Positions 1 through 64,000 of a stretch of 64,000 bases of DNA are shown here, one piece after another (positions within the stretch are counted from its first letter, which is position 1; each line of letters starts with the position of its first letter). A program made the translations under genes and the position numbers. A model generated the notes under the pieces. The model did not search any database, had not been told where the DNA came from, and saw only the letters and a list, made by a program, of their open reading frames with translations. Source of the stretch: Thermodesulfovibrionales bacterium (lineage in GTDB: Bacteria > Nitrospirota > Thermodesulfovibrionia > Thermodesulfovibrionales > SM23-35); assembly GCA_963715195.1 (NCBI GenBank), contig CAVQRT010000002.1, positions 96,001-160,000 on the forward strand. The letters run 5' to 3'.

Positions 1-1
1 A

Positions 2-505
2 GGGAAAGGGTCGCTTGTACACTTTCACCTTGATCCTGAACCTTGGATCATTCAGATGGGGACATTTTCGAAGGCGCTAGGCTCTTTCGGGGCTTTCCTT
101 GCCGGAGGCTCCGATATCATCGAGTGGATGGTAAATGCCGCACGGAGCTTTATGTATTCAACAGCTCTGCCCTCCTGCATTATTGCCGCATCGATAGCTG
201 CTCTGGAACTCATTGAACATGATTTGCATATTGTGAATCAATTATGGAGAAACAGGGATAAGGCAGTTCATGGCATTATCGCTGCAGGGCATGACATCAT
301 GGGGAGTGAAACTCCTATCATCCCTGTCAGGACCGGAAGCGTGCAAAACACCCTGCGAATTGCGAAATACCTTTTGGGAAAAGGCATCTTCGCACCTGCA
401 ATCAGGCCTCCTTCCGTAAAGGACGCGCGGATAAGAATCTGCATTACCGCAGCACACACTGATGAGGATATAGAAAGACTGATAGATGCGCTGAAAAAAA
501 TTTAG
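2..505 (+). CDS. bioF: 8-amino-7-oxononanoate synthase, 5'-truncated by window edge
   Basis: Frame open from base 2; GTFSKALG PLP-lysine motif, AIRPPSV, next to bioD. Confidence 0.92.
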   Translation, partial: GKGSLVHFHLDPEPWIIQMGTFSKALGSFGAFLAGGSDIIEWMVNAARSFMYSTALPSCIIAASIAALELIEHDLHIVNQLWRNRDKAVHGIIAAGHDIMGSETPIIPVRTGSVQNTLRIAKYLLGKGIFAPAIRPPSVKDARIRICITAAHTDEDIERLIDALKKI

Positions 506-510
506 AAACA

Positions 511-588
511 GGATACAAGGATTCGAGGGGCCAAGGGTTCGAGTGAAAAGAATGATCAACATTTGAAATACTTGACCCCTTGAAACCT
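511..588. repeat. Octamer-type inverted repeat doublet
   Basis: 517-542 AAGGATTCGAGGGGCCAAGGGTTCGA is the exact reverse complement of 15535-15560; inverted arm CTTGACCCCTTGAAACCT follows. Confidence 0.75.
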
Positions 589-1335
589 ATGAAAATTATG
601 CCAAAAGGATTCTTTATAACAGGCACCGATACCGGAGTGGGCAAAACAATCGTAACCGGAGCGCTTGTGAAGTCTGCTCAGTTTCTCGGATTCATGACCG
701 TCGGGATGAAGCCGGTAGAGACCGGATGCACAAAGACAGCAGGAAGTGGACAGGATAGAGAATTTAGGAACGACTCCCTGATTCCTTCCGACGGAAAGTT
801 TCTCCGAGAGATATCCGGTACAGAAGCATCACTTGACCTCATAACACCAGTGCGTTTCGAAAATCCACTGGCTCCCCTGCCGGCCTCTGAAATTGAAGGG
901 ATACCCGTTGACATACGGAAAATTACCGATGCATTTGTAACCCTGTCACAAAAATATGATGTGTTCATTATTGAAGGTGTTGGAGGAATCCTCGTGCCGA
1001 TTACAGAAGGTTATTCCGTGATCGATATGGCAAGGGATTTTGGTCTGCCGGTCATTGTTGTTGCAAGACCAGGGCTCGGAACAATCAACCATACATTGCT
1101 GACAGTACGTTATGCGCTGAAGGAAGGCCTATCTATTGCAGGGGTAATCATTAATTATACCCAACCGGCTGAAGGGACGATTGCCGAACAGACAAATCCA
1201 CCGGTTCTTGAAAAGATTTGTCCTGTCCCGGTTTTAGGGATCTTTCCTTATCTGAACAATATGGATAGCAGAGCTATCGAGAATGCCGCCCTAACAAATC
1301 TGAATCTGGAGATGATCAAAAAATATCTATACTAA
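589..1335 (+). CDS. bioD: Dethiobiotin synthase
   Basis: FITGTDTGVGKT P-loop, IEGVGG, LGTINHT; start 589 or 598. Confidence 0.95.
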   Translation: MKIMPKGFFITGTDTGVGKTIVTGALVKSAQFLGFMTVGMKPVETGCTKTAGSGQDREFRNDSLIPSDGKFLREISGTEASLDLITPVRFENPLAPLPASEIEGIPVDIRKITDAFVTLSQKYDVFIIEGVGGILVPITEGYSVIDMARDFGLPVIVVARPGLGTINHTLLTVRYALKEGLSIAGVIINYTQPAEGTIAEQTNPPVLEKICPVPVLGIFPYLNNMDSRAIENAALTNLNLEMIKKYLY

Positions 1336-2204
1336 AGCAGCTTCAGACCGGTCAGAACCTTTTTCAGCTTTTCCCTGTTTGCCGGAGCCATTTCACAAAG
1401 AGGCATTCTGAACTCTTCCTGAATTTTACCCATCATTGCAAGTGCAGTCTTTACCGGAATCGGATTTGTTTCGATGAACATGGCTGCATTTAAAGGTTCA
1501 AGCTTGTAATGCAATGCCCGTGCCTTATCATGCTGACCCTTCATCCAGAGGGAGCACATTTGGGACACTTCCTTGGGCATAACATTCGCTGAGACTGAGA
1601 TGACGCCTTTCCCGCCAAGTGCAAGGAGCGTCAGGGTAGTGAAGTCATCCCCAGAGATAACCGTCATTCTGTCCCCGCAGAGTCTGATAACCTCGCTGAC
1701 CTGCTTCATGTCACCGGTTGCCTCTTTGATAGCAATAATATTTTTAATCTCTGCAAGACGGGCAACTGTCGGAGGCAACATATTGACTGCAGTCCGTCCG
1801 GGGACATTGTATAAAACGATCGGGATATCAACCTTATCAGCAACTTCTTTATAGTGCCTGTAAAGACCTTCCTGGGTCGGCTTATTATAGTAAGGAGTCA
1901 CCAGCAAGGCAGCGTCAGCACCTGATTTCTTGGCATGCATGGTTATCTCGACGGTTTCATCGGTAGAATTCGCACCGGTTCCGGCGATAACAGGGACCCT
2001 TCCGTTGACCGTTTTGACTGCTATATCGATTACCCTGTAGTGTTCTTTATAATCGAGCGTGGAAGCCTCACCGGTTGTGCCGCACGGGACTATAGCGTTT
2101 GTCCCTTGTGCGATATGCCACTCTATGAGATTCCCAAAGGCTTTCTCGTCTACCTTCCCCTTCTTAAAAGGTGTGACAATTGCGACTATCGATCCCTTCA
2201 GCAT
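1332..2204 (-). CDS. dapA: 4-hydroxy-tetrahydrodipicolinate synthase
   Basis: CGTTGE, YNVPGRT, IKEATG; AAGGAGG RBS favours start 2204. Confidence 0.97.
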   Translation of the reverse strand: MLKGSIVAIVTPFKKGKVDEKAFGNLIEWHIAQGTNAIVPCGTTGEASTLDYKEHYRVIDIAVKTVNGRVPVIAGTGANSTDETVEITMHAKKSGADAALLVTPYYNKPTQEGLYRHYKEVADKVDIPIVLYNVPGRTAVNMLPPTVARLAEIKNIIAIKEATGDMKQVSEVIRLCGDRMTVISGDDFTTLTLLALGGKGVISVSANVMPKEVSQMCSLWMKGQHDKARALHYKLEPLNAAMFIETNPIPVKTALAMMGKIQEEFRMPLCEMAPANREKLKKVLTGLKLL

Positions 2205-2245
2205 CGCTGCCTCCTTTTTCATGGAGTTTGCAGAAACTCCTGTTG

Positions 2246-3124
2246 TTATGAAATATCAACCAGCCCCTCGAACACCTGTGCGGCGGGTCCGGTCATGTAT
2301 ATATGCTTATTCGCAGTTTGCTCAATGAGGAGGTTGCCGCCTGTTACATGCACGGTCACTGTCGTCCCGGTGAGACCTTTCAGGGCAGATGCCGCTGCTG
2401 CTGCTGATGCACCGGTGCCGCATGCCATTGTCTCACCGGAGCCCCGCTCCCATACACGCATCTTTAATTCTTCCCTGTTCAAAACCTGTATGAATTCGAC
2501 ATTGGTTCTCTTGGGAAAAATCGAATGGGTTTCGATCATCGGCCCGTAGTATGTTACCGGGAAATCCGATACATCCGCAACAAAAACGACCGCATGCGGG
2601 TTACCCATGGACACACAGGTAATCCTGAATTCCCTGTCAGCTATCCGGAGAGGATAATCAATAATCCCCCCCGTACCCCCTTTAGAAAAGGGGGGCAAGG
2701 GGGGATTTGATTCTCCTGTAAGCCTGACCGGTATTTTTTCCGGCTCGAGGATCGGCTCCCCCATATCCACTTTCACCATAGCTCCTGATCTTTCGGGCCT
2801 TATAATGCCAGCGAGCGTCTCTATTTCAAGGACATTTTTATCGGACAGTTTTCTGTCCCAGATATAACGAGCGAGGCACCGTATCCCATTGCCGCACATT
2901 TCCACTTCGCTGCCGTCTGCGTTCAGGATCCTCATCCGAAAATCCGCCTTGCCTGAGTGATCAAGGAGAAGGATTTGGTCAGCACCGATGCCAAACCTCC
3001 GGTCACATAACCGTTTGCTGAACGCATGCAGGTCTTCTGCATCCGCTGGACCTGCCTCTTTTCTGCAATCTATGAGAATAAAGTCATTCCCAAGGCCCTG
3101 CATCTTTGTGAAGTGGATTTTCAT
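2246..3124 (-). CDS. dapF: Diaminopimelate epimerase with in-frame palindromic insert
   Basis: KMQGLGNDF, EMCGNG, ERGSGETMACGTG. Confidence 0.97.
   Translation of the reverse strand: MKIHFTKMQGLGNDFILIDCRKEAGPADAEDLHAFSKRLCDRRFGIGADQILLLDHSGKADFRMRILNADGSEVEMCGNGIRCLARYIWDRKLSDKNVLEIETLAGIIRPERSGAMVKVDMGEPILEPEKIPVRLTGESNPPLPPFSKGGTGGIIDYPLRIADREFRITCVSMGNPHAVVFVADVSDFPVTYYGPMIETHSIFPKRTNVEFIQVLNREELKMRVWERGSGETMACGTGASAAAAASALKGLTGTTVTVHVTGGNLLIEQTANKHIYMTGPAAQVFEGLVDIS
2663..2707. repeat. 45 bp C/G-tract palindromic element inside dapF
   Basis: AATCCCCCC..CCCCCTTTAGAAAAGGGGG..GGGGGGATT; related intergenic copy at 29250-29292. Confidence 0.85.
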
Positions 3125-4377
3125 TTCAAGAATGAGGGAATCCGGTCGTTTCTCACGAGATCATCATATGTCTCGCGCTTTCTGATCAAAAAATGCCGTT
3201 TTCCCCTCACGAGCACCTCGGCTACCCGCGGCCTGCTGTTATAGTTTGAACTCATGGAAAACCCGTAGGCACCCGCACTCATGACGGCAAGATATTCTCC
3301 CTGCTTGAGCTTTGAGAGCTCTCTCTCTTTCGCAAGAAAGTCACCTGATTCGCATATGGGGCCGACCACATCACAAAGGATCTTGTTTCTCCTTGTCCTG
3401 ACAACAGGCACGATATGATGATAGGCGTCGTAAAGAGAGGGCCTGATCAGATCATTCATGCCGGCATCCACAATGATAAATTCCTTTTCGATCCCTTCCT
3501 TCAGATAAAGTGTCTTTGTGACCAGAATGCCTGCATTGCCGACAATTGACCTTCCCGGTTCCATTATAAGGGTAAGATTCCGCCCTTTGAGAAGAGGGAT
3601 AAGGTTCTTTGCCAGATCTTCGGGAACCGGAGGTTCCTCATCCCTGTAAGAGATACCAAGCCCACCGCCAACATCGAGGTACTGTAACGATACGCCCTCT
3701 GCATTCAGGGCATCAATAAGGAGCAATATTCTTTTCAGGGCATCGACAAATGGTGAAACCTTGGTGATCTGTGAGCCTATGTGTTTATGGACGCCAACAA
3801 CAACCACATTGCCGAGTTTTTCAGCAAGATTATAGTATTCAAGTGCAAGGTCTATGGGGATTCCGAATTTATGTTTCTTCATCCCTGTCGTAATATACGG
3901 ATGGGTTCCGGGATCAATATCCGGATTGATACGCAAAGCGATTGGGGCCCGTGTTTTCATCGTCCCTGCAACCCTGTTAATCTCCCTCAATTCGTCTTCG
4001 GACTCCACGTTGAACATGAGAATCTTTTTTCTCAGCGCAAACTTTATCTCGTCTTCAGTCTTCCCCACACCCGCATATACGATTTTCTGAGAAGGTATAC
4101 CAGATTTTAACGCAACATGGAGCTCTCCTCCTGAGACGATATCGGCACCCCCGCCGTGCCTGGAGAACAACCTGAGGATAGCGGTATTTGGATTGGATTT
4201 CACAGCAAAGCAGGTAATGTGCGGATAGCCGTCAAAGGCACTTTCGTATGCCATAAAATGCCTGAGAAGAGTATCATAGCTGTATATGTACAGCGGCGTG
4301 CCGTAGTATCTAGCAAGTTCTTTTACCGGTACTTCTTCAGCATATAATTCACCTGACCGGTATTGGAAATAATGCAT
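3121..4377 (-). CDS. lysA: Diaminopimelate decarboxylase
   Basis: FAVKSN, HIGSQI, EPGRS, GPICESGD. Confidence 0.97.
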   Translation of the reverse strand: MHYFQYRSGELYAEEVPVKELARYYGTPLYIYSYDTLLRHFMAYESAFDGYPHITCFAVKSNPNTAILRLFSRHGGGADIVSGGELHVALKSGIPSQKIVYAGVGKTEDEIKFALRKKILMFNVESEDELREINRVAGTMKTRAPIALRINPDIDPGTHPYITTGMKKHKFGIPIDLALEYYNLAEKLGNVVVVGVHKHIGSQITKVSPFVDALKRILLLIDALNAEGVSLQYLDVGGGLGISYRDEEPPVPEDLAKNLIPLLKGRNLTLIMEPGRSIVGNAGILVTKTLYLKEGIEKEFIIVDAGMNDLIRPSLYDAYHHIVPVVRTRRNKILCDVVGPICESGDFLAKERELSKLKQGEYLAVMSAGAYGFSMSSNYNSRPRVAEVLVRGKRHFLIRKRETYDDLVRNDRIPSFLK

Positions 4378-4532
4378 GGAACTCTCCCGCTGTCAAGATT
4401 TGTGCTCTATTTTAAACATAATATTTCTTTTTCCACAAGGCAAAGACAGGAAGTGTCTTGGCTTTGATGCGACCATCTATGGTACATTTTTAAAGGAACT
4501 GTTCTTACATTTTGCCAGAATTTTTTTTCGAT

Positions 4533-4626
4533 GTCATTCCCGCTCGTCGGGAATCTTTCTTCAGCTGCTGTTCATTAAGTGACTTGGAGCCATGATTAAG
4601 AATGATTCTGGACAAGCCAGAATGAC
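4533..4626. repeat. REP/REPIN-like doublet (GTCATTC family)
   Basis: GTCATTCCCGCTCGTCGGGAATC ... GATTCTGGACAAGCCAGAATGAC, inverted pair of short hairpins. Confidence 0.85.
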
Positions 4627-4665
4627 ATATAAGAGATATTAATTGAAGATTAAATGGAGGTTCAA

Positions 4666-6615
4666 TTGGGGAAAAACATCGTAGAGAAAATATTCGAGAC
4701 ACACAGAGTTTACGGCAATATCAGAACAGAAACCCCTGTCGGGTTAACAGTTGACCAGGTCTATACACAGGATGCAACCGGCACCATGACCTGGCTGCAG
4801 TTCGAGGCCATAGGTATCGACAGGATAAAAGTCCCGCTCGCTGTCTCCTACGTTGATCACAACATGATCCAGTCCAATTACATGAACCCGGATGATCACC
4901 TGTTTCTCCAAACAATTGCAGCGCGGTACGGTGCCCATTTTTCGAGGCCCGGCAACGGCATAAGCCACCAGGTGCACCTTGAACGGTTTGCCGCTCCCGG
5001 GAAGATAGCACTCGGCACAGACAGCCATACACCTACGGGCGGCGGCATGGGAATGATTGCTGTCGGCGTCGGCGGGCTTGATGCAGCAACTGTCATGGCC
5101 GGTGCACCGTTCGAACTCACTATGCCAAAAATTGTTCTGATGAGACTGCAGGGCAGATTGACCCGTCCTTGGGTCACTGCAATGGACGTGATCCTTGAGA
5201 TTCTGAGAAGACTTTCCGTTAAAGGCGGCGTAGGGAAGATTCTGGAGTATGGCGGTCCCGGCGTCAAAGATTTGAATGTGCCGGAAAGGGCAACAATTAC
5301 CAATATGGGTGCAGAGCTTGGAGCAACAACTTCGATATTCCCGAGTGACAGAAGGACGAAACATTTTTTAAAGGCCCAGGGAAGAGAATCCGACTGGATT
5401 GAGCTTAGTGCCGACCATGACGCCGAATATGCCGATATAATGGATATCAACTTATCTGAGATAGAGCCGATGATTGCACAGCCGCACAGCCCTGATAACG
5501 TGGTGCCGGTAAAAGATCTCACCGGGACAAAGGTTGATCAGGTCTGTATCGGAAGCTGTACGAATTCTTCATACCGGATGATGCAGTCTGTTGCCTCCAT
5601 TCTGAAAGGAAATTCTGTGGCAGAAGGCGTGAATCTACTCGTCAATCCCGGCTCAAGGCAGGTATACGAGATGCTCTCACGCAAAGGTTTTATTGCAGAC
5701 ATGATAGCCGCTGGGGCACGCATGCTCGAATCTTCATGCGGACCCTGTATCGGCATGGGAGGAGCTCCCGGCTCGGGACAGATATCCATCAGGTCGTACA
5801 ACAGGAACTTTAGGGGCAGAAGCGGAAGCAGGGATGCGTTTGTCTATCTTGCAAGTCCGATCTCCTGTGCAGTCTTCGCTCTGAGAGGCCACATTGTCGA
5901 TCCGCGGGGCGCGGGTTTGAAAAGTGAAATCCACCGCGAACCTGTTCATTTCATCACCAATGATAATATGATCATAAAACCTGCTGAGGGAGCAGCTTCG
6001 GTAAAGGTTGTAAAAGGTCCGAATATCAGGGAAGTTCCGGTGAAAGAACCCATTGGCGACACGATACAGGCAGAGGTGCTACTGAAATTAGGCGATAACA
6101 TTACGACAGACGACATCATGCCCGCGGGGTCAACAATACTTCCACTCCGTTCAAATATTCCTGCAATATCCGAGTATGTGTTTTCCAATATCGATAATAC
6201 ATTCAGCAAACGGGCGAAGGAGGCAAAATCAACGGGAGGCGGACTGATTATCGGCGGTGATAATTACGGTCAGGGCTCATCAAGAGAGCATGCTGCACTT
6301 GCCCCCATGTTCCTGGGGGTTAAGGCAGTCATGGCTAAGTCTTTTGCACGCATCCACCGGTCGAACCTGGTTAATTTTGGTATCATACCGTTCCTTTTTG
6401 AGAACGCGGAGGATTATGACAAAGTGGAGAAAGGCGACAGGTTGATGATCGAAAATGCACTGCAGACATTGAGAGGGAACCAGGCCTATACCATCCTCAA
6501 CCAGACAAAACAATACTCATTCAAAGTATCAACGAATCTGAATGAGAGGGAGAAGGAGCTTATTATCTCGGGAGGACTCCTCCCGCATACGAAGAATCTG
6601 GTCCGGGATATTTGA
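4666..6615 (+). CDS. Aconitate hydratase (short ~650 aa type)
   Basis: TQDATG, DSHT, IGSCTN, CGPCIG, NYGQGSSREHA; GGAGG RBS before TTG at 4666. Confidence 0.9.
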   Translation: MGKNIVEKIFETHRVYGNIRTETPVGLTVDQVYTQDATGTMTWLQFEAIGIDRIKVPLAVSYVDHNMIQSNYMNPDDHLFLQTIAARYGAHFSRPGNGISHQVHLERFAAPGKIALGTDSHTPTGGGMGMIAVGVGGLDAATVMAGAPFELTMPKIVLMRLQGRLTRPWVTAMDVILEILRRLSVKGGVGKILEYGGPGVKDLNVPERATITNMGAELGATTSIFPSDRRTKHFLKAQGRESDWIELSADHDAEYADIMDINLSEIEPMIAQPHSPDNVVPVKDLTGTKVDQVCIGSCTNSSYRMMQSVASILKGNSVAEGVNLLVNPGSRQVYEMLSRKGFIADMIAAGARMLESSCGPCIGMGGAPGSGQISIRSYNRNFRGRSGSRDAFVYLASPISCAVFALRGHIVDPRGAGLKSEIHREPVHFITNDNMIIKPAEGAASVKVVKGPNIREVPVKEPIGDTIQAEVLLKLGDNITTDDIMPAGSTILPLRSNIPAISEYVFSNIDNTFSKRAKEAKSTGGGLIIGGDNYGQGSSREHAALAPMFLGVKAVMAKSFARIHRSNLVNFGIIPFLFENAEDYDKVEKGDRLMIENALQTLRGNQAYTILNQTKQYSFKVSTNLNEREKELIISGGLLPHTKNLVRDI

Positions 6616-6641
6616 CAAGAACCTGTTTTTTCAATTAGATT
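6612..6641 (+). promoter_or_regulatory. sigma70-like promoter of tRNA-Lys/Glu pair
   Basis: TTGACA-N18-TAGATT ending 13 nt before tRNA-Lys. Confidence 0.6.
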
Positions 6642-6654
6642 ATTAGTCTACTTT

Positions 6655-6730
6655 GGGCCGCTAGCTCAGTTGGTAGAGCAACGCCCTTTTAAGGCGTGGG
6701 TCGTTGGTTCGAATCCAACGCGGCTCACCA
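6655..6730 (+). tRNA. tRNA-Lys(TTT)
   Basis: Cloverleaf, anticodon loop CTTTTAA, TTCGAAT, encoded CCA. Confidence 0.97.
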
Positions 6731-6735
6731 GATGC

Positions 6736-6813
6736 GTCCCCATCGTCTAGCTCGGCCTAGGACATCGCCCTTTCAAGGCGGTAACACGGGTTCAAATCCC
6801 GTTGGGGACGCCA
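6736..6813 (+). tRNA. tRNA-Glu(TTC)
   Basis: Cloverleaf, anticodon loop CTTTCAA, encoded CCA. Confidence 0.97.
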
Positions 6814-6868
6814 ATTTTTTCATGGTGTCTATTGACTTCAGTTCCCTCCATTGCTAATTTATCTTTCT

Positions 6869-7829
6869 GTGAAAACAATAAGGACATTATGTGTATTGCT
6901 CCTGCTCTCTTTCTCTCCTGTAACCCATGCCTTTGATGGCCCTCTGCAGGTTAAGAATCAGTTCCCGCTATTCATGTATATTAATGCGCCGTATTTAGAA
7001 AAAGCCTCTCTTGACAATTCATTTTCCGCAAGTTTCTCATATGCAAGCATCTATCTCGTGAAAGAGTCGTCTGAATGGTCGGCGGGTCTTGATATGGAAG
7101 TTGCGGAGCTCAATCTCAGATTCAGGAAAACCTTCAGAGATTTCATCGAATTCGGCGTTGAACTACCGATTGTCAGTTTCAACTCAGGATTCATGGACGG
7201 ATTCCTCAAATAGTTATCACAATGCCTTTGGGTTTCCTGATTATGGAAGAAGCCAGAGACCTGATAATACGTTTCTCTACAAAGTGAGAAGAACCGGCGA
7301 TCGCGTCATCACAGGAGAAAGTGGCCGTCTTGGATTGGGTGATATGAAACTTTCAGTCAAAAAACCGATAGTAAAAGGTGACCCTGCCATCAGTATCAGG
7401 GGTGATATCGAATTCCCAACAGGTGACGCTGAATCTGGATATGGGAACGGCAGCTTTGACGCCGGAGTCAGCCTGCTGATTGAAAAAACATTGAGTGACA
7501 TATTCAAAACGTATGGGAATCTCGGGATTGGTTTCCCGGGTAATCTAAGAGGATATGAGACTATTGATCTTGAAAAATACATACACGGTGGAGTAGCTTT
7601 CGAAGGAAAAGTATGGAAGGATATTGACATCATTGGACAGGTGTTTATTCAGGGATCTCCGTTACCAAAAACCGGCATCGGCCAGTTGGACAGGACAGCG
7701 GTACTCCTCTCCCTTGGAGGAAGGTATCATTCGGGTAGCAACAGTTTTGAATTTTCATTGACCGAAGACCCGAATACTGCTGGCGCTCCTGATGTTATGT
7801 TCAATTTTACTTTAAAGAGGGGCTTCTAA
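6869..7829 (+). CDS. Exported/outer-membrane protein (DUF3187-like), one frameshift at ~7209
   Basis: Signal peptide; GFMDGFL joins SYHNAFGFPDYGR if one A is removed; beta-rich; C-terminal Phe. Confidence 0.65.
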
Positions 7830-7900
7830 CTTCAAACACTGGAATGCATGAATCCTCAAAACCTTGAATCCTTTTTCGTTTGTAAGCTATCATGCAGAGT

Positions 7901-8377
7901 ATGAAAATTCGCAAAAAAAAGCTGAGACCGGACTGGGACGAATATTTCATCGGCATTGCAAAGGCGGTTGCATCCCGGGCCACCTGTCTCCGCAGAAAAT
8001 ACGGAGCAGTCATTACGAAGAATAATATTATCGTAAGCACCGGGTATAACGGAGCGCCGGCGGGGATGAGGGACTGTCTCGAGGTCGGGAGATGCACAAG
8101 GAAAGAATTGCAAATACCTCACGGTGAGAGATATGAACTCTGCCACAGTGTTCACGCCGAGGCAAATGCAATTATCCGCGCATCCGTCGACGAACTCTGG
8201 GGAGCAACAATGTATATAGCAGGCAGTGATAATGACAAGGGTGAATGTTTGTCAGAACCATGCATGATGTGCAAGAGAATGATACTCAATTCGCGGATTG
8301 CAAAGGTTGTTTATTCTGATGGTAAGAACGGATTCGCGGTCATCGATCCGAAAAAGTGGCTCAGGAAAAGAGTGTAA
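7901..8377 (+). CDS. dCMP/cytidine deaminase family (ComEB-like)
   Basis: RPDWDEYF, TGYNG, HAEANA, PCMMC zinc motifs. Confidence 0.92.
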   Translation: MKIRKKKLRPDWDEYFIGIAKAVASRATCLRRKYGAVITKNNIIVSTGYNGAPAGMRDCLEVGRCTRKELQIPHGERYELCHSVHAEANAIIRASVDELWGATMYIAGSDNDKGECLSEPCMMCKRMILNSRIAKVVYSDGKNGFAVIDPKKWLRKRV

Positions 8378-8398
8378 GACAAAAAGGGAGGCTCCATT

Positions 8399-9373
8399 TT
8401 GAAAACAGTTCTTGTGACAGGGTGTGCGGGTTTCATCGGATGGAAGGTATCGGAAAAACTGCTTGAGAAGAATATCGGCGTAGCCGGTATCGACAATATG
8501 AATGATTATTATGATACGAAATTGAAGATATGGAGACTTGATCAGTTAAAAAGGAATAAGCAATTTATTTTTCATCAGGGTGATATTGGCAGTTTTCAGG
8601 AAGTAAAAACAGTATTCGCAAATCATCAATTGGATGCGGTTATCAATCTCGCAGCCCGTGCCGGGGTAAGGGCATCGGTTGAGGACCCGTGGGCATATCT
8701 TGACACGAATACAAAAGGTACCTTGAATCTCCTCGAATGCTGCAAGGAATCCGGTGTGAAAAAATTTGTTCTCGCGTCAACATCGAGTCTCTACGGTTTC
8801 AACGAGATGCCGTTCAGAGAGACGGATAGGACAGACACTCCATTGGCACCCTATTCAGCCACAAAAAAAGGGGCCGAAGTTTTCTGCTTCAGTTACCATT
8901 ATCTTTTTGGCCTGGACGTAAGCATACCGAGATATTTCACGGTTTATGGACCCGCGGGGCGGCCCGACATGAGTATTTTTATTTTTATTAAGAATATCGA
9001 CAACGGTATTCCCATCACGGTATTCGGTGACGGCAAGCAGAAGAGGGACTTTTCCTTCATTGACGACATCGCGGACGGGACGTTACAATGCCTCCGGCCA
9101 TTTGGATATGAGATCTTCAACCTCGGAAATGACAACTCGGTAGAACTGATGTATGTAATCAATTTGATTGAAGAGGCACTCGGAAAGAAAGCGCGGATCA
9201 GATTTTCACCCCGCCATCCTGCTGATGTTGTGGCTACGTGGGCGGATATCGGAAAATCAAAGGCAAAGTTAAACTGGTCTCCAAAGACGACGATTGAAGA
9301 CGGGATAAAAAAAACCGTCCGGTGGTATACAGAAAACAGGGATTTTGTAAAGAGTTTGCGGGACCCATCCTGA
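8399..9373 (+). CDS. NAD-dependent epimerase (UDP-glucuronate 4-epimerase-like)
   Basis: TGCAGFIG, LAARAGVR, YSATKK, FTVYGPAGRPDM. Confidence 0.9.
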   Translation: MKTVLVTGCAGFIGWKVSEKLLEKNIGVAGIDNMNDYYDTKLKIWRLDQLKRNKQFIFHQGDIGSFQEVKTVFANHQLDAVINLAARAGVRASVEDPWAYLDTNTKGTLNLLECCKESGVKKFVLASTSSLYGFNEMPFRETDRTDTPLAPYSATKKGAEVFCFSYHYLFGLDVSIPRYFTVYGPAGRPDMSIFIFIKNIDNGIPITVFGDGKQKRDFSFIDDIADGTLQCLRPFGYEIFNLGNDNSVELMYVINLIEEALGKKARIRFSPRHPADVVATWADIGKSKAKLNWSPKTTIEDGIKKTVRWYTENRDFVKSLRDPS

Positions 9374-9452
9374 TGTCTCTCGTGCTGTAACAGCCGGCGT
9401 CCCCTGCCCGATTTACTTCCGCCAGCCGGTATTTGTGGTATCATTGATTTCC

Positions 9453-10178
9453 ATGGAAAAAAGACTTCAAAAAATTCTTGCGGAAATCGGGATTGCCTCG
9501 AGGAGGCGGGCAGAGGAATTGATCATTGAGGGCAGGGTGACTGTCAACGGCAAGATTGCAATGCTTGGGGTGAAGGCAGATCCTTACAGGGACCACATAA
9601 AACTCGACGGGAAACTCATCGTCAGGCCCGAACCCAAGGTTTATCTGATGCTCAACAAACCCAGAGGCGTCGTGACCTCTCTCAAAGACCCGGAGGGAAG
9701 ACCGACTGTTAAAGACTGCCTGAAGAATGTAAAATATAGAGTTTTTCCAGTTGGCAGGCTTGATTATGACTCCGAGGGGCTGCTTTTACTAACGAATGAT
9801 GGTGATTTTGCCCAGGCGATACTCCATCCGTCAAAAAAGATCCCGAAGTCATATCTTGTGAAGGTTAAAGGGACACCCGGGGAAGAGGAGATGAAAAAAT
9901 TACGGATTGGGATCAAACTCGAAGATGGAGTAACAGCGCCTGCTAGACTTCAAAAAGTCAGGTCTACAGAAAACAATACCTGGATGGAAATCACAATCCA
10001 TGAGGGCCGGAAGAGGCAGATACGAAGGATGCTGGAGCAGACAGGTCACTCCGTTCTCAAATTGAAAAGGACAAGAATAGACGGTATCGAATTGGGGAAT
10101 CTGAAACCGGGAGAATACAGATATTTAAAACCGGAAGAGATCTCTAAAATCAAAAGAGAAATTATCGGTTCTATTTAG
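9453..10178 (+). CDS. rluB: RsuA/RluB-family rRNA pseudouridine synthase
   Basis: S4 domain RLQKILA, GRLDYDSEGLLL, EGRKRQIRRM. Confidence 0.85.
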   Translation: MEKRLQKILAEIGIASRRRAEELIIEGRVTVNGKIAMLGVKADPYRDHIKLDGKLIVRPEPKVYLMLNKPRGVVTSLKDPEGRPTVKDCLKNVKYRVFPVGRLDYDSEGLLLLTNDGDFAQAILHPSKKIPKSYLVKVKGTPGEEEMKKLRIGIKLEDGVTAPARLQKVRSTENNTWMEITIHEGRKRQIRRMLEQTGHSVLKLKRTRIDGIELGNLKPGEYRYLKPEEISKIKREIIGSI

Positions 10179-10218
10179 TATTTAGTGCTTTGGTGTTTGA
10201 ATGTAATGTGGAGGATAC

Positions 10219-12000
10219 ATGGTTCGGGATAAAGGGTGCGGTGAAATAAGGGAATCAGATGTCGGGCAGAACATGTCGCTCTGCGGCTGGGTTTTCAGAC
10301 GGCGGGACCACGGTGGCCTGATTTTTATAGACTTGCGGGACAGAAGCGGCATTCTTCAGGTCGTCTTCAGTCCTGACGTCGCGTCCGACGCACACGAACG
10401 GGCACATACCCTCAGGAGCGAATACGTCATCTCGGTTTCCGGTACCATTCGAAACAGGCCTGTCGGCACCGAGAATCCGAACATGCCGACGGGCAGTGTT
10501 GAGCTGTATGTGAATACCCTTGAACTCATGAATGACTCCTCTGCACTACCGTTCAGTATTGAAGACGCTGCTGAGGCATCTGAAGCACTGAGGCTCAAAC
10601 ACCGGTATCTTGACCTGAGAAGACCTGAACTCCAAAGAAACTTAATACTGCGGCATAGAGTTACAAAGCTCATCAGGGATTACCTGGATGAAAAGGGTTT
10701 CCTTGAAATCGAGACACCAATGCTCACAAAATCTACACCGGAAGGCGCACGCGACTACCTTGTGCCGAGCCGTTTGAACCCCGGACAATTTTATGCACTC
10801 CCTCAATCTCCCCAGATATTTAAACAGATATTGATGGTGGCTGGTCTGGAAAAATATTTTCAGATTGTAAAGTGCTTCAGGGATGAAGATCTCCGAGCAG
10901 ACAGGCAGCCTGAATTCACCCAGATCGACCTCGAAGTGTCTTTTGTCGAGAGCGAGGATGTCATAGCACTTGTTGAAGGAATGATGAAGAACATTTTTGA
11001 AGGTATTCTCAAAGAGAAACTCCCCATACCCTTCGACCGTTTGAGCTTTCATGAATCCATGGAGCGCTTCGGGAATGATAAACCCGACCTGAGATTCGGG
11101 CTGGAACTCAAAGAAATGGCCGATCTTGCCGGAAAAGGAAAATTCAAAGTTTTCCTTGATGCCATCCAGACTGGTGGCAGGGTCAAGGCAATGAACGGTA
11201 AGGGATTGGCGAGTCTCTCCAGGAAAGAAATAGATACTTTGACTGAGGAGGCAATCTCCTTCGGGGCGAAAGGACTTGCATGGATCAGGATAAAGGACGG
11301 TTTTGAGTCACCTATTGTTAAGTTCTTCCCGGCGGACGTTCTCAGGCAGATGGCTGAGAGACTTGAGGCAGAGGAGGGAGATCTCATGCTCTTTGTCGCT
11401 GATACGGAAAAGGTAGTTCATGATGTATTGAGCAGGATGCGCCTGGAACTGGGCAGACGATTAAACCTTATACAGCCGGGCTTCAGGTTCGTCTGGATCA
11501 CGGATTTTCCTCTCCTCGAATGGAATCAGGAAGACGGCCGGTTCGAAGCAATGCACCACCCATTTACTTCACCGGCAAATGACGACATCGAAAAGATGCT
11601 CGCCAGCGACATGAACAGCAGGGACATCCTCGGAACTCTCAAGGCCAAAGCATACGATATTGTCCTGAACGGATATGAGATAGGAGGCGGGAGCATCCGT
11701 ATCCACAGGCGTGATGTTCAGCGAAAGATGTTCGGGGTCCTCGGGATATCCGATGAGGAAGCAAGGATCAAATTTGGGTTTCTCCTGGACGCTCTTGAAT
11801 ACGGTGCACCCCCGCATGGTGGTATTGCGCTCGGTCTTGACAGGCTCATCATGATCATGGTCGGAGCACAATCCATCAGGGATGTCATTGCATTTCCAAA
11901 GACTCAGAAAGCATTCTGCCTGATGAGCGGGACTCCTTCACCGGTGGAACCAGAACAATTGAAGGAGCTGTCAATCAAAGTGGATCTGCCGGAGATTTAG
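10219..12000 (+). CDS. aspS: Aspartate-tRNA ligase (probably non-discriminating)
   Basis: [33 protein letters not shown]. Confidence 0.97.
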
Positions 12001-12010
12001 GTTCCTTGCC

Positions 12011-13522
12011 TTATCTCTCTTCTATTGCGTTTAATGCTTCTTCTGCAGCTGCCCGCACCGTAGAATCCTTGTCATTGAGTGCATCTCGCAGAGGTTCGAT
12101 GGCCCGTGGATCTTTTATCTTGCCGAGTGAGGCCGCGGCTTCAAACCGCACAAGCCACATCGGGTCTCTCAGGGCTTCTACGAGGGGCACAACAGCCCGC
12201 GAATCCTTTAACTCTCCGAGTATGGAGGCTGCAGTAGACCTGATATGCAAGTCATCTTCTTTCAGGGCAAAAATTAACTTCTCGATCACGGAGGAACCCA
12301 TTCTTTTGAGTGCCCTGGCAGCACTTTCACGGACATTCGCATTTTTATCTCTGATGGCATCGAACAAGGGTTCAGCTGCAAGAGGATCCCGAATGTTCCC
12401 CAACGCAGTGGCTGCCTCCGAACGCACCGCCCAGGATTCATCCTTGAGAGCGTCAATGAGTGGCACCACGGCTCTGGCATCTTTTATTTCGCCGAGCACT
12501 GATGCCGTTTTCACCCTGACAGCCGTTCGATGATCTTTCAGAGGAGCCGAGAGTAATGGTTGGACTGCAGGCGCCCCAATCGCGGTTAATGCACGGGCAG
12601 CGCTGTCCCGGACACCCGAATCATCATCGTGGAGCGCATCAATAAGGGGCGCTACCGCCCGGATATCCCTCAGCTGTCCCAGGGCTTCAGCAGCGTTCTG
12701 CCGAACGGTCCTGTCTTCGTCCTTGAGGGACCCGATAAGGGGTTCAACAATCCGGGGATCCTTTGTTTCCTGCAATGCCTGAATAGCCATTTGCCTGACA
12801 ATGCATTCCTCATTTCTGGAAGCTTTCAACAGTGCTTCCACTGCATGATCGTCCCTCATTTTATCGATGATCTTTTGTAAGGCTTCCTGGGCTGACTGTT
12901 TCACCTTAAGCTTCTTGTCCCGCAAAAGAGCACAGAGAGGCTCTAATGCGCGGGAATCTCTCAAATCGCCCAGAGCCTCAACAGCACTGGTGCGGAGAGA
13001 AGCGTCTTCAACCTGGAGAGCTGCAATGATAGGCTCTACAGCACGTATGTCTTTTATTTTCCCCAATGCTTCTATCGCATTCTTTTGCATGCTTAAGTCC
13101 TTGTCCTGTAGGACTACAATCAGTGGTTCCACTGCAGGACGCCCTATCTTCACCAGTGCTGCCAATGCTTCCCTGTCAGGTGAGGTTGATCCGGCTATCT
13201 TGCCTTCACGATAAAGCAGAACGGGATGCGTATCGTGAAAAAGGCTGATCAGGAATGGAACAGCAGGGATAGCAGCTTCTCCCATGTCACCCAGTGTATT
13301 TGCTGCCGAACTCCGCTCTTCAGGGCTCCGGGAGTAAAGCGATTCGATAAGGGTTTTGACCTGAGGTGATGTATGCGGCGGGATAGTGTCTTTTGAAATT
13401 TTCGGCTGGGCATAAGAAGATACCTGCAACAATAGGATAAATGCCGGGAGACAGATTAAAAATCGGATGATGCCTGACTTGCTTCCGCATGTTCTCACTG
13501 GTACGGTTCTTTCAAGCGACAT
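12011..13522 (-). CDS. HEAT (PBS-lyase-like) repeat protein, probably exported
   Basis: Many VRxxAAxALGxIxDxRAVxPLIxALxD units; N-terminal hydrophobic segment. Confidence 0.88.
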   Translation of the reverse strand: MSLERTVPVRTCGSKSGIIRFLICLPAFILLLQVSSYAQPKISKDTIPPHTSPQVKTLIESLYSRSPEERSSAANTLGDMGEAAIPAVPFLISLFHDTHPVLLYREGKIAGSTSPDREALAALVKIGRPAVEPLIVVLQDKDLSMQKNAIEALGKIKDIRAVEPIIAALQVEDASLRTSAVEALGDLRDSRALEPLCALLRDKKLKVKQSAQEALQKIIDKMRDDHAVEALLKASRNEECIVRQMAIQALQETKDPRIVEPLIGSLKDEDRTVRQNAAEALGQLRDIRAVAPLIDALHDDDSGVRDSAARALTAIGAPAVQPLLSAPLKDHRTAVRVKTASVLGEIKDARAVVPLIDALKDESWAVRSEAATALGNIRDPLAAEPLFDAIRDKNANVRESAARALKRMGSSVIEKLIFALKEDDLHIRSTAASILGELKDSRAVVPLVEALRDPMWLVRFEAAASLGKIKDPRAIEPLRDALNDKDSTVRAAAEEALNAIEER

Positions 13523-13533
13523 ATGTAACTCAC

Positions 13534-14757
13534 CTAAAATTGCTTGATATGACGGATGTATGAAGCATAATTCCTTTGTATTTCCTCCATGCTGTCGCCA
13601 CCGAATTTGTCAAGGAACACATCGGCTATTGTTAAGGCAACCATTGCCTCTCCGATGACGCCTGCTGCCGGTACAGCACATATATCGGACCGTTCATACA
13701 CTGCTTTTACTGGCTTTCTGGTTGTGATGTCAACAGAGCGGAGCGGCCTTCTCAATGTCGGGATCGGCTTCATGCCTGCCCTCAGAAGAATCGGCATGCC
13801 GTCAGTCATCCCTCCCTCAGTCCCTCCGGCATTGTTTGTTTTCCGATAGAAACCGGAACGATCGGAATAGAATATTTCATCCATGACCTCTGATCCTGAT
13901 CGCTTGCTCATCTCAAACCCAAGCCCTACCTCAACGCCTTTAATCGCCTGAATGCTCATCAATGCATGGGCAAGCCGACCGTCAAGCCGTTTGTCCCATT
14001 GAATATGGCTGCCCAGTCCAACGGGGGCACCGGTTACAAAAACCGCAAAGACACCGCCAACAGAATCCCCGGATTTTGCAGCCCTGTCAATCAGCTTCAT
14101 CATCCTGCCAGTGGTCTCTGCGTCCGGGCACCTGACAGGTGACTTCTCAGCTTTCTTGTATAAGGATTCAAGGGTTCGAGGGTTCGAGGGTTCAAGCAGG
14201 TGAGAACTATCAACTGATCCCTTAATCCCTTGACCCCTTGACTCCTGCATTCTGATATCCCCTATTTGTATGACAAAGCTGCCGATTACGATATGAAATG
14301 TTTGCAGGAATTTTTTTGCTACAGCACCGAGCGCAACCCTCATGGCAGTCTCACGCGCACTTGAACGTTCGAGGACATTTCTCATGTCGTCATGCCCGTA
14401 CTTCATAGCACCGGTCAGGTCCGCGTGGCCGGGCCTGGGTCTTGTTACTGCCGGAATCGACCCCTCATCCTCCGCGTATGAAGACATACCCCTGATCCAG
14501 TTCTGATAATCTTTATTTTCAATAAGGAGAGTAATCGGTGATCCGATGGTCTTTCCCCACCTCACACCCGAAAGGATTTCCGCATGATCAGATTCGATCT
14601 TCATCCTCCCTCCACGGCCATAGCCCTTCTGTCTTCTTTCCAGATCCTTGTCGACATCTCTCTCAGAAAGGGAAAGTCCGGAAGGAATCCCCTCGAGAAT
14701 ACCGATGAGGGCCTTGCCGTGTGATTCACCTGCTGTCAGGTACCTGAGATTCGCCAT
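13534..14757 (-). CDS. aroC: Chorismate synthase with repeat-derived insert
   Basis: TAGESHG, RPGHAD, ERSSARET, KPIPTL, ERSD. Confidence 0.97.
   Translation of the reverse strand: MANLRYLTAGESHGKALIGILEGIPSGLSLSERDVDKDLERRQKGYGRGGRMKIESDHAEILSGVRWGKTIGSPITLLIENKDYQNWIRGMSSYAEDEGSIPAVTRPRPGHADLTGAMKYGHDDMRNVLERSSARETAMRVALGAVAKKFLQTFHIVIGSFVIQIGDIRMQESRGQGIKGSVDSSHLLEPSNPRTLESLYKKAEKSPVRCPDAETTGRMMKLIDRAAKSGDSVGGVFAVFVTGAPVGLGSHIQWDKRLDGRLAHALMSIQAIKGVEVGLGFEMSKRSGSEVMDEIFYSDRSGFYRKTNNAGGTEGGMTDGMPILLRAGMKPIPTLRRPLRSVDITTRKPVKAVYERSDICAVPAAGVIGEAMVALTIADVFLDKFGGDSMEEIQRNYASYIRHIKQF
14162..14246. repeat. Inverted octamer tandem arrays inside aroC
   Basis: GGATTCAA GGGTTCGA GGGTTCGA GGGTTCAA ... 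CCCTTAAT CCCTTGAC CCCTTGAC. Confidence 0.8.
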
Positions 14758-14820
14758 AGTTCATAAAAGTATATCACAGTTCCTGTCAAACGTATTTCCG
14801 GCAGAGGACCCAAGCCGGAA

Positions 14821-14850
14821 TTGACAAATTTCCCGCAGAGGACATATCAT
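14821..14850 (+). promoter_or_regulatory. sigma70-like promoter of the CPBP protease gene
   Basis: TTGACA-N18-TATCAT. Confidence 0.6.
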
Positions 14851-14867
14851 CAGCGTGACGAGAATCG

Positions 14868-15395
14868 ATGAATAGCAAAATCATTATCGGGTATCTTTCC
14901 GTTCTGGGTCTCTCATTCTTCCTGTACGCAGTGAAGCCAGGTGCTTCTTATTTCAGTCTTTTACCGCTGCTCATGATCATATTCCCGTTCATTGTTGGAC
15001 ACAGGGTCAAACTGACTTTTTCGCTGCAGGATTTTTCCATGGGATTCGGTGCGGCGCTTATGGTTCTCCTGCCATATTATCTCATCTTCGGAGGAACCGG
15101 CAAAACAATCACATCGTATACCTTAATTTTTCAGATCCTGAGCGTGGCTTTCCCCGAGGAATTTTTCTTCAGGGGGTTCTTGCAGGATCTGATAGGGAAA
15201 AACCTGAGAGCGGTGTTTGTGGCGAGCATGCTCTTTTCCCTTGCCCATCTTCCGAAGGCACTATTTACCGGAGAGTGGATTTTGCTTCTCAGCTTTTTCC
15301 CTTCGCTGATTATGGGATGGCTCTATATGAAAACGGATAACATCCTTCCTTGTGTACTATTCCATTTTTTGGCGAATCTGGTGTATCAATATTAG
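14868..15395 (+). CDS. CPBP (Abi/CAAX type II) glutamic intramembrane protease, candidate myxosortase/MrtJ-like sorting enzyme
   Basis: EEFFFRG, FSLAH, HFLAN motifs; multiple TM segments. Confidence 0.85.
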   Translation: MNSKIIIGYLSVLGLSFFLYAVKPGASYFSLLPLLMIIFPFIVGHRVKLTFSLQDFSMGFGAALMVLLPYYLIFGGTGKTITSYTLIFQILSVAFPEEFFFRGFLQDLIGKNLRAVFVASMLFSLAHLPKALFTGEWILLLSFFPSLIMGWLYMKTDNILPCVLFHFLANLVYQY

Positions 15396-15406
15396 GGGTC
15401 GAGGTT

Positions 15407-17808
15407 TCAAGAATCCAAGTTCTTGAATTTTTTATTTGATCGAATAATGCATTTAAAAGGTGCGGATGTTGTGAGAAAAATTGTTTTTCGAACAATGTCT
15501 GCACTTTTGGGATTAAATTCTTTTACATGACTCTTCGAACCCTTGGCCCCTCGAATCCTTTTTCTTGCCATTATCCAGACCACGAATGCAGGGAGGAAGA
15601 GTATTGTTAAATCCGCCGCTGCCGTTTGATTATTCGAAGTATTTCCCACTGAACACCCTCCGCCACCGCCTCCATCAGATTTTGCTCCGTTTTGTACCGT
15701 TACCGACACCTCAGTCGAATATGAAGAATAAGCTTGATCGATAAAGCCCCTTACCCTGTATGTGAAGGTTCCGGTTTGAAGACCGCTGTCGGTATATGTG
15801 GTAACACCTGAGGAAACCAATGCTATTTCCCTGAACTGATCTCCTGATCTTTGTCTTTCTATGGCAAAGCCCTCCTCAGCATTTGATGTATCCGCCCACG
15901 TTAGCAAAACCCTGCCGCCTGTCAGCGTCGTGCCGGTCAATTCAGACGGGGACAGCAAGGACGTGACTGCTTTATAAGCATTGAGCCTCCCGCCTGACAA
16001 TATTTTCCCCTGCAGTGACTGCCTGACATCAACAGAATGCAAGATCACACTCTTCAGGTGCTGAGCGCTAAAATTTCCATAATACGAAGCAACAAGGGCA
16101 GCAACACCTGAAACTACGGCCGTTGACATCGAAGTTCCATTAAACAGCGCGTAAGCATCACGATAATCAATTGAAAAGGCCGTCGCACTTCCAACGGGCA
16201 AAACAGCATCAACAAAAAACTGGTTTCCAGCGCCATCGCCGTGTCGTCAGGGAAATATCTACCAAGAGTCCATTAAAGATATCGGCACCTGTGAGGATTC
16301 TCCCGTTTGCATTATCGGAAACATACCGTGCATGGAGGTAGGTTTCGTAGAAATCGCTCCGACCGATGTCATACCCGATTTCCTGTCCAGTGATCAGGAG
16401 GGCACCACCCGAATCAAGATAGGATACGGAGATTTTCCTGATCGGCTGCAGTTAACGTATTCCTGAATTCATTACCGGTAAACCAAATAACAAGACTGTA
16501 CTGTTTGAGGATATCTGCTCCCGGGCCATCACCGTTCAAGGGGATTTGATAAGAATCTGACGAATAACCGAGGGCCCGGACAGACTCTGTATAGTACGTT
16601 TCATACGAACTGCCGCCATCGTCATCAACGATCAGGATACTCCCTCCATCGGGAATTCCGGCGAAGCTTGCTGCCCGCTGCAAAACTTCTTTGCGTGACA
16701 AAGCGCCATTGATGCCTTCAAACCCAAACGAAAGATAAATCACTTTATACAATCCGCTGTAGGTTACGCCGGTTACGAAAGACGGGATTGCACTGATTAT
16801 GTTTGTGCCCGGTGCTGCGATATCGACAGAAACAAGCCCGTAGTTCGAAAAATTCGCCAGATTATCGTTCTGATCTGTGGCAGCAACCGAGATAATATTG
16901 GAAAGATTAAAGCTTGCAGGATACAGAGGGGTTACATCACTGTTCCCTCCTATTGCGGATCTACCATCATTACCTGCAGCAGCAATGAAGAGGATGTCGG
17001 GGAAAGCCTTTATCGAGTTGTACAGGGCCTGTGAATAGTCAGACCCACTGAAACTCATGTTGATAATTTTTACATTATGATCGGCAGCAAATGCTATTGC
17101 CTCAATAACATCCGCAATCGTGCCCTCTCCGTTTTCGTCGAGTGCCCTTAAAGGCATTATCCGGGAATTCCATGCAGTCCCCGTGATTCCCCGTGCATTA
17201 TTGCTGACAGCACCGATAATGCCTGCTACATGAGTGCCATGCCCATTGAGGTCGTCAGGTTCATAATCATCATCAACGAAGTCATACCCCGTTAATAGAT
17301 TCCCTGCGAGATCAGGGTGGTCTTTATCAACACCGGAATCTATTACGCCAACTATGACAGCCGAAGTCCCTTTTGTTATATCCCACGCTTCGTCTGCATC
17401 AATGTCGGCATCAGACGTGCCAACGAAACCGCTCACAATCTGGCCGGTATTCAGCAAATACCATTGTTCGGTGAACCTGGCATCATCAGGAATTACGGCA
17501 GCCCACACCAAATAATTGGGCTCGGCATATTCTACGTCCGGACTTTCGCTGTAAAGCCTGACAGCTTCTTCGACGGAGAGATCGGCCGGTAGTTTGACCC
17601 TCTCAACCCCTTCGGTCTTAACTCGCTTCATTACATGTGCGCCGAGCATACGATGGGCTGAGCATTTTTGCATATCATGTACGCTCGGCTTGAATTTGAC
17701 AAGTATCTCACCTTCTTTATAGACAAGGCCGGTATTCCCTTTTCCGACCTCCCCCCCGCATGAAAAGATGCCCAATATAGCAATCATGAGAAAGATGTGT
17801 TTTACCAT
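15407..17808 (-). CDS. Subtilase A (S8) lipoprotein: prodomain, catalytic domain with insert, FN3, Gly-Cys C-terminal tag; frameshifts at ~16428 and ~16243
   Basis: Lipobox IFSC; VIDSG, HGTHVAG, AAAGN in the 5' piece; NGTSMS in the 3' piece; intervening frame reads continuously. Confidence 0.85.
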
Positions 17809-17813
17809 ATTGC

Positions 17814-18593
17814 TCAGAATACAATCGGCCCTTTCACCGGGATTACATAATATCCGGGTGATACCTGATATCTTTCAACCTGCGAAATAAAAAGAGGATT
17901 TTCGAGCAATAATTTTTCAGGCATTACTTCCACCCTGAGATCCATGAGATTGCCTCTGATAACTCCTTTTAGTCTTGCGAAAATATCCTTGCCCTCCAGA
18001 TAGATGGATGCGATATCAATAGTATTCCCGTCAACATCCACAGCCCCTTTTACTGTGTGAAAAAAATTCAGAGGTACCAGGACACTTCCATGAACCGTGG
18101 GCTCAAATGCAGCGTCACCCACAAAAAAATCCACGTGCCATCTTTGATCGGTCAGGATAATGTTTCCCGAAACAGTCCCCTCCCCGCGTATGCCGGTCAT
18201 TGTGAGAAATTGCACATCCCTTAAACGGGCCTGCCTGAAATCCATATTCATCGTACTACTTTTTTTTGAAAGGCTGGCATCTCCGGAAAAACTGCCTTCA
18301 CCGAGTCTGCCATGGACAGACAGATCAATCCGTAAAGCGATAAGATTCAACGGATTTATCTTGGCATGGACAGCGTGTAACGAAATCAATTCTGTCCCCA
18401 TGCTTGTCAGAGCAATTCTGTCAGCATACAGACGATAAAATAAGCCCTTTCTCAGACCTTCAACCGTCATCGCAACGTTCTGATTACGGACAGAATCTTC
18501 AATGATTGTTTCCATCGCCGAAACAGGGAATGCCGTCCAAATACCCCAGACAACGGTTACGACGGCAACAAGTGCAAAAAAAAATTTTTTCAA
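17814..18593 (-). CDS. gspN: Type II secretion protein N
   Basis: N-terminal TM ending AFP, beta-rich; follows gspM. Confidence 0.7.
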   Translation of the reverse strand: MKKFFFALVAVVTVVWGIWTAFPVSAMETIIEDSVRNQNVAMTVEGLRKGLFYRLYADRIALTSMGTELISLHAVHAKINPLNLIALRIDLSVHGRLGEGSFSGDASLSKKSSTMNMDFRQARLRDVQFLTMTGIRGEGTVSGNIILTDQRWHVDFFVGDAAFEPTVHGSVLVPLNFFHTVKGAVDVDGNTIDIASIYLEGKDIFARLKGVIRGNLMDLRVEVMPEKLLLENPLFISQVERYQVSPGYYVIPVKGPIVF

Positions 18594-18676
18594 TGAAGAT
18601 ACCTTACCTTATTTTTGTATAAAGCAGGTCAAGAACTTTGATTCATTCGTTTTAATGTTGAAAGGCACATTGCACT

Positions 18677-19183
18677 TTACTTCGTTTTTAAAAACGAAAG
18701 CATAAGGGTAATGTTCAGGAGTTCCGGATTCTCAAACGACTGCTTAACCGTCACCTTCCTTACGGTAAGAATCATTGGCGCATGCTCGATACGGTAGAAG
18801 ATGTTCACCATTTCATTCATGGTAACTTTTTCAACCGAGACATCCGCTTCTTCTTCAATCCCGTCCTTAGTTTCCTTCTTTCCGATGCTCTTTACTGCCT
18901 TAATGTTATCCCTGAGGCCGACGGATGAAAAAACCTCGTCAATAGCCTGCAGAACTCCCTGCACATTCGCCAGATGTTTCTTATTTTCGACTGTCTGTAT
19001 TTTCTGCTGCAGGGACAAAAACTCTTGCCTGAGTGATGACATCTCTTTGTGTTTTTCCCGCAGGTGATGCAATTCCTTCGTTTGGGAGGAAAGTATTTTT
19101 AGGCCAAGGGCTGCGATAATCACAAAGGGTATCAGGACAGATACGAGATAGATAACCCGCCTGTCCTTAAAAAGATTTTTCAC
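18677..19183 (-). CDS. gspM: Type II secretion protein M-like
   Basis: Single TM, coiled coil, ferredoxin-like C-terminus; follows gspL. Confidence 0.7.
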   Translation of the reverse strand: MKNLFKDRRVIYLVSVLIPFVIIAALGLKILSSQTKELHHLREKHKEMSSLRQEFLSLQQKIQTVENKKHLANVQGVLQAIDEVFSSVGLRDNIKAVKSIGKKETKDGIEEEADVSVEKVTMNEMVNIFYRIEHAPMILTVRKVTVKQSFENPELLNITLMLSFLKTK

Positions 19184-20244
19184 ATCTCCCTCTCTTTCGC
19201 AGTAATGGTAAAAAGCGTTCTCCCCTGCACAGAAACCTTTGAATCTGAAATCGATACATCCTGAAAATGTTTTTTTAGCTTCCCCTGCAGCTGCTGCACG
19301 GCGCTTAAGGAGCCTGCTTCTCCTCGAAAAGTAAGCTTTTCATTTTCAATGGTCACCTCATGAAATCTGCCATCTTCTCTTTCAATCTGAGCAAGTTCCG
19401 AAAGCACATTCAGGGGCTTGATACCGATAAAAACTCCTTCCCTACTCTTGAGTTCCTTGAAGTGAGATTTCAACTGGTGGAGTTCGTTCATAATGTTTTT
19501 CTCTTCGGGAAAGAGCTCAAGATAGGATTTCCGTATCTCGTTTCTTAATAGTATTATTTCCTGTTTTGAAGTCACTATCCTGAATAAGATATTCGCAGCC
19601 AGGACAAGGATAATCATGGCAACCAACACGGCTGTCATCTTCAGGGATTTCCTTGTTGTTTCGGCATCACGGGTATATGCAAATTCATTCCGCCGCAAAT
19701 TGATCGTCGGATTCCTGATCTCTTCAATGGCAAGGGCTATCCTTTCTTCGTTGGGTATGGATACAGGAGGTACAAGGTTTGACAACGCAAACCCCTTCAG
19801 GGCATTTTTCAGTTCAAGAGAAGTTATGCAGGCAGGGTCGATCCCGACTAAGTTCAGTTTCTCAAGGATTGCCCTGAGACGATGCTTTTCTATGTATACC
19901 GCGAGGACCTGATATGCGTTATCCGTTCTACCGACGATGACTGCATCGAAAATCACTGCTTCTGAACCACCCAGAACCATCCCGTCGAGCTCAAAAGGGA
20001 GAACCTCACGTATCCGTTCTTTATCAGAAAATGGCAGATCAAGAACCCTGAAATTAAGGCTGGTGACAGGCAGACCGACGTATGTCGTTTTCATGTTTTC
20101 AGATGCTGCATCAGCAGGCAAGTCATAGGCATGAGTTAAAGGGAATTCCTTCTGCTCCTTTATTGCAAACCTGTTTCCCTTCATTTCAAAGATGTATCTG
20201 CACAATTCCTTATCTTTGATATCAAAAAAACAGATTTCGCTCAT
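19180..20244 (-). CDS. gspL: Type II secretion protein L
   Basis: LDLPFSD..IREVLPFELD, INLRRNEFAY, TM. Confidence 0.82.
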   Translation of the reverse strand: MSEICFFDIKDKELCRYIFEMKGNRFAIKEQKEFPLTHAYDLPADAASENMKTTYVGLPVTSLNFRVLDLPFSDKERIREVLPFELDGMVLGGSEAVIFDAVIVGRTDNAYQVLAVYIEKHRLRAILEKLNLVGIDPACITSLELKNALKGFALSNLVPPVSIPNEERIALAIEEIRNPTINLRRNEFAYTRDAETTRKSLKMTAVLVAMIILVLAANILFRIVTSKQEIILLRNEIRKSYLELFPEEKNIMNELHQLKSHFKELKSREGVFIGIKPLNVLSELAQIEREDGRFHEVTIENEKLTFRGEAGSLSAVQQLQGKLKKHFQDVSISDSKVSVQGRTLFTITAKEREM

Positions 20245-21152
20245 TAATATTCCTTCCAGTATTCAATGCTGGAGTTCTCAAGATTCAGGACCGTTTCGAT
20301 AATCCGTTTCACACCTCCTGCATCGGCTGCTGATTGTATAGAAAATTCTTCACCTTTTACCGTAATCACACCGGCGGGTATATCCATACCCCCTCCGAAA
20401 CCAGCCACATTGTCTAGCTCCCCTATGGCCTGAAAGGGATTGTTCTTACGAAAATCGATCACCCTCTGCGCAAGTTCATCAGTAATTTTTTCTGAAAGAC
20501 ACCTGAGAACCGGTTTCTCAGCCCCGTTAATATTTATAGAAAGATTGTCCCTGGTACCATAGACAGTTATATGCGGCAACAGGGTATTATAATCGTCCCT
20601 GCTTATTCCCGGTATCGACAAGATTTCATCCCTGCTGGCCAGACGTCCATTTTTTGCTTCTCTCTCAGAATCAGCATCCCGTGCTTCATGGTCGGAATCA
20701 ATCCAATCCACAATCCGGTCTGCTATCCTCTCATTGAGAGAGAGAACCCTGAGAAGTCTTTTAAAACAGTTGTAAGGGCTTCCCGGTTCATCCTCACGGA
20801 TAATCTCATTTGGAGGCACGAGGGCATTGACATTAAACCTGGAACTTTCATCCTCGATTCTTATCATTATACTTCCTTTGAAGCCTTCGAAAGGGTTTTC
20901 TACCGGAAACTCCATGACCCCTGGATATGAATAATCTGCATCTTTGAGGGCATCGGTTATCATCTTTGCCGATACATGTATACCCGACCTCGCCATGAGT
21001 GAAAGTCTCTGTGAATCACGCCAGTTATAAAGATTGCCCGTACCGATATACACTCCATATGAGAATTCTACAACCAGAGACATAATAAGAATCACAGCCA
21101 GCAATGTCACAACCAATGCTATGCCGCCCTGATTTTTCAAAGGATATGTCAT
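20244..21152 (-). CDS. gspK: Minor pseudopilin K
   Basis: GIALVVTL, IEDESSRFNVN, IVDWID, ININGA. Confidence 0.92.
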   Translation of the reverse strand: MTYPLKNQGGIALVVTLLAVILIMSLVVEFSYGVYIGTGNLYNWRDSQRLSLMARSGIHVSAKMITDALKDADYSYPGVMEFPVENPFEGFKGSIMIRIEDESSRFNVNALVPPNEIIREDEPGSPYNCFKRLLRVLSLNERIADRIVDWIDSDHEARDADSEREAKNGRLASRDEILSIPGISRDDYNTLLPHITVYGTRDNLSININGAEKPVLRCLSEKITDELAQRVIDFRKNNPFQAIGELDNVAGFGGGMDIPAGVITVKGEEFSIQSAADAGGVKRIIETVLNLENSSIEYWKEY

Positions 21153-21898
21153 ATCGGTTTATTGATCCTCGGTTTTGCAGTATCTGAAAGCGTTATTGTT
21201 CTGTCTTTCAGTCTGAAAGCAAGGTTGATTCTTATTTCCTCGGGAGTATTCTTGTTGATATCTGTATCCCATGTTTTGACCCATTCGTCCTGGTATTTTG
21301 CCTCTATGCTGAACGCATCCAGATTTTCGATAAGCTCAAATCCTTCTCTTTTCTCTTGTGTCTGCTGTGGGAGTTCTATTTTCTTGAAGAGATTCAATCT
21401 GCCGCCCCTTTCTTCAATATAATAAGAAACTCTTGAGAGACCGGGTCTTAAGACAGAAAAAGTTGTAAAAGTCAGTTCGGAGGCGCTTTTTCCATAAGAA
21501 TCCCGGTCCTTTATCTGAAGAAGGGTATTTGCATCTGCTTCTTTAAAAAAGGATGACTCCAGTTCACATCTGAGAATATCAAGAGCCCTTCTGGCCTCCT
21601 GGAGCTTGACCAGAGATTCATCCATGCCATCAACAGCTCTGTGTGCCAGGAAAAACGTACTATAAATCGCTGCAAGGACGACCGACAGAATTGCAACAGA
21701 CACAAAGACCTCGATAAGAGTAAAACCGTGTTTATTGATCAAAAGATCACCAGAGCTGATATGTGTCTGGGTTGTCATTCCGGCTTGGCCGGAATCTTTC
21801 TCTCTACAAGAGGATCCCGGACAAGCGGGAATGAAAAAAGAATACCTATGATGCAAATAGTGGAAGTAAGAATTATTTTTACTTAAAAACAAATTCAT
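21149..21898 (-). CDS. gspJ: Minor pseudopilin J (start uncertain, REP doublet in leader)
   Basis: GFTLIEV prepilin motif; operon position. Confidence 0.82.
   Translation of the reverse strand: MNLFLSKNNSYFHYLHHRYSFFIPACPGSSCREKDSGQAGMTTQTHISSGDLLINKHGFTLIEVFVSVAILSVVLAAIYSTFFLAHRAVDGMDESLVKLQEARRALDILRCELESSFFKEADANTLLQIKDRDSYGKSASELTFTTFSVLRPGLSRVSYYIEERGGRLNLFKKIELPQQTQEKREGFELIENLDAFSIEAKYQDEWVKTWDTDINKNTPEEIRINLAFRLKDRTITLSDTAKPRINKPI
21774..21835. repeat. REP/REPIN-like doublet (GTCATTC family)
   Basis: GTCATTCCGGCTTGGCCGGAATC ... GATCCCGGACAAGCGGGAATGAA. Confidence 0.85.
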
Positions 21899-22262
21899 TC
21901 AACGTTACCTCATCATGGCCCGATCTCACAACAACAATGATCTCCGCAATTCCCGCATATGGGGAGTCTTTTACAAACGTCTCATACGAATACTTTTCAT
22001 ATGGTAAATCATAGGTACCTTCACTCTCCTCAGGACTTTTTTCTATCGCAGCCAGTTTATCTTTGGCGAGAAGCGTTGCGACTGTTATTGTTTCCTGTTT
22101 TTCGACCAGACTCAAATGATAGTTTAGCGTGTAGATGACAGTTACAAGGAGAGATCCGATAACAGCAAGAGCAATAAGGACCTCAAGAAGGGTAAAGCCG
22201 CACTTCCTTCGAAGGATGAGGGATGAATTATGAAGATTGAATGGAAAATTCTTAGTCCTCAA
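21879..22262 (-). CDS. gspI: Minor pseudopilin I
   Basis: GFTLLEVLIALAV; size and position. Confidence 0.82.
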   Translation of the reverse strand: MRTKNFPFNLHNSSLILRRKCGFTLLEVLIALAVIGSLLVTVIYTLNYHLSLVEKQETITVATLLAKDKLAAIEKSPEESEGTYDLPYEKYSYETFVKDSPYAGIAEIIVVVRSGHDEVTLNEFVFK

Positions 22263-22710
22263 TTCTTCCTTCGTCCTTGATCTTCACTTTCCCGCTCAGA
22301 TGGTTAAAGGTTATTGTCATATTTTTTTCCCCCGTACCCATATGTACGGAAATATCTTCCCTGAATCCAAGAGGCTCAACCAAGATTGTTACCGCGCCCC
22401 CGGAGACTGTTCCTGCGGAGTGAGTTGTTACGCCTGTTATGTCGTCGAATTTCTTCGTCTTTCCGCCCTCCGGAGTTTTCCATGAGATTAAATTTCCGTC
22501 AAGGTCGAATTTTAACCAATATGCCTCCTTTCGTGAGATTGCGCTGTCGTGTAAAAATCTCAGGATCGATGCGACTTCACGCGCTTCAGATTTGAGTCTG
22601 CGCTCACCAAATCCGGCGAACGACGGCAATACTATTGCTGTAATCAGTGAAATGATGAATAGAGCAACAATCAGTTCAAGGAAAGTAAACCCACGGGGAT
22701 TTATTTTCAT
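22252..22710 (-). CDS. gspH: Minor pseudopilin H
   Basis: MKINPRGFTFLEL; start 22710 just after gspG stop. Confidence 0.82.
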   Translation of the reverse strand: MKINPRGFTFLELIVALFIISLITAIVLPSFAGFGERRLKSEAREVASILRFLHDSAISRKEAYWLKFDLDGNLISWKTPEGGKTKKFDDITGVTTHSAGTVSGGAVTILVEPLGFREDISVHMGTGEKNMTITFNHLSGKVKIKDEGRIED

Positions 22711-22714
22711 TTTA

Positions 22715-23146
22715 TTATTGGATATCCCAGTTCCTGATATCGGCCTCTTTTCCTTCTCCACCCTCTCTTCCGTCAGCGCCGTAACTTATCAGATCAAAGT
22801 CACCATATATACCCGGCGATATATAGATGTACGGATTTCCCCATGGGTCAGGCGGTATTTTCCTCTGTTCAAGGTATCCGCCTTCCCTGTATCTCTCCGG
22901 TACCTGTCCCGTCGTAGGTTTTTCAATGAGGGCTGCGAGTCCCTGCTCTGTGCTCGGGTAGAAAGCATTGTCGAGCTTGAAGAGCTTGAGGGCAGTTTCG
23001 AAATTCTTTATCTGCACTTTTGCCTCTGCGATACGCGCATCGTCCGTTCTTCCTATTATCCTCGGGGCCACGATGGCGGCGAGAAGACTCAGGATAAAGA
23101 CGACTACAATGATTTCAAGCAACGTAAACCCTCTATTTTCTCCCAT
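22715..23146 (-). CDS. gspG: Major pseudopilin G
   Basis: GFTLLEI, YPSTEQGL, DPWGNPY, SYGADG. Confidence 0.96.
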   Translation of the reverse strand: MGENRGFTLLEIIVVVFILSLLAAIVAPRIIGRTDDARIAEAKVQIKNFETALKLFKLDNAFYPSTEQGLAALIEKPTTGQVPERYREGGYLEQRKIPPDPWGNPYIYISPGIYGDFDLISYGADGREGGEGKEADIRNWDIQ

Positions 23147-23270
23147 ATTTTATCCCTCCATCTCTATCTGTCCTGGTTACGATCATCAGGCACTTTCTCT
23201 ATCTCTTATTTAAAAGGTTCAAGGATTTTAGTGTAACAACCAATTCGCCCGGAGCCTCGGACCCTATTCA

Positions 23271-24446
23271 CTATTTTATCAACTGATTCAACTGGAATAT
23301 CGGCAACAGAACAGCAAGAACGATCAGTCCGACAATAACACCCATGGCGAGAATCATGGCAGGTTCCAGGAAAGCCAGTGCCTTCTGTACCCTCCGCGAA
23401 AATTCCTCCTCGTATGAGTCTGCAGCATTCTTCAGTACTCCGACAAGTTGCCCGCTCCTCTCCCCGGTCGAGATGAGCTGCAGAAGGACAGGCGGAAAGC
23501 CCTCCAGTGAGGCTGAGAGCCTCGCTCCCTCCGCGACTCTCTCAGCAGCTTCAACGACCCTTTTCTCGATCATCGCGTTGCCGACAGACTTCGCAGAAAG
23601 TTCAAGTGCCCTGAGGACAGGCAACCCTCCTTCAAGCAAAAAACTGAGGGTTCGTGTGAATCTCGCATAATACAGGCTTTGAATGATCCTCCCCGGCAAC
23701 CGGACAAGCATTTTATCAATAAGCATTCGGTTATTCTCCTTCAGTCTCCTCAGCCCGAATATGGCACATACGAGCAACCCTATCAAAAGCCACCAGTAAT
23801 GCTGAAAAATATCGCTTACCGCAATCAGCGCAATGGTAAGAAAAGGGAGGGCTGACTCTGTATCCTGAAAAATCTTTGTTATTTTCGGTACGACAAACGT
23901 AAAGAGGAACGAGAGCACAATGAAACCGACACAGATCATGAAAACCGGATAAACCATCGACGTCCGCACCTTTGCTTTAAGACCGCTCTGCGTTTCAAGA
24001 AAATCTGCCAGACGGACAAGGACTTTATCAAGGGCCCCGCTTGTCTCACCTGCAGCAACCATATTTACATAAAACTCGGGGAAGATGGTGTCATACTCTT
24101 CAAGCGCTTTTGAAAAACTCGCCCCTGCAACCACCTTTTCCTTGATGCTGATCAGAACATTCTTCCAAAAGCCTGCGTTTTCCTGAGCAATCGCATTCAG
24201 CGCTTCCATTAAGGTAACACCGGAAGAAAGAAGTGTGGATAATTGTCTCGTTACGGATGGAAGGAAATTTGCATCGGTTCTCCGGAATAACCCTGATTTC
24301 TCAAGATAAACTGTCTCCCTGACCTTTTTGGGATAGAGTCCTGACTCCTTAAGTCTGAGAACCGCATCTTTTTGACTACTTGCCTCGATAGTACCAGCGA
24401 CCTCTGAACCATCAGTCCTATACCCGCTATACTGAAATATCGGCAT
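23271..24446 (-). CDS. gspF: Type II secretion inner membrane platform protein F
   Basis: TRQLSTLL, AGETSG, MVYP, LEP. Confidence 0.93.
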   Translation of the reverse strand: MPIFQYSGYRTDGSEVAGTIEASSQKDAVLRLKESGLYPKKVRETVYLEKSGLFRRTDANFLPSVTRQLSTLLSSGVTLMEALNAIAQENAGFWKNVLISIKEKVVAGASFSKALEEYDTIFPEFYVNMVAAGETSGALDKVLVRLADFLETQSGLKAKVRTSMVYPVFMICVGFIVLSFLFTFVVPKITKIFQDTESALPFLTIALIAVSDIFQHYWWLLIGLLVCAIFGLRRLKENNRMLIDKMLVRLPGRIIQSLYYARFTRTLSFLLEGGLPVLRALELSAKSVGNAMIEKRVVEAAERVAEGARLSASLEGFPPVLLQLISTGERSGQLVGVLKNAADSYEEEFSRRVQKALAFLEPAMILAMGVIVGLIVLAVLLPIFQLNQLIK

Positions 24447-25947
24447 AGTCCTTCTGGGTCACCCGCAAGACTTCTTCGAGCGTAGTAATCCCCTGAAGAA
24501 CTTTTTCGAGACCATCCATCCTCAGGGTTTTCATGCCTCGTGAGATCGCATAATTCTTGATGCTCTGTGAATCGATCTTATCGGTAATCATGGGACGTAT
24601 TTCATTATCAATCACAAGGAGTTCGAAAATCCCCGTCCTTCCGATGTACCCCTTATTTTTACAGTGCTCACAGCCTATCCCCCGATATAAAAGTTCAGGT
24701 GGTTTCCTGAAATAGGATATTTCAATATCAGATGGCTCATATGCTGTTTTGCAACCAGGACATATCGTCCTGGCAAGTCTTTGCGCGAGAACAACCGTGA
24801 GGGAAGATACGACAAGAAATGGCTCAATCCCCATGTCGATAAGCCTCACGAGAGCGCTCGGTGCATCATTTGTATGAAGGGTGCTTAAAACTAGATGGCC
24901 TGTGAGTGATGCCTGCATCGCAATTTCTGCAGTCTCAAGATCTCTTATTTCGCCAACCATGATGACATCCGGGTCCTGTCTCAATATTGATCGCAACCCG
25001 GAGGCAAATGTCAGACCTATCCTGGGATTCACGTGTATCTGGCCGATACCCTTCAGCTGGTACTCCACGGGATCCTCTACGGTTATGATATTTTTTTCTT
25101 CGGTGTGAATCCTGTTCAGGGCAGCGTAAAGTGTTGTGGTCTTACCGCTTCCTGTTGGACCCGTCACCAGGATGATGCCGTCAGGTCTTTTGAGGTATTC
25201 GTCAAGTTTGATCTCGTCATCTCTGCCAAACCCTATTTCCCATAATCCGAGCAGCCCCTGTTTCCGGTCGAGCAGCCTCATAACTGCCCGCTCACCATGC
25301 GATGTCGGCACAACAGAAACTCGTATGTCGATATCCCGGCCTCCAAGAAGCAATCGTATCCTGCCGTCCTGGGGCAGCCTCTTCTCCGCAATATCAAGAT
25401 GAGCCATAATCTTTATCCTGCTGATCAAGGCATCCTGAATAATCTTGGGAGGGGACAAGACCCTCAGGAGAACTCCGTCTATTCGTAACCGGACATCGAG
25501 TTCTTTTTCATACGGCTCAATATGGATATCACTTGCCCTCTCCTTGACTGCCTGCAGAAGAAGTGCGTTCAGAAGGCGTATGATAGGGGCTTCCTCGGTT
25601 AATTCAAGCAGGTCCTTCGGCGCCTCAAACGCTGTTGCAACCGATGAGAGATCTTCTCCGGATATGGTATCCATGACTTCTTCAGCAGAACCCATTTGAC
25701 CATAGAACCTGTTGATAGCGTCGAGAATAACTCCGGCGGGTGCTTTGAAGGCCCTTGGCTTTAAATCGAGCATCTTTGCGGCTTCCGAGAGCGCGAGCAT
25801 TCCCCTCTCATCTGCAATAGCGCCAACAAGTTCCGCATCGTGCCTCCGGATCGGAAATATCTGGTTATTCTTTACAAAGCTGAGGGGAATATTCTTGAGA
25901 AGGGCGGTTTCAACGTCTTCATCTCTTATGACATCAATCGTGTCCAT
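24427..25947 (-). CDS. gspE: Type II secretion ATPase E
   Basis: ASDIHIEP, GPTGSGKTTT, LRQDPD, Cys zinc motif. Confidence 0.95.
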   Translation of the reverse strand: MDTIDVIRDEDVETALLKNIPLSFVKNNQIFPIRRHDAELVGAIADERGMLALSEAAKMLDLKPRAFKAPAGVILDAINRFYGQMGSAEEVMDTISGEDLSSVATAFEAPKDLLELTEEAPIIRLLNALLLQAVKERASDIHIEPYEKELDVRLRIDGVLLRVLSPPKIIQDALISRIKIMAHLDIAEKRLPQDGRIRLLLGGRDIDIRVSVVPTSHGERAVMRLLDRKQGLLGLWEIGFGRDDEIKLDEYLKRPDGIILVTGPTGSGKTTTLYAALNRIHTEEKNIITVEDPVEYQLKGIGQIHVNPRIGLTFASGLRSILRQDPDVIMVGEIRDLETAEIAMQASLTGHLVLSTLHTNDAPSALVRLIDMGIEPFLVVSSLTVVLAQRLARTICPGCKTAYEPSDIEISYFRKPPELLYRGIGCEHCKNKGYIGRTGIFELLVIDNEIRPMITDKIDSQSIKNYAISRGMKTLRMDGLEKVLQGITTLEEVLRVTQKDYADISV

Positions 25948-28221
25948 TCAGTCTGCATTTTGCATCTTCATAATGTAATTCGGTTCCGCATACTCAACTT
26001 CCTGATAAATTTTAAAAATCTCTACCGCTTTTCCGACATCCTGCCCTTCCTTCAGCTTGATATGATGGGGCCCCCCCGGTCGTAAAAAGGATATGACGGA
26101 TGCGCCTTCAGCAGTGAGTATTTCTGTTATACGTTCCTCACTCGTTCCATCTTTAAATTTTACAAGCAGCTCCCCTTCAGCGAATGTCTGTGCTGCTTTC
26201 GCATACTCAGTTCTTTTTGAAGCCGTCAATTTTGATAAGTACTCCGCTTCCTTCACGATGTGTGGGGTGAGGAATACGAGCAAGTTCGTTTTCTTTTTCT
26301 GGACCGATTTATTCTTGAAGAGCCATCCAAGGAGCGGGATGTCTCCAAGAAGAGGGACCTTGGTGATATTTTCCTCTTCTCTCTCCTCCATGAGCCCTCC
26401 GATTACGACCGTCTGATTATCCTTCACAACAACAGAGGTCTTTGTTGAGCGCTTTGTGGTTGTGGGACCAACCGTCAATACGACTATTGTTGACTCCTGT
26501 TTCAAAGCAGATATCTCCTGATAGATATCAAGTTTTACGTAATCACCTTCTGCAATCTGCGGAGTCAGTCTCAGGGTTATGCCGACATCTTTTCTCTCGA
26601 TGCTGGTAAACACGGATTGGGGTCTTGCAGGGTCAGATTCCTTCTGCGAGATAAACGGGACATTCTCACCGACGATTATCTCCGCTTCCTTGTTGTCAGA
26701 TGTGAGAATCTGAGGTGTTGAAAGAACATTAATTGCTCCCTTAAACTCATTCAGGCTGAAGAGAGCAGCAAATCCGGGGACAGTCAGTGTTGATGTTATT
26801 ATTTCTCCATCGGCACCGATCGTTGAGACCGGGACATCAAGAAAATTGCCCATTCCCCCGGCGGTTAATCCCGTCAGGCCAAAGAGGATATTCTGCATAG
26901 TGGTAGCATCTACGGTTCCAAATCCTCCGACCGCCACCGGTTCCCCGTCTTTTTCCGCAATAATCCGCCAGCTCGAGCCAAGCTCCTGCAATCTGTCAAT
27001 GGACGCCTCAACAATCATAGCCTCTACGTAAACCTGTTTTCTCTTCCGGTCAAGCTGCTTTATAACAGCAATAAGATTCTGATAATCCGCAGGCGAGGCG
27101 ACAATAACCAGTGAATTAGTTGCCTTATCGGGTGATATAATGATTTTTCCGACCGGTTCGAACGAACTCCTGACAGGTTGTCCCGTTTGTTGAGCAGCGC
27201 TGGTCCTCACCTGTGTGGATATTCCTGTCAGCATGCCTTCCAATACTTTTGAGAGCTCAGTTGCATCAGCGTATTCAAGGAAGTAGACGTTAATCTTGCT
27301 TGTTGCCTCAGGGAGCGGGATATCTAGAAGTGCAATCATCCTCCTCAGGGATTCTTCTTCCTGTTTATCGGCAATCAGGATTACAGCATTCAGCCTGGTA
27401 TCGGCAAAAACACTGGCCTTTGCTTCCTCGCCGGAAACAGCTGTTGCAGGTTCTCCCGGTCTCAGAGGCCGGTAAGCCGGGGGTTGTGCCTGTGCATTTA
27501 ATGTTAAAGCCTCACTGATGATTTTTACGACATCTTCGGCATTTGCATACTTGAGAAGAATAAGCTCAGGTTCCTCTGTCCCCGATTTATCAATCAATTC
27601 GATGATCGTCAGAAGCTTCTCAATATTGGTGGCAGAATCAACAATCATCAGTATATTCCCCGGCCCGAAAGACGCAATATGACCGTCCCGTGAGACAAGG
27701 GGCTGCAAAAAATTCAACGCCCTCGAAGCCGAGATCGATTGAAGCGGTACAAGCCTCGTAATATAAGCATCACTGACCGGTTGCACACCTTCTTTCAGGA
27801 TTTCGGTCCCCGACTGCTTTGCCTGTGAGATAGGAACTATCTTATAGACCTTGCCAGAAGGGATAATCGTGAACCCCTTCAACTCCAGAACCGAGGTGAA
27901 CAGACTAAAGGCATCGTCCACAGACAGTTTTGAAGGGGCAATAATGGTAATAGAGCCTTTTACTCTTTCATCAAATACAAAATTCTTCCGGGTGATGTCA
28001 CTGATAAATTTGACGACTGCAGAAATATCAACGTCGACAAAATTGAACGTAACCTTTTTCTCTTTGCCCTGACTTTCCTGTGCACCGGCAAAAGCAGAAG
28101 TGTTTGAAAACGATACGGGATGCAAGATACAGGATAAAACGACAAAACAGAAAACAATGCAAAATACAGGATGTAGGAATACTTTATTTTTCATCTTTAA
28201 TAACGTGTATTGTAGCACCAA
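25948..28221 (-). CDS. gspD: Type II secretion secretin D with C-terminal subtilase-prodomain-like domain
   Basis: FNFVDVDI N0, N domains, QVYVEAMIVE, KVPLLGDIP, FLTPHIV, then EGELLVKFK...VEYAEPNY. Confidence 0.95.
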   Translation of the reverse strand: MVLQYTLLKMKNKVFLHPVFCIVFCFVVLSCILHPVSFSNTSAFAGAQESQGKEKKVTFNFVDVDISAVVKFISDITRKNFVFDERVKGSITIIAPSKLSVDDAFSLFTSVLELKGFTIIPSGKVYKIVPISQAKQSGTEILKEGVQPVSDAYITRLVPLQSISASRALNFLQPLVSRDGHIASFGPGNILMIVDSATNIEKLLTIIELIDKSGTEEPELILLKYANAEDVVKIISEALTLNAQAQPPAYRPLRPGEPATAVSGEEAKASVFADTRLNAVILIADKQEEESLRRMIALLDIPLPEATSKINVYFLEYADATELSKVLEGMLTGISTQVRTSAAQQTGQPVRSSFEPVGKIIISPDKATNSLVIVASPADYQNLIAVIKQLDRKRKQVYVEAMIVEASIDRLQELGSSWRIIAEKDGEPVAVGGFGTVDATTMQNILFGLTGLTAGGMGNFLDVPVSTIGADGEIITSTLTVPGFAALFSLNEFKGAINVLSTPQILTSDNKEAEIIVGENVPFISQKESDPARPQSVFTSIERKDVGITLRLTPQIAEGDYVKLDIYQEISALKQESTIVVLTVGPTTTKRSTKTSVVVKDNQTVVIGGLMEEREEENITKVPLLGDIPLLGWLFKNKSVQKKKTNLLVFLTPHIVKEAEYLSKLTASKRTEYAKAAQTFAEGELLVKFKDGTSEERITEILTAEGASVISFLRPGGPHHIKLKEGQDVGKAVEIFKIYQEVEYAEPNYIMKMQNAD

Positions 28222-28298
28222 TAAGAACCATTTTGTTCGCCCCTCTGCTTTTGTGTCTTTGCATATTTTTTTCTCTTTTCCTGTCGACTATCTACTGT

Positions 28299-29174
28299 CT
28301 ACCTAATTTGGTATGTCATGGTTATTCGAGACCCGGATCTCATGAGATCGACCTGAACCCTGTCCATGCCTTTCAGGGCGGTAAAGGCCTGAAGCGCCCT
28401 CTCCGGATTTGAAATATCGTACTCGTTGATTCTCAGCAGAACGTCTCCATCCTGCAACCCAAGGCTCTGATAGACACCGCCAGGTTTGACTTCACTCAAC
28501 ACAAAGCCCTCTTCCTTCCCATTGACTATATTCGGCTTGAGTCTTGCATCCGTCATCATCTGGCCGGGGTTTGCAATCGCCTGCTGGAGACGCGCCTGAT
28601 CGACCATATAGGCTGAACGCCCGATTTTCCGTGCAAATGAGGATTGAGCAGGGCCTACAGTAGATGACTGTTTCCCCACTTCTCTGACTTCTACATCTTC
28701 AAGGAGCATCTCTTCTGTCTTTCCTCCTTTCCTGATAATAACTCTGTCCCGCTCAACTCTGTAGAGTTTGCCGGTATCAAATACAGGGTCGCCAATCTTA
28801 AAGATCTCCTGAACACCTGCTGCATCCCTGAAAATGCCGTAACTGAGTTCTCTGGGACCTACCACCGTACCGATAAGTACGATATCTCCCTGATGCGTCT
28901 TAAGACCTGTTGAGGCAGATAAAGACTTGATTTCGCCGCCGGGAAACCCAAAAGGATTATTAGATAGTATGACGGCATATTCTGAAAGTTGTTTGTCTGG
29001 TCTCGGCATTGATTCATCCTGCCCTCTGTATACGCCATTCTGGACATTTTTTTTATGGTCGAAATAACGTGAAATGATATCCCGTACCACAAAAACCGTA
29101 GAAAAAATCAGAATAATACCTAGCAGGATATTCAGATAAAAGAGATTTCTTTGTGAGAGGAGGTTTGATTTCAA
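28299..29174 (-). CDS. gspC: Type II secretion protein C with PDZ domain
   Basis: TM, LIGTVVG HR domain, LGLQDGDVLLRIN PDZ. Confidence 0.9.
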   Translation of the reverse strand: MKSNLLSQRNLFYLNILLGIILIFSTVFVVRDIISRYFDHKKNVQNGVYRGQDESMPRPDKQLSEYAVILSNNPFGFPGGEIKSLSASTGLKTHQGDIVLIGTVVGPRELSYGIFRDAAGVQEIFKIGDPVFDTGKLYRVERDRVIIRKGGKTEEMLLEDVEVREVGKQSSTVGPAQSSFARKIGRSAYMVDQARLQQAIANPGQMMTDARLKPNIVNGKEEGFVLSEVKPGGVYQSLGLQDGDVLLRINEYDISNPERALQAFTALKGMDRVQVDLMRSGSRITMTYQIR

Positions 29175-29230
29175 TGGAAATCCTCTTTTAGTCTGTATGT
29201 ATTATTGAGTTCATATGTATACATTAACAT

Positions 29231-29327
29231 GTCATTCCCGCTTGTCGGGAATCCCTCTGAGTCCCCTTTAGAAAAGGGGGATAAAGGGGGTTGTTTGTAA
29301 GAAAGATTCCGGCCAGGCCGGGATGCC
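29231..29327. repeat. REP-like doublet enclosing a C/G-tract palindrome
   Basis: GTCATTCCCGCTTGTCGGGAATC, CCCCTTTAGAAAAGGGGG core, GATTCCGGCCAGGCCGGGATGCC. Confidence 0.85.
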
Positions 29328-29422
29328 AGGAATTAAATTTCGTATAAAATATTCAACCTTCATACATTGTTACCGCCAGCGACCAACAAGAGCCTGGCAA
29401 TTTTGCCTGATAATAAAAGCAC

Positions 29423-29453
29423 AAATAAAAAGGGACGAACTCTCATCCGTCCC
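29423..29453 (-). terminator. Putative intrinsic terminator after subtilase B
   Basis: GGGACG/CGTCCC stem followed on minus strand by TTTTTATTT. Confidence 0.55.
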
Positions 29454-29496
29454 CTCCTCTATTTTGTTTCCACAACGGTGTCTTGAAAAAGCTGAC

Positions 29497-31321
29497 CTAT
29501 CTCCTCCGTCTCATCACTGCTGCGAATATGAACGGTATGAGCATGACTGTCAAGTCTGCGAGTGCTGTTACTGTATTCTGTCCGGTACCGATTGAACATC
29601 CACCCCCGCCGCCGTGCCTCTTCTTAGGAACTGTAACGGATACTGGATTTGAAGGAAAAGACTCGGCAAAATCGTTGAATGCCTTTATTCTGTAAGAATA
29701 TGAAGTACCAACTGATACAGAGGAATCCTCATAAGATGATGAGCCCGGAGGCAATTGGGATATGCCCGTAAAAACACCTCCGCCCGCGCTCCTCTCAACT
29801 ACATATCCACCTTCACCAGTTGCATTATCTTCCCATGAAAGAGAAACCCTTGTTGACGAACTGCCAGTTTTTGCTGTTAAATTAGTTGGCGCCAGGAGCG
29901 AGGACAGAGCCCGGTATGCATTGATTCTCCCACCTGTATAAATCCATCCTTCCAATGTTGGCTGAACATCGACATACCGCAGGATCGTGTTACGGACTTG
30001 CTGATAGTTGAATAAAGTATTATGGACGCCATCATAATAACTGCAGAGTAATCCCGCAAGGCCTGAAACATGTGGTGCTGCCATAGAAGTGCCTGCCATG
30101 TATTCCAGAACGCCATATCCCGTTTGATTAAGCGCATAAGGCACCGTACTAAATGTATAGACTCCCGGAGCAGCCACATGAACAGTGGTGATACCATAAT
30201 TGCTGAACGGCACTCTTGTGTCATCCTGATCGGTGGCAGCGACAGATATAATGTTAAAAGGTTTGTAGCTTGCAGGATAAAAGGGCATAAGATCATTGTT
30301 ATCCCCTGCGCCGTCCTCACCACCGTTGCCTGCTGCAGCGACAAACAGGATCCCTTCAGCATTCAATGACCAAATAGCATCCTCAACCGCCTTGGAATAT
30401 TCACCGCCACCCAGACTTGCATTGATTACACGGATGTTTGCCCCTTTCTGCTTCAAGGAAACCAGATAATTAATTGCATCAATAAGCTCTGAATTTTCCC
30501 CTACTCCCTCCTCATTGAGAATCTTAATGGCCATAAGTTTCGCATGCCACATAACCCCGGCAATTCCGTTGCCGTTGTTCCCCGCAGCAGCAATAATCCC
30601 AGCAACATGTGTGCCGTGTCCATCATCATCCATTGGATTGTTATTGTCGTTAACAAAATTCCACCCGTAACAGTCATCAGTAAAACCATTACCATCTTCA
30701 TCGTACCCATCTGTGCAACTGGACTCTCCTGGATTCTGCCAAATATTATTAACTAAGTCGTCATGAGTAAATGCTATACCAGTATCGAGCACGGCAATAA
30801 GGATGTTGGAATTACCTGTGGCGATGTCCCAGGCTTCCGGGGCATCGATATCAGCATCAGCAGTTCCGCCCGCATATGTTCCATCATTATGGAGTGACCA
30901 TTGGTTTCTGAAATAAGGGTCATTTGGAAAAGTTGCTGCACGGATAATATAGTTAGGCTCTGCATATTCCACATTCGGATCCGTCATATAATTCTTTACC
31001 GCCTCTAGCACGGATACACTCTTTGGCAATTGAACAAGTTCAAGGTTAGGCACGATGTCGTACTTCCTGACAACAGAGGAACCGACTGCTTTATGAACCT
31101 GCTGAGATGACGCATTCACGACATCAGACTTAAATTTAACAAGGAGTTCCCCCTCTTTATAATTGTCCTTTCGCTGCTTGAGCGAGAATAGATTGGGCAC
31201 TGATATTTACACTCCCAACTTCGTTTGAAGATCCTGACGAGATGCTCGCCGTCTTGTCACTGCCGCAAGCAGCAAGAATCAAAACAACTAAAAGATAGGA
31301 AAAATAGAGCAATTTCCTCAT
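29497..31321 (-). CDS. Subtilase B (S8) lipoprotein: prodomain, catalytic domain, FN3, Gly-Cys C-terminal tag; frameshift at ~31158
   Basis: AGGAG RBS, MRKLL...LAAC lipobox at 31321; VLDTG, HGTHVAG, GTSMAAPHV; ends GGGGGCS..TM..RRRR. Confidence 0.9.
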
Positions 31322-31418
31322 TTTCTCACTCCTTTATATAATGCTTTTGTTTTCATCCCAGTTCAGAGTCCTTCAAACTTCTTAGATGGTGGGTTTAAAC
31401 CCACTCTAAAATTACAAA

Positions 31419-32788
31419 TTACTGTACTGTTATCGTTGCTGACGCTGTTCCACCTACTGAATCTGAAACATCAAGAGTTGCTGTACCCACTGTGGCGGTT
31501 GCTGGAACTGAAACCGTTATAGTAGCTCCATTCCATATCCCCAGTTCCCCACCATCACGTATGCAGTTATTTGCAGTCCCGCCACCAGCACCGTTGTCAT
31601 TAAAAGCCCGATTTATGTTACTTGATGACGTTGTATATTGGGGTGTACCACCTGAAATGGTGAAGGTAAACGTTGAACATATTCCCGTTATAGTCGAAAC
31701 AGTAGGTGGGTTAATAGACAATGCTACTGGCTCTGGTTCCGGCTCTGGTTCGGGTTCAGGAGCTATTATCGTCACAGCGATACTATCCGATTTTCCAGCA
31801 GCAGAGGCTGTAATGTTTGCCGTTGCATCCAATGCTCCCGCATCAAGGGTAGGAGCATTATAAGTTGCCTCGGCTATGCCGTCTATCGTTTGGCTAAATG
31901 GATCAATACCGCCGAGATTTGTCGTAAAATTCACCGATGTCCCGTCAGGTGCCGGAGTACCTGCTGTTGTCGTCACATATGCTGTAACTGTTGAAATTTC
32001 ACCAGAGTCAATCGTCAAAGGATTTGCAAAGACTTCGACCTTTTGTATGGATACCGGATTCAAGGTCAGTGAGACGATATTGAAGGCTCCGTTGTCAGCT
32101 AATGCTGTTATATTAATAACAGTTGGAAGATCCCTGAGCGTCGATGGAATAACCCTAACGAGTATAGATGCCTGTCCGTTTGTGTCGGTCGTAGCAATGC
32201 TTCCGAGAGGAAATGTTGCCTCCTCGCTGTCAGACCCGAACAGGATATCCGTACCAACAACACGCCGTCCGAACCCGTCAAAAACCGTAGCCGTAATAGT
32301 GACTTCATTATCATTGGCAGTCTCGAAAAGCTCATAATTATCAGCAGCTAAGATCCAATGTCGGAATTGTGTTGCGATGCACTAAATGATGAGAAAAATA
32401 CCGTTTTCCTGTCTCTAACCTGACCTACTCCTCTATTGACTTCAGCCTGAACTGATGAAAACCCACTGGTGGTTGATTTGAGGGTAACCGATGCGATGCC
32501 GGTGCTATTCGTCTTTGCGCTTAAAGCACTTAATACACCAATTGGTGATAGATTAGTGAAGCTGACCGATATATTGTTTACAGGTGCTCCATTGCCATCG
32601 AGCACCTTGGCATGCAAGATAATAGCGGAATTCGTCTGTGCAATAAAGTGGGAAGGAAGCAATTGAACAATAGACGGCTCACCCGGATTTTCACCCCTGG
32701 GAGAATCTGAAGAACCGGATCCTCCTCCACAATTGAATGAAAAGAGGGATAATGCCAGTAATACTGACAGTATGATGATTTTTTTCAT
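31419..32788 (-). CDS. Lipoprotein with tandem Ig-like (Big_1/invasin-like) domains, frameshift(s) at ~32350-32375
   Basis: GGAGG RBS, SFNCGGGSGS lipobox; V.DGNGAPV..V.F, TDTNGQA, PDGTSVNFTT; (PE)n linker. Confidence 0.72.
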
Positions 32789-32804
32789 CTTATCCTCCAA
32801 AATA

Positions 32805-33445
32805 TTATTGACAATAATCGAACCAGCCAATCTGAAAATCTGTTTGTGCCTTGAAGGTAAACTTTTCTCCGTACTCGTTCTTTCCCTCAAAAGTATAGAC
32901 CGCCGTGTAGTTGTTTAAATATGCCATCCCGGAGTTATATTGGCCGGATGTGACATCGGATCAGATATTGGTCTTTTCTGATCAGATCAACGAGGATAAC
33001 GGTATCGTCCACAGTGGTTATCCCTGAACCGGCAGGAGCAGGAATAACAATAGTCTTATATCGAGTGTCGGTCTGAATCGGTGGTGCTCCTAAGGAATCT
33101 GCTGAACGCCTGAATTCAACGGTATATTTTTCTATATACAGGTTTCCCGCCTGAAAAGTCGTGTTTGGATTGATAAGCCGGGCGGTCAACGATAGAGTAG
33201 CATTGTGATCGGTAAAATCTTCAATTTCAGGAGGAGGTCCCGGATCACAAATATCCTGAACTGTGTCTACAGAATAGGTATTTTCATTTAAGGTATAAAG
33301 GCGTAACTATTGCATCAACTTCGACACCGGTATCTTCGGTCCCCTTACTGCCCGGAGAACCTGAACCGCCGCCGCAACCCCACAAAAATACAGTAGACAG
33401 TAGACAGTAAACAGCAAACAGGAAAATGTTATTTTTCTTCATCAT
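32805..33445 (-). CDS. Hypothetical lipoprotein, frameshifts at ~33287 and ~32960
   Basis: GGAGG RBS, LWGCGGGSGS lipobox; removing two bases gives one ORF ending WFDYCQ. Confidence 0.65.
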
Positions 33446-33503
33446 GCCTCCACATTATTTTAAAAAGCCCATGATATTGTTTCGCATTTAGGGTTTATGA
33501 GCA

Positions 33504-35777
33504 TTATGGTTTCTCTACAACTCTTGGTGTTATGAAAATCAGGAGTTCATTGGTAATGGATGTTGTTGTATTGCTTCTAAACAACCATCCGAGAATCGGT
33601 ATTTTCATCAATCCCGGGACCCCTGAATCTGAATCAGATGTTGTAATTTTATACATTCCTCCGATAACTACTGTCTCACCGTCTCTAATGATGACATTCG
33701 TATTTGCTTCTTTCTTGTCAGTCCCTGGAACACCTTCAATAGACGGTATCGTCGGGTCAAGTTCTTCTTTCTTGATCTCGATAGCCATACCGATTGACTT
33801 GTCAGGTGTAATATGGGGAACTACGTTCAGTTCCAGGGTGACATCCTTAAACTCTGTAGAAACAGTTCCCTCCGATGTGAGTTTTCTAACCGGGATACTC
33901 TTCCCTTGTAAAATTTTCGCTTTCCCGTTGTCGACAGTCAGGATTCTTGGATTAGATATAACTTTACCCTGTCCAATAGTTTCGATCGCTGAAAGCTGAA
34001 GATCAAGGCCGAATGTGCGGTCAGGACTGAGAAAGCCGAAGGTAAATCCTGAGCCTGATAGAGGCCCAACACTTTTTGCCGGAAAGTCAACAAGATAGTT
34101 GTTCCCCGTAAAGGCTCCGGGACTAAGAAAAGGAACTCCTGACAACCCCCCGATAGAAGAGAGGGTATTACTTGCCTGAATGTTCATTCCCCATTGGATA
34201 CCAAGATCACGCGTTGTAGAAGTGTTCACTTCAACGATTCTTGCTTCAATTAAAACTTGCGGAGTCGGTTTGTCGAGGGTTGCAAGGAGCTGCTCGACCT
34301 TTGGAAAGACATCTGCAGTATCCTGGACAAGTATGGTGCTCGTTCTCTCATCCGCACTTATACTTCCTCTCGGAGTGAGGAGCTTGGCATTTTTTATGGA
34401 AGCATCCACATCTTTTACCTGTGCATAACTGACGTTAAAGATCCTTGTCTCAAGTGGTTCCGCCAATGTCAGCGCCTCCCGGGCCTTAACTTTTTCCTCG
34501 CTTTCCCTCGTAAAAACGCTGTGCGGAGCAATTCTGATGATATTCCCTTCAACTGATTTCCCGAGGCTAAAGGTTTTGAGGATGGTATCAAGGGCCTGAC
34601 TCCAGGATACGTCGATAAACTTCATGGTAGCCCTTCCTTTGACATCCGGATGCACAAAGAGATTGCATCCGCTGATATCGGCAAACAGCCTGAAAATGGG
34701 CACGATATCCTGATCCTGAAAATCAAAATTGATATTCTCTTTTCCGTCGAGGTACGACTGGCACTTATTCTCTGCCGTTATTTCAGTCTCATTCGCCCTG
34801 ATTGATGATTCAACGGAAGAAGCTTCAGCACCTTCCACTATTGGAGCTGCAGACGCAACCATAGGCTCTCTCTCCCGCTTCACAGCAACAACAATCGAAT
34901 CACCAATGGCCGAGACATCAAATTTCGTCATCTCTTTCAAATCAATGACGAGCCGTGTCTTGTCATCATGCATGCCTGAGCGTATTCCCCGTATTGGTGA
35001 AATAACGCCGGCTGGTACAGACGTGTTCAATACAACATCCGGAATATCAATCACGAGACGGTTTTCTAACGGAAAGACATTCGGCGTCATAGAGCCATTG
35101 CCTTGAATAAGTATTTTTACCACGCCTGAAGAAGTATCAAATGAGATATTGGTTATTTCCGTAGCCTTCGGGAGTTGAGGATTTAGTGCATGATTCACAT
35201 TGTTATTCACTTTCCTCACAAGAGCAGCACGTTCTTTCATATCTAAATCAGGAATTTTCAGCTCCTTCGGCGGATCTTGTTGCTTCGGTGAAGCTTGTTT
35301 GAATAACAGATCGTTCTTGATTTTTATGGTCAGCACGTTATTCTTATATTCCTGATCAACTGTCGAAGGGGTCTCAAGGAGTATGTCAAGCCGTGCAAGG
35401 AGAGACGGAGACTCGACCTGTGAAGGGATGACTTCTGTAACACCCCGCTTGTGAGATACAATCCTTTTGTTGAAGGCACCGACTGATGTATCCGGTATGT
35501 CAACGACTATTTTATAGGGGTCTCCGGGCTTATACATGGTGTATACAAAGGGCTGATCAGCAGCAATCATCACGCTGTTGTCCTCTATGGCAATGTTCGA
35601 TATGACCGGTTTGGGAGGCTCTTTGCCGTTTACCTTTGCTGATGCACATCCCGCAGAGGAAAACAAAGAACAGCAAAGAAACAAGAACATGAATCCGCCT
35701 GAAATATATGAAAGCAGCGCATCATACCCTCTGTTCAAAGTTCTATTATTCCTGTATTGCACTCTATGACTCATCAC
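33504..35777 (-). CDS. pilQ: Type IV pilus secretin with AMIN domains
   Basis: INFDFQDQDI, PQVLIEARIVE, ELLIFITP; follows pilMNOP. Confidence 0.93.
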   Translation of the reverse strand: MMSHRVQYRNNRTLNRGYDALLSYISGGFMFLFLCCSLFSSAGCASAKVNGKEPPKPVISNIAIEDNSVMIAADQPFVYTMYKPGDPYKIVVDIPDTSVGAFNKRIVSHKRGVTEVIPSQVESPSLLARLDILLETPSTVDQEYKNNVLTIKIKNDLLFKQASPKQQDPPKELKIPDLDMKERAALVRKVNNNVNHALNPQLPKATEITNISFDTSSGVVKILIQGNGSMTPNVFPLENRLVIDIPDVVLNTSVPAGVISPIRGIRSGMHDDKTRLVIDLKEMTKFDVSAIGDSIVVAVKREREPMVASAAPIVEGAEASSVESSIRANETEITAENKCQSYLDGKENINFDFQDQDIVPIFRLFADISGCNLFVHPDVKGRATMKFIDVSWSQALDTILKTFSLGKSVEGNIIRIAPHSVFTRESEEKVKAREALTLAEPLETRIFNVSYAQVKDVDASIKNAKLLTPRGSISADERTSTILVQDTADVFPKVEQLLATLDKPTPQVLIEARIVEVNTSTTRDLGIQWGMNIQASNTLSSIGGLSGVPFLSPGAFTGNNYLVDFPAKSVGPLSGSGFTFGFLSPDRTFGLDLQLSAIETIGQGKVISNPRILTVDNGKAKILQGKSIPVRKLTSEGTVSTEFKDVTLELNVVPHITPDKSIGMAIEIKKEELDPTIPSIEGVPGTDKKEANTNVIIRDGETVVIGGMYKITTSDSDSGVPGLMKIPILGWLFRSNTTTSITNELLIFITPRVVEKP

Positions 35778-36287
35778 TCTTCCCCCTTATGGAGTTTCAA
35801 TATTACATCCCTTGGCTTAATATCTCCCCGATAATCTTTGATAAATTCCCTTATCAGGACAGCATCTTTTGTTATTTTCTGAACCTTCCCTCCCTGCAGT
35901 CCCAGGGCCATCCCCTCTGTTATTGTATACGTTTTTTTGTCCGGCATCATGACGAGGGCATAGGACTTGTTCTTATCCCATGCTATTGCCAGCAATTCCA
36001 TTTCATCGATCTCATAACTTTCAAAAGGACTGGCTCCACTCTTTTTCCCCGGTTTCTGGCGTTCTTTTGCAACAAGGGACAGGAAGGGGTCTCTCTTTCC
36101 CTTAGCATCATATTGATATGGTCTCTGAATTCAACCTTTTCTCCCTGAGACATGTTCTTTTCTTCAGATGTCTGGGCAGGCATGACTTTCGGCGCTGCCG
36201 GCTTCTGCACAGCGGATTCTTCCTTTTTACAACCTGCACAGAAGTATTAACAGAAAAATAAGGAAAAAGTATGTCGTTTTATTTCAT
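35774..36287 (-). CDS. pilP: Type IV pilus protein PilP, multiple frameshifts
   Basis: YDAKGKRDPF and SPFESYEIDEMELLAI read across frames; AGC lipobox; between pilO and pilQ. Confidence 0.78.
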
Positions 36288-36895
36288 GGTTTATTTGCCT
36301 GAGTTTTTTCTGTCTCCTCTTCAGGAACGACAGAAAATGTTGTCGCCGCAAAAGATATTTTGACAAGGGCGTTCTCTTTTTCCGGTTTTGGATCGCTGAT
36401 TTTTATATCAGAAATATTAACAATTCTGCTGAGCTTTGTGAGGCTGCTGAAGAAATACCCGAGGCTGTGGTAATTCCCTGTCAGTTCTACTTTCACCGGT
36501 ATCTCATACACAATGCCGCTTGGATGTGTCTTTCGTTGCTCCGGTTTCCAGAGCCCTATTTTCAGACCTGATCCGATGCAGAGATCTGAAACCTGTTTCA
36601 ACAATGTTGAAACTTCTTTCTCCTCAGGCAATTGCAGTTTCAGCTCGTTGAGCCGGACCCTGAGTCTTTCGTTCTCCAGGGTTAGTTCGGGAAGTTTTGC
36701 GGCTTTTGCTTGATTTTTCGCTATCTCATTTTCCTGCGCAGATATCTTCTGCTCAAGACCCTTGATTTCCTTCTGCTTGGGGAAAATCAGCAGGAACACG
36801 ACAACAAGCGTGATAACAAGCGCAGGGATAGCAGAGAGAATGATCTTTACGACTGAAGGTACATTCCTTAAAGAGACATTCATCTTTAGAGCCAT
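36284..36895 (-). CDS. pilO: Type IV pilus protein PilO
   Basis: QLPEEKEVSTLL, EIPV, GNYHSLG, RIVNI. Confidence 0.92.
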   Translation of the reverse strand: MALKMNVSLRNVPSVVKIILSAIPALVITLVVVFLLIFPKQKEIKGLEQKISAQENEIAKNQAKAAKLPELTLENERLRVRLNELKLQLPEEKEVSTLLKQVSDLCIGSGLKIGLWKPEQRKTHPSGIVYEIPVKVELTGNYHSLGYFFSSLTKLSRIVNISDIKISDPKPEKENALVKISFAATTFSVVPEEETEKTQANKP

Positions 36896-36896
36896 A

Positions 36897-37436
36897 TCAC
36901 ACCTTCAGCCTGCAGGTTAATTTGAACATATAGAGAGCTACTCTTTCCGCTTCGACACTTTTTGATTCCTGCAAATACACATCGGTGAACATCCGGGAAT
37001 TTTTAATGTTGTCAACATACGAGACGATGTCATTATTCGTAAAACCATACCCCTCCAAATTAATAGTTCCACCCGATATCGACATTGTCTGAAGCCAAAT
37101 GCCGTTGGGAAGGAGCGCACTGAATTCATCGAGAATTTTCACCGGCAGGCTTTTGTTTTTACTCAGCTGTTCGATAATATCATTCCGTTCTTTAAAGGTC
37201 TTGTTCCTTTGTTCAAAGTCCTCAACAGTCTTTATCATTTCTTTGAGTTCCGCTATCTTCGTTTCATTGGCAGCGAACTGTTCTTTCTTCGCAGACAGCC
37301 GTGAGTTAAAAAAGAATGTCAGATACGCCATAAGAATGCATATCACCACCGTAATGAGGATTGTTATGACAAGAAACGATGGAAGCGGCTTCGGCTTCTT
37401 CTTCCTTTTTAACGGTAAGAGATTGACCTTTATCAT
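36897..37436 (-). CDS. pilN: Type IV pilus protein PilN
   Basis: MIKVNLLP motif, TM, coiled coil. Confidence 0.92.
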   Translation of the reverse strand: MIKVNLLPLKRKKKPKPLPSFLVITILITVVICILMAYLTFFFNSRLSAKKEQFAANETKIAELKEMIKTVEDFEQRNKTFKERNDIIEQLSKNKSLPVKILDEFSALLPNGIWLQTMSISGGTINLEGYGFTNNDIVSYVDNIKNSRMFTDVYLQESKSVEAERVALYMFKLTCRLKV

Positions 37437-38470
37437 CTGTCGCCGGGTCTCCTGAGTGCTAACCCTGTGGCAACAGCTGCCATGGGAGCCATCTCCTGAA
37501 TATACGCGAGATCGAGATGTTTCGGTATTTTAATATTCTTAAATGGCTGCATGAGCTTGGTTTCTACCCGGATCTTTTCGGCAAGGAGATTCGGGAAGTC
37601 CCGTATAAGGGCGCATCCTCCACTCAATACAATCTCGTGGATGTCTTCATGGAAATATTCCAAGGAACGATTCACCTCACTGATAATTTCCTCAGATGCC
37701 AGTTCCATGACCGAAAATGCATCCTGGGGTGTAACATTCTCAACAGGTTCGCCTCTCTTCAGTCTCTCAGCTACTTCATAGGCAAGATTGAACTCCCGCT
37801 GAAGGACCTCTGTATGGAGGTTGCTTCCGACAGCACTATCCCTGGTAAATACAGATATGCCGCCTTTGAGGATATTCATATTGATTGTGTTTGCTCCGAT
37901 ATTGACCAGCGCAACGTTTTTTTCAGGTTCTATCTCATAATTGATTTCGTAAATATTTTCGAGAGCGAATGAATTGACGTCGACAATCTGGCAGTTTAAT
38001 CCGGCCTCTTTAACCACCGAAAGGTACTCATTAACAATATCTTTCTTGACAGCAACGAGAATAACGTCCATCTGGCCTGGCTCTTCCTTGGGTCCAAGAA
38101 TCTGAAAGTCCAGATCTACATCATCGATGTCGAACGGGATGTATTGCTCTGCTTCGAATTTGATTGATTCGTAGAGTTCGTCTTCAGACATCTCCGGAAG
38201 AGAAACCCGCTTTATGATGACAGAGGAATGACCTGCTATGCTGATCGTAACATCTTTTGCCCTGATTTTTGCCTTCCGTGCAAGTTCTTTCAGCGAATCA
38301 ACCAGACGAAGGGAATCGATTATGGAACCGTCAACGATCAATTCCGGTGGAAGAGGAAGCATATCAAACAGTTCGAGTTCATAGCCTTCTTTCGTATCTT
38401 TCAACTGAACAAGTTTAAGATACCCGGAACCTATATCTAAACCAACAGTGCCCTTACCACCGAAGAACAT
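37433..38470 (-). CDS. pilM: Type IV pilus protein PilM
   Basis: VGLDIGS, EAEQYIPF, ATGLALR. Confidence 0.94.
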   Translation of the reverse strand: MFFGGKGTVGLDIGSGYLKLVQLKDTKEGYELELFDMLPLPPELIVDGSIIDSLRLVDSLKELARKAKIRAKDVTISIAGHSSVIIKRVSLPEMSEDELYESIKFEAEQYIPFDIDDVDLDFQILGPKEEPGQMDVILVAVKKDIVNEYLSVVKEAGLNCQIVDVNSFALENIYEINYEIEPEKNVALVNIGANTINMNILKGGISVFTRDSAVGSNLHTEVLQREFNLAYEVAERLKRGEPVENVTPQDAFSVMELASEEIISEVNRSLEYFHEDIHEIVLSGGCALIRDFPNLLAEKIRVETKLMQPFKNIKIPKHLDLAYIQEMAPMAAVATGLALRRPGDR

Positions 38471-38618
38471 AGCATATGAATACCAGAAAAAAAATATCTT
38501 GTCAAGTATTTTTTAATAGAAATAAGAGGATTTCGGGTAATAATTAATAAATTAGTTGAAGTTTGTGATTTGGGTCACAAAAAAATTTTTGCTGGTACAT
38601 ATGAGCAAATTCCATCGC

Positions 38619-39533
38619 TCAGGATACATGAAAAAGCCGTTCTATCCTTACAGAATTGTCCACAAGAGAGCCGATGCCAAACAGGATATGATCAGGGCTC
38701 TTCAAGCGTACATATTCACATGCTCCTGAGGATGATACAGACCTATTCCTGATAGTCCCTTCCATAAAAGTCTCGGGATTATTTTGAGGGATACTTACAG
38801 GTATCCCATTTTTTGCTTTCTGCCATGAGTCATGATCGAATATTATTTCTTGCAGGTGCGAGAGGGCTTTATCCATCGAACAAAAACAATTTTTTTTATC
38901 TGGCAGTTCAGCGAGAGAAACGGCATCTTCAATACCAAAATTCCCCACCCTAATTCTTTTGAGAGCGGTCATATGTGCCCCTGTCCCGAGCTCATTGCCA
39001 ATGTCATCGCAGAGTGTTCTGATATATGTTCCCTTTGAACAGCTTACCCTTGCGTTAACATACGGGTGATGAAAAGACAGGAGTTCCATACGATGAATAA
39101 AGACGCTCCTCTCCGATCGCTCTACGGAAATTCCTCTTCTCGCGAGAGTATAAAGGCGCTCTCCGCCGATTTTCACTGCTGAGTACATCGGCGGAATCTG
39201 TTGAATACGTCCGCTAAACCTGCTGAGGACCTCATGGATAACTTCTCTCCGGAGCAAGCAGGGATCCTTTTTTTCAATTATTCTGCCGGTAGAGTCATAG
39301 GTATCCGTCTTCTCCCCGAGTTTCAACTGGACAATATAGTCTTTATCGAGGTCTGATAAAAAACGTGTGATCTTTGTTGCCTCGTTCAGACAGATGATCA
39401 AAATGCCGGTTGCTATCGGATCAAGAGTTCCCGCATGCCCCGCCTTCTTGACCCCCAATAACCTCTTCACTTTTGCAACAGCCTGCTGCGAAGTTATGTG
39501 CGCAGGCTTATCAAGATTTATAACAATATTCAT
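38619..39533 (-). CDS. truB: tRNA pseudouridine(55) synthase
   Basis: KAGHAGTLDP, QIPPMYSA, CSKGTYIR. Confidence 0.96.
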   Translation of the reverse strand: MNIVINLDKPAHITSQQAVAKVKRLLGVKKAGHAGTLDPIATGILIICLNEATKITRFLSDLDKDYIVQLKLGEKTDTYDSTGRIIEKKDPCLLRREVIHEVLSRFSGRIQQIPPMYSAVKIGGERLYTLARRGISVERSERSVFIHRMELLSFHHPYVNARVSCSKGTYIRTLCDDIGNELGTGAHMTALKRIRVGNFGIEDAVSLAELPDKKNCFCSMDKALSHLQEIIFDHDSWQKAKNGIPVSIPQNNPETFMEGTIRNRSVSSSGACEYVRLKSPDHILFGIGSLVDNSVRIERLFHVS

Positions 39534-39535
39534 TA

Positions 39536-39612
39536 TGGCGCGCCCAGGAGGATTCGAACCCCCGACCTGCGGATTCGTAGTCCGACGCTCTATCCAGCTG
39601 AGCTATGGGCGC
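39536..39612 (-). tRNA. tRNA-Arg(ACG)
   Basis: Cloverleaf, anticodon loop CTACGAA, encoded CCA. Confidence 0.95.
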
Positions 39613-39626
39613 TTTCCACCCTTATT

Positions 39627-40272
39627 TTAACCTTTTTTAACCCCTTCTTTAAGGGTAATGCCATATTTTGGATGTTCAAAAGGGTGTATGGAAGGCACTT
39701 TGGAAAATAACCAGCCCCATTGTCTACCGGGAGCAGGGAAAATCTGCTTTCTATTTTCGAAAACCCTAATGCTGAGAGCGGGATTTCTTGGCTCATTGGA
39801 CCCCGAGGTAAGATTCAGACCGTCCATTCTGAAATCGGGGAGAAAGTCTCCGACATGAATCTTAAGAGAAGAGTCTGGAATCGTAAAATCAGTATTCAGT
39901 TTAACCTCATATTCCTTCTTTGTCTTTGCGGCTTTATCCTCGAGGATTATCCTCACGGCACTCCATTTTCCTTTCACTGATTCGGGGACAACGACCTGGG
40001 TTTTTCCCGTCATTCCCATTCCGGTTGGTGGCATCTGTCCGGTCGGTGGCATCTGTCCGGTTGGTGGCATTGTACCCGGTTGGCGTCTGCCCTTGAGGTA
40101 TTGGTCCTGAGGGCATCTGCTCCATTGGCATCTGTCCCGGTGGTATCTGTCCTGTCGGCATCATCGGGGCCGGCATTTGCGGAGCAGGTGGTTCGGGTTC
40201 CTTTTTCCTGCATGCACTTATTACAAAAATACACAAAAGGGATAATACAACAGCCAGAATTCGTTTTTTCAT
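39627..40272 (-). CDS. Lipoprotein with Pro/Gln/Met-rich repeats and DUF2155-like C-terminal domain, frameshift at ~40075
   Basis: AAGGAGG RBS, ISAC lipobox, MPPTGQ 18-bp repeats, GWLFSKVPSIHPFEHPKY. Confidence 0.7.
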
Positions 40273-40326
40273 GCTTTCCTCCTTACTTGCACCTTTTACT
40301 TCTCACTTTTTGCTTCAAGCTTCTTC

Positions 40327-40419
40327 TGGCGGAGAGGCAGGGATTCGAACCCTGGGTGAGGTTTTACCCCCACAACCGCTTAGCAGGCGGCTGCCTTCGA
40401 CCAGCTCGGCCACCTCTCC
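40327..40419 (-). tRNA. tRNA-Ser(GCT)
   Basis: Long variable arm, anticodon loop CTGCTAA, encoded CCA. Confidence 0.95.
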
Positions 40420-40623
40420 CCGAAAAAAAACCAGCAGATAGCATACAGTAGACAGGGAACGGGAAATAATTCTTATGAGCACGAAACTCAATATAGTAAC
40501 AACTTGCTTTAAACTTTGCAAATAAGCGGCAGACGACCGTATTCGGGGAACTCCGGTGATCGACAGAGCGGTGAAATCTCTTGATTAGCTAAAGATAAGT
40601 ACCCCTCTGTAAATTTCTATTAT

Positions 40624-40699
40624 GTCATTGTCTGATGTGACCGGACAATCCACAACATCATAAAAAACAATGGATTCCCTGATCAAGTCGGGGGATGAC
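40624..40699. repeat. Degenerate REP-like doublet (GTCATT family)
   Basis: GTCATTGTCTGATGTGACCGGACAATCC ... GATTCCCTGATCAAGTCGGGGGATGAC. Confidence 0.65.
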
Positions 40700-40760
40700 T
40701 GACTTCTTACCGTCAATGTATATCCGGGAACTTTGCAAATGGAATTCTCAATAATGCATC

Positions 40761-41639
40761 TTAGCTCAAATCCCGGTGGATAATATTCACATCAACCGGA
40801 TGCTTTCTCAGATGCCTCAGTAATTTCTCCGCAATGGCAGGAGAGCGGTGGTTTCCACCGGTGCATCCCACGCCAATCGTTAAGTACGATCTTCCTTCTT
40901 TGACATACTGGGGGATGAGAAAATCTATTAGTCCCTGGATCTTTCTAACGTATGATTTCGCAGTTTTGTTTGTAAGGACATAATCTGCAACCGGCCTGTC
41001 AGTCCCCCGCAGCATCTTTAATTCAGGGACAAAGTTTGGATTGGGCAAAAATCGCACATCAAAGAGAAGGTCTATATTCTGGGGGGCACCGAACTTGAAT
41101 CCGAAAGAGATAATCGTGACGACCATTGCCTGCTTGCCTGTTTGTATCCCATAGAATGTGGTGATCAGATGCCTTAGTTGATGAGGGGTGAACGACGATG
41201 TATCAACAACCCGGTCTGCAACATCCTTCAGAGGTCTGAGCCTCTCTTTTTCCGCATGTATTGCCTCGTCAATATTTCCTCCGAGGGGATGCGGCCTGCG
41301 TGTCTCCCGGAATCGTCTCATGAGGACGTCTTTCTCTGCCTCGAGAAAAAGAACCTCGGTTTGATATTTCTTCTTGAGGGTTTCGAGCACATCGTGGATT
41401 TCAGACAGAGATCCCTTTTCCCGTATGTCAATACCTATTGCTATTTTTCTGATCTGCCTGTTCTTTGATATGATCGATGCAAAAGAGTCTATGAGTGCAA
41501 TAGGAAGATTATCCACGCAAAAAAAACCTGAATCCTCAAGGGATCGCAACGCGACAGTTTTTCCAGAGCCGGAAAGGCCGGTGATTATGACTATTACTGG
41601 GTTCAATCTCTTAGGAAAGATGCATGCTAAAGGATGCAA
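40761..41639 (-). CDS. rapZ: RNase adapter RapZ/YvcJ (start uncertain)
   Basis: ITGLSGSGKT, CVDNLP, DVRFLPNP, GCTGGNHRS. Confidence 0.94.
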   Translation of the reverse strand: MHPLACIFPKRLNPVIVIITGLSGSGKTVALRSLEDSGFFCVDNLPIALIDSFASIISKNRQIRKIAIGIDIREKGSLSEIHDVLETLKKKYQTEVLFLEAEKDVLMRRFRETRRPHPLGGNIDEAIHAEKERLRPLKDVADRVVDTSSFTPHQLRHLITTFYGIQTGKQAMVVTIISFGFKFGAPQNIDLLFDVRFLPNPNFVPELKMLRGTDRPVADYVLTNKTAKSYVRKIQGLIDFLIPQYVKEGRSYLTIGVGCTGGNHRSPAIAEKLLRHLRKHPVDVNIIHRDLS

Positions 41640-41713
41640 GATTCACGATTCCATGCATAGATACCCTTATCAAATGCCTGCATCGCATATCGTACATCGT
41701 GTTTCGCGCATCT

Positions 41714-42235
41714 TCACTTTACCGGTTCTATAAGACCGAAATTGCCGTCCCTTCTCCGATAGATAACGTTAATATCACCACTGTTATCATTTGTGAAGAC
41801 GAAGAAGTTCTTGTCCAGGAGTTCCATCTGCATCGCTGCCTCATCAGGGCTCATCGGTTTCAGTTCAAATCTTTTATTTTTTATGATCCGTCCGGTTTCA
41901 GGTGCAATGGCCTCTGTAGTCATTACGCTTGATTTTCCCTCTGCTTTCCTATGTGAAACAAGCTTCTCCTTATATTTTTTGACCTGCCTCTCAAGCTTTT
42001 CCGTGACTTCATCTATTGATGAATACACATCGCCTGTTATGCCTTCAGCCTGGATAAGGATACCGTTGGCTTTCATCAGAACTTCCACTTTATGCCGGTA
42101 CTTTTCTACACTGATCGTAACAATTGCTTCTCCGATATTCGACAGGTAACGGTCAAACCGCTTAATCTTCTTTTCTGCATAGGTTCTCAGGGCTGGGGTA
42201 ATGTCAAGGTGTCTTCCTGTAACGATGATATTCAT
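41714..42235 (-). CDS. hpf: Ribosome hibernation promoting factor (long HPF)
   Basis: MNIIVTGRHLDITPAL, KPMSPDEA, VIYRRRDG. Confidence 0.95.
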   Translation of the reverse strand: MNIIVTGRHLDITPALRTYAEKKIKRFDRYLSNIGEAIVTISVEKYRHKVEVLMKANGILIQAEGITGDVYSSIDEVTEKLERQVKKYKEKLVSHRKAEGKSSVMTTEAIAPETGRIIKNKRFELKPMSPDEAAMQMELLDKNFFVFTNDNSGDINVIYRRRDGNFGLIEPVK

Positions 42236-42246
42236 ACTTCCTCCTT

Positions 42247-43689
42247 TTAGTGGGCCGATTTTCTTCGTTGTATTTGTGATGGTATCCCGAGTTCCTCACG
42301 GTATTTTGCAACCGTTCTCCGCGCTATCACGATGCCGTCTCGCTTGAGCATTTCAGCGATATGCTGATCGCTCAGAGGCTTCAAGTGGCCTTCTTCTAAT
42401 ATAATTTTTCTGATTGTATTTTTTACCGCTGTTGATGAAACACTTCCGATCCCGCTGGCCAGGGCGCTGCTGAAGAGGTAACGGAACCCAAAGATGCCGT
42501 GTTCGCAGGATAAATATTTATTTGAAGTAACCCTGCTTACCGTGCTCTCATGCAGGTTTAGGGATGAAGCGACCTCTTTCAGCGTCAACGGCTTAAGGTG
42601 TTCCACTCCGCCATCAAAAAAATCTTTTTGGAGATCAAGCAGCGTCTCGGTAACACGATATATGGTTCTGTGCCGCTGATCAAGACTCTTCAGCAGACCA
42701 ACTGCAGAGCGCATCTTTTCGATGAGGAACTGCTTATCCTCCTTGGGAAAGGCGCTGTTGTGCTGTATAAGATTTTTATAGAAACTGCTTACTCTGAGTT
42801 TCGGGACTCCCTCATCATTCAGAATAATCTGATACCCATCCTCTGTCCTTGTCAGATAGACATCGGGGGAGACATAGTTGGGGCTTGCATTGGAGAAATT
42901 TCTCCCCGGTTTCGGTTCGAGTCCCTCAATGACCTTCACTGAAGCAAGGACTTCGTTGAGCGTAATGCCGTGCTGTTGTGCTATCACCGGATATATCTTT
43001 TTCTCCAGTTCATTCATATTGTTCTTGATGATCTTTTCGACGATCGTATCCTGGAGTTGCAGTGCCTTGACCTGCAACAGAAGGCACTCCAGAAGGTTTC
43101 GGGCACCGACTCCGGGGGGGTCGAAGGTCTGTATCACACTGAGTGCTTCTTCGGCCTTTTCGATGCTGTCCCCTGCGGCAGCACAGACTTCTTCGAGAGA
43201 GGCAACAAGGTATCCATTTTCATCAATATTGCCGATGAGAATTTCCCCGATCCTCATAATAGGTTCGGATACGTGCGAGAGCCTCAGTTGCCATAATAGG
43301 TGGTCATACAGATCAGGTTTCTTTGAAAGAAATTGCTCAAATGATGGCGGAGTGACTGTGCCGGGGTTGAAATATCCCATATCTCTCCCGTCAGAAATAC
43401 GGTCCTCGAAGTATTCGTCCACCGAAAAGTTCATAAGCTTCTCAAGTGGAACTCCTTCATCATCATGTTGCTCCTCAATCTCGAGAGAGTCTTTTTCTTC
43501 GGGCGTGAGTTCATCGAGGGATACCTCATCAGAAGACTCCTCAAGAAAAGGATTTTCCATGAGTTCCAGGTTGAGAAACTGAGACAGTTCGAGGTGTGGC
43601 ATCTGGAGCAGTTTGATCGCCTGCTGCAGTTGGGGCGTCAGGATTAATTTCTGCGTTAATCTGAGCTCAAGCCTGCTCTCGAGAGCCAT
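42247..43689 (-). CDS. rpoN: RNA polymerase sigma-54
   Basis: LTPQLQQAIKLLQ, HESTVSR, ARRTVAKYRE RpoN box. Confidence 0.98.
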   Translation of the reverse strand: MALESRLELRLTQKLILTPQLQQAIKLLQMPHLELSQFLNLELMENPFLEESSDEVSLDELTPEEKDSLEIEEQHDDEGVPLEKLMNFSVDEYFEDRISDGRDMGYFNPGTVTPPSFEQFLSKKPDLYDHLLWQLRLSHVSEPIMRIGEILIGNIDENGYLVASLEEVCAAAGDSIEKAEEALSVIQTFDPPGVGARNLLECLLLQVKALQLQDTIVEKIIKNNMNELEKKIYPVIAQQHGITLNEVLASVKVIEGLEPKPGRNFSNASPNYVSPDVYLTRTEDGYQIILNDEGVPKLRVSSFYKNLIQHNSAFPKEDKQFLIEKMRSAVGLLKSLDQRHRTIYRVTETLLDLQKDFFDGGVEHLKPLTLKEVASSLNLHESTVSRVTSNKYLSCEHGIFGFRYLFSSALASGIGSVSSTAVKNTIRKIILEEGHLKPLSDQHIAEMLKRDGIVIARRTVAKYREELGIPSQIQRRKSAH

Positions 43690-44411
43690 TACAGGGTAAA
43701 CTCCTCCCCAAGGAAAGCCTCTTTGACTCTTGCATCTGATGCAATCTTATCAGGGCTTCCTTCCTCGAGTATCTGTCCGTTGCTGATAATATATGCCCGG
43801 TCAGTAATGGAGAGTGTATCGCGAACATTGTGATCCGTTATCAATACCCCAATGCCCCGTTCCTTCAGATAGCTGAGCATCTTCTTCAGTTCCACAATAG
43901 CCAGAGGATCAATGCCGGCAAACGGTTCATCAAATAAAATAAATCTCGGTTTTATCGCTATAGCCCTGGCAATCTCAGTCTTCCTCCTCTCACCACCAGA
44001 GAGCTTGTATCCCTGCTTGTTTGACAGGTGGGCGAGTTGAAACTCTTTCAGCAAACGTTCCCCCTCAGCATGAATCTCATCCCGTCGCAATCCTCTGATC
44101 TCGAGCACTGCCTTGATATTCTCTTCAACGGTAAGCTTTCTGAATATTGACGGTTCCTGGGGCAGATAGCTTATCCCCAGAAGAGACCTCCGGTACATCG
44201 GCAGATTGGTCAGATCTTCCTGATCAAGAAAAATCTGTCCGCTATCCGGCCTGATCAGCCCAACAATCATATAGAAGGTGGTTGTCTTCCCTGCACCATT
44301 TGGCCCCAGAAGCCCCACGATCTCGCCGGTGCTGACATAAAGACTCAGACCACTGACAACAGGCCTTTTCCCGTAATTTTTCCGGAGATCTTTCGCCTCA
44401 AGAAGATGCAT
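43689..44411 (-). CDS. lptB: LPS export ABC ATPase
   Basis: GPNGAGKTT, YLPQEPSIFRKL, DEPFAGIDP. Confidence 0.95.
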   Translation of the reverse strand: MHLLEAKDLRKNYGKRPVVSGLSLYVSTGEIVGLLGPNGAGKTTTFYMIVGLIRPDSGQIFLDQEDLTNLPMYRRSLLGISYLPQEPSIFRKLTVEENIKAVLEIRGLRRDEIHAEGERLLKEFQLAHLSNKQGYKLSGGERRKTEIARAIAIKPRFILFDEPFAGIDPLAIVELKKMLSYLKERGIGVLITDHNVRDTLSITDRAYIISNGQILEEGSPDKIASDARVKEAFLGEEFTL

Positions 44412-44421
44412 GATGAATGTC

Positions 44422-44913
44422 CTATTGCTCTTTCGTATTGGTAAGGAAAACTTTGCTGGATTCGACGAGAAAACGATCTTCATTCATAAGGTATGTCATT
44501 TCTTTTCCTGTGACAACGTTTCCACCGTCAACAGCCCTCGGTTCGCCGGTGAAAACTATCCTTTCCTCCCCCGCATAATAGACTGCCTCCCGTGAAGTGA
44601 TAACAAGGTTTGCCGTGATAACCTTAACCGTGCCGCTCACATCAATCCTGATAACATTCCCGGTTTTCTGGTCATAATGGACAAGCATGTTGTCGGCATA
44701 CATCGTCATATCGGTTGTCCGTGCAATAACAGACTGTTCGAAAAGAGCTGTGTGGGCCTGGTTATCCGCTGTCAGCATTCCGGAGGTTATGGTGACCGGA
44801 CCCTGTATCTTCTTCATCGCATTTTCGGCAGAGATATTTGCTGGGAATGCGAAAAAAACGAGCAGAAAACAGCACAAACAGAAAAAATCAGTTTTGAAAA
44901 ATTGCTTTGACAT
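44422..44913 (-). CDS. lptA: LPS transport periplasmic protein
   Basis: Signal peptide, OstA-like beta-jellyroll pattern, between lptC and lptB. Confidence 0.82.
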   Translation of the reverse strand: MSKQFFKTDFFCLCCFLLVFFAFPANISAENAMKKIQGPVTITSGMLTADNQAHTALFEQSVIARTTDMTMYADNMLVHYDQKTGNVIRIDVSGTVKVITANLVITSREAVYYAGEERIVFTGEPRAVDGGNVVTGKEMTYLMNEDRFLVESSKVFLTNTKEQ

Positions 44914-45397
44914 TTCTGAATATTTTCACTTTCGGTTCTTTTCCTACCTGCATACCCTCGCCTTCCAGAGAAAACCCCTTTCCGTCCAGGCGTACCCTGC
45001 CCTCTGTCCGAATAACGGAGGAAGAGACATCAAGGTCGAGTGAGTCCGCTGTGATGCGGTAATTCTCTCCCCTGGCCTCGACGACAGTGTCTGCTGTAAA
45101 ACTTTTTTCCGGAAAATTATAGGTTCCCTTGTCAGCATAAAGCATGAGGTTATTTTCCGGAATCGCAAGCCGCACGGTATGCAATTCGGCACTATTGCCG
45201 CTATCAGCAAAATCTGCTTTTTCTGCTGTGAGTGTCCAGACAGTCAAACCCTTCTTTTTTTGCACGATCCTAATATCCTCAAGAAACGAACTGCCTTTCA
45301 CCTGCAGATCCGTATCTGACTGGCCGCCCGTCCTCATAAGCCAAAAGATGCCAAAAAGCAGCGCACAGACAAGACCTGCCAGAACTCCTCTCTTCAT
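44888..45397 (-). CDS. lptC: LPS export protein LptC
   Basis: N-terminal TM, WTLTAEKA, position. Confidence 0.8.
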   Translation of the reverse strand: MKRGVLAGLVCALLFGIFWLMRTGGQSDTDLQVKGSSFLEDIRIVQKKKGLTVWTLTAEKADFADSGNSAELHTVRLAIPENNLMLYADKGTYNFPEKSFTADTVVEARGENYRITADSLDLDVSSSVIRTEGRVRLDGKGFSLEGEGMQVGKEPKVKIFRNVKAIFQN

Positions 45398-45402
45398 GAA
45401 AA

Positions 45403-45431
45403 ATTCTATCATACAGCAAGAACTATGTAAA
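45403..45431 (-). promoter_or_regulatory. sigma70-like promoter of lptC (leaderless candidate)
   Basis: TTTACA-N17-TAGAAT with extended TG, 5 nt before ATG. Confidence 0.6.
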
Positions 45432-45500
45432 CTCTGGATTCTGCAGGACGGGAGTAAGGATTGTGTTGAAAAATTTTCTTCCCCTATTGATAATATATCA

Positions 45501-45821
45501 ATGATTAGCTATGATGATTTCAGAAAATTAGATATCAGAATCGGCATGATCGTATCTGCTGAAAAAGTCCAGGGAACGGATAAATTACTCGCCCTGGAGA
45601 TTAATTTCGGCACCGAGACAAGACAGCTCATCGCCGGTATCGCGGAAACGTACCAGCCTGATCATCTCATTGGAAAAGAGATTCCCGTGCTTGTAAATCT
45701 TGAACCACGAAAGATTCGGGGGATCGAAAGTCACGGCATGATCCTTGCGGTCGATGTTGGAGGCAAAGCCGTCCTGTTGCATCCTGATAGAGATGTTCCC
45801 TCCGGCAGTATAATCAGATAA
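45501..45821 (+). CDS. Standalone tRNA-binding OB-fold protein (Trbp111/CsaA/MetRS C-terminal-like)
   Basis: ISYDDFRKLDIRIG, RQLIAGI, NLEPRKIRGIESHGMIL. Confidence 0.9.
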   Translation: MISYDDFRKLDIRIGMIVSAEKVQGTDKLLALEINFGTETRQLIAGIAETYQPDHLIGKEIPVLVNLEPRKIRGIESHGMILAVDVGGKAVLLHPDRDVPSGSIIR

Positions 45822-45831
45822 GTACAACAGC

Positions 45832-46842
45832 ATGTGCCCTCACAAAGACCGGTTCAGTGGCTGCCTCATCGGCCAGACTCTTGGCGATGCAACGGGTTTT
45901 GTCGTTGAAGGATTCTCACCGGAAGCATCAGCAAGGTACGTTGAAGATTACCTCAAAACCGAAAAAGCAGGGGAGTTCGGCCGGTTTCCTTTTCCGTTTG
46001 GCCAGTATTCAGATGATTCACAGCTCGCGCGCGAACTGATGGAGAGCTACGCGGAAAAAACATTCTTTGATCCTGCTGATTATGCAAAACGAATCATGCG
46101 CATCTTTTCCGAGAAGCGCATTGTCGGCTTCGGGTATTCGACAAAAGAGGCTGCAAAAAGATTAGCCCTCGGGATTTCATGGGAAGAATCTGGATCTCCT
46201 CCCCCGTCTGCAGGTAACGGCAGCGCAATGCGGGCGGCTCCTGTCGGGCTGTTCTTCTTTAACAATCCGCAGAAGCTCATTCAGGCAGCACATGATCAGG
46301 GCAGGATTACCCACAGAGACCTACGATGCTCAGCGGGTGCTGTCGCAATCAGCGGCGCAGTGGCGATGGTGCTTCAGGACAGCAAATTGCAGCCGGATAG
46401 TTTTTTGTCAACCCTTGCAGAATGGACCGCAGGCTTTGATAAGGATTTTGCGGACGGACTGATATCAGTAAGGCGCTGTTTGTCTCTGCCGCCTGAAGAA
46501 GCATCCCGGTTGATCGCCGATATCGGGATCGAAGCAGACTACATGGACGATGATGAGTGGAAAGGCATGCCCGGATTTGTTATTTGCAGTGTCCTCTGGA
46601 GTCTGTATGCGTTTCTCAGAACACCCGACGACTACTGGGAAACCCTTTGTACCGCGATTTCAGCCGGCGGCGATACGGACACCACAGCGGCTATGGCAGG
46701 GGCAATCAGCGGGGCCTTCCTGGGAATTGGTGCCCTGCCGTCTCGCCTGACAGGGTATCTCACGGACAGGGGGACCTGGGGGATTGAAGCTCTCATCGAA
46801 CTGGCACATCGGTGCTATGACATAAAAATGCGGCAGGGCTGA
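45832..46842 (+). CDS. ADP-ribosylglycohydrolase family protein
   Basis: GDATG, YSDDSQ, GNGSAMR, GGDTDT. Confidence 0.93.
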   Translation: MCPHKDRFSGCLIGQTLGDATGFVVEGFSPEASARYVEDYLKTEKAGEFGRFPFPFGQYSDDSQLARELMESYAEKTFFDPADYAKRIMRIFSEKRIVGFGYSTKEAAKRLALGISWEESGSPPPSAGNGSAMRAAPVGLFFFNNPQKLIQAAHDQGRITHRDLRCSAGAVAISGAVAMVLQDSKLQPDSFLSTLAEWTAGFDKDFADGLISVRRCLSLPPEEASRLIADIGIEADYMDDDEWKGMPGFVICSVLWSLYAFLRTPDDYWETLCTAISAGGDTDTTAAMAGAISGAFLGIGALPSRLTGYLTDRGTWGIEALIELAHRCYDIKMRQG

Positions 46843-47011
46843 CCCGATCTCTCTCGAACCTTTATTGCATCTGTGGAGAATGGAAAGACTTGAAGTTTAG
46901 GGATACCAAACGGGAAAAGCTGGAAAACGGTGAAGAGTAATAATGCCAGTATAATAAACAAGGGAGAGGACGGGGAATCGGAATAGCAGAAAATACCTTA
47001 ACAGAAAACCT

Positions 47012-47824
47012 ATGGAAAACATCAATCGGCAAACGCCTCTGCACCCTTTTTTTACCGGTGATTCGTATGATACGCCGGGCAACAAGACCCGGCTGCTTTT
47101 GGACCGATTATTTCTGAATACCCGCTGGTATTTTGTTGGCAGATATGCGGGAGAGATTTTCAGATCCCGATCCCTGGCCATAGAGGGACGTTACGACAGA
47201 AGAGTCTGGGCGGAATCCTCTTACAGGATTTTCAAACTCATTGAAGATGTCGGCGGCCGCTTCCATATAAGGGGACTGGATAACCTGCGTTCCTGCCAGC
47301 CGCCTCTGGTTATTGTCAGTAACCATATGAGCACCCTGGAAACGTTTGTTTTTCCCTGTATCATCGCGCCCCTTAAGGAGGTCACGTTCGTCGTTAAGGA
47401 GAGCCTGGTGAATCATCCCTTATTCGGCCCTGTAATGCGCGCCCGTCGACCCATAGCCGTGAAAAGGGCAAATCCGCGTGAGGATTTTCAAACCGTCATG
47501 GCAAGAGGGAGGGAGTTATTAGCCCGGGGAATTTCCATCATTATTTTCCCTCAGAGCACCCGTTCTGCAGCATTTCTGCCAGAGGCTTTTAATTCTCTGG
47601 GCATTAAACTGGCTAAAGCCGCGGGTGTGCAGGTTATGCCTGTGGCCGTTAAGACAGATTTCTGGGAGAACAGCAAGTACCTGAAAGATTTGGGAGCCAT
47701 AAACCGCAACAGACCCATTCATATGGTCTTCGGCCGGCCTTTTCCGATTCAGGGAACAGGGAAAGAAGAACATCAGCAGGTTATCGATTTCATTGCGAGC
47801 CATCTTCGGGAGTGGAAAGGATAG
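47012..47824 (+). CDS. Lysophospholipid acyltransferase (PlsC family)
   Basis: NHMSTLE, FVVKESL, IFPQSTR. Confidence 0.88.
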   Translation: MENINRQTPLHPFFTGDSYDTPGNKTRLLLDRLFLNTRWYFVGRYAGEIFRSRSLAIEGRYDRRVWAESSYRIFKLIEDVGGRFHIRGLDNLRSCQPPLVIVSNHMSTLETFVFPCIIAPLKEVTFVVKESLVNHPLFGPVMRARRPIAVKRANPREDFQTVMARGRELLARGISIIIFPQSTRSAAFLPEAFNSLGIKLAKAAGVQVMPVAVKTDFWENSKYLKDLGAINRNRPIHMVFGRPFPIQGTGKEEHQQVIDFIASHLREWKG

Positions 47825-47943
47825 CGTAAAGCCAGATGCCCAGGTGAAAAGATGATGGCGCTCTGCAACATTAATCTGTTTTATGCTGCGGAAATAAAGT
47901 AAAATAAAATAGAAGTTTTTGATATGGGGGAATCGTCCGCCAA

Positions 47944-48843
47944 ATGAAGGTTCCTTTTTGGTGGAAGCAAATGAGCAGACAAAAACGATTTTCAGGCCGT
48001 GCTCCCTTAAGAGCCACGGTTTGTTTTGAACAGCAGAAAGCTGCCCACAACGTTTGCGTTCTAATCAGAAATATCCTGATAATTTCATTCATCCTTTTCC
48101 CCCTGGGCTTTTCCCTGAGCGGGTGCACACCCAAGTATGGCAGGCATGATCCTGACCGGAAGCAGGCTTTACGCACTCTCGCCGGTGGAGTTGCAGGGGT
48201 GCTGATTGCAGGGAATACCGGTGGAGCTATTGTGGGTGCATTGGTTATTGATATTGTCAGTGTAGCGACCATTCGATACGAAGACACGCAGCTGGAAAAC
48301 GGGGACCAGGCCGCAAAGAAATACAAAGACCTGGAACGAAAAGCGGAAGAGAAAAAGGACCAGGAGAAAAAAGCAGAGGAAAGAAAAGACCAGGAACGGA
48401 AGGCTGAGGAGAAAAAGGATCAGGAGAAAAAAGCTGAAGACAGCAAAGACCTGGAACGAAAAGCGGAAGAGAAAAAGGACCAGGAGAAAAAGGCCGAAAA
48501 GAGAAGATTCGAAGAGAAGAGGGTGAAATTGATCATAGAAGATGCCTCTGTCGCGACCCACGCAGTGAAAAGCGGGGCAACCGTTAAGGCAAATATTCAG
48601 TATACACTGCTCGCGCCGGAGGGAACTGAGAACGTCAGAATTACAGAATCACGGAAAATCTGGACCGCCTACAGCACTTTTGAACTGGATACGAGAGATA
48701 TTATCAGAACGCAGGGCACCTACAGGTCTTCAATTCAGTTCACAATGCCTGACGACATCCCAAGAGGCTACTGTATCCTGTATACCACTGTCTCTGACGG
48801 CAGACAGGTCAAAACAGCCCGCTCTATAATGAACATCCTCTGA
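47944..48843 (+). CDS. Hypothetical lipoprotein with glycine zipper and Lys/Glu-rich repeats (start uncertain)
   Basis: LSGC lipobox, GGVAGVLIAGNTGGAIVGA, repeats. Confidence 0.7.
   Translation: MKVPFWWKQMSRQKRFSGRAPLRATVCFEQQKAAHNVCVLIRNILIISFILFPLGFSLSGCTPKYGRHDPDRKQALRTLAGGVAGVLIAGNTGGAIVGALVIDIVSVATIRYEDTQLENGDQAAKKYKDLERKAEEKKDQEKKAEERKDQERKAEEKKDQEKKAEDSKDLERKAEEKKDQEKKAEKRRFEEKRVKLIIEDASVATHAVKSGATVKANIQYTLLAPEGTENVRITESRKIWTAYSTFELDTRDIIRTQGTYRSSIQFTMPDDIPRGYCILYTTVSDGRQVKTARSIMNIL
48325..48504 (+). repeat. Six 30-bp coding tandem repeats (KDxExKAExx)
   Basis: AAAGACCTGGAACGAAAAGCGGAAGAGAAA and variants; units 1-2 recur as 5-6. Confidence 0.92.
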
Positions 48844-48866
48844 CAAATATATCAACAGTTTATCTG

Positions 48867-49301
48867 TCAACCCTTTGATTTTTTGAACCTGTCGAGTGAG
48901 ACGATTTTCTCATTCCGGAGGCTTGCCCCTCCGGATTTTGATGCACTTCTGGATTCCATGGCTGGATTTCCCTGTTCCAATACATCCCATCGGTCGAACT
49001 TTATTTTGGCGTCAGGGGAAAACACCGACACAATATCATCGGTATAAAGGTAACACTTCTCAGATCTGTTTCCCGATCCAAACCCCAGTGTAGCCTGTAT
49101 GCTCCCGTCTTCAGTCCACACGAGATTTTTATAATTCCTCCGGTTGAAGACCAGAATCAAACCTTTTTTCTTCTCTTCATCGCTGAAGCCCCGCATACCG
49201 ATAACCGTATTTTCAGAATGCTTCACGACAATATAGACCTGACCGTAATCATTCAGAATGTCATGGAAGAGATTCCGGAGATACCTCAGTTGGTTATTCA
49301 T
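48867..49301 (-). CDS. SspB-like (ClpXP adaptor-like) protein
   Basis: LILVF..L.W...IQATLGFG...C....I.SVF and C-terminal IVSLDRFKK, resembling alphaproteobacterial SspB tails. Confidence 0.55.
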   Translation of the reverse strand: MNNQLRYLRNLFHDILNDYGQVYIVVKHSENTVIGMRGFSDEEKKKGLILVFNRRNYKNLVWTEDGSIQATLGFGSGNRSEKCYLYTDDIVSVFSPDAKIKFDRWDVLEQGNPAMESRSASKSGGASLRNEKIVSLDRFKKSKG

Positions 49302-49422
49302 CTCAATGTATCTTATATCATCGTGTAACAATAGACAAAAAGCAAAAAAAGAGCTGTCGATCTGCAAACCGAGTTGGGGGGGAGGGGCCTCCGGGGGAGG
49401 AGACCCCTCGTGGGAGGGAAAC

Positions 49423-50586
49423 TTAAAGCTCCTTCTGGAGCTGGGGTGACTTTCTCAGAAATGCCGGCACATCAATATGCTCTTCATAGGCCATAATATC
49501 CGTTGTTATCAGGTCAGTACTTAAACTCTGGGCAATATTTTTCGAGAGAACCCGCTCTGAACCTTTCAGATGCACAGGATGCTTGAGAGGTGTCCACTTT
49601 TTAACCTGCGGAAGTTCAACTTTCTCTTTCCGGTCGGTGAATCCGGTCGCAATGACGGTCACCCTCACCTCATCGCTGATATCAGGATCTATCACTGCGC
49701 CGATAATAACATGTACATCTTCATGAGCAGAGTCGTATATGAATGAAACGGCTTCCTTAAGACCGTCAAGCGAAAGTTCAAGCCCTCCGGTAATATTCAC
49801 GAGAATACCCTTGGCGCCTTCAATAGATGAATCTTCAAGGAGGGGGTTTGTTACCGCCTTTCTTGCTGCTTCAAGAGCGCCTCCCTCTCCCTTTCCGAAC
49901 CCGCAGCCCATTACCCCTCTGCCTTTATCCTGGATGATCGTCTTGACATCGGCAAAGTCAACGTTGATAAGCCCGGGGATAATGATGATGTCGGATATTC
50001 CCTGAACCGCCTGTTTTAAAACATCATTTGCTATTGCGAAGGACTTAAGAAGGGGTGTCCCTTTCTCAACAACGAGACCTATCTTGTCATTGGGGATAAC
50101 GATAAGCGTATCAACATTATCCCTCAGCTCTCTCATTCCCTCTTCTGCATTTGCATTCCGAATCTTCCCTTCATAAAAAAACGGCTTTGTGATAACTGCG
50201 ATGGTAATAGCTCCAAGCTCTTTGGCGATACCCGCAATCACAGGACTTGCACCGGTTCCCGTGCCGCCGCCCATACCTGCGGTTATGAAAACCATGTCAG
50301 CCCCTTCCAGATATTCAGCAATCAGGGTTGCATCTTCCTGGGCGGCCGCTCTCCCAATCTGGGGATCGGAACCGGCGCCGAGTCCCCTCGTGAGATTCGA
50401 TCCGATCTGAATCTTTGACGGTGCAAGAGAAGTCTCGAGTGCCTGCATATCCGTGTTCACCGCGATAAATTCAACCCCGTGCAGATTCGAAGCGATCATC
50501 GTGTTCAGGGCATTTCCTCCGGCTCCTCCAACACCAACAACCTTAATTTTGGCTGTCTGTCCCCGCACCTCTTCAATTTCGAACAT
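49423..50586 (-). CDS. ftsZ: Cell division protein FtsZ
   Basis: [16 protein letters not shown]-terminal DVPAFLRK. Confidence 0.98.
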
Positions 50587-51829
50587 ACTCTATCCCTCCT
50601 TTTTTTAGTCTGAATATCTCTTTTGCCCAATCCTTGACCTTTCCGAATATTCCTGTAACAGCGTCCCGGGAACACGCCCTGTCCGACAGGGCCTCAAAGC
50701 CGAAGAGAACAAGACCTGCTCCCGTCGAACAACCCGGATTGTTTGCCATATCCTCAACGCCGTGGATGTTTAGGGGGCTTCCTATCCTGACAGGCAGGCC
50801 CCAGGCAGCCTCCGCCACCCGGCCAAGACCTTTGAGCAGAGCCCCGCCTCCTGTCAGCACCAAACCGGCAGAAGCGATATCATAACCGGAGCATGAAAGG
50901 AGTTCTGCCCGAATCAAATCAAGAAATTCGTCCGTCCTTGCCCGGAGTATCTCAGCCAAATTCTTCTGCAAAATCTTTTTTTTCTGTTCGCCGCAAACAA
51001 TCTCAATCGAATTTGAGTCTTCGACAGTAAGGATTTCTGCCGACCCGAAATGTTGTTTGATGCGTTCGGCCTCGTTTACCGGGATTTTCAGGCCGACAGC
51101 AACATCATTGGTGAAGTGATTTCCTCCGACAGCGAGAACCGATGCATGCACCGGATATCCGTCCTTGTAGAAAATAATGTCCGTCGTACCGCCGCCGATA
51201 TCAATGAGAGCAACTCCCATCTCCCGTTCATCCCCGCTAAGTATGGCGTCTGCAGATGCAACAGGGGCAAAGACTACATCTGCAACCTCAACCCCCGCCT
51301 TCTCGCAGCATCTCAGAAGATTCTGTATTGGGGTGGCAGCCCCGGTCACGGTATAGACCTTTGTCTCAAGCCTTTCCCCTCGCATGCCATGGGGATTCCT
51401 GATTCCGTTCTGTCCGTCAATGGCATACCCTGCCGGGATGACGTGCAGAATCTCCCTGTCGAGCGGAACATACACAGCTTTTGCAGCTTCGAGCACACGA
51501 TCAATATTAGCGTCCGTTATATCCCTGCCCCCGATACCGACAGCACCGACATTATGAAAACTTTTCATATGGGCTCCAGAGATACTGACGTATACTGAAT
51601 TGATTTCTATGCCAAAAGCGGACTCCGTTTCCTTCAGAGCATTCTTGAGCGAACGGACCATCTCCTCCATGCCGACAATAATTCCTTTTCTCATACCGGA
51701 CGAGGGAGAGAGATGCATGCCGCGAAATGCCAAAGTGCCGTTGACAATTTCACCGACAACAGTGCAGATCTTCGTTGTACCGGCATCGAGGCCGACAAGT
51801 ATATGATCAGGGTGGCTCCGTCGAATCAT
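50573..51829 (-). CDS. ftsA: Cell division protein FtsA
   Basis: GLDAGTTKI, DIGGGTT, LTGGGA. Confidence 0.96.
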   Translation of the reverse strand: MIRRSHPDHILVGLDAGTTKICTVVGEIVNGTLAFRGMHLSPSSGMRKGIIVGMEEMVRSLKNALKETESAFGIEINSVYVSISGAHMKSFHNVGAVGIGGRDITDANIDRVLEAAKAVYVPLDREILHVIPAGYAIDGQNGIRNPHGMRGERLETKVYTVTGAATPIQNLLRCCEKAGVEVADVVFAPVASADAILSGDEREMGVALIDIGGGTTDIIFYKDGYPVHASVLAVGGNHFTNDVAVGLKIPVNEAERIKQHFGSAEILTVEDSNSIEIVCGEQKKKILQKNLAEILRARTDEFLDLIRAELLSCSGYDIASAGLVLTGGGALLKGLGRVAEAAWGLPVRIGSPLNIHGVEDMANNPGCSTGAGLVLFGFEALSDRACSRDAVTGIFGKVKDWAKEIFRLKKGGIEYVRN

Positions 51830-52590
51830 TCCATAACCTTTTTTGCAGTGATCGGTTTTACGATTGCTTTATCGTCAAACCGCAAATCTATACAATCAAC
51901 AGGGATATTTCTTTCCCTGAGATCTTTCTCCAGTTGCAGAAACCGTTCGAGCTTTTCGTCATAACCTCCTGCCCCTATTTTGACAACGGTTTCATCCATT
52001 TCTATTGATAATTCTTGCGGTTTATGAGCAATAACCTCGATATGATCTTTTCCCAGGATCAAACCCTTATCGTTCAAGACCCGCACAAGGAAGAGCGCCT
52101 CGGAAAATCCCTCCCGTTCCTTGTAGGGATCACTGACAATAATCGGGAGAAAAGGCACTGCATCGTCCTTGAGTTCTTCGAGGAATTTTCCTTTTTCATC
52201 AATGATGAAAAGATGTTCATGAATATCGAGCAGGGCAAACGGTTCAGTCTCCTGAATCGTTATCGCAAGCGTTCCCGGGAATTCCTTTCGTACGCTCGCA
52301 GACCTGATCCACGGGGACTCAAGCAAGCGTCTGCTGATCTCCCTGCACGAAACTGTCAGTAGGCTTTTTCTCATCCCGGCTTTGGCAATTTCCCCCAGTT
52401 CTTCGTCCGTCAGACGTTTATTATCGATAAAAACGATTTCTTCCACAGGATACAGGGGTTTCATAGCAAAGACACGATGATAAGTGTAAATGCAGAGGGC
52501 ACTGATAACAATACCGATAAGAAGAACGATATTCCTCTTCCTGAAAAAAAACATGCCTGGCGTCCTTTTTTTCAGTTTATTCGCTTTCAC
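51826..52590 (-). CDS. ftsQ: Cell division protein FtsQ/DivIB
   Basis: TM, POTRA ([13 protein letters not shown]), IDLRF. Confidence 0.9.
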
Positions 52591-53503
52591 GGATTACACC
52601 TTTGAGTATCTCTTCAATCAAGTCCGGGAAATCATATCCGGCGAGACGCGCAATCTTGGGTAGCAGGCTTGTTTCTGTCATGCCAGGGATCGTATTGACC
52701 TCGAGCACGTAAGGATTCCCTTTTCCGTCGATACGGAGATCAACCCTGGCAGCTCCTTTACATCCGAGGGCCTGATGAGCCGAGAGGGCAGTCATGCCGG
52801 CACGTTCGTAAACTCCCCTGTCAATGTCCGGAGGGAGAATATATTCAGTCATTCCCGAGGTATACTTTGCCTCATAACTGTAGAATTCAAGAGACGGCCT
52901 TACCTCGACTCCGCCGATCACCTTTCCGTTCAGAACCCCTATATGAATCTCTTTGCCGTCAATATATTGTTCGACAATGATTCTCGATCCGTAGGCATAC
53001 GCATTCTCTGCGGCTTTTCTGAAATCGTGTTCCTGCTTTACGATGCTCACCCCGATGCTCGATCCCTCCGATGCCGGCTTTACAACCCACGGTAGGTCAA
53101 AATTAATAGCCGGCGCATCTGTCACAGACTGCCGTGGCCGGGCAAGAACGAGATAGGGCGGGACAGGGATATCATGATAGCGGAACACCTTCTTTGATGC
53201 CTCCTTGTCCATTGCGACTGCCGAAGCAAGAACCCCGGACCCGGTATAGGGGATCCCCATGACCTCAAGCATTCCCTGGATTGAACCATTTTCCCCATAC
53301 CCTCCATGTAGCGCAAGGAACGCGATCTGTACTCCCTCCGCAGTTAATGCCGCACAGATATCCTGACTGGCATCGATAACGATAACGTTATAGCCTAGAT
53401 CTTTTAGGGCCCGGTAAATTGCCTGTCCACTCCGCAGAGATATTTCTCTCTCTGCAGACGTTCCACCCATCAGGACTCCGATTCTCTTATCAGTGAGCAT
53501 CAT
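52577..53503 (-). CDS. ddl: D-alanine-D-alanine ligase
   Basis: [29 protein letters not shown]. Confidence 0.96.
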
Positions 53504-54422
53504 TTCTCCCTATGATCCTGATTTCCGGTTCAAGGGTGATTCCGAATGCGGTGGCTACCCTTGCGCCAACTTCATGCATAAGCCTGATGAAATCAGCGGC
53601 AGAGGCATTTCCTGCGTTAATAAAGAAATTTGCGTGGAGGGTACTCACGAGGACATCACCAACCCTCATCCCCTTGCACCCCGCCTCATCAATGAGTTTC
53701 CCCGCGGAAAGCCCTTCGGGATTCTTAAATACGCACCCGGCCGAAGATTCCCATATAGGCTGCCTTTCACGCTTGACCTTCAGAAAATGCTCGACTCGTG
53801 CCGATACTCCTTCTTTCCTGTCCTTCCCGAGTTTTACCTCTGCGCTGAGGAGTAAATCAGTCGGTAAAATATCCGATTTCCTGTATCCGAATGAAATATC
53901 TTCCGCCCGAACCTTTTCTATGTTCCCTCCTGGACGCATCATATCGACCGAGGCAAGAACACCCCTCATCTCATAGCCAAATGAGCCTGCATTCCCGCAG
54001 ATTGCTCCACCAACAGTTCCCGGAATCCCGGCAAGTCCTTCAATCCCAGAATACCCCTTCTCTCTGGCGTGCATCACAAGCCGCTGGAGCAGCGTCCCAG
54101 CTCCGACGGACAGATAGGCATATTGTTTATCCTCCGCTACCGGCTCAATTTTCCTGAATGCGCTAAAGCATATGACAGCTCCCGGGATACCCGCATCTTT
54201 TACCAGAATGTTCGTTCCGGCTCCGAGCGGGAATAAACCGGTATCATTTCTCTTCAGATAATCGAGCAGCCGTCCGAGTGACGGAACATTTTCCGGCACG
54301 GCAAAAATATCCGACGGTCCGCCTATCTTCAGGTAGGTATGTCTGCTCATCGGTTCCATGAGTTTTATCTCACCTTCAAACAGAATAGCGGCAGTGATAT
54401 CCTTTAACTGCTCACCGGTCAT
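53490..54422 (-). CDS. murB: UDP-N-acetylmuramate dehydrogenase
   Basis: [29 protein letters not shown]. Confidence 0.96.
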
Positions 54423-55825
54423 GCGAACTCCGCCTTGTTCGCCTGCAGTTTGTTCAGGATCTTTTCGCCGGCCTTCCAGACATCCCCCGCCCCGAGCGTG
54501 AGGACCACATCTCCTTTTCTGATCTCTTTCATAATGTGATCGGCCGCTTTTCCTCTATCTTCCATGTACATGACATTACGACATCCTGCCTCCCTGATCT
54601 TCTCGGTCAGCAGTGATGAGTGCACACCTTCAATCGGCTGCTCCCCAGCCGGATAAATATCAAGTACGATGAGACGGTCTGCATCTGCAAAAGAATGGGA
54701 AAATTCAGTAATCAGATCTCTTGTTCTGGTATAACGGTGAGGTTGAAAGAGAACAAATAACCTGCCGGCCCACTGACCGCCTGCCTCATGCCCTTCCTTT
54801 ATGGCCTTCAGGGTCGCCCGGACTTCAGCCGGATGATGCCCATAGTCATCAAAGACCCGTATTCCCTCAGCCTCACCCTTCAATTCCAGCCTCCTCTGGA
54901 TGCCGCTGAACCCCTTCAGCGCCTCCTGTATCACCGCACAATCCATCTTGAGAATCAAGGCTACCCCGATCGCAGCAAGGCTGTTTAGAACATTATGGAT
55001 ACCCGGGACCGGGATTTCAAAAGCACCCAACACCTTGCCCCTGTAAACAGCTTCGAAATTCGTGGACATGTATCCTTTCCCGACGTGATCTGCATAGAGT
55101 TGCGCTTCAGGCGAAAGACCATATGTTATATAACGCCGGAGAACAGACGGCAAAAGATCCCGGATATGTTCATTTTCAATACAGACTACTGATGCGCCGT
55201 AAAAAGGTACTTTATTGATGAATGAAAGAAAAGCTTCCTTCAGGATATCTATTGTCTTAAAGAAATCCATATGCTCCCTGTCGATATTCGTTACAACGGC
55301 AATAGTCGGAGAAAGTTTCAGGAATGAACCATCGCTTTCATCCGCTTCCGCAACGAGAAAATCCCCTTGGCCGAGCCGCGAATTGCTCCCCGTTGCCTTT
55401 AATCTCCCGCCAATCACAACCGTGGGATCAAATCCCCCTTGGGCAAGGATTGTCGCGAGAAGGGAGGTAGTTGTAGTCTTTCCGTGAGCTCCTGCGACGA
55501 GAACTCCATACTTGAGTCTCGCAAGTTCAGCGAGCATTTCCGCGCGTGGAATCACCGGAATGGCCTTTGCCCGTGCTTCAGTCACCTCCGGGTTATCCGC
55601 TGACACCGCAGAGGAAACAACCACAACATGCGCATCATCCACATTTTCTGCTTCATGACCGATAAAAACTGGGATGCCCGCATCCCTCAATCGTGCTGTC
55701 GTCTCTGAATGCCTGATATCGGAGCCGGTGACCTTATATCCGAGATTATGGAGAACCTCTGCAATTCCCGACATGCCGATGCCGCCGATGCCGACGAAAT
55801 GTATAATCCGGAATCTCTCAAACAT
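54419..55825 (-). CDS. murC: UDP-N-acetylmuramate-L-alanine ligase
   Basis: HFVGIGGIGMSG, GAHGKTTT, EADESDGSF, DDYGHHP. Confidence 0.97.
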   Translation of the reverse strand: MFERFRIIHFVGIGGIGMSGIAEVLHNLGYKVTGSDIRHSETTARLRDAGIPVFIGHEAENVDDAHVVVVSSAVSADNPEVTEARAKAIPVIPRAEMLAELARLKYGVLVAGAHGKTTTTSLLATILAQGGFDPTVVIGGRLKATGSNSRLGQGDFLVAEADESDGSFLKLSPTIAVVTNIDREHMDFFKTIDILKEAFLSFINKVPFYGASVVCIENEHIRDLLPSVLRRYITYGLSPEAQLYADHVGKGYMSTNFEAVYRGKVLGAFEIPVPGIHNVLNSLAAIGVALILKMDCAVIQEALKGFSGIQRRLELKGEAEGIRVFDDYGHHPAEVRATLKAIKEGHEAGGQWAGRLFVLFQPHRYTRTRDLITEFSHSFADADRLIVLDIYPAGEQPIEGVHSSLLTEKIREAGCRNVMYMEDRGKAADHIMKEIRKGDVVLTLGAGDVWKAGEKILNKLQANKAEFA

Positions 55826-55841
55826 TATCCACTCCTCTGTT

Positions 55842-56966
55842 TCACGCAGCAGACCTCGCACCCGACACGGATGAATTCTTCATCAGGCTCATTGCGATAT
55901 CGACAACCTTCATGCACGCATCCGGCCGTCCCACAGACCTGCTCGCTTTCTGCATCTGCTCTCTCTTCGTTTCATCCGTGAACAGTTCCCGTATGCTCCT
56001 TGCAAGGGTCTCCCCGCTGAGCTCGCGGTCAGGGATCATCGTTGCCGCACCAATCTCCTGAAGTTTCAGTGCATTTAATTCCTGGTGATTGGCGGCCGCA
56101 AAGGGATAGGGGATGAGAATGGAAGGTTTGCCGAGGGCGGTCAATTCAGCAAGTGTTGTAGCTCCGGCTCGTGAGATCACCAGATCGGCAACAGCATATG
56201 CCTCCCCCATCTGGTAAATAAAAGGAGCGATCGTGCCTCGAAACCCTTTCTCCTGATATGCATTCCTGATAGGTTCATACTCTTTCTGTCCGGTCTGATG
56301 GAGGAATTGAATCTTGTCCCTGAGATCAAGAAGATACTGAAGGGAGTCCACAAGGGCTTTGTTCATGCTTCTTGCCCCGGTACTTCCACCAAAGGCAAAT
56401 ACCGTAAAGAGACCCCGTTCAAGAGAAAAAATGCGGTATCCTGCTTCAGCACTCCCTCTGAAAACCTTCAGCCTTACAGGATTTCCGGTCAGGAAGGTCT
56501 TTTCCTTCGGGAAAAAGGATATACTCTCCTGGTAGGTTACACACACGATATCGACAAATTTTCCGAGAATTCTGTTCGTGAGACCGGGAACGGAATTCTG
56601 CTCAAGAATCATTGTCGGCACTGACATCAGGTATGCAATGAGCATGACCGCACCCGATGCGTAGCCCCCCACACCGATCACGATATTTGGTTTGACTGTC
56701 TTCATAATCCTGTGCGAATCAATCATAGAAATGCCTGCTTTCACAGCCGCCTTGATCTTTCGAATAAAAGACCTTCCAACCATACCTTCTGCCCGCACAT
56801 ATCTGATTGGATAACCCTCTTTGGGTACAATCTTCGCTTCTATACCTGATTCCGTCCCGACAAATATCACTTCTGTTGCAGCTTCCCTGCTTTTGAACTC
56901 CTCCGCCACTGCAAGTCCGGGGAAGAGATGGCCTCCCGTTCCTCCGCCTGCAATCATCACCCTCAT
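55842..56966 (-). CDS. murG: Lipid II GlcNAc transferase
   Basis: AGGGTGGH, GNPVR, GGSTGA, SRAGATT. Confidence 0.97.
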   Translation of the reverse strand: MRVMIAGGGTGGHLFPGLAVAEEFKSREAATEVIFVGTESGIEAKIVPKEGYPIRYVRAEGMVGRSFIRKIKAAVKAGISMIDSHRIMKTVKPNIVIGVGGYASGAVMLIAYLMSVPTMILEQNSVPGLTNRILGKFVDIVCVTYQESISFFPKEKTFLTGNPVRLKVFRGSAEAGYRIFSLERGLFTVFAFGGSTGARSMNKALVDSLQYLLDLRDKIQFLHQTGQKEYEPIRNAYQEKGFRGTIAPFIYQMGEAYAVADLVISRAGATTLAELTALGKPSILIPYPFAAANHQELNALKLQEIGAATMIPDRELSGETLARSIRELFTDETKREQMQKASRSVGRPDACMKVVDIAMSLMKNSSVSGARSAA

Positions 56967-57011
56967 GAACCCTACGTTCCCCTGGTTTGTTCATTCGTTG
57001 CCGACCGCAGA

Positions 57012-58190
57012 TTATAAACCTGGCACTGAATATCTTCTGTATACATTTCGCCTCGCTTTTTTTCTGATCAGTATTTCACGGCTCTTGTCCGCCGGCGATA
57101 GGTCCTCACCCTTCGATATGGTCAGCAGCATCCCAACAGCAGCCATGTTGACCAGCAGGGATGAACCACCATAACTAATAAACGGAAGCGGCAATCCCTT
57201 TGTCGGTACAAGCCCGATGGCTACCGAAAAATTGATGAGCGCCTGCAGTGAAATCATGAGCGTGAGGCCTGTTGCAAGATAATAAACAAATGGTTCCTTG
57301 GAGCGGCTGGCAACAGCGATCCCCCTGACAAACAGCGTGAAAAAGAGAAGGACAATAGTTAATACACCAAGAAGCCCGAATTCTTCACCGATAATCGAAA
57401 AAATGAAATCGGTATGTGACTCCGGAAGATATGCCAATTTCTGCTTGGAACTCCCGATACCCACTCCGGTTATCCCGCCGCTTCCAAGGGCAATGAAGGA
57501 TTGAACGAGCTGAAAACCGCACCCCTGCGGTTCCTTCCATGGATCGAGAAAACAGGTTATCCTCTGGAGGCGGTAAGGCTTCAGGGCAAGCATAATGATC
57601 ACCGGGAGAGCAAAGACGCTGAGAGAGGCAAGGTACCTGAGACGCATACCGGAGATAAAGAGCATCGCAACCGTGAGAAATGCAAGGCTCATGGCCGCTC
57701 CGAAATCGGGTTGTTTGAGGATCACAAGCTGGAACAGAACCATAATGCCGATTGGCTTCAGAAAAGACGTGAAGCTGTCTGTCCTGTAACCGGGCTTTGA
57801 CAGATAGTGGGCAAGGAATATGACCATGGACAGTTTCACGAGCTCTGAGGGCTGAAACGTTGAAGGCCATAACCGTATCCACCGAGTCGCGCCTCCGGCA
57901 GTAACCCCGATGCCGGGAATGAAGACGAGGACTAACAGAATAAAGGAAATAATGAGGAGGTGCGTGGCGTATTTCTGTACAAAAGAGAGTCTCAGTTTAC
58001 AGGAGGCAATAAACAGGATTATGAAACCGAGAACAATAGTAAAAAGATGCCTTTTAAAATAATAGAATTCGGTAACGTTTTTCTTTGCAAGCACCGGAGT
58101 GATAACAGAGGTGGAACTGTAGATCATCAGTGCTCCGAAACATACCAGAGCAACTGTAGTGAGAAGTATCCACCGGTCGTATTTTTCCAT
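57012..58190 (-). CDS. ftsW: SEDS peptidoglycan polymerase FtsW
   Basis: FQPSELVK, QPDFG, LPESHTDF, PFISYGGSS. Confidence 0.96.
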   Translation of the reverse strand: MEKYDRWILLTTVALVCFGALMIYSSTSVITPVLAKKNVTEFYYFKRHLFTIVLGFIILFIASCKLRLSFVQKYATHLLIISFILLVLVFIPGIGVTAGGATRWIRLWPSTFQPSELVKLSMVIFLAHYLSKPGYRTDSFTSFLKPIGIMVLFQLVILKQPDFGAAMSLAFLTVAMLFISGMRLRYLASLSVFALPVIIMLALKPYRLQRITCFLDPWKEPQGCGFQLVQSFIALGSGGITGVGIGSSKQKLAYLPESHTDFIFSIIGEEFGLLGVLTIVLLFFTLFVRGIAVASRSKEPFVYYLATGLTLMISLQALINFSVAIGLVPTKGLPLPFISYGGSSLLVNMAAVGMLLTISKGEDLSPADKSREILIRKKARRNVYRRYSVPGL

Positions 58191-59632
58191 TACTGCAGCT
58201 CCATCACAATCTTTTTGAACTGCTGCCCCCTGTCTTCAAAATTGGCAAACATATCAAAACTGGCACATGCCGGAGAGAGCAGGACAACATCCCCATGACC
58301 TGCTTTCCTCCTGGATATCTCAACAGCATCTTTCAGATCCTCTGCCGTGACGGTATCGGTGGAATCCCCGAGGGCCTGTCTGATCTTTGCCTTTGATTCT
58401 CCTATCAATACAAGGGCCTTCACCCGTGTACGAACCAATTCCCTCAACTGGAGAAAATCACCCGACTTATCCCTTCCCCCGGCTATCAGGACTATGGGTT
58501 TTGCGAAACTTTCGATTGACTTGACGACTGCACCGATATTTGTCCCCTTTGAATCGTTAAAATACCGAACACCATCCAGTTCCCGGACAAATTCAAGCCT
58601 GTGCTCGAGGCCCGGGAATTCCCTCAGTGAATCCTGGACAGCTTCTACGGAACATCCTGCAAGGAGAGCCATGGCTGATGCAGCCATGGCATTCTCCAGG
58701 TTATGAACTCCTTGAATCCTTATCTCTTCGGCCGCAATAAGTTCACCGTTCAGGGCTCTGAGTTTCCCCTGCCGAAAATTGCAGAATACAACTCCATCCC
58801 GGGAATACAGACCGTCAACCGCTTCACGCCTGCTGAAAAAATGAATGTTCGGCATCGACGGCCTTTGCCCGGTCAATTGTTCAGCGTACAGATGCATTGT
58901 CAACGGGTCGTCATAATTCAGAATGAGAAAATTTTCTTCCCCCTGATTTTCAAATATTTTCGCCTTTGCGTACATGTATGCATCCATTGTGCGATACCGG
59001 TCAAGGTGGTCCGGGGTAATATTGATGATCGCAGCACCGCGGGGTCTGAAGGACCCGATAGTCTCGAGCTGAAAACTCGATATCTCGGCAACCACATAGT
59101 CGACAGTCTGCTGATGCGCGATTCCTCGAAGGATTTCACGGGTCAGTGCGTTCCCGATATTGCCCCCCAGTATTGTCTGAAACCCGCTCTTCCGCATTAT
59201 GCAATCGAGCAATGCTGTGGTTGTTGATTTCCCGTTTGTGCCCGTAACAGCAAGAAACCCGCCCCGACTATCCTTTATCAGCGGGGTGATAAGCGGGTCA
59301 GCCGATCCACGGGCAGCAAGCTGATATGCAAGTTCAAGTTCTCCAAGCACCGGGACCCCTGCCTCCCGGGCACGCAGAACCTGCGGTATATCAGAGTGAA
59401 CCCCCGGACTCAGTATCACCATATCAGCATGCACGAAAATTTCTTCGGGATGTGCGCCGAGGACAATTCTGACTGCAGGATTCAGATCCGGCATGAATTC
59501 TGCAAGCTCATCTGCGCTCTTCAGATCGGTTACCACAACCGCTGCTCCGAGTTCGGCAAGGAGATTTGCCGCGCCTGTTCCGCTCCGTGCCATACCGACA
59601 ACCGTCACCTGTTTACCCTTTATTGTTATCAA
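58190..59632 (-). CDS. murD: UDP-MurNAc-L-Ala-D-Glu ligase
   Basis: TGTNGKSTT, DHLDRY, NDSKGTN, LSPACASFD. Confidence 0.97.
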   Translation of the reverse strand: MITIKGKQVTVVGMARSGTGAANLLAELGAAVVVTDLKSADELAEFMPDLNPAVRIVLGAHPEEIFVHADMVILSPGVHSDIPQVLRAREAGVPVLGELELAYQLAARGSADPLITPLIKDSRGGFLAVTGTNGKSTTTALLDCIMRKSGFQTILGGNIGNALTREILRGIAHQQTVDYVVAEISSFQLETIGSFRPRGAAIINITPDHLDRYRTMDAYMYAKAKIFENQGEENFLILNYDDPLTMHLYAEQLTGQRPSMPNIHFFSRREAVDGLYSRDGVVFCNFRQGKLRALNGELIAAEEIRIQGVHNLENAMAASAMALLAGCSVEAVQDSLREFPGLEHRLEFVRELDGVRYFNDSKGTNIGAVVKSIESFAKPIVLIAGGRDKSGDFLQLRELVRTRVKALVLIGESKAKIRQALGDSTDTVTAEDLKDAVEISRRKAGHGDVVLLSPACASFDMFANFEDRGQQFKKIVMELQ

Positions 59633-60728
59633 TGTTCCCCTTGTTCGCGATCCGGTATTTCTTCTTTTTCCCTTTATACTTGGTCAGAACCTTTGCCCTA
59701 TTTTTTTTCTTTCCCACGACGGTCTTCTTCCCTGTCTTGTCTGCTGCGAGGGTGGAACCCCTGCTTGTTCGCTTGATCTTCTTTGCTATCCGTTTGCTTG
59801 TCTTCTTCGCCGGAGATTCCAAAGACACCGCCTCATTTGTCTTAGCGAGATAAATAACCGGAGATCCTCCATTGCTCAGGACGTCGAAACCCCTTCCAAG
59901 AAGAAGCCCTGATTCCCTCCAGAGATCATCCCTGCTTGGACTCCCAAGAAGAGCTACCACAACAGTGTCATGTTCCCGCTCAGCGACACCGACGAAACAA
60001 TGCCTGGCTTTCCGGGTATAACCCGTCTTCCCGGCCATCAAACCCTCCTCTGACCATAAAAGCCTGTTTGTATTCCGCAGGAATATCGACCGCCCTTTTC
60101 CCGTTGAAATCTCTGCCACCCGTGTGTTGATAATCTGTTGCAATTTCGGATAACGAAGGGCATACTGCATAATCCTTGACAGGTCAGATGCAGTAATATA
60201 TTGTCCCCGACCGGGAAGCCCATGTGGATTTATGAAATGCGTGTTCTGTGCGCCAATCAGCAAAACCTTTTTGTTCATGAGACCTACAAACCTCTCTTCG
60301 GAACCGGCTACAGCCTCTGCGAGAGCAACAGCTGCATCATTCGCAGAACCGAGCAATGCTGCATACAGGAGATCTTCAACGGTTATCCGTTCGCCCGCTT
60401 TGAAGCCGGCCTTGTGCGGGGAGACTGATGACGCCTTTTTGCTGACGGTCACAACAGCATCGAGGTTCAAATTTTCCACCGCCAGGATAGCTGTCATCAG
60501 TTTTGTTGTGCTTGCCGGCGGACATCTCAAATCCGGATTTTTTGCGTAGAGAAGGTTTCCTGTCGAAGCATCGATCACTGCAGCGGCCCTGGAACTAACA
60601 GTATCAGCCCGGGAAAAAGTAGGCAGGAGACAGCAGACAGCAAACAGTACGAAAGAAATAAAGAGATTGCATTTCTGTATTTTTTCCTGTTTCCTGTCAA
60701 CTTTATTCTGTCTACTGGTCATAGTCAC
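59613..60728 (-). CDS. D-alanyl-D-alanine carboxypeptidase/endopeptidase (S11) with Lys-rich tail
   Basis: PASTTK (SxxK), SAN (SxN), KTG; signal peptide. Confidence 0.92.
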   Translation of the reverse strand: MTMTSRQNKVDRKQEKIQKCNLFISFVLFAVCCLLPTFSRADTVSSRAAAVIDASTGNLLYAKNPDLRCPPASTTKLMTAILAVENLNLDAVVTVSKKASSVSPHKAGFKAGERITVEDLLYAALLGSANDAAVALAEAVAGSEERFVGLMNKKVLLIGAQNTHFINPHGLPGRGQYITASDLSRIMQYALRYPKLQQIINTRVAEISTGKGRSIFLRNTNRLLWSEEGLMAGKTGYTRKARHCFVGVAEREHDTVVVALLGSPSRDDLWRESGLLLGRGFDVLSNGGSPVIYLAKTNEAVSLESPAKKTSKRIAKKIKRTSRGSTLAADKTGKKTVVGKKKNRAKVLTKYKGKKKKYRIANKGNIDNNKG

Positions 60729-61807
60729 CTCACTTTCAGAGTTGCCAAGCTTAACAAAGCAAGCACAATGCCGATTATCCAGAATCTGACAATCACTTTT
60801 GGCTCAGGCCATCCTTTCAATTCAAAATGGTGATGTATGGGAGCCATCCTGAATACCCTCTTGCCTGTCATCCTGAATGATGCCACCTGCATGATGACCG
60901 AAATCGTCTCGATAACAAAAATGCCGCCCACCACAGCGAGCACGATCTCATGCTTTGTAATGACGGCAAGGGTACCAAGTGTCCCCCCGAGTCCAAGAGA
61001 ACCCACATCTCCCATAAAAACATCAGCCGGATACGAGTTGAACCAAAGGAATCCGAGTGCGGCACCAAACATCGCACCGCAGAACACAGTGAGTTCACCG
61101 GTGCCGGGCAGGAACAGAACCTGCAGGTACTGAGCCAATCCCTTGTGTCCCGATATGTAAACGAGGGCACCGTTGGCCAATACGGCAACTGCAACGAGCC
61201 CGATTGCAAGTCCATCGATTCCATCGGTTAGGTTGACGGCATTCGACGAACCAACGATAACCAATACGGAAAATGGTATGTAAACGAGCCCGAGATCAAT
61301 AAGCCATTTTTTGAAAAAGGGGATACTCAGCACATCCACGTAGGGATCCCGCGGATTTACATAGAGGAAAATCCCGATAAGAAAAGCAAGGATTATCTGC
61401 ATGCCGAATTTCTGGTATGCCCTGAGTCCCCGGTGATTTCGCTGTGCAATCTTCAAATAGTCATCAAGGAGGCCGATACCGCCAAATCCGACAAGAGAAA
61501 CAATAAGTGCCCAAATATACATATTCCTGAGGTCTCCCCACATCAGAATCGCAATCAGGATGCAGAGGATAATAAGAATCCCGCCCATTGTCGGTGTTCC
61601 TGCCTTTCCCATATGCGCCTTTGGCCCGTCTTCCCGTATCTGCTGTGTTACGCTTAACCGCCTGAGTTTGCGGATAATCCACGGTCCCAGTATCATCGAG
61701 AAAAACATTGCCGTCAGCACAGCAAGTGATGTTCTGAAAGTTATATACCGAAAAACATTCAGGGCAGAGAACCAGTCTTGCAAACCATAGAGAAGACTGT
61801 ATAACAC
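60725..61807 (-). CDS. mraY: Phospho-N-acetylmuramoyl-pentapeptide transferase
   Basis: KAGTPTMGG, NAVNLTDGIDG, FMGDVG, APIHHHFE. Confidence 0.97.
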   Translation of the reverse strand: MLYSLLYGLQDWFSALNVFRYITFRTSLAVLTAMFFSMILGPWIIRKLRRLSVTQQIREDGPKAHMGKAGTPTMGGILIILCILIAILMWGDLRNMYIWALIVSLVGFGGIGLLDDYLKIAQRNHRGLRAYQKFGMQIILAFLIGIFLYVNPRDPYVDVLSIPFFKKWLIDLGLVYIPFSVLVIVGSSNAVNLTDGIDGLAIGLVAVAVLANGALVYISGHKGLAQYLQVLFLPGTGELTVFCGAMFGAALGFLWFNSYPADVFMGDVGSLGLGGTLGTLAVITKHEIVLAVVGGIFVIETISVIMQVASFRMTGKRVFRMAPIHHHFELKGWPEPKVIVRFWIIGIVLALLSLATLKVR

Positions 61808-63144
61808 TAAGCCTCCAGGACCGTTTCCATACGCATTCCCCTCGATCCTTTTATCAGCACCGTGTCGCCCGTTTCCCAAATATTCCTGAGGAGCTTCCCT
61901 GCCTCTTCAGCGCTGCCCGGTTGATACACACTGCCGTCAAATTCAGATGCGGCAAACGCCATACGGGGTCCCACAGCGATGAAAATATCAATGGAAAGTT
62001 CCGACATGAATCTGCCGAGTTCCCGATGCGCTTCCTCTTCGTAGGGGCCGAGTTCAAGCATATCACCCAGTACGGCGATTGATCTTCTTTTGCTGATGCG
62101 GGCCAACTCCCCGAGCGCTGCATGCGTTGACGCCGGATTGGCATTATACATGTCGCTGATAATTGTTATCCCATTGACTTCCCGGAACTCCATTCTCATG
62201 GGAACTCCGTTAAAGGATTCGACAGCATTTTTTATATGCACAGGTTCAATATGGAAAAGATATCCGATCGATGCTGCTGCAAGAATATTGTAAATATTGA
62301 ACACACCTGCTATGTGCGAGTTTACCGCTACAGACTGACGTTCACCAAAGTGTATGAGAAAGGAAGACCCCTGTTCGTGGAGTGCAATATCCGTTGCCTG
62401 GATGTCTGCGGGAGTCTCTATGCCGTATCTCAATATGGATCCTGTAAATCCCGATTCCCGAACGCCTTCCATGAGAAAATGGTCGTCTGCATTCACCGCC
62501 GCAACGCTCACCGCCTCAAGAAGCTCGAGCTTGGTCTTCCTGACGGTATACATGTCTTTGAATCCTTCAAGGTGGGCGCTGCTGATATTGGTAAGAATTC
62601 CGTAATCAGGAGCCGCTACAGCGCAGAGTGCCCTGATTTGTCCGGGAGCGCTTGCACCCATTTCAAGAACGACGATCTGATCGTCAGCGCCGATCTTTGT
62701 GAGAGTGAGAGGAAGTCCGATCTCGTTATTCAGATTGCCGGTATTCTTGAGAATCCGGTACTGCGTGCCGAGGATGGAAGCGATCAGTTCTTTCGTCGTT
62801 GTCTTGCCGTTTGATCCTGTCACCGCGACAACCGGGATATCATTCTTCAACCGGCAGGAGCGTGCGACATCCTGAAGGGCCTGTAAGGTATTCCGGACCA
62901 GTATGATGGTCTTGCCTGCAACCGGTGCTGTTGCCGGTTTATGAACCACTGCACCGCTTCCGGTTTTCAGTGCTTGGTCAACAAAATCATGGCCGTCAAA
63001 ACGTTCGCCTTTCAGTGCTATGAACAATTCACCATTCTGTATTGTCCGTGAATCGGTACAGATGCCGGAGAAATATTCGGCATCTCCGCAAAGAATCTCA
63101 CCTCCTGCAACCGCAAGAATGTCCTCGATGGTTAGAACTGCCAT
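61807..63144 (-). CDS. murF: UDP-MurNAc-tripeptide-D-Ala-D-Ala ligase
   Basis: TDSRT, TGSNGKTTTKE, NNEIG, YNANP, KGSRG. Confidence 0.96.
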   Translation of the reverse strand: MAVLTIEDILAVAGGEILCGDAEYFSGICTDSRTIQNGELFIALKGERFDGHDFVDQALKTGSGAVVHKPATAPVAGKTIILVRNTLQALQDVARSCRLKNDIPVVAVTGSNGKTTTKELIASILGTQYRILKNTGNLNNEIGLPLTLTKIGADDQIVVLEMGASAPGQIRALCAVAAPDYGILTNISSAHLEGFKDMYTVRKTKLELLEAVSVAAVNADDHFLMEGVRESGFTGSILRYGIETPADIQATDIALHEQGSSFLIHFGERQSVAVNSHIAGVFNIYNILAAASIGYLFHIEPVHIKNAVESFNGVPMRMEFREVNGITIISDMYNANPASTHAALGELARISKRRSIAVLGDMLELGPYEEEAHRELGRFMSELSIDIFIAVGPRMAFAASEFDGSVYQPGSAEEAGKLLRNIWETGDTVLIKGSRGMRMETVLEA

Positions 63145-63173
63145 ATCCTCTCTTTCACGACACACGGCATTGT

Positions 63174-64000
63174 TCATTCGCTATCATTCATTCTGCGTTT
63201 CCTGTTTATCGCTTCAAGAAGGATTTCCCTGTCGCTGAATGGATACCTGATTCCCTGTATCTCCTGATAATCTTCATGACCTTTGCCTGCAACAAGCACA
63301 ACATCACCGTCTTCTGCCAGATGAACTGCTTTTTGAATCGCATTCCTCCTGTCAGGCTCGATAAGATAATTTTTTTTACCTGTCCCCTGCTCGATCTGGG
63401 CAATGATTTCCGAAGGGTCTTCTGATCTGGGGTTATCAGAGGTTATGATTACGAGATCGCTCAGTTTTGTTGAGACAGCTCCCATCTTCGGTCTCTTGCC
63501 TTTGTCCCGGTCACCTCCGCATCCAAAAACGGTTATTATCCGCCGCTGCGCTGTTGGTAACCTTCTTTTCCCGGAAGAACGAATAGATGAGATAAGTCTT
63601 CTTGCGGTCAGGATCAGCCTTTCGAGCGCATCCTCTGTATGTGCATAATCAAGAATGCAGAGAAATCCCTGGCCGGCGTCGACATTCTGGAATCTTCCCG
63701 AAACAATCTGTATTTGCCTGATCCCCTGCAGAATCGTGTGCCACGGTACCCCCAGCGAGACGGCGGCTGCGGCTGCGGAAATAATATTGGAGACATTCGG
63801 CAGACCGAGAAGCGGAGAGGAAACCTCGTACCTGCTGTCCCTGAATGATATGGCACATTGTATTCCCCTGAATGACACCTCTACATCGTGCGCGACCATG
63901 TCAGCGCCCTTTTCAAGGCTACAGGTTACTATCCTGCGTTCAGGAGAAAGCGTTCTGAGTTGATCAGCCAATCGTTTTCCATACGCATCATCGATATTGA
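63174..64000 (-). CDS. murE: UDP-MurNAc-dipeptide-DAP ligase, 5'-truncated by window edge
   Basis: DYAHT, FGCGGDRD, DNPR (mDAP type), AGKGHE. Confidence 0.95.
   Translation of the reverse strand, partial: NIDDAYGKRLADQLRTLSPERRIVTCSLEKGADMVAHDVEVSFRGIQCAISFRDSRYEVSSPLLGLPNVSNIISAAAAAVSLGVPWHTILQGIRQIQIVSGRFQNVDAGQGFLCILDYAHTEDALERLILTARRLISSIRSSGKRRLPTAQRRIITVFGCGGDRDKGKRPKMGAVSTKLSDLVIITSDNPRSEDPSEIIAQIEQGTGKKNYLIEPDRRNAIQKAVHLAEDGDVVLVAGKGHEDYQEIQGIRYPFSDREILLEAINRKRRMNDSE

Follow-up and report, generated by a model that had tools for sequence, protein, structure and literature searches.

The T2SS secretin GspD encoded in the window (the whole stretch of 64,000 nucleotides that was analysed) ends in a domain homologous to the N-terminal prodomains of subtilases, and two S8 subtilases are encoded beside the same operon. 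The fusion of GspD with this tail is real, ancient and conserved. It is likely that the tail serves as a periplasmic, secretin-tethered, propeptide-like catch for the matured S8 lipoprotein/CTERM proteases, situated outside the lumen and dispensable for folding.

Table 1. Features of the T2SS operon and its surroundings (positions in the window)
Feature	Positions	Strand	Description
CPBP/Rce1-like intramembrane protease, myxosortase-like	14868..15395	+	PF02517, 71 bits
S8-A subtilase	15407..17808	-	lipobox signal; own prodomain (about 17721-17497); catalytic domain with insertion; FN3; Gly-Cys CTERM tag; assembly frameshifts near 16422-16426 and 16243-16245
gspF, G, H, I, J, K, L, M, N	17814..24446	-	remainder of the complete T2SS operon; ORFs
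gspE ATPase	24427..25947	-	start abuts gspD stop; PF00437, 478 bits
gspD secretin	25948..28221	-	757 aa: N0, three N domains, secretin domain, S-domain helix, prodomain-like tail; TIGR02517, PF21305, PF03958, PF00263, PF22148
Prodomain-like tail of GspD	25948..26184	-	aa 680-757; capping pair E746/N748; predicted P4-P1 M751-K752-M753-Q754; three further residues
Helix linking last barrel strand to tail	26191..26247	-	aa 659-677; helix 73-91 of the 171-aa model
gspC with PDZ domain	28299..29174	-	profile matches
S8-B subtilase	29497..31321	-	lipobox signal; own prodomain (about 31161-30934); catalytic D/H/S motifs; FN3; Gly-Cys CTERM tag; one assembly frameshift near 31165-31172

The secretin gene and its prodomain-like tail

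GspD passes the equivalog criterion for T2SS secretins (TIGR02517, 555 bits, cut-off 351) and belongs to a gspC-N operon with a GspE ATPase. The genes gspF to gspM were named from sequence features and conserved order, only gspN by profile (TIGR04411, above cut-off). The sequence-only reading described gspD as an uninterrupted frame whose stop touches the start of gspE. The ORFs bear this out: gspD is one open frame, and its TGA stop (25950-25948) immediately adjoins the gspE ATG at 25947. The Pfam domains are PF21305, three copies of PF03958, PF00263 (aa 494-657) and PF22148. PF00263 is followed by one helix and then by the PF22148 region; tail residue F680 begins at 26184. By analogy with the secretins described in PMC6532946 (in part), the helix is probably the equivalent of S-domain alpha-11.

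A chimeric join near 26190 is ruled out. No joint was seen there in four sequencing runs from four studies, and the junction is crossed without gaps by one contig each of X1 (19976-26901) and X3 (25823-26784), although the best-matching run may be the source sample. The subtilases do bracket the operon, as had been noticed, but both are frameshifted in the assembly and both are lipoproteins with a C-terminal Cys-CTERM sorting tag. At each of the three frameshifts the contigs of three of the four runs leave out one base, so that these are assembly errors. The possibility that S8-A and S8-B are pseudogenes was therefore rejected. S8-A orthologues in relatives are full-length (763-797 aa).

TIGR02517 and PF22148 together confirm the proposed fusion of GspD with a subtilase prodomain (tail aa 680-754). 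PF22148 (Fervidolysin_NPro-like) matches GspD aa 672-748 with 50.3 bits (cut-off 21), and the final 80 aa scanned alone give 52.6 bits (E 6e-14). The prodomains of both flanking S8 proteins match the same family (64 and 56 bits). Identity of the tail with these prodomains, which are 46% identical to each other, is 34.7% and 35.1% over 72-74 aa. Thus the claim that the tail matches the adjacent proteases holds as homology and fails as copying: it is an ancient homologue of the neighbouring prodomains, a recent copy being ruled out by the 35% identity and a separate branch of the tree.

The tail model (pLDDT 77-86) has a four-stranded sheet and two helices. Modelled alone, the tail has a last strand of low order (pLDDT 57 and 34 in the final blocks), but P4 and P2 in it stay hydrophobic. 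Foldseek found nothing at E 1e-3 or better, its best rows being the prodomains 1spb_P (E 3e-3) and 1scj_B (E 5e-3). The best VIA-align rows are again prodomains, 9fid_D (Z 9.1, rmsd 2.5, 70 aligned) and 3bgo_P (Z 8.5), with unrelated RRM and ACT domains next at Z about 7.5. A PDB sequence search with the tail profile gave weak matches only (best E 0.1). The tail is thus predicted to fold like an I9/S8 prodomain, as the fusion hypothesis demands.

The motif E746-P747-N748 aligns with E-E-D of 1SPB, the BPN' prosegment. Glu69 and Asp71 cap two helices of the protease, and the stand-alone inhibitor SUB1-ProM has the same E/N pair (PMC6993865, in part). The capping E and N/D are kept in all 120 close GspD homologues. 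In 53 of these the chain ends exactly six residues past EPN, which we take to be the P1 register of subtilisin BPN' and thermitase; the complex model described below is consistent with this. Among 83 diverse tails (six more without the motif were left out), 21 have their last residue at P1, another 27 no more than three residues from it, 21 within 4-30 and 13 beyond 30 residues, and one stops short of P1. P2 is M/I/L and P1 is Q/K/R in the tails, compared with A and S/A/L in the proteases' own prodomains. Purifying selection on the tail is seen in every pair tested (pN 0.04-0.29 versus pS 0.28-0.90).

The tail therefore shares with subtilase N-terminal prodomains (PF22148; I9 fold; 1SPB, 1SCJ, 1R6V) the fold, the first and last strands, the capping pair, the P4-P1 strand and the length to P1. 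Unlike them, it stands at the C-terminus of an outer-membrane channel, is neither N-terminal to nor cut from a catalytic domain of its own, forms a branch of its own and has a bulky P2 and a polar or basic P1. It is propeptide-like, not a propeptide, there being no S8 domain in the chain.

Modelling of the S8-B catalytic domain (aa 90-436) with GspD aa 655-757, which had been suggested along with the fusion, gave 0.89 against 0.02 for the best control, with contacts agreeing to at least 93% and partner pLDDT of at least 79. Of 157 solved pairs 116 reach the mark for such models, and of 215 mismatched pairs 2 do; these counts are rough for self-made alignments. The modelled interface on GspD comprises 684, 686, 688, 744 and 746-757, including the residues past Q754. 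The predicted P4-P1 strand fits the protease's active-site groove in the model, where K752 pairs with the S262-L263-G264 stretch of S8-B; by analogy with subtilisin, Q754 is presumably P1. Since prodomain-subtilisin complexes have already been solved, the model demonstrates likeness to them, not that the tail binds.

Distribution of the tail and of the proteases

PF22148 is recorded in all 120 best GspD homologues listed, the named ones being Thermodesulfovibrionales, Nitrospirae or Nitrospirota. A search for the tail among GspD homologues, as the sequence-only reading had proposed, found it in 119 of 128 orthologues in a sample of 201 genomes of the class Thermodesulfovibrionia. The junction profile matched in 132 of the 201 genomes. 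The match covers the tail in 117 (two with a stop inside the match, two partial), to which were added G165, where the tail is split over two frames, and G142, where it lies behind an insertion. Nine GspDs have no tail, six by direct reading and three by match coverage; four weak matches were assigned to neither group. In a phylum sample of 251 genomes, none of the matches listed from outside the class reached the tail.

At least three tailed GspDs were seen among 80 loci examined from a scan of species genomes, one of them in a Syntrophales record. The labels 'Akkermansiaceae' and 'Proteobacteria' of two tailed fragments were not accepted as taxonomy, the contigs being 2-4 kb long. Tailed GspDs occur in 11 of 201 Syntrophales genomes as the result of one horizontal transfer: in the tree they branch from within the Thermodesulfovibrionia copies (SH-aLRT 98) and well away from the secretins native to the order. 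Some homologues have two tandem prodomains; in others the tail continues via a long linker into a SPOR domain. In a 75-column tree, 39 tails are separated from 23 of 24 S8 prodomains by a 98/93 branch, and one long-branched S8 row falls among the tails. A single origin of the tails is compatible with this tree (p-AU 0.42).

Of 118 genomes with the tail, 87 have a close S8 homologue, as do 6 of 10 with a tail-less GspD and 7 of 69 without a GspD match (counts that predate moving G142 from the tail-less to the tailed group). Thus S8 tracks the T2SS; among the genomes with GspD, however, its frequency is no different with the tail than without it (p 0.46). The expected co-occurrence with adjacent S8 genes therefore holds for the secretion system and not for the tail as such. 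Tails do to some extent occur independently of subtilases: 31 of the 118 genomes have no close S8 homologue, and 16 of these have no PF00082 match at all. Complete T2SS operons without S8 are found in G189, where neither flanking S8 is present and the protease-facing residues (the face) are fully kept, and in G151. G002 has no S8 match and no S8-B in the usual place, and keeps most of the face (0.86). Conversely, genus g23 keeps S8-B and has lost the tail.

Seven face and sixteen core positions were scored in 88 tails, namely every tail from a genome without a close S8 and others chosen by hand for spread; which residues to allow was decided once the alignment had been seen. Conservation of face and core is 0.93 and 0.96 with S8 (56 genomes), 0.81 and 0.93 with distant or partial S8 only (14 genomes), and 0.83 and 0.95 without S8 (18 genomes). 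A rank test, in which kin are not independent, gives p 0.003 for the face and p 0.77 for the core. Erosion is clearest in G151 and G191, two genomes of 9 and 20 contigs that have no S8 and whose tails have lost the last strand, and in G127, G202 and G044. The G002 tail is less like ten outgroups than are the tails of two congeners, which is not true of its secretin core. In one Syntrophales clade of ten tails the face is at 0.43 and the core at 0.88-0.94, and nine of the ten genomes have no S8 match. In its sister G404, where a PF22148-type S8 is present, EPNY and the short end are retained. This clade counts as one event.

There are exceptions in both directions. A perfect face is seen in 7 of the 18 tails from genomes without S8, including that of G189, many of the others being fragmented assemblies. 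On the other hand, the face is eroded (0.57) despite S8 in G153, G181 and G185, and G515 has S8 proteins although it is a member of the eroded Syntrophales clade. An independent-pairs test of face erosion against S8 loss was not significant; with three supported pairs only, it was underpowered. Judging from these alignments, in the absence of an S8 match the protease-facing residues appear to erode and the core to persist, the Syntrophales clade being the clearest case.

The proteases and candidate roles of the tail

A lipobox-like motif is present in 101 of 120 S8-B homologues, the CTERM tag motif in 87, the three catalytic motifs in 119, and an own PF22148 prodomain in all 120 listed. S8-A and S8-B both have the D/H/S motifs. 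The tag of S8-A and S8-B consists of Gly-Cys, a membrane segment and a basic end, and these two are the only proteins with a Gly-Cys CTERM tag in the genome to which the window belongs (G000). The CPBP gene adjoins S8-A here and in most mapped family relatives, and its product is likely to be the sorting enzyme for both tags. This arrangement, with a T2SS operon and an adjacent CPBP protease, resembles CTERM-sorted T2SS surface proteins (GlyGly-CTERM/rhombosortase VesB; MYXO-, JDVT- and Synerg-CTERM/myxosortase). Unlike in the JDVT-CTERM/myxosortase systems, the S8-A tag reaches 16 bits on NF033191 (cut-off 27), S8-B has no match, and the CPBP protein stays below the cut-offs of MrtS, Mrt_core and MrtJ (NF040589, 73 against 130; NF033192, 45 against 75). 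The tag and the CPBP protein thus fall outside the JDVT-, Synerg- and MYXO-CTERM myxosortase models, and the pair appears to work like a system of this kind. Other families use CFI-box-CTERM, whose cut-off is exceeded by the S8 proteins of G026 and G040. Cys-containing CTERM tags have been described as T2SS-dependent surface-sorting signals (bioRxiv 10.1101/2023.06.07.544157, in part), and so S8-A and S8-B are probably T2SS cargo.

In G026, G040 and G108 an S8 gene lies between gspF and gspG; elsewhere S8 genes flank the operon. An 894-aa gene after gspF in G127 was considered as a further case and rejected, as it has no S8 features and the genome has no PF00082 match.

The sequence-only reading suggested that the tails could dock, chaperone or silence the proteases during export. 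Docking and silencing fit the kept interface and the complex model, and the pore would thus probably hold the neighbouring proteases and keep them silent. The other parts of the suggestion do not fit. Firstly, a chaperone is not needed, because the S8-B homologues bring their own prodomain. Secondly, action inside the channel during passage is contrary to the geometry. In solved secretins the S-domain helix sits on the periplasmic part of the barrel (PMC6532946, in part). The tail follows this helix and in some homologues extends into SPOR, and thus it would lie outside the lumen, on the periplasmic side.

The catch could operate as follows. Each secretin ring (15 subunits in solved T2SS secretins) would bear tail modules on its outer periplasmic wall. 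The S8 proteins would be exported as lipoproteins, fold on their own prodomain and cut it off, the N-terminal lipid remaining with the discarded prodomain, while the matured proteases would stay membrane-bound via the CTERM tag. The secretin tail would then catch the matured catalytic domain in a product-like complex and keep it inactive in the periplasm, beside the export machine, up to its transfer to the cell surface. On present evidence, silencing is indistinguishable from cargo capture. Against this explanation counts that a module outside the lumen has no obvious way to hand cargo into the channel. The exceptions listed above, the small share of diverse tails that end exactly at P1, and the P2 and P1 residues unlike those of the proteases' own prodomains count against it as well.

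A close parallel is offered by stand-alone propeptide-like inhibitors (Plasmodium SUB1-ProM, Toxoplasma MIC5, POIA1, yeast proteinase B inhibitor, Arabidopsis SPI-1; PMC6993865, in part), which also have the prodomain fold detached from the protease, are encoded beside subtilase genes, and have the capping E/N, a variable C-terminal tail and a non-canonical P2. However, those described there are soluble eukaryotic proteins whose inhibition has been measured, whereas the GspD tail is bacterial, belongs to a multimeric secretin and is known from sequence and a model.

It is possible, though rather unlikely, that the prodomain was captured once and is now a structural extension of the S-domain only, a stabilising belt or a handle for some assembly factor replacing the pilotin-binding helix, with protease binding vestigial. 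The core is kept in genomes without S8 and throughout the eroded Syntrophales clade, and the purifying selection on the tail is compatible with such a role. As in the secretins that bind PulS/OutS or AspS/EpsS pilotins (PMC6532946, in part), one helix follows the last barrel strand and a C-terminal element is placed for binding a partner; here, however, a folded alpha/beta domain of 75 aa takes the place of the short pilotin-binding helix. The pilotin profiles PF09691 and PF16549, which cover the PulS/OutS and AspS types, found nothing in G000 (97.8% complete). On the other hand, the open sheet face and the capping pair are conserved like the core where S8 proteins are present and erode where they are missing, and nine GspDs of the class manage without the tail.

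A more radical version of the catch, which we regard as doubtful, is a T2SS with a dedicated receptor for one cargo class on the secretin itself. The matured lipid-anchored subtilase would swap its own prodomain for the secretin tail, and then either be held as a standing mycosin-like subunit or be passed to the surface from the outer barrel wall instead of the N-domain vestibule. If true, the secretin-cargo contact would be an interface of known type that could be switched off by point mutation, giving a direct handle on T2SS recognition and movement of membrane-anchored cargo.

That the membrane-anchored S8 protease is a standing T2SS subunit docked on the secretin, acting as a pilot or as an envelope-spanning tether for it, is quite unlikely. 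Type VII mycosins (PMC5082899 and PMC8131196, in part) provide the precedent of a membrane-anchored subtilase encoded within a secretion-system cluster, and the S8 genes inside the operon, the anchors at both ends of the protease, the want of a known pilotin in G000 and the SPOR tether held by the same C-terminal slot in some homologues agree with it. However, the S8 proteins are not mycosins (TIGR03921, 140 bits, cut-off 279, in a T2SS context), complete operons such as those of G189 and G151 lack them, the catalytic motifs are almost always kept, and their tags are of a type described as surface-sorting.

It is very unlikely that the tail draws the protease in as a substrate for cleavage after P1, which would trim GspD or free a C-terminal extension such as the linker-SPOR tether. 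The 13 tails extending more than 30 residues, several of them into SPOR, and the residues past Q754 in the modelled interface would suit such cleavage. However, the 48 tails ending at P1 or within three residues of it leave little or nothing to release, and the SPOR extension is kept in the Syntrophales clade without S8. Finally, a neutral relic of a chance fusion is hardly credible: S8 genes adjoin gspC and gspD and recombination is easily imagined, but the spread of the tail, the 98/93 branch and the purifying selection all speak against it, and its artefactual version, a chimeric assembly, is refuted by the contigs spanning the junction.

Novelty and significance

Secretins, prodomains, stand-alone propeptide-like inhibitors and CTERM sorting are known separately; what seems to be new is their union on the secretin. 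No description of a secretin-prodomain fusion was found in the open-access literature, supplements aside, in agreement with the initial impression that it was undescribed. The parts of the CTERM-sorting literature consulted describe no secretin-borne protease binder. The architecture of secretin plus PF22148 is visible in precomputed domain tables.

The fusion touches two open questions: how the T2SS recognizes folded cargo, and how secreted proteases are kept from harming the envelope. T2SS mutants of Vibrio cholerae acquire mutations inactivating the secreted protease VesC (PMC7771236, in part); that loss of secretion selects for an inactivated protease suggests a reason for a protease catch. 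The fusion would be one of few instances where the contact between secretin and cargo is predictable at the level of single residues and testable with two small soluble proteins, and the lineages without the protease and the transferred Syntrophales copy provide natural negative controls. If secretins do carry their own propeptide-like binder, this would answer the problem in a new way.

Appendages of the secretin and the Syntrophales operons

The subtilase-prodomain-like domain (PF22148) is not the only domain found at the C-terminus of GspD. In the GspD homologues P0241, P0244, P0247 and P0249 a long low-complexity linker is followed by a C-terminal SPOR or SPOR-like domain, and the same type of extension is observed in family f18 and in the Syntrophales loci L208-L211, L213 and L217. 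The prodomains of P0241 and P0245 are doubled in tandem. P0266 has no prodomain and ends in an AMIN domain, which is another periplasmic appendage occupying the prodomain's slot.

The T2SS operon of the Syntrophales loci L128 and L207-L217 came by transfer from Thermodesulfovibrionia to a subset of this order. GspE and GspG of L128 are 69% and 76% identical, respectively, to those of the window.

Additional subtilase and possible propeptide genes

In one relative (G108), a single open frame encodes an S8 protease with a CFI-box-like tail and then GspG, with no intervening stop codon. This is either a genuine fusion, splittable by prepilin peptidase, or an assembly slip. In G025, a 2336-codon S8 frame carrying its own prodomain is immediately preceded by a short frame of 144 codons in which PF22148 is the sole match; the short frame is a possible stand-alone or tandem propeptide.

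Outside the window, its genome (G000) contains a near-identical pair of incomplete S8 genes that carry PF22148; one of them lies at the end of a contig, and the other is apparently frameshifted. They are possibly strain duplicates in a bin whose contamination is 6.6%.

Neighbourhood of the operon and candidate sorting system

In the window's family, the region immediately upstream of the T2SS cluster is occupied by the pilMNOPQ operon. A GspB/T2SSB domain (72 bits against a cut-off of 28) is encoded far from the T2SS operon in G000, and therefore a GspAB-type assembly route may exist there. In G189, which lacks both flanking subtilases, the usual place of S8-A is taken, on the opposite strand, by a frame of 551 codons whose product resembles a lipoprotein and contains an HExxH motif. 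Two Ig-like ORFs of the window (214 and 180 aa) correspond to a single gene of 438-627 aa in relatives, probably because of another assembly frameshift.

Coordinates of the features
Feature	Location	Remark
Gly-Cys CTERM tags of the two S8 proteases	window 29497-29620 and 15540-15680	
CPBP protease gene	window 14868-15395	paired with the tag
Ig-like ORFs	window 31419-32890	
GspB/T2SSB domain	G000:C7:196769-196942	
Partial S8 genes	G000:C1:2-841 and G000:C13:4733-5587	
S8-GspG frame	G108:C34 (L118:9031-11823 +)	
144-codon frame	G025:C4:89202-89872	
HExxH frame	G189, L126:9175-10827 -	

The Gly-Cys CTERM tags of S8-A and S8-B have a conserved ADL motif and a proline in the membrane segment. The pair of tag and adjacent CPBP protease scores under every named myxosortase-system cut-off, and may constitute a system, as yet unnamed, for sorting these two subtilases alone.
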